Positions 1-32,000 of a DNA stretch of 32,000 nucleotides are shown one piece after another. Both the position numbers and the translations under genes were made by a program. The notes under the pieces were generated by a model. That model ran no database searches. It had not been told where the DNA came from and saw only the letters and a list, made by a program, of their open reading frames with translations. The stretch comes from Methanohalophilus sp. Its GTDB lineage: Archaea; Halobacteriota; Methanosarcinia; Methanosarcinales; Methanosarcinaceae. How positions within the stretch are numbered: position 1 is the stretch's first letter; every line of letters starts with the position of its first letter. The stretch is from contig NZ_JASGLW010000009.1 in NCBI RefSeq assembly GCF_030156785.1, positions 54,359 through 86,358 on the forward strand, given 5' to 3'.

Positions 1-131
1 GCATCCGGTTTGTCCTTGAATCCGATAATAACCGGAACCTTTTCATTATCTGGTTGGGCCGCAACATTCGGCATGATCGCCAGAGACAATAGTATTAGCA
101 TACTGACAAGTATTGGTATTGCACTTTTCAT
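1..131 (-). CDS. N-terminal fragment of a secreted protein (signal peptide); the rest of the gene lies left of the window
   Basis: The reverse strand reads ATG (131..129) MKSAIPILVSMLILLSLAIMPNVAAQPDNEKVPVIIGFKDKPD... This has a basic N-terminus, a hydrophobic core and an AxA-like cleavage site. GGTGGT lies 7 nt upstream of the ATG. The VIIGFKD stretch resembles subtilase propeptides, but that is only a guess. Confidence 0.45.
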   Translation of the reverse strand, partial: MKSAIPILVSMLILLSLAIMPNVAAQPDNEKVPVIIGFKDKPD

Positions 132-366
132 TATATCTACCACCTTTTATAATTACTAATATATGTGGTATTTATTAATAGCTTACGCTATTCCTCTATG
201 AAACGATATGCTGCAATGGAAATTAGTGAAGATGGCGGCCTTGGGGGAAACATGCCAGCCACAACAACACAGGCTGAAACATTTTTTGAATTTTTCAGAA
301 TCATGAAAAGCAAATAATTTATCAATATTGCATTCCTTTCCGAATACAATTTCCGGAGAGTAAAAC

Positions 367-765
367 TTGCTTGATACAATAATTGCCGTAGATATATCGG
401 GCCGCCATTATGAAAATGACAGATATTTTATGGTTAGTGCGGCTGTGGCTTTATCATATTCAGAAGGCAACATCAGGGGAATAGAAGGAATTCATGTCAT
501 TCCGTTTTCCAGTACGAAACCACCTGAGATTACCGATGTTGTACATATGATAGAAGAATCAGTTGAAGGAATCGGGATAAAAGGTACTGTTGTAGCAGAA
601 AGAGGGGACATGTTCAACCAGCCGGAGGATATGGTAAAACAAATGTTCAGGGTTGATTTCAAATATCCTGAATCCATGGCTGAAAAGCTGGGAATTGAAT
701 TTGCACACCACGTATCACTAAGCAGTCGAAATCTCCTGATGAAACAGGAAGTACGTGAGAGCTAA
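367..765 (+). CDS. conserved archaeal hypothetical protein, 132 aa (possibly DUF2209-like, unverified)
   Basis: Uninterrupted ORF with a TTG start and a TAA stop 30 nt upstream of hflX. I cannot name any catalytic motif with certainty. Confidence 0.5.
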   Translation: MLDTIIAVDISGRHYENDRYFMVSAAVALSYSEGNIRGIEGIHVIPFSSTKPPEITDVVHMIEESVEGIGIKGTVVAERGDMFNQPEDMVKQMFRVDFKYPESMAEKLGIEFAHHVSLSSRNLLMKQEVRES

Positions 766-794
766 TATCCGATATTCAAAAACGCGGTTTTTCC

Positions 795-2051
795 ATGAAT
801 GATGTAATTCTTGTCCAGCGTACGGTTCCCGGAAGTAAGGAAAGGGACAACATCCGAAAACTTGCAGAGTTGAAAGAACTTGCATTTGCAGCTGGTTACA
901 ATGTGCTTGATTCTATTGTGCAGCAACATCATCCGGATCGGAGGTATCATGTGGGAAAAGGAAAAGCCGAAGAAATTGCTGGACACGTAGCTGAACTATA
1001 TCCTTCAAAAGTGATTTTCCTGAATCCTCTCACAATTACACAGATCTACAATCTTTCTGAACTCTGCCAGTGCGAGGTTATTGACAAATTCCAGCTGATT
1101 CTGGAAATATTTGCTACAAGGGCAACTACCAGCCGCTCCAAATTACAGGTTGAACTTGCAAAACTTGAGTACGAACTCCCGAGGGCACGCAAACTTGTAT
1201 CGCTGTTAAAACAAGAAGAACGCCCCGGATTTATGGGAATGGGCGGTTACGAGGATTCATATGAGCAGGATCTCAAGAAAAGGATTAGCAGGATCAGGAA
1301 AGAACTCAAAAATACTATTCGAAGCAGTGCCACACGTCGGGAAAGCAGGCATGAACAGGGTTTTTCCCTGATCTCCCTTGCAGGCTATACGAATGCGGGA
1401 AAAAGCACTCTTTTCAACACATTAGTTTCCGAAAATGTAGAAAGCATGGATATGCTTTTTACAACCCTCTCACCGACCACGCGTTCTATTAATATTAATG
1501 GAAGAAGGGCAATGCTTACTGATACGGTCGGTTTTATCGAGGATCTGCCTCACTTCCTCGTTGATGCTTTTCGCTCAACACTTGAAGATGTTTTTCTCTC
1601 AGATATCATCCTGCTTGTTGTTGATGCGAGTGATCCGATTGATGTAATGAGAAAAAAGCTTGCTGTTTCCCACGATATTTTCTGGAAACAACTTGAGAAT
1701 GCGGTTATAATTACTGTATTTAATAAGGTTGATCTTGTCTCTCCGGCAGATCTGGAGGCAAAAATCAATGCTCTTAGATACCTCTGCCCGAATCCTGTGA
1801 TTGTTTCCGCAAAAGAGAGTATTGCCTTGGACAAGCTAAAAGAAACAATATACTCCAATCTCCCGGAATGGAAAAGATTCACGATATCATTACCTAATTC
1901 AGATAAAGGTATGTCAGTTCTTTCATGGCTGATGGAGCAGGGTATTGTACATTCCACGGATTACGGTGATACAATCACGCTGGATGTAGAAGCATCGGAT
2001 TCGGTTGTGGAAAAAGCGAAAAAGTTTGTCCAGAATCTTTTAGAAGATTAA
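795..2051 (+). CDS. hflX: GTPase HflX
   Basis: 418 aa. G1 is GYTNAGKSTLFN, G3 is DTVGF and G4 is NKVD. An HflX-type N-terminal domain precedes the G domain. Confidence 0.9.
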   Translation: MNDVILVQRTVPGSKERDNIRKLAELKELAFAAGYNVLDSIVQQHHPDRRYHVGKGKAEEIAGHVAELYPSKVIFLNPLTITQIYNLSELCQCEVIDKFQLILEIFATRATTSRSKLQVELAKLEYELPRARKLVSLLKQEERPGFMGMGGYEDSYEQDLKKRISRIRKELKNTIRSSATRRESRHEQGFSLISLAGYTNAGKSTLFNTLVSENVESMDMLFTTLSPTTRSININGRRAMLTDTVGFIEDLPHFLVDAFRSTLEDVFLSDIILLVVDASDPIDVMRKKLAVSHDIFWKQLENAVIITVFNKVDLVSPADLEAKINALRYLCPNPVIVSAKESIALDKLKETIYSNLPEWKRFTISLPNSDKGMSVLSWLMEQGIVHSTDYGDTITLDVEASDSVVEKAKKFVQNLLED

Positions 2052-2119
2052 TGCAATCCTATCAGGTTTGCTTATTCGGCACAAAAACTTATAACACACA
2101 AAAACTGATTATCTTCCTG

Positions 2120-2776
2120 ATGCTATTCGATTTGCATGTTCATTCCTGCTTTTCAAAAGACAGTGATTCGGATCTGGATTCCATCCTGAAGTGGGCAAAA
2201 ATAAATGGGCTTGACGGGCTTGCAATTTGTGATCATGATTCGGTAGAGGGGGGAGTGGCTTGTTCCAAACGCGCTGAAGAATTGGATTGTGATATTCTTG
2301 TAATTCCGGGAATTGAAGTTAGCTCTGCCGAAGGGCATGTACTGATCATTGGAGTGAATAAAGCAATTCCACCTGGATTGAGTGTCCCTGAAACAATAAT
2401 ATGTGCCCGGGAGTAGGGAGGAATTGTGATAATTCCACATCCTTTCAAACGTACTTCCCATGGCATTGGATATGTTGAAGGGCTGGACATTGATGCGGTC
2501 GAAGTTTTTAATTCACGCTGTCTTACTTCATATGCCAACAAGCGTGCAAAAATGGTTGCCGATAGGTTAGGCATACCGCAGGTGGGGGGAAGTGATGCAC
2601 ATGAGCCTGGTATGGTGGGGCGTTCCTATACTGAAATCGATGCATCTGAAAAAACAGTTGAAGCAGTGCTTTCGGCAATCAAAAACGGGAATGTCAAAGC
2701 AGGTGGCCAACGTACGCCACCACAGTATTTTATAAAGCAGATGTTCAGGGGCTTAAAAAAGAAAGTTCAGGCTTGA
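2120..2776 (+). CDS. PHP-domain metal-dependent phosphoesterase, interrupted by one in-frame TAG (2414..2416)
   Basis: The track ORFs 2051..2416 and 2426..2776 are in the same frame (2426-2051=375). The N-terminal half has the PHP motifs FDLHVHS, AICDHD, GIEV and EGHVLI. The C-terminal half has IIPHPF and GGSDAHE. The likely start is ATG 2120 (MLFDLHVHS); an alternative ATG at 2051 overlaps the hflX stop. Confidence 0.7.
2414..2416 (+). other. in-frame amber (TAG) codon inside the PHP-domain gene
   Basis: The sequence reads ...ATA TGT GCC CGG GAG TAG GGA GGA ATT GTG ATA ATT CCA CAT..., giving ICARE-TAG-GGIVIIPH in one frame. Confidence 0.95.
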
Positions 2777-2779
2777 AAA

Positions 2780-3802
2780 TCACGTTTGCAAAAATTCCTC
2801 GTTGAAGATTTTAAGCATCAGTATAAATGACGCCAGGAGCATTGGACCAACAACTATTCCTACAAGGCCAAAGAGAGAAATTCCTATGAAAATCCCGAGA
2901 AGGGATACAAAGGGATGAATGGATCCGACTTTTTTCTGGATGATTGGTCGCAGGAAGTTATCGACATTGCTTATAATTATTCCGGCTATCAGGATTATCA
3001 CAGCAGCATAGTAATCGGCTTCGATCAGTTTAAATACAATTGCCGGAACCCAAATGATGGGTGCTCCAATTACTGGGATAATTGATAGGATGGCTGTGAT
3101 AAAGCCCCAAAGAAGCGCTCCATGTATCTCAACAAGATAAAATGTGATTGCAAGAAGGGAACCCTGTATGGCTGCAATCATGAGGGTTGAAATGACTGTT
3201 GAATGAATGATGTTCTTCATTTCATCCAACAGAACATAGGTATTCCGGGTGCTAAAGGGTGTGATATCAAATACGATTTTTCTGAGTTTTGTGTCATCGG
3301 TTGTCAACAGGTAATACAAAAGGAAAATCAAGATTGTAAGTCCGGCTATTTGTACTCCGATGTTCTGGATTGCATCAATTATCAGTTCACTTAAAAAAGT
3401 ACCCGCGGTTGAGACAATGTCCGCAGTCTTTTCTTCGAGATTGAAAATGGCAATGAGCTCATTAATTTGTTCATAATTCATATTTATCTGATCAATTTGT
3501 GAGACTACATTTGCCAGAACCTGTCCTATTTGCCCGGCTATAAGCACAAAGAGGTAGTATATTGGAATTATTATCAACAACATAACAAGTGCGATCACAC
3601 CAATCGCAGCAACAGCCGGATTAATTCGTTTTTTTCTCAGGATTTTCTTGTACAGAGGATCAACAATTGCATAAATTATCAGGGCGGCCAGGAAAAAATC
3701 AACAAAAGGAAATAGTGCATATGTGATTGCACAGGCAAGTATAACTGTGAAAAGGATGGCAAGTGCAATTTTGGCGGCTATTTTATTATCCATGGATATC
3801 AA
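2780..3802 (-). CDS. AI-2E family (PerM/UPF0118) membrane transporter
   Basis: 340 aa polytopic membrane protein. The C-terminal region FLRPIIQKKVGSIHPFVSLLGIFIGISLFGLVGIVVGP is typical of the AI-2E family. Confidence 0.8.
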   Translation of the reverse strand: MISMDNKIAAKIALAILFTVILACAITYALFPFVDFFLAALIIYAIVDPLYKKILRKKRINPAVAAIGVIALVMLLIIIPIYYLFVLIAGQIGQVLANVVSQIDQINMNYEQINELIAIFNLEEKTADIVSTAGTFLSELIIDAIQNIGVQIAGLTILIFLLYYLLTTDDTKLRKIVFDITPFSTRNTYVLLDEMKNIIHSTVISTLMIAAIQGSLLAITFYLVEIHGALLWGFITAILSIIPVIGAPIIWVPAIVFKLIEADYYAAVIILIAGIIISNVDNFLRPIIQKKVGSIHPFVSLLGIFIGISLFGLVGIVVGPMLLASFILMLKIFNEEFLQT

Positions 3803-3805
3803 GTT

Positions 3806-4528
3806 TTAATCCTTTTTATTTTCTACGAGAAATCTGAAATAAATTCTCCTGTTATTCTTACCTTTGTTTTCAACTTTGAATATTTCTATGTGGGGAATTT
3901 CAGCGGTGTTTTTGACGTGTGTGCCACCACATGCCTGAGTATCGATATCTCCAATGTTTATAATCCTGATTTCCTGTACATCAGGAGGAAAAGCATCTTT
4001 TAGTTTGACCATGGATGGTATGTCAAAAGCTTCATCCCTTGGAAGGAACTCTATATTGACATCGATATTCCTGTCAATGATTTCATTAACTTTTTCTTGG
4101 TAGGAGCTGATTTGTTCCCTGTCAAACTTCTCAAGGTTAAAATCAACCCTTGTTTTTTCTTCTCCGATCTGGTTTCCCGATATTTTTGCGCCGGTTTCGT
4201 TATGGATTATTGCACTGAGGATATGACATGCAGTGTGGTATTTCATAAAGAGGTAGCGTCTGTCCCAGTCTATAATTCCCTTAACATGGTCGCCGGGTTT
4301 CAGATTACATTCTGCTACTTCATGGCTGATTTTACCACTAAACTTTCCTGTAAAAACCACCTTGCATTCCTTACCGTTATGAATAAGTTTTCCGGTATCA
4401 TGGGGCTGTCCGCCGGACTGAGGATAAAAGGCTGTTCGGTCAAGGATCACATACTTGTCGTCAGTTACACTTTCCACGGTAGCTTCAAAATCTTTCAGGT
4501 AACAGTCTTTAAGATAAATAGCATTCAT
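3806..4528 (-). CDS. alaX: alanyl-tRNA editing protein AlaX (AlaX-M size class)
   Basis: 240 aa. It carries the zinc-binding HTACH and CGGTHV motifs of the AlaRS editing domain. Confidence 0.9.
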   Translation of the reverse strand: MNAIYLKDCYLKDFEATVESVTDDKYVILDRTAFYPQSGGQPHDTGKLIHNGKECKVVFTGKFSGKISHEVAECNLKPGDHVKGIIDWDRRYLFMKYHTACHILSAIIHNETGAKISGNQIGEEKTRVDFNLEKFDREQISSYQEKVNEIIDRNIDVNIEFLPRDEAFDIPSMVKLKDAFPPDVQEIRIINIGDIDTQACGGTHVKNTAEIPHIEIFKVENKGKNNRRIYFRFLVENKKD

Positions 4529-4625
4529 TAGATGGATTTTAAACTCTTTAATACATAAAATGTTTGTAGAGCAACTTCACCTTTGTCAAAACATTTAATA
4601 TAAATCTCCCTGCTTATATGTTCCT

Positions 4626-5423
4626 ATGCTCTATTTTGTGGGTCTGGGTCTTTTTGACGAAAAGGATATCTCTCTGAAAGGTCTGGAAGTGATAAAGCAG
4701 GCGGATGAGGTTTATGTTGAATTCTACACGTCCCGCCTTATGGGCTCTGATCAGGAGAAAATGGAAGCTCTCTATGGCAGGGAACTGAATGTTCTCAGCA
4801 GGGAAGAGGTGGAGCAGGATCCTTGGTGGCTGGAAAGGGCAAAGGAAAAAGATGTTGTTTTCCTGACAGGAGGGGACACCATGGTTTCCACCACTCATGT
4901 AGATCTGCGGCTTCGTGCACAAAGACTGGGAATACAGACGCAGCTTATTCATGGCTCTTCAATTGTGAGTGCAGTTTGCGGTCTTTCAGGACTCCAGAAC
5001 TACAGGTTTGGCAAGGCTGCCACTGTTCCCCATCCATACACAAGTAGTCGAGGTAATACTATAATCTCGGAATCCCCATATAATGCTATAGTCCAGAACA
5101 TTGAGCAGGATCTGCATACCCTTGTTTTCCTTGATATCGACAAGGATAAGGGGTACATGACGGTTCCCGAGGCTGTAAATCTGCTTCTTACGGTTGACAA
5201 TCGCAGGGATTGTGTGCTTGCGGATCGCATTGGTGTGGGAATTGCCCGAGCTGGGTCGCCTGTACCGGTTGTAAAAGCTGATTTTCTTCCTAGGCTCAAG
5301 GATTATGATTTTGGAGAACCTCTTCAGATTCTTGTAATTCCGGGTTCATTGCATTTTCTTGAATCCGAAGCACTTGTGGAGTTTGCGGATGCACCTGATG
5401 AAGTGCTGGAAATTGACGATTAA
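4626..5423 (+). CDS. dphB: diphthine synthase
   Basis: 265 aa. The MLYFVGLGLFDEKDISLKGLEVIKQADEVYVEFYTS N-terminus is of the tetrapyrrole-methylase type, and the length is typical for archaeal Dph5. Confidence 0.9.
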   Translation: MLYFVGLGLFDEKDISLKGLEVIKQADEVYVEFYTSRLMGSDQEKMEALYGRELNVLSREEVEQDPWWLERAKEKDVVFLTGGDTMVSTTHVDLRLRAQRLGIQTQLIHGSSIVSAVCGLSGLQNYRFGKAATVPHPYTSSRGNTIISESPYNAIVQNIEQDLHTLVFLDIDKDKGYMTVPEAVNLLLTVDNRRDCVLADRIGVGIARAGSPVPVVKADFLPRLKDYDFGEPLQILVIPGSLHFLESEALVEFADAPDEVLEIDD

Positions 5424-5466
5424 CCCGCCCTTAACAGAAAATCATTTATAGCTACAGATAGACGAA

Positions 5467-7113
5467 ATGATGTTACTTGTGAGTGAGTTGTATATGAGGG
5501 GATCTGTAGGACTGATAATTGGTGAGACTGGGACTCTTGATTTTAAGTTCCTGGTATCTGACAGTACAGCGGTAATGCGAGGCCACTACGTAAAGGTGTG
5601 GCATGAAACTGATTCTTCGTGGGTACTTGCGCAGGTGATGTCAATAACCCGCTCAAGTGACAGCTTTTCGGTTGAGGAAGCCAAAAAAGGAAAACGTAAC
5701 AACAGAGATGATGATCACATTGTGGCTGAGGCTAATGTCATCGGAAGCAGGGGAAGTGATGGATTGCTTCGATCCCCAAAGACTCCGTTCAGCCCAGGGG
5801 ACCCCATCTATGTTGCAGACAACGAGCTGATTCGCAATGTTCTTGGTTTAGTAGGTGGTAACATGTATGTGGGACTGCTTGACGGGACCGATATCCCAGT
5901 GCATCTTGATGCTAATAACCTCGTTCAAAAACATTGTAGCATCCTCGCAAAAACAGGAAGTGGTAAATCCTATACTGCAGCGGTTTTGCTGGAAGAACTT
6001 CTGGAACATAATGTCCCTCTTCTTATCATTGATCCCCACAGTGAATATGGTAGCCTGAAAGAAGCTGCTTCAGGTAATGGTAAGGATTCGGCAAAATACA
6101 AAGTAACTCCCAAAGGCTATGGTTCAAAGGTAAAAGTTTACACTCCAGCTAATAAATTCATTAATCCCAATGCTGATGAGCTTTTCCGTCTCAACGGTGT
6201 CAACCTGAAACCCAAGGAACTCATTGATCTTTTCCCTGACAACTACACAACGACTCATACCGGTATTTTATATGAGTCAATTCATAAACTCCGTGCGGAA
6301 GTGGACACATATTTCCTGGAAGACATAATTAGGGAAGTCTCGAATAACGAAAGTAAGGCACGATGGAACGTAATTAATCTGCTTGAAGATGTAAACCAGA
6401 TGGAATTGCTCTCTCCTAATCCCACTCCTGTGGAAGAACTCATGCAGGAAGGCAAGGCCAGTATCATTGATCTAAAAGGCATCCCCCCTGATATTCAGAG
6501 TATGGTTGTTGCAAAACTCTGTGAGAACCTATTTGAAGCCCGTAAGATGGGTCATATTCCGCCGGGTATGCTTGTGGTTGAGGAAGCTCATAATTTTGCT
6601 CCAGAAAGAGGTTTCAGCAAGAGTGCAAGCTCGGAAATACTGAGGACCATTGCATCTGAAGGCAGGAAGTTTGGTCTTGGAATGATGATAATTTCCCAGC
6701 GTCCCGCAAGGGTTGACAAAAATGTTCTTTCTCAATGCGGTACCCAGATCATAATGAAAGTAACCAATCCGAATGATCTTAAATCCATAAGCAAAGGTCT
6801 TGAAGGTGCCAATTCCTATGTTGAGGATGAACTTATTCGTCTGCCCCCTGGTGTTGCTATGCTGGTGAGTAATGATATTGAACGACCAGTTCTTGTAGAC
6901 GTGAGGGTGCGTCGATCTAAGCATGGCGGTGAATCGGTTAATGTACTGAAAGCTTCTTCGGGAAAACGCAAGTCTACTACCAAGAAAGTTGCAGTGGCTC
7001 CGGCTCAATCTTCTGCTACTTCGCCTCCACCTAAACGCGAACCTACAAGAAAGCCTAAATCTGGTAGAGAAGAGAAAGGTCTATTCAAAAAACTATTTGG
7101 TTCTGAAAAGTGA
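5467..7113 (+). CDS. HerA-like / DUF87 family ATPase with a basic low-complexity C-terminal tail
   Basis: Walker A is AKTGSGKSYT and the Walker B-like segment is MLVVEEAHNF. The N-terminus looks like a HAS barrel. The last ~55 aa are rich in K/R/S/P. The start is uncertain (ATG 5467 or ATG 5494). Confidence 0.8.
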   Translation: MMLLVSELYMRGSVGLIIGETGTLDFKFLVSDSTAVMRGHYVKVWHETDSSWVLAQVMSITRSSDSFSVEEAKKGKRNNRDDDHIVAEANVIGSRGSDGLLRSPKTPFSPGDPIYVADNELIRNVLGLVGGNMYVGLLDGTDIPVHLDANNLVQKHCSILAKTGSGKSYTAAVLLEELLEHNVPLLIIDPHSEYGSLKEAASGNGKDSAKYKVTPKGYGSKVKVYTPANKFINPNADELFRLNGVNLKPKELIDLFPDNYTTTHTGILYESIHKLRAEVDTYFLEDIIREVSNNESKARWNVINLLEDVNQMELLSPNPTPVEELMQEGKASIIDLKGIPPDIQSMVVAKLCENLFEARKMGHIPPGMLVVEEAHNFAPERGFSKSASSEILRTIASEGRKFGLGMMIISQRPARVDKNVLSQCGTQIIMKVTNPNDLKSISKGLEGANSYVEDELIRLPPGVAMLVSNDIERPVLVDVRVRRSKHGGESVNVLKASSGKRKSTTKKVAVAPAQSSATSPPPKREPTRKPKSGREEKGLFKKLFGSEK

Positions 7114-7145
7114 GGAAATGTATTTTATAGTAAGGATGTGACAAA

Positions 7146-7427
7146 GTGGCTGCAGAACTTGCTGAAAAAGTCGAGCGTTATGAACGCCTGCTACGGCAGG
7201 CCCTTGAAAAGGCTGTTATTTCTCCGATTGAGGGCTCCCATATGAAATGTGTAGGGGAGGATTTCAGAGAAATGGCCGAATCATATTATAAGGATGGTAT
7301 GTATTTCATAGAATCAGATGATCTGGTAAATGCCCTTGTTTGTTTCAGCTATGGTCATGCATGGCTGGATGCAGGAGCAAAACTGGGTGTATTTGATGTT
7401 GACGATGACGTATTGTTTACTATATAA
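7146..7427 (+). CDS. small conserved archaeal protein (DUF357-like)
   Basis: 93 aa with a GTG start. The YGHAWLDAGAKLG segment matches my recollection of DUF357. The family assignment is from memory only. Confidence 0.55.
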   Translation: MAAELAEKVERYERLLRQALEKAVISPIEGSHMKCVGEDFREMAESYYKDGMYFIESDDLVNALVCFSYGHAWLDAGAKLGVFDVDDDVLFTI

Positions 7428-7462
7428 ATGAGACATGGAAGAAATTGTGAGGAGATAAGTTT

Positions 7463-7804
7463 ATGCCAAACTATCATGTGACCCTTGAAGCTGCCTGGTT
7501 GGTAAGGGATGTAAAGAGTGCCGATGATGCTATCGGTGTTGCGATCGCAGAAGCCGGAAAACGTCTGAATCCAAAACTTGACTTTGTTGAAGTTGATGTA
7601 GGAACTACCTTCTGTCCTGCATGTAATGAACCAATAAGCAGTGTATTCATGGCTGCAAATACTGCAATTGTTGGTTTGGTTCTCCAGATGAAGGTTTTTG
7701 ATGCGGAAACCGAGGAACATGCATCACGAATAGCAAAGTCTGTTATTGGGAGGGCATTAAGAGATGTGCCCCTGAGCGTTATCGAAGTGGAGGATTTCGA
7801 GTAA
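7463..7804 (+). CDS. UPF0212/DUF555-like small protein
   Basis: 113 aa. The N-terminus [14 protein letters not shown] and the FCPACNEP segment are typical of the archaeal UPF0212 family as I recall it. Confidence 0.6.
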
Positions 7805-7816
7805 CGGTGGTCTTTA

Positions 7817-8707
7817 ATGACTGAAACGATTTCCGTGGTGGGGCATGCTGCTCTCGATTATCTTTTTGAGGTTGAGAGGATTGCTTCACCAAATGAATCA
7901 TATCCAATTATAAAGTACGATACTTTTTTTGGTGGAGGAGCTGCCAATATTGCTGCGGCAATTGCAACTCTTGGAGGGGATGTTTCCCTGATCTCGGCTA
8001 TAGGTGATGATTTTGAGCGTACAGGTTTCAAGTCACATCTGGAAAACCTTGGTGTGGATTTGTCGCTTCTGTACCGGATTGAAAATGAAAAATGTACTCG
8101 TGCATTTGTATATACGGATAGGCAGCACAACCAGTCATCATACTTCTACTGGGGGGCATCCGCAAAGCTTCCTGAATTAGAACCTCCTGAAGTTGATTTT
8201 GTCCATCTTGCAACAGCTGAGGCAAATTTTAATGCTCGCATGTCAAAAAAAGCCGGATTTGTATGTTTTGATCCGGGACAGGATCTGGTTACATATTCAA
8301 AAGAAAATCTGGTTACAATACTTGATAATACAGACATTCTTTTTGCAAATAGGCATGAAATTAGAAGGGTTTGCAGCATGACACACAGGTCATTTGACGA
8401 TCTCAAAAATAGTATTGAGACAATTATCGTGACATGTGATACCGGAGGCAGTCGCATCTATTATAGAGATTCACAGTTTCATATTCCTGCTGTAAAAGTT
8501 GAAGCGGTTGATCCTACAGGAGCCGGGGATGGTTACAGGGCCGGTTTCCTTGTAGCTTTCAAAAAAGGTTATCCTGTAGAAACATGTGGGAAGATTGGCG
8601 CAGTTGTAGCATCTTTTGTTGTGGAGCGTACCGGTTGCCAGACTAACCTTCCAACATGGGAAGTTATGCAAAAAAGATATGAAGAGAAATTTGGGCAGTT
8701 GCCCTGA
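7817..8707 (+). CDS. PfkB-family carbohydrate/nucleoside kinase
   Basis: 296 aa. It has the GG dipeptide region FGGGAANIA and the DPTGAGD anion-hole motif. Confidence 0.85.
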   Translation: MTETISVVGHAALDYLFEVERIASPNESYPIIKYDTFFGGGAANIAAAIATLGGDVSLISAIGDDFERTGFKSHLENLGVDLSLLYRIENEKCTRAFVYTDRQHNQSSYFYWGASAKLPELEPPEVDFVHLATAEANFNARMSKKAGFVCFDPGQDLVTYSKENLVTILDNTDILFANRHEIRRVCSMTHRSFDDLKNSIETIIVTCDTGGSRIYYRDSQFHIPAVKVEAVDPTGAGDGYRAGFLVAFKKGYPVETCGKIGAVVASFVVERTGCQTNLPTWEVMQKRYEEKFGQLP

Positions 8708-8715
8708 TTCTCTCT

Positions 8716-11373
8716 TTACTTGTTTTCACTTTCAATTACTGCATGTGCTGCTGCAATCCTTGCGATTGGTACCCTGAACGGGGAGCAGCTAACATAGTTA
8801 AGACCGATTTCATGGCCAAACTTGACTGATTTAGGATCTCCACCATGCTCACCACAAATTCCTATCTTGAGGTTTTTACGTGTGGATCTTCCCTTTTCAA
8901 TTCCAATTTTAACAAGCTGACCAACGCCATCCTGATCGAGTACTGCAAATGGATCATCTTCCAGTATACCTTTCTCAACGTACAATGGCAGGAATTTTCC
9001 GGCATCGTCGCGACTGAATCCGAATGTGGTCTGGGTAAGATCATTTGTACCAAATGAGAAGAATTCTGCTTCTTTTGCAATCTGATCTGCTGTGATGGCA
9101 GCACGTGGTAACTCAATCATGGTTCCTACCAGATAGTCAATTTCAGCACCACATTCTTTCATAGTGGCTTCTGCCGTAGTTTTAACGTTCTGTTTGATCA
9201 GTTCAAGTTCCCTTACGTGGCTGACCAGTGGAATCATAATTTCAGGAACTATTTTCAACCCTTCTCTGGTAAGTTCGCAGGCAGCTTCTATGATTGCGCG
9301 AACCTGCATTTCATAGACTTCAGGGTAGGTAATTCCAAGTCTGCATCCGCGGTGTCCAAGCATTGGGTTTATTTCCTTGAGCACTTCTACTCTGTCAAGT
9401 ACTCTTTGGACTTCATCAATTTCTTTTTTATCGGCGCCTTTCATCTCGAGCTCGCGGATTTTTTCGATTAGCTCTTCTTGATTAGGGAGGAATTCGTGTA
9501 GTGGTGGATCAAGCAGCCTGATGGTTACAGGGAAGCCGTCCATTGCCCTGAAAATGCCGATGAAATCCTCTTTCTGCATTGGCAGTAACTTTTCAAGAGC
9601 CTGCTTCCTGCTTTTGACATCTTCCGCCATAATCATTTCGCGGACAGCCGGGATTCTTTCTTCTCCAAAGAACATGTGTTCGGTACGGCATAATCCTATT
9701 CCTTGTGCACCGAAATCTCTTGCAACCGTTGCATCGTGTGGCGTATCTGCATTGGCACGGACTTTAAGGCTGCGAATTTCATCAGCCCATGTGAGAATAG
9801 TATAAAGTTCGCCTGTAAGTTTTGGGGGTATTAGGTCAACTTTTCCGAGGATTACATTCCCGGTGGAGCCATCGATGCTGATATAATCGCCTTCCTTGAC
9901 GATTACTTTGCCAGTTGTAAATTCTCTTTTTTCCATATCAATGGAAATCGCCCCACAACCTGTAACACAGGGTTTGCCCATACCTCGAGCAACTACCGCA
10001 GCGTGGGAGGTCATTCCTCCTCTTACGGTAAGAATACCTTCTGATGCATCCATTCCACCGATATCTTCAGGGGAGGTTTCAGTCCGGACAAGGATTGTTT
10101 TGATACCTTCTTTGGCTTTATCTTCCGCATCTTCTGCTGTGAAAACAACTCTTCCGACTGCAGCTCCTGGTGAAGCAGGAAGGCCTGTGGCTATTACGTC
10201 ATAAGTAGCATCAGGATCAAACATTGGGTGAAGAAGCATGTCAATTTGGGCAGGTTCAATTCTTGATACAGCTGTCTTCTTATCAATTAATCCTTCTTTT
10301 TCCATATCCACTGCAATCTTGATGGCTGCAGCAGCAGTGCGTTTGCCAGTACGGGTCTGGAGTATGTAGAGCTTACCCTCCTGAATTGTGAACTCAATAT
10401 CCTGCATATCACGGAAGTGATTCTCCAGCTTTTTGTAAATCTTTTCAAGTTGTTCATAAACTTTCGGCATATTCTTTTTAAGATTCTCGATGGGCTGTGG
10501 CGTACGAATACCTGCAACTACATCTTCTCCCTGAGCGTTGGTAAGGTATTCACCAAAGAAGCGTTTTTCACCAGTTGCCGGATCACGGGTAAAGGCAACT
10601 CCTGTGCCACAGTCATCTCCCATATTACCGAATACCATACTCTGGACATTAACGGCTGTCCCCCACTCATCGGGTATTCCATTGAGTTTCCTATATTTAA
10701 TAGCTCTCTGGTTATTCCATGAGTTGAAAACAGCATCAATTGCCATCTGGAGTTGCTTTCTTGGATCCTGTGGGAAGTCTTCGCCAGTGTGCTCTTTAAT
10801 TACTTCTTTAAATTTATTCACCAAGTCTTTTAGTGAGGCAACATCAAGTTCCGTATCTTGCTCAACACCAAGTTCGTGCTTCTTTTCTTCAAGAATCGAC
10901 TCAAATTTGGCATATTTTATGCCAAGCACAACATCTCCAAACATCGTGAGGAAACGTCTGTAGCTATCATAAGCAAAACGTTCATTATTGGATTTCTTGG
11001 CAATTCCCTTGACGGTTTTATCATTAAGACCCAGATTCAGAACAGTATCCATCATACCGGGCATTGATACACGGGCTCCCGATCTGACAGAAAGAAGCAG
11101 GGGGTTATCTGGGTCCCCAAATTTTTTCTTATTTGCCTCTTCTAGTTTCAAAAGGGCTTCATCGATCTGTTCCAGAAGACCATCAGGATATTTATGATCC
11201 CTGAGATAAAGAACACAAACTTCTGTAGTAATTGTAAATCCGGCCGGAACCGGAATGCCTAGGTTTGCCATTTCTGCAAGGTTGGCGCCTTTGCCACCAA
11301 GCAGGTCCTTCATGCTGTTGTTGCCTTCAGTATAGCCGTTTCCGAAAAGGTACACGAACTTTTTATTTGCCAC
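8716..11373 (-). CDS. ppdK: pyruvate, phosphate dikinase
   Basis: It contains [10 protein letters not shown], the phosphohistidine loop [13 protein letters not shown] and the C-terminal PEP-utilizing domain CGEHGGDP. I trimmed the start from the 920-aa track ORF to GTG at 11373..11371, which sits 7 nt after GGAGG and gives (M)ANKKFVYLF and about 885 aa. Confidence 0.93.
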
Positions 11374-11613
11374 TAACTTTCCTCCCAGCGGAATATCTAG
11401 TCTGTTAGTTGGTGTCACAATAGTTGATTTTATATTAAGGTTTATCGGAAATCTAACACTTTTATTATGCTTTTGCAAATAAATCCTGTTTCTTATTGGT
11501 CATAATATTTCAAAATCCAGATAGTTTTATATTAAAGAGATTGCGATACATTTATATATGATAATTCTAATGTATTTATACCTCCAAATTGCCTTATATA
11601 TGGGGAAGGATTT

Positions 11614-11874
11614 ATGAAACGTCTTGGGACAGTATCCAGCATTGAAGGTAACGGAAAACTTGTCATTCGGGCAGCTGAAGGTTTTGCATCTGGTTCTCTG
11701 AAAGATATGCCACATATAGGTTCTATTGTGATGGATCAAAATGTAAGACGCATTGGTAAAGTGTCATCTGTTATCGGATCGGTTTCCAATCCTTATGTAA
11801 TAGTCAAAGTCGCAAAAAATGTTTCATTTTCCAAACTTAAGGCTTGTCTTAACCAGAAATTATATGTGAAGTGA
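11614..11874 (+). CDS. gar1: H/ACA RNP component Gar1
   Basis: 86 aa. The Gar1-type barrel pattern is MKRLGTVSSIEGNGKLVIRA...IGKVSSVIGSVSNPYVIVKV. It lies directly upstream of tfb, as in many Euryarchaeota. Confidence 0.8.
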   Translation: MKRLGTVSSIEGNGKLVIRAAEGFASGSLKDMPHIGSIVMDQNVRRIGKVSSVIGSVSNPYVIVKVAKNVSFSKLKACLNQKLYVK

Positions 11875-11929
11875 GAAAGTCGGGGCTTTATTTTGGATTC
11901 CAAGTTGTTCACAACTATGAGGAACTGAT

Positions 11930-12943
11930 ATGGTTGAAGTTGAAAGAGTAAGATATTCTGATACGTCTGCAAGGGAAAAAATGCGTGCAAAGATTAAAGC
12001 ACGCAAAGAGCAGGAAAAGAGTTCTGAAGTAGAAGAAAAGGTACTTGAGTGCCCGGAATGTGGCAGTCATAACCTTGAGCAGGACTATGAGCGGGCTGAG
12101 CTTGTCTGTGCCGACTGTGGGCTTGTAGTGGATGCTGATTTTGTGGATGAAGGGCCGGAATGGCGTGCTTTTGACCATGATCAGAGAATGAAGCGTTCGC
12201 GTGTGGGCGCACCAATGACTTATACCATTCATGACAAGGGTCTATCGACCATGATTGACTGGAGAAACCGCGATTCCTACGGGAAATCCATTTCCTCCAA
12301 GAACCGTGCACAATTGTACAGGTTGAGAAAATGGCAGCGCCGTATCCGTGTGAGCAACGCTACGGAAAGAAACCTTGCATTTGCATTGTCCGAACTTGAC
12401 AGGATGGCTTCGGCACTTGGTCTGCCTAGAACTGTGCGTGAAAACGCTGCAGTTGTCTACCGTAAGGCGGTTGACAAGAACCTGATTCGCGGACGCAGTA
12501 TTGAAGGCGTGGCCGCAGCAGCTTTGTATGCAGCATGCAGGCAGTGCAGTGTTCCAAGAACTCTTGATGAAATCGGAGAGGTTTCAAGGGTAAGCAGGAA
12601 AGAAATCGGTAGGACATACCGTTTTATTTCCAGGGAATTGTCCCTCAAGCTTATGCCAACTTCCCCAATTGATTATGTGCCTCGTTTCTGTTCGGGATTA
12701 AACCTGAAAGGTGAGGTGCAGGCAAGAGGTGTGGAAATCCTGAGGCAGGCTTCGGAGAAAGAATTAACCAGCGGTCGCGGGCCAACAGGTGTTGCTGCAG
12801 CTGCAATTTACATTGCATCTATTCTTTGCGGTGAGCGCAGGACACAGCGTGAGGTCGCGGATGTAGCCGGTGTAACTGAAGTAACTATCAGGAACCGCTA
12901 CAAGGAGCTTGCCGAAGAACTGGATATTGAAATTATTCTTTAA
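11930..12943 (+). CDS. tfb: transcription initiation factor IIB (TFB)
   Basis: 337 aa. It has the Zn ribbon CPECGSHNL...CADCGLVV, a B-linker and two cyclin-fold repeats. Confidence 0.95.
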
Positions 12944-13002
12944 TTAACTCGTCTGGAGAGGGATGCGTTTATCATCCTTCGTCCTGTTTTTCTTTTCATG
13001 CT

Positions 13003-13614
13003 ATGCTTGAAGTCATTGAGATGCTTACCATCGGTTTTATTGTGGGTCTCGCGGGTGCGCTGGTTCCCGGTCCCATGTTACTTGTAACAATAGATGGAGC
13101 ATTGAAAAACGGGTGGATGGCGGGTCCGGTGGTTGTGGCGGGTCATGCGGCTATAGAATTGGTCATTTGTATCCTGATAGTTCTTGGAATGGCCTCGCTA
13201 ATAGGTGAACATGAGATGTCAATTATTTCTGTTGCAGGTGGAGTTGTATTGTTTGCTTTTGGGATTCTCACAATCATGCAGGCCCGTAGTTCTTCCCGGC
13301 TTGTGCAGAAAGTAGATGGAATTGTTTCCAACCCGTTTTCTGCAGGTGTGCTTTCATCAGCTTCCAATCCTTATTTCTGGATATGGTGGCTGACGGCAGG
13401 CAGTGCACTGGTATTGCGTGGCCTTGAGATCGGATTGCTTGCAGCAGTTTTCTTTGTGGTAGGTCACTGGATGGCGGATCTGGGATGGTTTACTGTTGTT
13501 TCGGTTTCAATGAGCCGTGGAAAGCAAATGATTTCGGATGTAGTTTACCGGAAAGTACTGTTAGGTTGCGGTATTTTCCTGATGGGATTTGGAGCATGGT
13601 TTGCAATGGGGTGA
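13003..13614 (+). CDS. LysE-family amino-acid exporter
   Basis: 203 aa membrane protein with the N-terminal segment GALVPGPM. It has about six hydrophobic segments. Confidence 0.75.
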   Translation: MLEVIEMLTIGFIVGLAGALVPGPMLLVTIDGALKNGWMAGPVVVAGHAAIELVICILIVLGMASLIGEHEMSIISVAGGVVLFAFGILTIMQARSSSRLVQKVDGIVSNPFSAGVLSSASNPYFWIWWLTAGSALVLRGLEIGLLAAVFFVVGHWMADLGWFTVVSVSMSRGKQMISDVVYRKVLLGCGIFLMGFGAWFAMG

Positions 13615-13628
13615 TTATTCTGGAATGC

Positions 13629-14606
13629 TTGTGTGTAAAAGTTAAGAAAAGATCAGGGGAGTCTGTAAGAGCGGTTCTTTTTGAACAGGATTTGCTTGAC
13701 AATTCATTCAGGATTGCTGCTGACGGTGATTATCTTTATCTTCCTATAAAATCCACTCCGGATGAATCTCTTTTTACCCATCCGGTATCGGTTGAGTATC
13801 ATGAATGTGAGCCTCAGCAATCGCGGCCGACTCTGAAAGATATGCTTGGCTATGCACCGTCCTTTGAGATTGTAGGAGACATTGCGATAATCGATTCAGA
13901 TGAACCGGAGGCTGAGAAAGTGGCACGTGCCCTGCTAAAGTTTCGGCCCCAACTTAAGGCGGTTCTTGGGGAAGGGCCTGCCATTGAAGGAGAATTCAGG
14001 GTTCGTCCCATGCGTTTTATCGCAGGGGAAAAGCATACAGAAACAATTCATAAGGATCATGGATGCCTTTATGCGCTGGATATTGCAAAGGTGTACTTTT
14101 CTCCAAGACTTTCCACAGAGAGGCAGCGGATTGCCGATCAGATAGGTCCAGATGATGTGGTTGTGGATATGTTTGCAGGCGTGGGACCCTATAGTATCCC
14201 GGCTGCAAAACGATGCAGGAAGGTCTATGCTGCCGACAAGAATCCAGAAGCTGTGAAATTCCTGAAAAAGAATGTGGAATTAAACAAGCTGGATAACATG
14301 GAGGCAATGGAGGCCGATGCCCGCGATCTGCCTGAGATCCTCGGACAGGTTGCCGATCATGTGATTATGAACCTGCCCCACAACGCATCGGATTTTCTGA
14401 AAGAGGCGATAGCTCTCACAAAACCAGGCGGTGTAATCCACTATTATGCCATGGCACATGAGGATTCTCTCTTTGGGCCATCTATCGATATTATAAAAAA
14501 AGCTGCAACCGATGCGGGCAGGAGGGTGGAAGTGGTTGAAACCCGCACAGTCCGATCCTATGCACCACACCAGTATAATATCTGTATTGATGCCCGGATT
14601 GACTGA
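13629..14606 (+). CDS. trm5: tRNA (guanine37-N1)-methyltransferase Trm5-type (class I SAM MTase)
   Basis: SAM-binding motif DMFAGVGPYSIPAAK and catalytic NLPH. The track ORF starts at 13485 inside the LysE gene. I place the start at in-frame TTG 13629, giving (M)CVKVKKRSGE just after the LysE stop. That start is inferred. Confidence 0.8.
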   Translation: MCVKVKKRSGESVRAVLFEQDLLDNSFRIAADGDYLYLPIKSTPDESLFTHPVSVEYHECEPQQSRPTLKDMLGYAPSFEIVGDIAIIDSDEPEAEKVARALLKFRPQLKAVLGEGPAIEGEFRVRPMRFIAGEKHTETIHKDHGCLYALDIAKVYFSPRLSTERQRIADQIGPDDVVVDMFAGVGPYSIPAAKRCRKVYAADKNPEAVKFLKKNVELNKLDNMEAMEADARDLPEILGQVADHVIMNLPHNASDFLKEAIALTKPGGVIHYYAMAHEDSLFGPSIDIIKKAATDAGRRVEVVETRTVRSYAPHQYNICIDARID

Positions 14607-14661
14607 TATATAAGCGAAATCATTAAATCCTTGTATTCGTACTTTCGATAGCCTCGTTTTT

Positions 14662-14733
14662 GCCGTCGTGGCTTAGTGGTATAGCGGCTGATTCGTAATC
14701 AGCAGGCCGGGGGTTCGAATCCCCCCGACGGCT
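14662..14733 (+). tRNA. tRNA-Thr (anticodon CGU)
   Basis: The manual cloverleaf is: acceptor GCCGTCG/CGACGGC, anticodon stem GCTGA/TCAGC, loop TTCGTAA (anticodon CGT), T arm GGGGG-TTCGAAT-CCCCC, discriminator T. No CCA is encoded. Confidence 0.9.
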
Positions 14734-15006
14734 AATTATCCCGAGATTCAAACATTATAAACTTATTTTGTGATTTGGTGTGATGTATATTTTATATTAG
14801 GTTAAGTGTGAGGTGTAAATAATGCACAATATTCAAGATTCAAATAATAATTGTCAGTTACAATTCCTGATAGCATAGTAGATCTAAAGGGCTGGAAAAA
14901 AGGAACAAATCTTAAGTTTGTTAAAGTTTATTCCTGCCGGTGATCATGGTTGTCATTCCCCTACCTTTAAGAAATACAACAATGATTTTGGTGATCCCTT
15001 GAGTCT

Positions 15007-15029
15007 TTTATTTGGGATAAGGGATTTTT
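15007..15029 (+). repeat. 23-bp motif TTTATTTGGGATAAGGGATTTTT, copy 1 (downstream of csa3)
   Basis: It matches 15931..15953 at 19 of 23 positions without gaps, in the same orientation. Confidence 0.4.
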
Positions 15030-15082
15030 CTGCATCTTATTGATAGCAACAACTACTTTCTTGCCACATCAACCTATATTTC

Positions 15083-15682
15083 TCAGATTACAGCAATCTT
15101 TCCCGCATCAGTTATCGAATAGCCGTCTTTCTCTTCGATATATCCCATGGTCTTGAGTTCACGCAGGTGGTTGTATGTCATTCCTTTTGAGATTCCAATG
15201 TTAACTGCAATGGTCTTTACCGACTTGATGCCCGACTGGATCTGTTCAAGAATTAGTTTTTTTGTGTCAGAAATATTAAAACTCAAGATAGGGAAATCAA
15301 TGATGAAATTGTCTTCCTCAGTGACATATACTATCTTCTTTACCATATCACTTCTGGCATAAGATCCAAAGAGAGCGCCGAATGCCTGCGGTTTCCTACC
15401 ACCGGAAACATTCACGATTATTTCGTTTCCTCGTGCGTATTCATCTTCTATCAAGTTTGCCACGTCCTGAGCTACGCGCACGGTGTCGTAGAGGGATGTT
15501 ATCTTCTTTTCAATCTCTATTACCTTCCCAAATGTAGCTTCCAGCATCTGTTCAGCCTGACGTTTTTTTTCTACAGTTCCATCTTCGGTTAGGATGATGA
15601 GTTTGGAAGGGGATAGGCGAGTCACACATGTGATTACTGGTTCGATAGCGTAGAGGGTAGTAATTAGGGTTAGGTTGGACAT
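15083..15682 (-). CDS. csa3: Csa3-like CRISPR-associated transcriptional regulator (N-terminal CARF domain + C-terminal wHTH)
   Basis: 199 aa counted from ATG 15682 (MSNLTLITTLYAIEPV). The Rossmann-like N-terminal domain has VSGGRKPQ. The C-terminal segment SVKTIAVNIGISKGMTYNHLRELKTMGYIEEKDGYSITDAGK is a winged helix. The gene is divergent from cas3. Confidence 0.75.
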   Translation of the reverse strand: MSNLTLITTLYAIEPVITCVTRLSPSKLIILTEDGTVEKKRQAEQMLEATFGKVIEIEKKITSLYDTVRVAQDVANLIEDEYARGNEIIVNVSGGRKPQAFGALFGSYARSDMVKKIVYVTEEDNFIIDFPILSFNISDTKKLILEQIQSGIKSVKTIAVNIGISKGMTYNHLRELKTMGYIEEKDGYSITDAGKIAVI

Positions 15683-16042
15683 CAGATTTACTTTATTGGT
15701 TAGGAGTTTATATTGCTTCCTATATATGATGCATATGTTTTTGTAAATATCTACTACCATTAATTATATATCCAACGTTTACTTATCTACATTATATGTC
15801 ATCAAGCACTCATGCAGATCTTGATCATCGTTTCGAGATGCCTATAACCTTAGAGAATAATAAAGAATGTATAAGATGATAATTTCTGGACAAAAATTAT
15901 ATTACCTATCAAATCGATTTATTTCAATAGTTTATTTGTTGGAAGGGATTTTTGATAACATTACTTTCATTTAATTTGGGAGTACAAAATAAACGGAACG
16001 CAATTACAATAGCCTTGTAGCAACAAAAAGGGAGGTTGGATC
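15683..16042. promoter_or_regulatory. divergent csa3/cas3 intergenic control region
   Basis: 360 bp AT-rich spacer between the two start codons. It contains the 23-bp motif copy at 15931..15953 and GGGAGG 7 nt before the cas3 ATG. Confidence 0.4.
15931..15953 (+). repeat. 23-bp motif TTTATTTGTTGGAAGGGATTTTT, copy 2 (90 bp upstream of the cas3 ATG)
   Basis: It matches 15007..15029 at 19 of 23 positions. Confidence 0.4.
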
Positions 16043-18823
16043 ATGGCTGGCAAAGTTGAGAAGCTAATGTATCTTAATTGGGGCAAATCCATATCATCAG
16101 GAGAGGGGGATAATCTTGATTATCATTTACTTGTTTACCATTGTCTGGATGTTGCAGCGGTTGGAACTACCCTATTGGAAAATGATAAGCTATTGTTAGA
16201 GAAATTCAAAGAACATATTCCATTAGACGATGAACAAATCATCTCATTGGTGTCGTTCTATCTTGCAATCCATGATTTGGGCAAATTTTCAGAGAGATTT
16301 CAAAATCTTCAACCAAATTTACTAATTTCTTTAAGAGGGCATGATAGCAACAGAAGTTACACTCTTCGGCATGATAGCATGGGTTTTTACCTCTGGAGAA
16401 CGATCTGGCAAACTGTATGGAACGAGAACTGGCTTTGTCTGGACAAAAGTACCTTTAATTCATTAGATTGGAATGATATTATACTCCCGTGGATTAAATC
16501 AGTAACAGGACATCATGGTAATCCTCCAAAACCATATATGGACAATGGCATTGCAGTGAATCAAAATGAATTGTTTACTGAAGAAGACCTTTCAATGGCA
16601 AGTTCATATGTACAAAAAGTATCATCTTTGTTATTGAAAGATGCTTTCAAAGGTCTCTCTGGGCCTGAGGGCTATGAATACGAATTTGAAGATTTGGAAA
16701 CTGCATTCAAGAGTACTTCATGGTTACTTGCAGGTATTGTAATAGTAAGTGATTGGATTGGTTCTTCAAACGAACAGTTTGAATATTTATCAGTTCTTTT
16801 TCCTCTGGAGGAGTATTGGGAAAAATACGCTTTGCCTTCAGCAGAAAAAGCGCTGAACAATTCGGGTATTTTGCCTTCAGTGATTTCACCGAGTACTGGA
16901 ATGGATATTCTCTTTCCCAAAATCGATGTTCCGAGTCCAATGCAAGATCATATATCGAGCTGTCCCATTGCAGATAGTGCTCAACTCTTCATATTGGAAG
17001 ATACTACAGGAAGTGGCAAAACGGAAGCTGCTTTATGTTTGGCTCATCGTATAATGGCAAAGGGTATTGCAAACGGGATTTATTTTGGTCTGCCAACAAT
17101 GGCAACTTCTAATGCAATGTATGGAAGGTTAATGGATTCTTACAAAAAGTTGTATGTACCTAATTCCCTTCCTTCACTTGTGCTTGCGCACGGTCAAAGT
17201 CATCTATTGCATGTTTTCAGCAAATCTATTGATACTGAGGTCCACGAAAGTAGCAATTATGGAGATGCTTCATCAAATGATGCTACTGTTTCTTCACAAT
17301 GCTCTACATGGATAGCTGACAATCGCAAAAAAGCTCTGCTTGCTGATGTTGGTGTAGGAACTATTGACCAGGCTTTGTTGGGAGTTCTTCCTTCAAACCA
17401 TCAATCACTGAGATTACTGGGTTTGTCGCGCAATGTCCTGATAGTTGATGAGGTTCATGCGTATGATCCATATATGCATAGATTGCTATGCAGTCTTTTG
17501 GAATTCCATGCATCATTGGGTGGTAGTGCAATTCTTCTCTCTGCTACGCTACCGGTAAAACATCGTCAGGAATTGGCATCCCACTTTTGCCGTGGACTCG
17601 GTTGCTCAGTGGATGCTATTTCCAGTGACAAATATCCCCTTGTTACACATGTTTGCGAAAGTGGTCTATCGGAAATTCAAATAGAACCTCGTGTTGGTAC
17701 GGAACGTACTGTCAATGTTGAATTTTTCAATGATGAGTCATCTGTCAGAGAAAGACTTGTGAAATGTTCTATTGAGGGGAAGTGTTGTTGCTGGATTCGA
17801 AACACTGTTGATGATGCGATTGAATCATACGATATACTTGTATCTGAATTAGGAAGCGATTCTGTAATTCTTTTCCATGCAAGATATGCAATGGGAGATC
17901 GTCTGAAAATTGAAAATGATGTTCTTAGTGCATTCGGAAAAGAAAGTGATGTTCAGAAACGTAAGGGTAAAGTGCTAGTAGCAACTCAGGTAGTAGAACA
18001 GTCTTTGGATATAGATTTTGACTACATGGTTACTGATCTTGCTCCAATTGACCTTATCTTTCAGAGAGCCGGTCGTTTACAACGCCATTGTCGTGACAAA
18101 AACGGAGCTCTAAGTGATCGTGATGAACGGGGCACTCCACTTCTTGGAATCCTTTCTCCAAAATTGGGCGGGGACATCTCATCAGACTGGTATTCGGATA
18201 TGTTTCCTAAAGGGGCATATGTTTACCAATCTCACGGACAATTGTGGCTTACTGCTAATTTGCTTGCAGAACGTGGAAAGTTCTGCATACCGGATGAAAG
18301 TCGATATTTCATAGAGTGTGTTTTTGGCAAAGATGCTGGTACCAAAGTTCCCTCAGAATTGAAAGTTCTTGATGAACGTGCATATGGGGATTCAATGGCT
18401 CAAACCTCAATGGCGAATTTCAAATCTCTAAATTTTTCACAGGGTTATGAGCGTTCGGGTACACAATGGCTGGATGATGTTGTAACTCCAACCCGTCTTG
18501 GGGAATCGGTGAACATTCATCTTGCACGGTTTGAAAATGGGATTCTTGTTCCGATGGTAAAATCTGATAGGTTTTCATGGGAAATGAGCCAGTTAAGTGT
18601 TAGCGGCGGTCGTATCAGGTACTCAGACGACTATGACAAGGAAGTTAATGAGTTGATCCAGAAAGCTCAGGATTCAATGAAAGACAAAGGTAAGTGGAGT
18701 ATATTGATTCCTATGTTTTCAGATGATGGGATTAACTGGAAGGGTACTGCAAAAGACAAATACAACAGGCAAGTCAAGTTAGTTTACAATTCGGAAATTG
18801 GTCTTTGTCTAAATAAAGAATAA
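16043..18823 (+). CDS. cas3: Cas3 (HD nuclease + SF2 helicase), type I-E
   Basis: 926 aa. HD motifs are HCLDVAAVG and AIHDLGKFSERFQ. Helicase motif I is DTTGSGKTEAAL and motif II is DEVHAYD. Confidence 0.95.
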   Translation: MAGKVEKLMYLNWGKSISSGEGDNLDYHLLVYHCLDVAAVGTTLLENDKLLLEKFKEHIPLDDEQIISLVSFYLAIHDLGKFSERFQNLQPNLLISLRGHDSNRSYTLRHDSMGFYLWRTIWQTVWNENWLCLDKSTFNSLDWNDIILPWIKSVTGHHGNPPKPYMDNGIAVNQNELFTEEDLSMASSYVQKVSSLLLKDAFKGLSGPEGYEYEFEDLETAFKSTSWLLAGIVIVSDWIGSSNEQFEYLSVLFPLEEYWEKYALPSAEKALNNSGILPSVISPSTGMDILFPKIDVPSPMQDHISSCPIADSAQLFILEDTTGSGKTEAALCLAHRIMAKGIANGIYFGLPTMATSNAMYGRLMDSYKKLYVPNSLPSLVLAHGQSHLLHVFSKSIDTEVHESSNYGDASSNDATVSSQCSTWIADNRKKALLADVGVGTIDQALLGVLPSNHQSLRLLGLSRNVLIVDEVHAYDPYMHRLLCSLLEFHASLGGSAILLSATLPVKHRQELASHFCRGLGCSVDAISSDKYPLVTHVCESGLSEIQIEPRVGTERTVNVEFFNDESSVRERLVKCSIEGKCCCWIRNTVDDAIESYDILVSELGSDSVILFHARYAMGDRLKIENDVLSAFGKESDVQKRKGKVLVATQVVEQSLDIDFDYMVTDLAPIDLIFQRAGRLQRHCRDKNGALSDRDERGTPLLGILSPKLGGDISSDWYSDMFPKGAYVYQSHGQLWLTANLLAERGKFCIPDESRYFIECVFGKDAGTKVPSELKVLDERAYGDSMAQTSMANFKSLNFSQGYERSGTQWLDDVVTPTRLGESVNIHLARFENGILVPMVKSDRFSWEMSQLSVSGGRIRYSDDYDKEVNELIQKAQDSMKDKGKWSILIPMFSDDGINWKGTAKDKYNRQVKLVYNSEIGLCLNKE

Positions 18824-18835
18824 GAAGGTAATACC

Positions 18836-20422
18836 ATGGTATTTAATTTGATTCATGAAAAATGGATATGGGTAAATAGGCAGGATGGTAAAAGGGAAAA
18901 GATAGCTCCATGGGAGATTACTGACAAATTAGATTCGAATCCTGTTATTTCTCTGGCTGCACCACGCCCAGATTTTAATGGTTCTCTGATCCAATTTCTG
19001 ATTGGATTGGTACAAACTACTATGTCTCCTAAAAATGAAAGGGAATGGAGGAAACATTTTATCAACCCTCCAACAACGGATGATTTGCAAGAAACATTTG
19101 ATAATGTGTCCAATGCTTTCAATCTTGATGGTGAAAATGAGCGTTTTATGCAGGATTACGATTCTTTTGAAGGGGTTGAAAATCGTGTAGATTTGTTGCT
19201 TATGGAGATGCCAGGTGAAAAAACTATTAAAGATAATACCGACCACTTTATAAAAAGAGATACAGTCTCGCAAATGTGTTTTTCTTGTTGTGCAACTGCA
19301 TTATTCAATTTACAATTAAATGCTCCCACGGGAGGGCAGGGTCATCGCACTTCACTCAGAGGTGGTGGTCCTTTGACTACTTTGGTCTTGGGAAATAATT
19401 TGTGGCAAACAATATGGTTGAATGTCATTTCAGAAGATAATTTTGAACGATTGGGAAATATTGACAAAAATGCAATAAGCGATATTTATCCGTGGATGGG
19501 TCCCACTCGCACAAGTGAAAAGAAAGGAATGGATACGACTCCCATGGATGTAAATCCCAAGCAGATGTATTGGGGAATGCCACGTAGAATCAGTATTGAT
19601 TTTTACGATCTTAAAGAAGGCTTTTGTGATGTATGTGGTTGTGAGACAGATAGACTTGTTTCCCGTTATGTTACAAAGAATCATGGAATAAACTATGAAG
19701 GAGGTTGGTGTCATGTTCTGAGTCCATATCGTGAAACAAAAGATTCTATAATATCACTACATCCGAGACCTGGTGGCATAACCTATCGCCACTGGCTGGG
19801 TCTGATTCAAAATGACCCTGAAAATGGGTAGCATCCTTCTTTGTCTTTTGAACGATTTGTCGGCAAACAGTTGGATTTGGCAAATTTGGATGACGTATTG
19901 CAACGTTCTCCTCAACTATGGGCATTCGGTTATGATTTCGATAAAATGAAAGTCCGTTGCTGGTATGAAAGTATTATGCCTTTATTCAATGTTCCTGAGA
20001 ATATCAGGTCCACTTATGAATCCATTGTATCTCAATTGATAAAGACTGCTGAAATTATCGGTGATAACACAGAAAGGTGTATAAAACAGGCATTATACGG
20101 CAAAAATCCGATTAGAGGGGATATCTCCTTTATAGACGCCAGCTTCTGGCATGATACAGAATCCAAATTTTATAATGTACTCAATCAATTAATCCCTATA
20201 CTGAAAAATAATTTGGATGCCATTGATCTGAAACTACAATGGGTTAGAAGTTTGTCACAAGTATCTGAAAGATTGTTTGATCAATATTCCCAATCCATGC
20301 AATTCAGTGTAGTTGATCCTGAAAGAATAGCTTTAGCTCGCAGAGATCTTAGAAGATACAATTACGAAGGTGGTAAGAAAATAAGAGATACTCTGGGGTT
20401 GCCTGAAAAATCTAAAAAATAA
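18836..20422 (+). CDS. cas8e: Cas8e/Cse1 (CasA) Cascade large subunit, interrupted by one in-frame TAG (19829..19831)
   Basis: The track ORFs 18836..19831 and 19841..20422 share a frame (19841-18836=1005). The N-terminus MVFNLIHEKWIWV and the segment LRGGGPLTTLV parallel E. coli CasA (MNLLIDNWIPV, LRGGTPVTTFV, both from memory). Together the two parts give about 528 codons, which is the normal Cse1 size. Confidence 0.85.
19829..19831 (+). other. in-frame amber (TAG) codon inside cas8e
   Basis: The sequence reads ...CCT GAA AAT GGG TAG CAT CCT TCT TTG TCT TTT GAA CGA..., giving PENG-TAG-HPSLSFER in one frame. Confidence 0.95.
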
Positions 20423-20459
20423 ATGTTTGATTGTACTATAATTGTATTTGAAAAGGTGA

Positions 20460-20969
20460 TTGGAATTGACTATAAAGAAAAATTCGTTGGACAAGAATCC
20501 AGAAGCGTGTCAAGCTTTACTGACATGGTGGAAGGATTTGGACAATAATCGAGGGGATAGAGCCGATCTTCGCAGGTGCCACAGCATTGTGGATGTAGTT
20601 TTTAATCCTGCATACCACAAATTGTGGTTGGCTCTGAACAAGCTCGGCTTTGGAAATAGGGATTCTGTTGCAGTAATTGCCGGAGTATTGGTTCATGTGA
20701 AAAATCATCAGGCAGGGGAATCATTTGCTGCTCAAATGGCGAGTACCAAAGATGGTTCAAATACACAGGTTAGTGGATTAAGGTTTAAAAGACTGTTAAA
20801 AATCAAGGATAAGGACGAATTATTTAGTTCAATTGTTCGAATTGTCAAGTTAATGGATGGAAACGTCAATGTTTGCAATCTTGCGAACAGTCTCTACTGG
20901 TGGAATGATATCACAAAGAAAGAATGGGCTTACAGTTACTATGAAAAGGCACCTAAAACTAAAATTTAA
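20460..20969 (+). CDS. cse2: Cse2 (CasB/Cas11e) Cascade small subunit
   Basis: About 168 aa. The segment WWKDLDNNRGDRADLRRC is typical of Cse2, and the gene sits between cas8e and cas7. The start is TTG 20460 or TTG 20466, the latter 6 nt after GGTGAT. Confidence 0.85.
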   Translation: MELTIKKNSLDKNPEACQALLTWWKDLDNNRGDRADLRRCHSIVDVVFNPAYHKLWLALNKLGFGNRDSVAVIAGVLVHVKNHQAGESFAAQMASTKDGSNTQVSGLRFKRLLKIKDKDELFSSIVRIVKLMDGNVNVCNLANSLYWWNDITKKEWAYSYYEKAPKTKI

Positions 20970-20988
20970 GGACTTAGGAGAAAATAAG

Positions 20989-22098
20989 ATGACTAAATTT
21001 ATACAAATACACACGCTCGTATCGTATCCCCCATCCAATTTGAATCGTGATGACTTGGGAAGACCAAAGACTGCCGTTATGGGCGGGACTCAAAGACTCA
21101 GGGTCTCTTCACAGAGTCTTAAAAGAGCATGGAGGACATCAGACACTTTCAAAGAAAGTCTTGGTGACCACATAGGAATTCGTACAAAACGCATGGGTAT
21201 CAGTATTTTCAAAGCATTGACAACAGGCAGACGTCTGATAGATATTGTGAATAACAATGTTGATGCGGTTAAGGTTAATCCAGAAGTGTCCGAAAAAGAA
21301 GCAAAAGAGTGGGCAAAGTCAATTGCAGGGGTATTTGGGAAATCTAAGAAAACGGATAGTGATGATGCCTTGGTAGATCTTGAAATAGAGCAACTGGCAC
21401 ATTTTAGTCAGGAGGAAATATCAGCAATTGATGACCTAATCGCTAAAGTATCAGCAAGTGGAAAATCTCCTTCAAAGGAAGATCTCAACCTTTTGAGAAA
21501 GGATCACACTGCTGTGGATATTGCCATGTTCGGGCGTATGCTTGCATCCGACACTAAATTTAATACTGAAGCTGCTGTACAGGTTTCTCATGCTATTACT
21601 GTCAACGAGGTTGCAGTCGAGGATGATTATTTCACTGCCGTGGATGATCTGAATAGAGGTGAAGAAGATATGGGCTCAGCCCATATCGGAGAAACGGAAT
21701 TTGCTTCCGGTTTGTTCTATACTTATGTTTGTGTTGATTGTGAACTTCTGGAAAACAATCTTGGTGGGAATAAGGATCTTGCAAAAAAGGCTTTATGTGC
21801 ATTAGTAGAGTCAATAGCAAAGGTATCTCCTACGGGAAAACAGAACAGTTTTGCATCAAGGGCATATGCATCATACATGATGATCGAGAAGGGTACTCAG
21901 CAACCACGTTCACTTTCGGTTTCATATCTGGAATCGATTAAGGGGAGAAACATGTTAAAAAATGCCATAGAGTCTCTCAAGCAGACAAATGAAAAGATGG
22001 AACAAGTATACGGTAATTGTTGTGATGAAAGGCTGGAAATGAATGCTTATACAGGTGAAGGTAGTATGGATAAAATGCTGGAATTTGTAAGCAGCTAA
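20989..22098 (+). CDS. cas7: Cas7e (CasC/Cse4) Cascade backbone subunit
   Basis: I trimmed the start to ATG 20989, which follows TAGGAG. MTKFIQIHTLVSYPPSNLNRDDLGRPK parallels the E. coli CasC N-terminus. The product is 369 aa. Confidence 0.95.
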   Translation: MTKFIQIHTLVSYPPSNLNRDDLGRPKTAVMGGTQRLRVSSQSLKRAWRTSDTFKESLGDHIGIRTKRMGISIFKALTTGRRLIDIVNNNVDAVKVNPEVSEKEAKEWAKSIAGVFGKSKKTDSDDALVDLEIEQLAHFSQEEISAIDDLIAKVSASGKSPSKEDLNLLRKDHTAVDIAMFGRMLASDTKFNTEAAVQVSHAITVNEVAVEDDYFTAVDDLNRGEEDMGSAHIGETEFASGLFYTYVCVDCELLENNLGGNKDLAKKALCALVESIAKVSPTGKQNSFASRAYASYMMIEKGTQQPRSLSVSYLESIKGRNMLKNAIESLKQTNEKMEQVYGNCCDERLEMNAYTGEGSMDKMLEFVSS

Positions 22099-22118
22099 AC
22101 ATCAAGGAGTCGATTGGC

Positions 22119-22865
22119 GTGAAAGATTATTTGATTTTCCGCTTATACGGTCCAATGGCTTCATGGGGTGACATCGCAGTAGGTCCTTATAGACCTAGTT
22201 TTGATCACCCTTCAAAATCAGCGATATTCGGTCTGTTGGGAGCAGCTCTAGGTATTCGTAGGGAAGAAGAAGAAAAGCAACTGGAATTAGCTTCTGCTTA
22301 TCATTATGGAGTTATTATAAACTCTTCTGGGTTTATGCTTCGTGATTATCACACATCTCAGGTTCCTGCTTCTGGTAAAGGTAGAAATAAGAAGAAATTT
22401 TTAACAAGAAAAGATGAACTTGCCGTTCCCAAGTATGAATTAAATACTATCCTTTCGACACGAGACTACTATTGTGATGGGCTCTACACTGTGGTTCTTT
22501 ATTCGAGAACAGAGAATCCACCTTATTCTCTTGAAATAATCAGAAACAGTCTGAAAAAGCCTTCATTTTCGATGTATTTGGGAAGAAAATCATGTCCTTT
22601 GGCACTTCCTCTTGACCCTATGATAATATCTGCTCCCAATATGAAAGAAGCACTTGCAAACATTGAGTTTAACGATGGAGCTTTTGTGGGAAAATTAATT
22701 GATAATGATATTTGCAGACTCTATTGGGATGATCCTGAAGAAAATATTTCATTTGAGCATAGTATTTCCCGACGTGATAACGTATTGAGCCGGAAAAGGT
22801 GGCAGTTCTCAGATAGGAAGGAATACTATTCAATGGTGAATTGGAGGAATGATGCATGTACATGA
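22119..22865 (+). CDS. cas5: Cas5e (CasD)
   Basis: GTG start. MKDYLIFRLYGPMASWGDIAV parallels E. coli CasD (MRSYLILRLAGPMQAWG, from memory). Confidence 0.9.
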   Translation: MKDYLIFRLYGPMASWGDIAVGPYRPSFDHPSKSAIFGLLGAALGIRREEEEKQLELASAYHYGVIINSSGFMLRDYHTSQVPASGKGRNKKKFLTRKDELAVPKYELNTILSTRDYYCDGLYTVVLYSRTENPPYSLEIIRNSLKKPSFSMYLGRKSCPLALPLDPMIISAPNMKEALANIEFNDGAFVGKLIDNDICRLYWDDPEENISFEHSISRRDNVLSRKRWQFSDRKEYYSMVNWRNDACT

Positions 22866-23536
22866 GTAGAGCAAAACTTCTTCCAATTGCAGTTTCAAAT
22901 AACGGCTTATGGAAATACATGGGAAATAATTATAATGTCCATCGGCTGGTCTGGTCTTTGTTTTCGGGAGGATCAGACAATACAAGGAATTTCTTGTATC
23001 GGCAGGAATCAAATGGAAAGCTACCAACTTTCTATATTGTATCTGAGGAAAAACCTGATGACAAATCTGGTTTATGGGATCTTGACATAAAGCCATATAA
23101 TCCGGTTTTAAAATCAGGGCAGAATCTTTATTTTTCAATTCGTGCAAATCCAATAGTTTCAAAAAGAGATGAGAATGGAAAGCAGCATCGCCATGATGTA
23201 GTAATGGATGAAAAGCTCCGCATAAAGAAAGAGAACCCAAATAAAGTGTGTATGGATGTTTCTGAAATAGTGCAAAATAAGGGGGTTGAATGGCTACAAA
23301 AGAGATCAGATTCTTATGGTTTTTCGATTGATACTAACCGGGTCCGTGCGGATGGGTATAAGAGCCACAAGTTCTATAAAGCAAAGGGAAAACATTATAT
23401 CAATATCAGTACGATTGATTTTAATGGGATTCTGACGATTAATGATCCGGAATTGTTCAAAAAGGCTCTTTACCATGGGATTGGTCCGGCAAAAGGTTTT
23501 GGTTGTGGTTTACTTCTTGTTAGACCGGTTCGCTAA
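22856..23536 (+). CDS. cas6e: Cas6e (CasE/Cse3) crRNA endoribonuclease
   Basis: N-terminus MYMSRAKLL and glycine-rich C-terminal loop GIGPAKGFGCGLLLV. It overlaps the cas5 stop. Confidence 0.9.
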   Translation: MYMSRAKLLPIAVSNNGLWKYMGNNYNVHRLVWSLFSGGSDNTRNFLYRQESNGKLPTFYIVSEEKPDDKSGLWDLDIKPYNPVLKSGQNLYFSIRANPIVSKRDENGKQHRHDVVMDEKLRIKKENPNKVCMDVSEIVQNKGVEWLQKRSDSYGFSIDTNRVRADGYKSHKFYKAKGKHYINISTIDFNGILTINDPELFKKALYHGIGPAKGFGCGLLLVRPVR

Positions 23537-23544
23537 ATTGAGGA

Positions 23545-24727
<1,183 letters not shown>

Positions 24728-24849
24728 ATGGGTTGAGGTTTATTTATGATACGGAATTGTGCGTACACACTTTTATACTGTTTTAATACTGTACAATTAA
24801 GTTTGATTGAAGGAAAGTCTTTTCCGTTTCATCAAATAAATATGCCACA
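24728..24849 (+). promoter_or_regulatory. CRISPR leader with candidate archaeal TATA-like elements
   Basis: 122-bp AT-rich segment between the cas2 stop and repeat 1. It contains the tandem TTTTATACTG TTTTAATACTG at about 24771..24791, roughly 60-80 bp upstream of the first repeat. Confidence 0.55.
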
Positions 24850-27447
24850 GAGTTCCCCACACACGTGGGGATGAACCGGCGCAGCCTCGTACATCATCTC
24901 AAAGATCATAGAGTTCCCCACACACGTGGGGATGAACCGGGAGTTTTGTTCCGTTGCGAAGTTTCCCGATGGAGTTCCCCACACACGTGGGGATGAACCG
25001 TACACCCAAACCACCGATAATGCCTGAAATTAAGAGTTCCCCACACACGTGGGGATGAACCGTCAACATTAACAGTTATCTCCTTTAGCTTGTGGGAGTT
25101 CCCCACACACGTGGGGATGAACCGTTCGGCCGGCAGTACGCATTCGATGTATTGATGAGTTCCCCACACACGTGGGGATGAACCGGTTGGGTTGGATGCG
25201 GATAAACCGATCAACCCGAGTTCCCCACACACGTGGGGATGAACCGTGATATACTAAAACACCGAACATTACGCTTTAGAGTTCCCCACACACGTGGGGA
25301 TGAACCGGATTAGCTGGAGATCTTGTAATAGGGGGGATAGAGTTCCCCACACACGTGGGGATGAACCGGCTCCCAGGACTATTGACTATATAATGGATAT
25401 GAGTTCCCCACACACGTGGGGATGAACCGTTATTGTAACACTCATCAATGATTTGGAAAACGAGTTCCCCACACACGTGGGGATGAACCTAGTTGCTGGA
25501 AACTCTAAGGTCAGCATCCCTGGAGTTCCCCACACACGTGGGGATGAACCGATGGCAGGCGAGTTTTTCAAACAAAAAAAGGAGAGTTCCCCACACACGT
25601 GGGGATGAACCGTTGCAGGGTATGGCGTAAGCGTAAAAGTAAGGGAGTTCCCCACACACGTGGGGATGAACCGTTACAACGAGTGCTTGGCTGATTCTGC
25701 TTACTGAGTTCCCCACACACGTGGGGATGAACCGTGGTGAGAAACCCACTTCACTGCTACGACCAGGAGTTCCCCACACACGTGGGGATGAACCGCATTA
25801 GCAGATGTATCCATACCCCCGGTAATTGAGTTCCCCACACACGTGGGGATGAACCGTTGCAAACGGAGTAGCTGGTTTGGATGTAAATGAGTTCCCCACA
25901 CACGTGGGGATGAACCGCAGAGGGGATTTCCGCCAATTCACGTATAGATGAGTTCCCCACACACGTGGGGATGAACCGTGGAATTCTCTTTCCGCTGCAA
26001 CAAAACGCAAAGAGTTCCCCACACACGTGGGGATGAACCGGGGGCCCTTTAATGTTGGATAGCTCGGACGCCGAGTTCCCCACACACGTGGGGATGAACC
26101 GGGGCCCTTATGCAGGATTACCCACACAGTAACGAGTTCCCCACACACGTGGGGATGAACCGCAATACGTGGGTGTTGTCGATCTGGTGTACTGCGAGTT
26201 CCCCACACACGTGGGGATGAACCGATCCACGTATGAGTCAGCATTGAAAAAATGGGGAGTTCCCCACACACGTGGGGATGAACCGCACCAACGTATCACC
26301 CGCTGACATCTTCCATAGAGTTCCCCACACACGTGGGGATGAACCGTAACACAAAAAATCCAGATCATGATCAAACCAAGAGTTCCCCACACACGTGGGG
26401 ATGAACCGATGCCACTGATATCACCAAATGTTTGTTTTGAGAGTTCCCCACACACGTGGGGATGAACCATAGCTCCGAATGCTAAAGGGGTCAGAGGTAC
26501 TGAGTTCCCCACACACGTGGGGATGAACCGCAATGCATGGGTATTGTCGATCTGGTGTACTGGAGTTCCCCACACACGTGGGGATGAACCGTTATCGCAT
26601 AAATCAAAAACCGATTTGTTCACGAGTTCCCCACACACGTGGGGATGAACCGTGTGGGAGACCAGTATATAGCCACCGATTCGAAAGAGTTCCCCACACA
26701 CGTGGGGATGAACCGCGCTTGCAATCGGTGCCGGACAGGACGGAGCAGAGTTCCCCACACACGTGGGGATGAACCGCAGAGGGGATTTCCGCCAATTCAC
26801 GTATAGATGAGTTCCCCACACACGTGGGGATGAACCGCGTTATCTGTAGTTTCATTCAAAACCACCTTTGAGTTCCCCACACACGTGGGGATGAACCGGC
26901 TATCGCTATCGGTGCGGGGCAAGATGGTGCGAGTTCCCCACACACGTGGGGATGAACCGCACATATTTACAATCCTGATACCGATTCATATGAGTTCCCC
27001 ACACACGTGGGGATGAACCGTCTGCCTTTGGCATTTCCCTAAATGCAACCTCGAGTTCCCCACACACGTGGGGATGAACCCAGACTCTAGCTCATGAAAT
27101 AGGCCATGCAAAGGAGTTCCCCACACACGTGGGGATGAACCGAAAAATTGAATTACAGCCACACAAACCAATTAGAGTTCCCCACACACGTGGGGATGAA
27201 CCGAGCTAAAAAATATGATTAAAGGTTGTGTCGCTGAGTTCCCCACACACGTGGGGATGAACCGGAATTTTAGGTGAGAGGGTTAGATTTGGACGCGAGT
27301 TCCCCACACACGTGGGGATGAACCGGTTATGTCGCTAACCTAAATGCAAACGATTATGAGTTCCCCACACACGTGGGGATGAACCGGTTTAGGGTTAGGC
27401 AGTGAAGCCCGTCTAGCAGAGTTCCCCACACACGTGGGGATGAACCG
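24850..27447 (+). CRISPR. Type I-E CRISPR array with 43 repeats of 29 nt and 42 spacers
   Basis: The repeat GAGTTCCCCACACACGTGGGGATGAACCG has a CCCCAC/GTGGGG stem and an ACAC loop. Its orientation matches the E. coli I-E repeat, so transcription runs from the cas2-side leader. Hand counting gives 36 spacers of 32 nt, 5 of 33 nt and 1 of 34 nt, and the lengths sum to 2598 bp, which equals the array span. Confidence 0.98.
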
Positions 27448-27493
27448 GTAGATCTACTAGGCCGTAGGAGGTCTATTAGTTGTCAATGTAGAT

Positions 27494-27530
27494 ATTCGAA
27501 TTCAAGATCCACTATAACAAGGATTGAAAC
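27494..27530 (+). repeat. solitary 37-nt I-B/III-type CRISPR repeat, copy A (ATTCGAATTCAAGATCCACTATAACAAGGATTGAAAC)
   Basis: It is 36/37 identical to 29311..29347. It ends in ATTGAAAC, the canonical 8-nt crRNA 5' handle of Cas6-processed I-B/III repeats. It is unrelated to the I-E repeat. Confidence 0.8.
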
Positions 27531-28178
27531 GCAACTTCGAGAAGCTGTGATTCCTTGGAAACACCGCAGTATGCTGCAGAATTTATGGCGTCCACAGCTT
27601 CACAGGAAAGCCCTTCGGAGGTAGCCCATACAAAAGGATCTCGAACAAGGACTTTGCATTTTACCTTTCTCTCGGATTATCTGGTTGATAGTTATAATGC
27701 CGTTTGTTCATGTTTCGGCACCTGATTCAAGTGCTTCCTGCGCCAAGGTTATAGGCTTTGCCGTTTGCATCGTAGGCTTTCTTCCCACCTTGCAGATGGG
27801 GAGTGTGACAGAATTGCCTTCGATAATCGATGTTTCGGATAGAACAGTTGATTGTAGGACTGGCATACCGTAGGCTGTCACTGTGGAGTATTTAAAGGGA
27901 AGTTAAGGAACTGGACCATCTCTTGTCTAATTTGGGCCATTTTTGGAATGATACCAATGGTTTTGAAGTGTTTGAAGCCGTAGCAGACTGATTACTAAAT
28001 TATAAGTAGTTATAAGTTATTATATATTACTATTAATTAACTATAAATATTATTAACTTCTTATAATGAAAAGCTTCTAGTCGCAAAAGACCAGAAAACC
28101 ACAAAATAAACACAAAAGAAAATTAAAAATTAATCCCAAAATAAAGTTAAACTCAAAAAACAAAAGGAGTTGGCAAAA

Positions 28179-28400
28179 GTGAATGCAGAAGCAACAACTA
28201 TCCCCATAACAAAATCGATTCGGGACAGGCTGAAAAGCTTTGGTCAAAAAGGGGAAACCTATAGCGATATTCTTACACGCATGATGGATTCGATCGATAG
28301 AGACGAATTTATGGATCGAATGTACCGGCGGCTTGAAGAAAAAGATCAGTTTGTCTCACTCGATAGCTACGAGAGCGAGTTAAATGGAGTACAAAATTGA
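28179..28400 (+). CDS. putative antitoxin (small RHH-like DNA-binding protein) of a RelE/ParE pair
   Basis: The segment TIPITKSIRDRLKSFGQKGETYSDILTRMM has the beta-strand and helix pattern of archaeal RHH-type antitoxins. The gene overlaps the toxin start by 17 nt. The start is TTG 28170 or, better spaced from AAGGAG, GTG 28179. Confidence 0.55.
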   Translation: MNAEATTIPITKSIRDRLKSFGQKGETYSDILTRMMDSIDRDEFMDRMYRRLEEKDQFVSLDSYESELNGVQN

Positions 28401-28668
28401 GATACACACCGAAGTTCAGAAATTTTTGAATGCACAGGACAGCAAAACGCAGCACCGTCTAATTAAAGGATTAAAACGGTTGAAAAACGATCCTCTATCG
28501 CATGATATCAAAAAGCTGAAAGGCACAAAAGGAAGACCGGATTTATATCGTTTACGAATTGGAAATTACAGAGCTATTTTTTCTATTGAAGATGATACCG
28601 TCAAGGTTATTGAAATAATACCTCGCGAGAAAGGTTATGGGTGGCTTGCCCTTCTACTCGTAGCCTGA
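28384..28668 (+). CDS. relE: RelE/ParE-family type II toxin
   Basis: 94 aa. The segment DLYRLRIGNYRAIFSIEDDTVKVIEIIPREKGY matches the RelE/StbE family signature (YRxRxGdYRxIy...V..I.hR...Y). Confidence 0.75.
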   Translation: MEYKIEIHTEVQKFLNAQDSKTQHRLIKGLKRLKNDPLSHDIKKLKGTKGRPDLYRLRIGNYRAIFSIEDDTVKVIEIIPREKGYGWLALLLVA

Positions 28669-28931
28669 TTTTCGGTTATGGGCGCAGCTTATCGCTCACT
28701 CATTCACCGGGTTTTGTAGACATTCACGGGGGAGCAACAAACGGAAAATCAACTTTAGAATGTTTTTTCATTAACCACATAATTATAACAAAAATAGCAC
28801 CAACCAACATAAAATCAGATTTAGTGGCAAGGTTACTCCAACGGAAGGGGACAATATAGCAATGAATACCAATTGCAAGTAATAATACAGGAAGTGGATC
28901 TTTAAAAGTATATGGGGATGAAACAATATTT

Positions 28932-29126
28932 TCACTCTTCCATCGGCTCGTATTGGATTCCGTTGTCACCCTTATACGGTTTGTGATGGTCGACGTCTCC
29001 CCAAAAAATCTTCTCCGGGATACCGTCTGGATAGGCTTTACACTTCCACCAGCCAAGAATTCCACGATTTAGGTGCTTACATGTATCACACAGTGGTGGT
29101 TCTCCGATCATGATATCATTCCTCAA
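28932..29126 (-). CDS. small Cys/His-containing hypothetical protein (64 aa)
   Basis: The ORF contains CDTCKH...WKCKAYPDGIPEKIFWGDVDHHKPYKGDNGIQYE. This resembles a small protein family I recall from Firmicutes, with unknown function. It overlaps the upstream ORF by 11 nt, which suggests coupled translation. Confidence 0.45.
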   Translation of the reverse strand: MRNDIMIGEPPLCDTCKHLNRGILGWWKCKAYPDGIPEKIFWGDVDHHKPYKGDNGIQYEPMEE

Positions 29127-29322
29127 ACTGCTCTTTCATCCAGTCTCCAAACTCCTTTGCAATTGGACGGGGGGACGGGTTGTTCATGTATTCGGACCAT
29201 AATTCCGCTATAAATTCTCTATCGTTTACAATAGCATAGCGAGATACACCTTCACTAATTTTATCTGCGTTTTTATTCGTAAAGAAGTTTGCCACTTTTT
29301 CTAGTCTATAATTCGAATTCAA
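29116..29322 (-). CDS. small hypothetical protein (up to 68 aa)
   Basis: The ORF is upstream of and overlaps 28932..29126. The annotated TTG start lies inside repeat copy B, and an internal GTG at 29295 is an alternative start. I recognised no motif. Confidence 0.3.
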   Translation of the reverse strand: MNSNYRLEKVANFFTNKNADKISEGVSRYAIVNDREFIAELWSEYMNNPSPRPIAKEFGDWMKEQFEE

Positions 29323-29347
29323 GATCCACTATAACAAGGATTGAATC
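29311..29347 (+). repeat. solitary 37-nt I-B/III-type CRISPR repeat, copy B (ends ...GGATTGAATC)
   Basis: Direct copy of 27494..27530 with a single mismatch at 29346 (T for A). Confidence 0.8.
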
Positions 29348-29646
29348 TACCCCTCCACCTTTTCATTCTACCTTACAATATTCACAAAATCATAGCAATA
29401 TAAATCAAAAGAAGGGTTAGTGGAATCAGTCTCACAAGGATGTTATAAGCCAGTCCGGTACAATCATCATTTAGCAGGTTTATGGTTTCAGCTTTCTGGC
29501 TTTTAAAACCTGCACTGGCTTTTGAAATGATGTTGATTGCTTTTTTGATAATATTTAATAGTTTTTCGTGGTGGAAGGATGCTAAAAGTAAATGGGTTGT
29601 ATAGATAAAGATCCAGATTATTCGACTGGAATATAAGGATTTGAAT

Positions 29647-30048
29647 TTATGGTAGTAGGATATCTTCAATAGCTTGTATTATTCCATTGGAACACTCGAT
29701 ATCAGGTTTTATAATTGGAATATTTTCAACAAAGATTTTTCCATTTTTATTTTTGAAATGAATGCTTTCCCCGTTCATTGTCTGGAGGGACTCAATGTTG
29801 CTAAGATCTTTTGTATTGTATTTACCCTCTACTATGTGATAGTTGATGATATTCAAAAGATACTGCTTATCGTCAAATGCCTCTTCGATTACATCTTCCG
29901 GAATTGGAACAAATGCTTCATCAGTAGGGGCAAAAACAGTGAAATAACCATCTGAAGAATATTTTTCCACAAGCCCAAGTATTTCTGCTGCATTCAACAA
30001 ATTTGTGAAAATCCCCTCACCTTTTGCAGTAGCTATTAAGTCCTGCAT
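29647..30048 (-). CDS. fasciclin (FAS1) domain protein
   Basis: I trimmed the start to ATG 30048 (MQDLIATAKG), just downstream of the KH gene stop. The motifs TVFAPTDEAF, NYHIVEG and NGIIQAIEDILLP are FAS1 hallmarks. No signal peptide is visible. Confidence 0.8.
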   Translation of the reverse strand: MQDLIATAKGEGIFTNLLNAAEILGLVEKYSSDGYFTVFAPTDEAFVPIPEDVIEEAFDDKQYLLNIINYHIVEGKYNTKDLSNIESLQTMNGESIHFKNKNGKIFVENIPIIKPDIECSNGIIQAIEDILLP

Positions 30049-30058
30049 TTTTACACCC

Positions 30059-30610
30059 TTAACTTTCGTAGTAGTCAAGTTGTGATTGTACAAGTTCACG
30101 ATGCTTCTTCTCAAGGAAGCTATATACTGTTCCGTGATTTGCTCCTTCTACAAGCATCTCTATTGCTGTATGGACTATACGGTTTTGATCCGGAGTTCCA
30201 ATGATGCTGACTGTTTTTCCATAAATGGAAATCTTAACGCCGATGAGGCTTTCTGCAATTTCGCGTGTTTTTCCGCCCTTTCCAATAATTCTTCCCTTAA
30301 GCCTGATAAGTTCCTTTGGGGTTGAAGCCTCATGGGATAAATCTATGATATCGAGCATAAGCATATCATCATCAAAAAGTGCAAGAGCCTTATTTGGGTT
30401 GAATCCTCTGCTTATTGCCTTGACAACTTCGCCTGCTCTCAGGGAACCCAGAGGATCTTCTCCTTCTATTATTTCCACGGTTCCGTTTTCACTATCGATA
30501 TTAAGCTTGGAGGAAGACTTTTCCTCTATAAGTTTTTTTGTTTCTCCCTTTGGACCGATGATGGCTCCAATCCTGTCTTTTGGAACTTTCAGGTGTGTCA
30601 TGTAATTCAC
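30059..30610 (-). CDS. KH-domain RNA-binding protein (archaeal Dim2/Pno1-like)
   Basis: 183 aa with two KH modules (IGAIIGPKGETKKLIE and GRIIGKGGKTREIAE). It lies in the conserved aIF1A-Rio-KH gene order. Confidence 0.85.
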   Translation of the reverse strand: MNYMTHLKVPKDRIGAIIGPKGETKKLIEEKSSSKLNIDSENGTVEIIEGEDPLGSLRAGEVVKAISRGFNPNKALALFDDDMLMLDIIDLSHEASTPKELIRLKGRIIGKGGKTREIAESLIGVKISIYGKTVSIIGTPDQNRIVHTAIEMLVEGANHGTVYSFLEKKHRELVQSQLDYYES

Positions 30611-30627
30611 CTTCGTAAAGATTGTAT

Positions 30628-31425
30628 TTAATCCTCTGGATCGTTTTTTGTTTTCAACATTTTGTACAATTGTTCATCCGTGGCTTCAATTCCGTATTTT
30701 CGGAAATAGCGGGTCAGATTTTTCAGGTCTCTCTTGAGGAATGCATCCGCACTGGGGTGCTCAAGGGTGACTGCCTGTCCCATATCTATAATATAAGGTT
30801 CAAGGGTAGAAGGATTAACAAGTATGTTGTATTCACTAAGGTCCCCATGTACCAGATTCGCTTCGCTGTAGAGCAAATTCAGGTATTTAAGGATTGTCTC
30901 AAACATCTCTTTGGCATCTCCTTTTTCAAGATGGATGTACTTGAGGGGAGGAAATGCCTTTTCTTCTTCACCGATAAATTGCATCACTAGTATGTTGCGA
31001 TAGGTTGTTATAGGTTTTGGAACCCGGATGCCCACTTCTTCTGCACGAAGCAAATTGCGGAATTCCTTGCGAGTCCACGCAAAGACCACATCCTTCTTTT
31101 TGTGGCGAATGCTCTTAAACCTTGGGTCGCCGAGTATATATTCTTCCATCGCTCTGAATGTGCTTGTGGATATCCTGTAGATCTTTATTGCAAGATCGAA
31201 GTCTTTTCCTTCTGCAAGGAATACATTAGCTTCCTTGCCTGTGCTAATAGGCCCTCCCAACGCCTCAATGACACCTTCTTTTGAAAGGTGGTAGAGGGAT
31301 TTGAGGGTTGCCTCATCAAATACTGCATCTTTTACCTTGAGGCTATTGGAATCCTTTTGGCGAATTCGCATCTTGTCGATGTCGCTTTCGATTTTCCGGA
31401 GGTGTTTTGGGATGGATTTTCTCAT
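30628..31425 (-). CDS. rio1: RIO-type serine protein kinase
   Basis: 265 aa. It has STGKEANVF, catalytic LVHGDLSEYNIL and metal-binding IDMGQAV. Confidence 0.9.
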   Translation of the reverse strand: MRKSIPKHLRKIESDIDKMRIRQKDSNSLKVKDAVFDEATLKSLYHLSKEGVIEALGGPISTGKEANVFLAEGKDFDLAIKIYRISTSTFRAMEEYILGDPRFKSIRHKKKDVVFAWTRKEFRNLLRAEEVGIRVPKPITTYRNILVMQFIGEEEKAFPPLKYIHLEKGDAKEMFETILKYLNLLYSEANLVHGDLSEYNILVNPSTLEPYIIDMGQAVTLEHPSADAFLKRDLKNLTRYFRKYGIEATDEQLYKMLKTKNDPED

Positions 31426-31739
31426 GTTTTACCTCCAAAATAGCCTTTATCTTGAAGCCATTCATACTCTTGTCGTGTATATTTCCATATTATGTCTGCT
31501 TTTGTATCCTGGAAGTCCCAGGGGACTGCAATAACCAGATCGCCAACTTTCAGCCATGTATCGTTTTTCATGGAGCCAATAATTCTTCCTATTCGGATTA
31601 CTCCATCCATGCAGTTGAGCCTGACACGGTTTGCCCCGAGCATACTTTCCACTGTTGCGAGCACTTCTCTGTTTTCTTTTCTTGGGAGGCGTACCTTTAA
31701 ACGATCTTTTTCTCCCGGGGATTTATTATTTTCTGGCAC
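31422..31739 (-). CDS. eif1a: translation initiation factor aIF-1A
   Basis: 105 aa S1/OB fold. The segment is VLATVESMLGANRVRLNCMDGVIRIGRIIGSMKNDTWLKVGDLVIAVPWDFQ. Its stop overlaps the rio start (ATGA). Confidence 0.9.
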   Translation of the reverse strand: MPENNKSPGEKDRLKVRLPRKENREVLATVESMLGANRVRLNCMDGVIRIGRIIGSMKNDTWLKVGDLVIAVPWDFQDTKADIIWKYTRQEYEWLQDKGYFGGKT

Positions 31740-32000
31740 TGGCGATCATCCATTCAATGTATTTTTAGAATGATGCGTTACGTTCCTAATATTTATTTAT
31801 CTTTTGTGTTATTCTCATAGCTTCAAATCATCTATTTGATATTTTTAACTTTGCATTATATTTTTACAACGAAACTTTTATATAGGAGTATGAATATGTT
31901 AGGAGCCCACACAGATGAGTTGTATGGAATTGCAACTAATTCTGTGCGAAATGGTATGTATTTGAGCACTTCAAAAACAAAGTGCACAAGCCTTATATAG

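Follow-up and report, generated by a model that had tools for sequence, protein, structure and literature searches.

We found that the type I-E cas8e gene of a Methanohalophilus strain is interrupted by a single in-frame TAG at codon 332. The explanation that we favour, and regard as probable, is a drift-type, strain-specific UAG at a tolerant loop site in a pyrrolysine-decoding host, where it would give a full-length Cas8e carrying pyrrolysine (Pyl) together with an inactive 331-aa fragment. The gene lies in a 32,000-nt stretch of DNA, called here the window, and the features on which the argument rests are the following.

2120..2776, + strand: PHP-domain phosphoesterase with a second in-frame TAG (2414-2416); Pfam and sister-strain contigs
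16043..18823, + strand: cas3 (HD nuclease and helicase), intact; Pfam Cas3_HD and Cas3-like_C_2
18836..20422, + strand: type I-E cas8e (cse1/casA), 528 sense positions when read through the internal TAG; single-frame translation, PF09481 on both parts, and homologues
18836..19828, + strand: part of cas8e before the TAG, 331 aa, the product if UAG terminates, with the NAPTGGQG glycine-loop motif inside; annotated as MDK2892831.1
19829..19831, + strand: in-frame TAG, codon 332, candidate pyrrolysine or stop; translation and codon comparison with relatives
19832..20419, + strand: part of cas8e after the TAG, 196 codons with predicted helix, beta-hairpin (tip K370) and four-helix bundle, no stops or frameshifts
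20466..20969, + strand: cse2/cas11 small subunit, intact; Pfam CRISPR_Cse2, gene call in L001, identical protein on 8 contigs
20941..22098, + strand: cas7e, intact; Pfam Cas_CT1975, gene call
22119..22865, + strand: cas5e, intact; Pfam Cas_Cas5d
22856..23536, + strand: cas6e, intact; Pfam CRISPR_assoc
23545..24465, + strand: cas1, intact; Pfam Cas_Cas1
24446..24727, + strand: cas2, intact; Pfam Cas_Cas2CT1978, gene call
24850..27447, + strand: type I-E CRISPR array, 43 repeats of 29 nt and 42 spacers of 32-34 nt

Read in one frame, 18836-20422 comprises 331 codons, the TAG, another 196 codons and a terminal TAA, with no further stop, which bears out the initial annotation that one in-frame TAG at 19829-19831 (local sequence GAA AAT GGG TAG CAT CCT TCT TTG) splits a single cas8e. 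The Pfam family CRISPR_Cse1 (PF09481) matches the pre-TAG part over profile positions 1-301 (E=5.9e-81) and the post-TAG part over positions 324-449 of 450 (E=5e-21), with the homology restarting immediately past the TAG (HPSLSF...). Since the two matches follow each other in profile order, the two halves are colinear, without deletion or frameshift, and the TAG occupies a sense position, as had been proposed. The 'second ORF' from TTG 19841 is a mere by-product of ORF calling. Full-length Cas8e homologues have 520-550 aa and share 54-84% identity, and a profile search of PDB returned E. coli CasA (4QYZ_A, E=1.3e-28, residues 3-313). The protein as a whole matches the Cse1 family profile, as a type I-E Cas8e does, and the operon order cas3-cas8e-cse2-cas7-cas5-cas6e-cas1-cas2 with an array of 29-nt repeats provides the type I-E context. 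The rest of the operon and the 42-spacer array are intact, in agreement with the initial annotation: all the cas genes have Pfam matches, and only three repeats deviate from the others, each in its last base. Self-targeting as a cause of selection for inactivation was considered and rejected, as none of the spacers matches the window at up to 6 mismatches.

The TAG is real and not an artefact of one assembly record. The exact 331-aa product is assigned by NCBI to a Methanohalophilus sp. MAG, in which the two halves are annotated as separate 'CasA' proteins (MDK2892831.1 and MDK2892832.1), and the Logan assembly of SRR23823870 (L001/L013; contig seen in two samples) is identical to window positions 14677-24877, TAG included. 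A sequencing or assembly error at 19829 would involve one base only, and the source is a MAG; however, the NCBI MAG and the Logan contigs from two samples agree on this base, which answers the doubt about the assembly raised at the outset. Furthermore, the strains without the TAG have AAG at this codon, and not the CAG found in other genera; four more differences are linked to the AAG, which makes TAG and AAG two real haplotypes. An error is thus extremely improbable.

For the position of the TAG in the protein, we used an E. coli CasA sequence of 502 residues, of which residues 1-300 and 406-486 agree with PDB alignments. The junction aligns with E. coli ENG-N-RVAAVVNQF, the TAG lying opposite Asn325, so that the colinearity with E. 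coli CasA noticed earlier is reproduced with this E. coli sequence. T165 of NAPTGGQG aligns with E. coli G157, where the glycine loop starts. HMMER searches against PDB, with the single sequence as well as with a profile, aligned only the first ~300-313 residues and left the TAG site outside. An AF2 model built from 20 sequences, with a pLDDT of 62.8 that falls below 50 over residues 279-342, was used for secondary-structure order only. In this low-confidence order, a coil at 325-335 precedes a helix (336-349), which is followed by a beta-hairpin (360-382) and, from ~391, by a four-helix bundle. By this model the TAG is in a predicted loop ~60 residues ahead of the four-helix bundle, and not, as initially suggested, where the N-terminal domain meets the bundle. 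K370, at the tip of the hairpin, falls opposite Asn-Asn-Gln at the tip of an E. coli hairpin that we regard as the 'glutamine wedge', a feature assigned to the N-terminal domain in a review (PMC6546366). The earlier view of the truncated product as a bundle-less 331-aa Cas8e holds for the bundle, but it is incomplete in that the wedge-aligned hairpin would be lost too, judging from the AF2 order. Lacking both the hairpin and the bundle in this model, the 331-aa product should be inactive. Compared with E. coli CasA/Cas8e (PDB 4QYZ, 5H9F), the present protein is alike in family, operon order, repeat type, glycine-loop motif and a hairpin ahead of the four-helix bundle, whereas it differs in its low identity, in the Cys-rich insert CDVCGC of the archaeal clade, and in that E. 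coli has Asn at the TAG position.

Homologues vary in the residue aligned to the TAG (Q, K, H, Y, L, F, S, G, E, N, D, T), and all 19 full-length homologues compared at the protein level have ordinary residues at this position. At the DNA level, TAG was found at codon 332 in none of the seven other genomes compared: CAG (Gln) is present in Methanolobus bombayensis, Methanohalophilus sp. RSK and Methanolobus sp. Soudan_28, and TTT, AGT or TCT in four other Methanosarcinales genomes. Closer still are the contigs of a full-length 528-aa protein that falls into one 90%-identity cluster with the N-terminal fragment. These contigs come from four other runs (SRR29026315, SRR29026319, SRR29026320 and SRR34848657), are 99.9% identical to window positions 17466-24878 and have AAG (Lys) at codon 332. 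When JGI metagenome contigs were scanned for exact matches to the 44-nt site, with the first codon base left as N, nothing was found. A single base separates TAG from AAG as well as from CAG, and the cas8e TAG is a single-step, strain-specific change at a variable position. Considering that the TAG and AAG strains sit on a long stem and have very short terminal branches, the likeliest history is that codon 332 changed once on the stem, probably from CAG to AAG, and that this AAG later became TAG in the window lineage; a common ancestor with TAG that changed to AAG afterwards is less likely. A TAG shared by orthologues at the same position, as in mtmB, mtbB and mttB, was not found for cas8e, and this distribution of codons, from the sister strains outward, gives no sign of the selected gate for which conservation of the TAG had been suggested as a check.

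The 196 codons after the TAG show dN/dS values of 0.12-0.27 against relatives, as compared with 0.13-0.18 for pairs in which both genes are intact, and no second lesion (stop or frameshift) was found in the 528 codons of cas8e. On the window-specific branch, 7 codons of this half changed synonymously and 6 non-synonymously, numbers too small to carry a conclusion. Five fixed differences in cas8e separate the window from the AAG alleles (T165A, R311G, TAG/AAG, K370N and E413K), and all five change the protein, whereas the flanking cas genes, compared over 4.9 kb, contain one difference, which is synonymous. This concentration is significant both for the non-synonymous changes in cas8e versus the flanks (Fisher p=0.001) and for the location of five of the six differences within cas8e (binomial p=0.004). 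The comparison of the cas8e non-synonymous changes with all synonymous sites gave p=0.11, however, and dN/dS >1 is thus not established for cas8e. When the differences were polarised with M. bombayensis, G311R, N370K and K413E, in addition to the TAG, were derived in the window lineage, N370K replacing a widely conserved Asn and K413E reversing a charge, and T165A was derived in the AAG group, some members of which also have D33G. The window-lineage changes amount to 3 in 1587 sites versus 1 in 1048 flanking synonymous sites (p=1.0).

The all-non-synonymous pattern fits diversifying selection on DNA- and PAM-contacting parts of Cas8e in both lineages as well as it fits relaxed constraint in the TAG lineage. 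From the sequence comparison, the three extra derived changes (G311R, N370K and K413E) could reflect such relaxed constraint after inactivation, although they would suit neutrality and positive selection alike. Alternatively, Lys to UAG might have been part of an adaptive burst of Cas8e replacements, in which pyrrolysine itself, or a methylamine-dependent dose of the full-length protein, was recruited in an arms race with viruses and anti-CRISPRs. The basis of this last reading is that five of five differences are non-synonymous, that T165A falls in the PAM-reading glycine loop, and that N370K falls at the tip of the wedge-aligned hairpin; we consider it unlikely. Recombination was rejected as an origin of the five differences in cas8e, as a diverged donor would bring mostly synonymous changes. 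A real recombination tract is present elsewhere in the window, at 551-1355, and has mostly synonymous differences.

The gene content of the window, including TFIIB, Trm5/TYW2, HerA, Gar1, RIO kinase and pyruvate phosphate dikinase, is archaeal, and its G+C content is ~42%. Methanohalophilus is a genus of obligately methylotrophic methanogens. The tRNA for pyrrolysine has been found in all five Methanohalophilus genomes compared (PMC6491703), M. mahii is listed with pylS and tRNA-Pyl (PMC3639795), its PylS being Mmah_0283 (PMC3017947), and the synthesis and use of Pyl are described as conserved genus-wide, with 95 in-frame-TAG proteins predicted in Ca. M. hillemani (10.64898/2026.01.29.702513). 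By analogy with these members of the genus, the capacity of the window strain to make and use Pyl is plausible. The 32-kb window itself contains no pyl genes or tRNA-Pyl, its sole tRNA being tRNA-Thr, and a protein search with the catalytic domain of M. mazei PylS gave, among 120 matches listed, only Methanosarcina-type proteins. Since the host genus decodes pyrrolysine, readthrough of the cas8e TAG is a reasonable expectation. In M. acetivorans, a native internal UAG in the sensor kinase RdmS gives rise to truncated and full-length proteins, the latter requiring pylBCD, and no cis-element is involved (PMC12626013). Proteomics of Ca. M. hillemani detected peptides downstream of predicted Pyl sites, and few Pyl peptides outside methyltransferases; the authors suggest that TAG is mainly a stop there (10.64898/2026.01.29.702513). 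If Pyl is inserted in cas8e, the predicted tryptic peptide across codon 332 would be HWLGLIQNDPENG-O-HPSLSFER.

Apart from two ORFs that are split inside conserved domains, none of the ~33 likely genes of the window ends in TAG. One of the two is cas8e and the other encodes the PHP-domain phosphoesterase, in which the TAG separates the Pfam match to PHP from that to PHP_C; the corresponding residue of homologues is L, Q, I or R, and the closest sense homologue has TTG. All ten contigs found, among them those from runs with AAG in cas8e, have this TAG, which is thus older than the cas8e TAG and fixed in the population. The half after it keeps the invariant catalytic and metal-binding residues, and differs from the nearest homologue in 36 synonymous versus 9 non-synonymous codons. 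The PHP gene, as far as sequence comparison goes, suggests that the lineage tolerates internal TAGs. Two internal TAGs per 32 kb are in line with the published ~95 per 2-Mb genome of Ca. M. hillemani. An organism-wide alternative code was rejected, as TGA and TAA act as ordinary stops in a window of archaeal gene content, which leaves TAG as the one codon in doubt. The 120 nt of RNA from the cas8e TAG fold at -22.8 kcal/mol, as compared with a shuffle mean of -23.3 (z=0.14), and thus form no stable structure. A PYLIS-like stable downstream element was not found by this measure, which scores thermodynamic stability alone.

Our favoured explanation starts from one point substitution that turned codon 332 into UAG, the nearest alleles having AAG (Lys) and farther relatives CAG (Gln). 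In Methanohalophilus, an amber-decoding tRNA charged with pyrrolysine would then compete with the release factor at this UAG, and two products would arise from one cas8e mRNA, a full-length protein with pyrrolysine at position 332 and the 331-aa fragment. The full-length Pyl-Cas8e probably works, because site 332 tolerates many residues, and the fragment, without the hairpin and the bundle, would be inactive. The ratio of full-length protein to fragment would track the supply of Pyl-tRNA. The cas8e TAG would thus be a 'singleton' of the kind that accumulates in Pyl-decoding archaea, with no dedicated cis-element or codon selection indicated. Both the readthrough as Pyl and the activity of the full-length Cas8e are what we infer. 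What speaks against this explanation is the sense codon that sister strains retain at 332, the three derived changes G311R, N370K and K413E, the scarcity of Pyl peptides in Ca. M. hillemani, and the lack of pyl genes in the window.

The statement in the initial annotation that no Pyl-containing or UAG-gated Cas protein had been described is outdated. Kivenson et al. (bioRxiv 10.1101/2024.09.30.615893) report Pyl in Cas1 by targeted proteomics and predict it in Cas2, Cas4, Cas8e and Cas10, earlier predictions having concerned Cas1 and Cas3. Their preprint also puts forward a 'Code 34', by which all TAGs of some archaea would be Pyl, counts Methanohalophilus among the genera in which internal-TAG genes abound, and finds the incidence of Pyl in Cas proteins no different from what random mutation would give. 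The cas8e TAG, which lies inside a conserved domain with homology on both sides, has the arrangement that Kivenson et al. call Category 1. The present case resembles the Cas cases of that survey in having an internal TAG in a conserved Cas domain of a Methanosarcinaceae-type methanogen at a non-conserved position, and differs in that a sense sister allele (AAG) is known here and none is described there. It is also like the tRNA-His guanylyltransferase Thg1 of M. acetivorans, a drift singleton which has its TAG at a tolerant, non-conserved site without PYLIS and has orthologues with ordinary residues, although Pyl incorporation was experimentally shown for Thg1 and is inferred for cas8e. The short and full-length products of RdmS (PMC12626013) are what we would expect of cas8e, but RdmS is another protein from another genus. 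Within the same genus, the citrate synthase 'pseudogene' of M. mahii likewise has a single UAG, an internal amber codon argued to be Pyl since the enzyme is indispensable (PMC3017947). Unlike this housekeeping enzyme, cas8e is dispensable, and the argument from indispensability is thus not transferable.

It is possible, though we rate it clearly below the Pyl explanation, that UAG terminates nearly always and that Cascade function was recently lost by plain loss of function with the rest of the locus kept, the open downstream frame merely reflecting the recency of the mutation. The restriction of the TAG to one strain, with AAG in the 99.9%-identical alleles of four other runs, is as expected from such a loss, and so are the three further derived non-synonymous changes, which fit neutral accumulation (3/1587 vs 1/1048, p=1.0) and two of which affect conserved or basic positions beyond the TAG. 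The proteomics of Ca. M. hillemani, which suggests that TAG is mostly a stop outside methyltransferases (10.64898/2026.01.29.702513), points in the same direction, as does the lack of a readthrough-promoting structure in the 120 nt from the TAG. On the other hand, there is no second lesion in 528 codons, and the AAG alleles have likewise only non-synonymous changes (T165A, D33G and Q332K), so that fast change is not confined to the TAG lineage. Furthermore, the PHP TAG, fixed across strains with a conserved half after it, argues that internal TAGs are tolerated, and a native internal UAG does yield long and short forms in M. acetivorans (PMC12626013). We prefer readthrough as Pyl to loss of function.

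Two other readings give the UAG a function of its own. The initial annotation suggested a gate that couples interference to amber decoding; as an evolved regulatory device, the UAG would be kept by selection and tie Cascade competence to pyrrolysine or methylamine status. Substrate-dependent readthrough is possible in principle, considering that the pyl genes of M. acetivorans are up at least fourfold on trimethylamine (PMC12626013), and the TAG is upstream of the parts for DNA opening and Cas3 recruitment. But the codon is conserved in no relative compared, at any distance, the downstream RNA is not stable (z=0.14), an unrelated second gene in the same 32 kb has the same kind of TAG, and the survey of Pyl in Cas proteins reports no enrichment over random mutation (bioRxiv 10.1101/2024.09.30.615893). 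The gate is therefore unsupported, and we hold it to be very unlikely. Even less credit is due to a split Cas8e, in which translation would stop at the UAG and re-initiate at TTG 19841 or later, the two polypeptides assembling by analogy with the internal small subunits of other type I cas8 genes. An in-frame TTG is indeed present three codons past the TAG, and NCBI annotates two CasA fragments; however, there is no Shine-Dalgarno-like motif ahead of 19841, the first in-frame ATG is codon 371, within the hairpin, the locus already has a separate cse2 small subunit, and all the homologues found are single chains.

In summary, the cas8e case is one more internal TAG in a genus with about a hundred such genes per genome, and Pyl in Cas proteins, Cas8e included, has already been reported. 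It serves as a warning for annotation, in that standard gene callers yield two 'CasA' fragments and the system would be scored as defective. Beyond this, it offers a natural allelic pair, TAG versus AAG, in near-identical strains and in a gene that is not essential and whose phenotype, CRISPR interference, is easy to score. Whether Methanohalophilus reads every UAG as pyrrolysine ('Code 34') or reads it ambiguously or mostly as a stop is still disputed, and the TAG/AAG pair is a handy test case for this question.

Within the window, all of the approximately 33 likely genes called over positions 1-32000 end in TAA or TGA, and no case of TAG serving as an evident true stop was found among them. 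A second gene is interrupted by an in-frame TAG of its own:

2120-2776, PHP-domain phosphoesterase gene, in-frame TAG at 2414-2416

This gene is conserved and single-copy, and its TAG, which falls between the PHP and PHP_C matches, is present in all ten sister-strain contigs (10/10, from at least five sequencing runs); at this position, the codon in the nearest sense homologue is TTG (Leu). Purifying selection acts on the part of the gene 3' of the TAG, where codon differences are 36 synonymous versus 9 non-synonymous.

The 5' part of the window was aligned with two sister-strain contigs, L019 and L021, and contains the following feature:

551-1355, divergent tract covering the DUF2209 gene and the 5' end of hflX

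Over this tract the two contigs differ from the window by ~17%, whereas from 1356 on each differs by a single base in ~2.5 kb. Such a pattern suggests that 551-1355 was exchanged, as a sharp tract, by recombination with a diverged donor. The DUF2209 gene of L019 and L021 ends in TAG, followed by TGA a few codons on.

Upstream of cas3 lies a gene on the opposite strand:

15083-15760, minus strand, HTH gene

Its product, a candidate for controlling transcription of the cas operon, combines an HFX_2341-like N-terminal domain with a winged-helix HTH and gives a weak Cas_APE2256 match.

Three repeats of the I-E array (24850-27447) deviate at the last base only, with T, A or C for G; in E. coli I-E systems, the last repeat base is derived from the PAM. 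One spacer is present twice, and no spacer matched the rest of the window. Directly beyond the array end are the following:

27494-27530 and 29311-29347, 37-nt repeat in two copies, ATTCGAATTCAAGATCCACTATAACAAGGATTGAA(A/T)C
28170-28668, ParE/RelE-type toxin-antitoxin pair

The two repeat copies, which both score above the gathering threshold of Rfam CRISPR-DR7, are 1.8 kb apart and enclose small ORFs alongside the toxin-antitoxin pair. They may be what is left of another CRISPR array, in which a cassette has been inserted where a spacer would be.

Strain-level differences in the cas locus cluster in cas8e, with six sites as compared to one in cas6e:

18933, 19328, 19766, 19829, 19945 and 20072, strain-variable sites in cas8e
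23434, strain-variable site in cas6e

Every one of the cas8e differences is non-synonymous. In the cas8e product, T165A lies within the glycine-loop motif, and N370K at the tip of the hairpin aligning with the E. coli wedge. Diversifying selection on contacts with the PAM or DNA could account for this pattern, and so could relaxed constraint.

Follow-up and report, generated by a model that had tools for sequence, protein, structure and literature searches.

Degraded and orphan arrays and standalone repeats occur near CRISPR-cas loci, and degraded, nonfunctional repeat pairs have been described near type III loci (Shmakov et al. 2023, PMC10120712). Viruses and plasmids carry solitary repeat units (PMC8616872) which, according to Faure et al. 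2019 as cited there, were proposed to let viruses recombine into arrays; such a solitary repeat can also act as an RNA anti-CRISPR (Camara-Wilpert et al. 2023, PMC10651486). Mini-CRISPR arrays carried by viruses combine two host-type repeats with viral DNA, the spacer being about 36 nt and targeting a rival virus (Medvedeva et al. 2019, as summarized in PMC11656645). The CreTA modules of type I-B loci consist of two small RNAs, CreT and CreA, encoded within the cognate cas operon: CreA is a spacer-length repeat-spacer-repeat unit, partly complementary to the creT promoter, and the toxin may prevent loss of the CRISPR-related locus (Li et al. 2021, as described in PMC10120712 and PMC10097628). 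Insertion sequences (IS) and other elements can also interrupt arrays, leaving foreign DNA between repeats.

Here, we describe a pair of CRISPR repeats that bracket genes rather than a spacer in a 32-kb stretch of DNA from Methanohalophilus sp.; we refer to the whole stretch that was analyzed (32,000 nt) as the window. The locus has something in common with each of these systems. It is like degraded and orphan arrays in its few repeats, mutated downstream copy, lack of cognate cas genes alongside, position beside another CRISPR-cas locus in an archaeal composite region, and lack of a detectable target; however, its repeats lie 1,780 nt apart with genes and a truncated virus gene inside, and they are of the DR7 type beside an I-E operon. 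As with the solitary units and RNA anti-CRISPRs in the accounts cited above, isolated full-length host-type repeats lie near virus-derived genes, but we found no intact element and no evident promoter, and there are two copies, one of which touches a broken structural gene. The virus-borne mini-arrays, as summarized, likewise pair two host-type repeats with viral DNA, although at spacer length rather than 1,780 nt. Repeat-like elements and a toxin-antitoxin (TA) pair share one locus here, as they do in the published descriptions of CreTA, and a role for the toxin in preventing loss of the locus is conceivable in both; here, however, a RelE/ParE protein is paired with a protein antitoxin, and there is neither promoter complementarity nor a cognate Cascade.

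The repeat pair and its surroundings

The 37-mer ATTCGAATTCAAGATCCACTATAACAAGGATTGAAAC occurs exactly as copy A and, in the same orientation, with one mismatch (GAAAC to GAATC) as copy B. The two are identical at 36 of 37 positions, with a run of 35 nt in common, and their starts are 1,817 nt apart (Table 1); no such pair was found in 100 shuffles. Both copies match model positions 1-37 of Rfam family RF01320 (CRISPR-DR7) above its gathering score of 37, membership being defined as the full 37 positions at or above that score. ATTGAAAC is the conserved 8-nt crRNA handle of DR7; in copy B, a single change to ATTGAATC affects an otherwise invariant A. We found no third copy, even a degenerate one, in the 32-kb window (best other placement, 21 to 23 of 37), and no degenerate repeat inside or after the interval (best, 21 of 37). 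The spacer-length spacing of a working array (roughly 30 to 45 nt) is absent, the sole interval being that of 1,780 nt, and, as neither copy has a partner in the nearest 100 nt or so, each counts formally as a solitary repeat.

Table 1. Features of the repeat pair, the interval that it encloses, and the flanking DNA (window coordinates)
Feature	Position	Strand	Remarks
Type I-E cas operon	16043..24727	+	cas3, cse1, cse2, cas7, cas5, cas6e, cas1, cas2
Type I-E CRISPR array	24850..27447	+	43 repeats (GAGTTCCCCACACACGTGGGGATGAACCG); spacers 32-34 nt
Junction, final I-E repeat to copy A	27448..27493		46 nt; direct reading
CRISPR-DR7 repeat, copy A	27494..27530	+	Full length; canonical 3' end ATTGAAAC; 45.7 bits
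No recognizable content	27531..27998		468 bp; no intact ORF
AT-rich region 5' of TA genes	27999..28178	+	Accompanies TA genes in other Methanohalophilus genomes
Antitoxin gene, DUF7557, ribbon-helix-helix-like	28179..28400	+	GTG start at 28179, ORF open from 28170; 73 aa
RelE/ParE-family toxin gene	28384..28668	+	94 aa; intact
Spacer between convergent gene ends	28669..28931		263 bp; no identifiable content
Small gene, phrog_33375 (3.4e-12)	28932..29111	-	59 aa from ATG; full ORF 28932-29126, 64 aa
3' remnant of MuF-like head-morphogenesis gene	29116..29310	-	C-terminal zinc-metallopeptidase module; ~64 codons
CRISPR-DR7 repeat, copy B	29311..29347	+	Full length; 3' handle changed to ATTGAATC; 38.7 bits
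AT-rich DNA 3' of copy B	29348..29630		283 bp, up to resumed similarity with nearest relative; variable region

A previous reading of this DNA, made without database searches (here, the sequence-only reading), had recognized a 37-nt direct repeat that encloses 1780 bp and differs by one mismatch, as is borne out by the coordinates, the shuffles, and the Rfam match. Its placement of the repeat in a Cas6-type I-B/III, Methanosarcina-like family is backed by RF01320 and by a real array that adjoins type III-like genes and whose repeat is 33/37 identical to ours; the Methanosarcina repeat that it quoted, which shares 32 of 37 positions with our 37-mer, occurs letter for letter in a public viral contig. 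It was also right about cas genes: the window contains no cas6b and no I-B or type III cas genes, only those of type I-E.

Elsewhere, the exact 26-nt core of the repeat is absent from 185,579 representative genomes and has no match in viral contigs; it occurs in one metagenomic array, with a related repeat. In one DR7 array (L007), the last repeat is also degenerate at its 3' end. Solitary DR7-type repeats, both full-length and 3'-only, are present in IMG/VR tailed-virus contigs, one of them between a terminase gene and the next structural gene, and two tailed-virus contigs bear two-repeat DR7 mini-arrays. CRISPR content varies within Methanohalophilus; an I-E repeat almost the same as the present one occurs in one isolate, and DR7 arrays have not been reported from the genus (PMC6491703).

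Just left of copy A lies a complete I-E cas operon with its array, a neighbor that the sequence-only reading left out; cse1 of this operon has a premature stop at 19829-19831. The I-E array closes with an intact repeat and lacks a degenerate terminal copy, and the junction that follows comprises 32 spacer-like nt plus 14 nt, unlike both the I-E repeat and DR7. None of the I-E spacers matches the 1,780-bp interval. On the other side, homology to the nearest relative genome extends from 31934 down to 29631, which sets the right edge of the variable region at 29631. No tRNA-Thr attachment-site duplicate was found, and no empty site is definable: the single close relative, located via the Rio1 kinase gene, differs in synteny beyond the fasciclin gene.

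Contents of the interval

The interval is a mosaic of unidentifiable DNA, a TA module, and a truncated virus gene with its downstream neighbor. These gene finds match the relB/relE-like pair and two small minus-strand ORFs listed by the sequence-only reading, whose stretch of some 630 bp without intact ORFs corresponds to about 640 bp 3' of copy A that lack an ORF. In these 640 bp, which include the segment 27531..27998, none of the reading frames matches a family in Pfam, PHROGs, or NCBIfam. The segment itself also lacks DNA similarity to the loci with which it was compared, and the interval as a whole has no DNA match in phage and plasmid collections.

In Pfam, the antitoxin scores 27.4 bits for DUF7557 (cutoff, 25) and the toxin 32 bits for ParE_toxin (cutoff, 23); the toxin also matches phrog_1213 (1.4e-18). 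The 3' end of the antitoxin gene overlaps the 5' end of the toxin gene by 17 nt. A toxin domain encoded downstream of a small, overlapping antitoxin gene is what defines a RelE/ParE type II TA module, and the pair is conserved in relatives. The module DNA (27999 to about 28656) is 77 to 84% identical to modules in other Methanohalophilus contigs (77% for positions 27999-28647 in comparison with six loci), and these related modules sit in ordinary chromosomal, housekeeping contexts. None of the 14 loci with the closest relatives of the module carries such repeats, so the repeat-TA-repeat arrangement is not a recurrent one.

The two minus-strand ORFs point to a virus head module. Members of the family to which the 64-aa gene belongs are found in viral contigs as the immediate downstream neighbor of a MuF gene of 460 to 540 aa, in portal-MuF-...-protease-capsid modules. 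The other ORF of the interval, which corresponds to positions 552-609 of the 624 in phrog_324, is part of a formal 68-aa ORF (29116-29322, minus strand) that begins inside copy B: as the sequence-only reading had observed of its start, copy B contributes the first four codons, with a formal TTG start, and the upstream stop. This ORF matches only the extreme C terminus of long proteins. Among its best 149 matches, 130 are longer than 150 aa, the median number of residues beyond the matched part is 7, and 131 have an HExxH motif 15 to 50 residues upstream of that part; several carry Phage_Mu_F. Neither the Phage_Mu_F domain nor HExxH is present in the remnant, which retains only the last ~64 codons of a gene whose products are about 450 to 650 aa. 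Judged from these alignments, the 68-aa ORF is a remnant of a MuF gene and not a member of the family in its own right. The MuF homology can be traced to within about 10 nt of copy B, where the catalytic HExxH has been cut off. Besides these two ORFs, the interval holds no further head-module fragments, and there is no intact virus, prophage, or other element around the repeats.

We ruled out an IS, a miniature inverted-repeat element (MITE), or another transposon as the source of the 37-mers. The copies are direct, no frame of the interval encodes a transposase domain, and terminal inverted repeats and a target-site duplication are also absent. The sequence-only reading had named the terminal repeat of an IS or MITE as the case that would overturn it; the match to a curated CRISPR model likewise speaks against that case. 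Compared with IS-interrupted arrays, the locus thus has none of the marks of transposition, and its content is fragmentary and mosaic.

Origin of the interval

We favor, with moderate confidence, the reading that this is a decayed type I-B/III-style (CRISPR-DR7) array that mobile-element DNA has entered. The 37-mers would be the last two surviving repeats of a DR7 array at a variable locus of the Methanohalophilus chromosome, which now adjoins an unrelated type I-E CRISPR-Cas locus. The interval DNA would be mobile-element debris, neither a spacer nor a purpose-built cassette, and would include a TA module of a kind that appears to move between Methanohalophilus chromosomal sites as well as an unidentifiable remainder of about 0.7 kb. 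This reading draws on several observations: the two DR7 repeats are each full length and have no look-alike elsewhere in the window; only the downstream copy is changed, at its 3' end, as in the last repeat of L007; the MuF remnant lies beside copy B; relatives of the TA module occupy housekeeping contexts; the variable region ends at 29631; and both variable CRISPR content in the genus and degraded repeat pairs near type III loci have been described. Virus or provirus DNA may have come into the array through recombination at one of its repeats or spacers, or through a break inside a spacer, and a deletion would afterwards have removed the element together with the remainder of the array.

The interval may owe its survival to a putative TA penalty on deletion. 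Recombination between copies A and B would delete the antitoxin and release the toxin, so that cells losing the interval would be penalized; ordinary repeat-spacer units, by contrast, would be freely lost. As a CRISPR element, the pair probably has no function here: the window lacks a cognate Cas6 as well as I-B and type III genes, the flanks have no detectable target, and copy B is mutated at a position of the 5' handle. We found neither a full ancestral DR7 array (searched with the 26-nt core in the representative genomes) nor an empty site (in the one relative) nor cognate cas genes (in the window), and the relic history is therefore inferred from a single locus. Two features fit it less comfortably: 36/37 identity in a nonfunctional relic means either that the event was recent or that gene conversion or a constraint of some kind has kept the copies alike, and a virus gene reaching to ~10 nt from the border of a repeat, with both repeats complete, is also expected from directed capture. 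Of the explanations offered by the sequence-only reading, a relic array with a TA-bearing insertion comes closest, in that a relic entered by mobile DNA fits best, but the insert is a mosaic and not a discrete TA element.

Repeat-directed capture would make the interval a giant spacer or cassette in the true sense, produced by the joining event itself rather than by later decay; it seems to us unlikely, though not negligible. Three routes are conceivable: homologous recombination between a solitary repeat of a virus and an array repeat, recombination of two array spacers with their protospacers on one virus, or aberrant Cas1-Cas2 integration of a long piece of DNA with repeat duplication. The insert does occupy the exact place of a spacer, between two complete co-oriented repeats, and the virus gene is cut no more than about 10 nt from the 5' edge of copy B. 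However, the precise junction is weak evidence: of breakpoints placed at random in an array, about half would spare the flanking repeats and roughly a quarter would lie no more than 10 nt from a repeat. Nor could a simple repeat-repeat crossover join the border of a repeat to the middle of a gene. Virus integration into arrays via solitary repeats has been proposed earlier (PMC8616872, PMC10651486) and would give a repeat-virus-repeat layout; the solitary DR7 repeats and mini-arrays of tailed-virus contigs make a repeat-bearing donor plausible. Yet no donor virus was found, the only Cas1-Cas2 in the window is that of type I-E, and the insert consists of unrelated pieces (host-type TA module, virus fragment, unidentifiable DNA) and does not have the look of a single contiguous donor stretch. 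In public 31-mer assemblies, the unit appears as a 1,847-bp contig whose first 30 nt equal its last 30 nt; this would also fit a circle of 1,817 bp, but any 35-nt repeat is expected to yield a contig of this shape at k = 31. The suggestion of the sequence-only reading that the repeats served as recombination sites is retained here as a possible route of entry for the foreign DNA, while the 14 TA loci without repeats speak against a recurrent cassette system.

The remaining explanations are less probable still. If the repeats belonged to a decayed virus or provirus and had been kept as Racr-like RNA anti-CRISPRs, to titrate the Cas6 or Cas7 of a DR7-type system in the host or in its neighbors, one would expect solitary copies amid virus- or mobile-element-like content, as is seen here, and the full-length and 3'-only solitary DR7 repeats of IMG/VR contigs, together with the demonstrated activity of solitary repeats as anti-CRISPR RNAs (PMC10651486), provide precedent. 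We nevertheless regard this as improbable: no virus or prophage is intact here, no working virus would carry a repeat that touches a truncated structural gene on the opposite strand, and the only CRISPR-Cas system in the window is I-E, whose Cas6e would not recognize a DR7 repeat. Furthermore, a scan with a bacterial-type model, applied to this archaeal host, gave no convincing promoter directly upstream of either copy. An assembly artifact is very improbable. Here, the chromosome would have a single repeat, and a 1.8-kb unit from elsewhere, or a circle, would have been threaded in via the 35-nt identity; consistent with this, every independent public contig breaks off within one of the repeats or at the first I-E repeat, and none spans outer flank, repeat, and insert. 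The window is, however, part of an 86-kb contig in the deposited assembly, both ordinary reads and the larger k-mers of metagenome assemblers are longer than 35 nt, and the copies differ at position 36, as a linear arrangement predicts.

We give least credence, and very little, to the view that each repeat plus its 3' sequence forms a regulatory crRNA-like guide (CreA- or mini-array-like) that represses TA, cas, or other promoters via an effector encoded elsewhere. A single upstream repeat is enough for type III effectors to mature a guide, and a TA module does lie between the copies; standalone regulatory repeats are also widespread, some with TA cargo as their target (PMC10120712). Such regulation by analogy with CreTA was the third explanation of the sequence-only reading, which proposed a search for complementarity between the sequence 3' of the copies and the TA or cas promoters. 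The 38 nt 3' of each copy match the 32-kb window at 22/38 at best (shuffles, 20 to 24; longest exact run, 11 nt), no better than chance, and none of the matches lies at a TA or cas promoter. Moreover, the spacer-length interval that defines CreA and mini-arrays is missing, the toxin is the protein of a conventional type II pair and has an antitoxin of its own, and the repeat type differs from that of the adjacent cas operon.

Significance for CRISPR loci in Methanohalophilus

The content is leftover virus and TA DNA, and the locus is most likely a decayed array rather than a gene cassette of a new kind. As a relic and no more, it would be of little consequence beyond two points: at some time this Methanohalophilus lineage would have possessed or acquired a type I-B/III-style array in addition to its I-E system, and debris of mobile elements can become trapped in such remnants. 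The finding would matter more if the junctions were repeat-directed, as virus integration via solitary repeats has been published as a proposal and we did not find a worked example in the literature. That foreign DNA was captured at the repeat borders and is kept, as a kilobase "spacer," by a TA module that punishes repeat-to-repeat deletion is a combination that we consider doubtful; if true, it would be a first concrete case both of viruses integrating into arrays as proposed and of a CRISPR interval being frozen by addiction genes. By blocking repeat-mediated loss, a TA module would give selfish cargo a simple means of persisting in arrays, and one that can be tested.

Two CRISPR-DR7 repeats in direct orientation

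The two near-identical 37-mers of the sequence-only reading are borne out in position, strand, and their one mismatch. Copy A is ATTCGAATTCAAGATCCACTATAACAAGGATTGAAAC; copy B lies on the same strand with a single change (GAAAC to GAATC), shares 35 identical nt with copy A, and starts 1,817 nt after it, where no second copy of a 37-mer is expected by chance in the window. Rfam model RF01320 (CRISPR-DR7; gathering score, 37 bits) matches copies A and B over all 37 positions with 45.7 and 38.7 bits, respectively. Elsewhere in the window the 37-mer aligns with at most 23/37 identities, so neither the interval nor the DNA after it hides degenerate repeats. The change in copy B, the downstream one, falls at position 36 and is typically how a trailer-end repeat looks.

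The proposed assignment to a I-B/III, Methanosarcina-like family is sound: metagenome contig L007 (AMWB02167119.1) carries a genuine array whose repeat is 33/37 identical to the window's and whose last repeat has a degenerate 3′ end, and the Methanosarcina-type repeat named in the sequence-only reading occurs verbatim in the viral contig L043. In L007 (1-10871), a group II intron-like reverse transcriptase gene comes after the array, and next to it is a type III-like set of three RAMP genes and a 987-aa protein; a SLOG/TIR (CAP12-type) gene lies on the opposite strand.

Solitary repeats and mini-arrays are established on viruses, some of them RNA anti-CRISPRs (PMC10651486; PMC11656645). Standalone repeats near type III loci are often taken as degraded remnants (PMC10120712). 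Among IMG/VR tailed-virus contigs, we found solitary Methanosarcina-type DR7 repeats, full-length or 3′-only, in L044 (6068-6104), L047 (4861-4897), L039, L040, L042, L045, and L046. The full-length L044 repeat separates the large terminase gene from the structural gene that comes next and shares their strand; some contigs keep the 3′ 25 nt of the repeat alone, and L041 and L048 hold two-repeat mini-arrays with a 36-nt spacer.

Contents of the interval

Four kinds of sequence make up the interval, a mosaic whose contents the earlier inventory listed accurately.

Features of the variable region (window coordinates)
Feature	Position	Strand	Remarks
tRNA-Thr	14662-14733		One border of variable region
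CARF/wHTH-like regulator gene	15083-15760	minus	Divergent, upstream of cas3
Type I-E operon, complete	16043-24727		cas3-cse1-cse2-cas7-cas5-cas6e-cas1-cas2
I-E array	24850-27447		43 repeats
Copy A	27494-27530		DR7 repeat
Left segment	27531-27998		No ORF; no family match in any frame
Toxin-antitoxin module	27999-28668		AT-rich upstream region, DUF7557 antitoxin gene, RelE/ParE toxin gene
Segment without assignment	28669-28931		
Virus fragment	28932-29310	minus	Two ORFs
Copy B	29311-29347		DR7 repeat
Fasciclin/KH/Rio1/eIF1A gene block			Other border of variable region

The antitoxin and toxin genes overlap by 17 nt. The module's DNA matches other Methanohalophilus contigs (84% identity over 526 nt; 77% over 650 nt), where related modules are surrounded by housekeeping genes and none of 14 such loci has a DR7-like repeat. 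Together with ∼170 nt of AT-rich upstream sequence (27999-28656), it recurs in Methanohalophilus contigs L027 to L038 at 77 to 84% DNA identity, in at least two distinct housekeeping contexts. Its mobile unit seems to be ∼650 bp long.

Of the two virus-related ORFs, the 64-aa one belongs to phrog_33375, with relatives in phages; in viral contigs, genes of this type directly follow a 460- to 540-aa Phage_Mu_F (MuF) gene inside portal-MuF-...-protease-capsid head modules. Its closest relative (69% identity; Logan contigs L019 and L020) has no MuF neighbor; the proteins encoded on either side, of 137 aa and 438 aa, are of unknown function. The family of this small gene is thus not confined to head modules. 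The 68-aa ORF matches a head-morphogenesis PHROG only at positions 552 to 609 of 624. An exhaustive HMMER search returned 457 relatives; among the best 149, 130 exceed 150 aa and match at their extreme C terminus (median, 7 residues after), 131 have an HExxH zinc motif 15 to 50 residues ahead of the matching part, and Phage_Mu_F is present in several. The window ORF retains ...EFIAE...NNPSPRPIAK... and lacks HExxH; its initial four codons, like the stop codon ahead of them, come from copy B. Judged from these features, it is a gene truncated at its 5′ end, with the cut no more than about 10 nt from the copy B 5′ edge. There are no further head-module gene fragments.

The adjacent type I-E locus

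Archaeal core genes lie on both sides of the region in this Methanohalophilus genome. Similarity to the nearest relative genome picks up again at 29631, placing copy B and the 283 nt past it still within the variable region; no duplicate of the tRNA-Thr end was found as an attachment site. The 225-aa CARF/wHTH-like protein, with an N-terminal HFX_2341-like/Csa3-like domain and a C-terminal winged helix, probably regulates the I-E locus. Only 46 nt separate the last I-E repeat from copy A. That last repeat is intact with no terminal I-E repeat after it, which suggests that the distal end of the array was lost. All 43 repeats are essentially perfect, the region 24850-27493 passes from intact repeat to nonrepeat DNA without a degenerate terminal repeat, and one spacer, CAGAGGGGATTTCCGCCAATTCACGTATAGAT, occurs near both 25918 and 26777. 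The large Cascade subunit gene, cse1/cas8e (18836-20422), is split by AAG to TAG at 19829-19831; the stop is identical in SRR23823870, and the gene is intact (528 aa) in SRR29026319 and SRR29026320 contigs. Over 12 kb, the two strains show seven nucleotide differences, five inside cse1. CRISPR content differs among Methanohalophilus species; one isolate has a I-E repeat almost identical to the window's, and reports on the genus mention no DR7 array (PMC6491703).

Origin of the layout

A crossover between repeats cannot by itself bring the middle of a gene against a repeat border; the junction at copy B therefore requires a break within a spacer or beside one, spacer-protospacer recombination, or integrase-type joining. 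On balance, the pair is most likely what is left of a DR7 array: two inert repeats with virus and toxin-antitoxin debris between them. Mobile DNA would have entered a decayed array, and deletions would then have removed the remaining material; the surviving interval would be the one where recombination between copies A and B deletes the antitoxin gene, a cost that may have kept it in place. The sequence-only interpretation is supported in part: its relic-array option fits best, and its regulatory-RNA option finds no support, so that we give almost no credence to CreTA-like guides. Compared with the whole window, the 38 nt that follow copy A or copy B match no better than shuffled sequence does, with no best match at the toxin-antitoxin or cas promoters; I-E spacers have no target in the interval; the neighboring cas operon belongs to type I-E, and the Cas6e of that type recognizes a different hairpin repeat; and cse1 carries a premature stop. 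The repeat pair is without a visible partner in the window.

Repeat-directed capture would account for foreign DNA lying, like a spacer, exactly between two complete repeats. This layout is weak evidence of precise capture, because MuF homology can be traced no closer than about 10 nt to the border and random breakpoints in an array spare both neighboring repeats roughly a quarter of the time; since the mosaic content favors several events over one capture, we consider this origin unlikely. Still less probable are solitary repeats brought by a mobile element. The DR7-bearing tailed-virus contigs make a virus-borne origin of the repeats, or repeat-mediated entry, conceivable, and solitary repeats and mini-arrays have been proposed to permit virus integration into arrays (PMC8616872). 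The structural gene next to copy B is broken, which shows that the locus carries no functional virus today. An assembly artefact is very improbable. Independent public 31-mer assemblies of at least two further runs contain the interval with 100% identity. Every one of these contigs begins and ends inside the repeats; they are evidence neither for nor against the linear order, and one repeat in the chromosome together with a 1,817-bp circle would suit them equally well. Directed capture, if favored by junction or excision evidence, would raise the importance of the locus.
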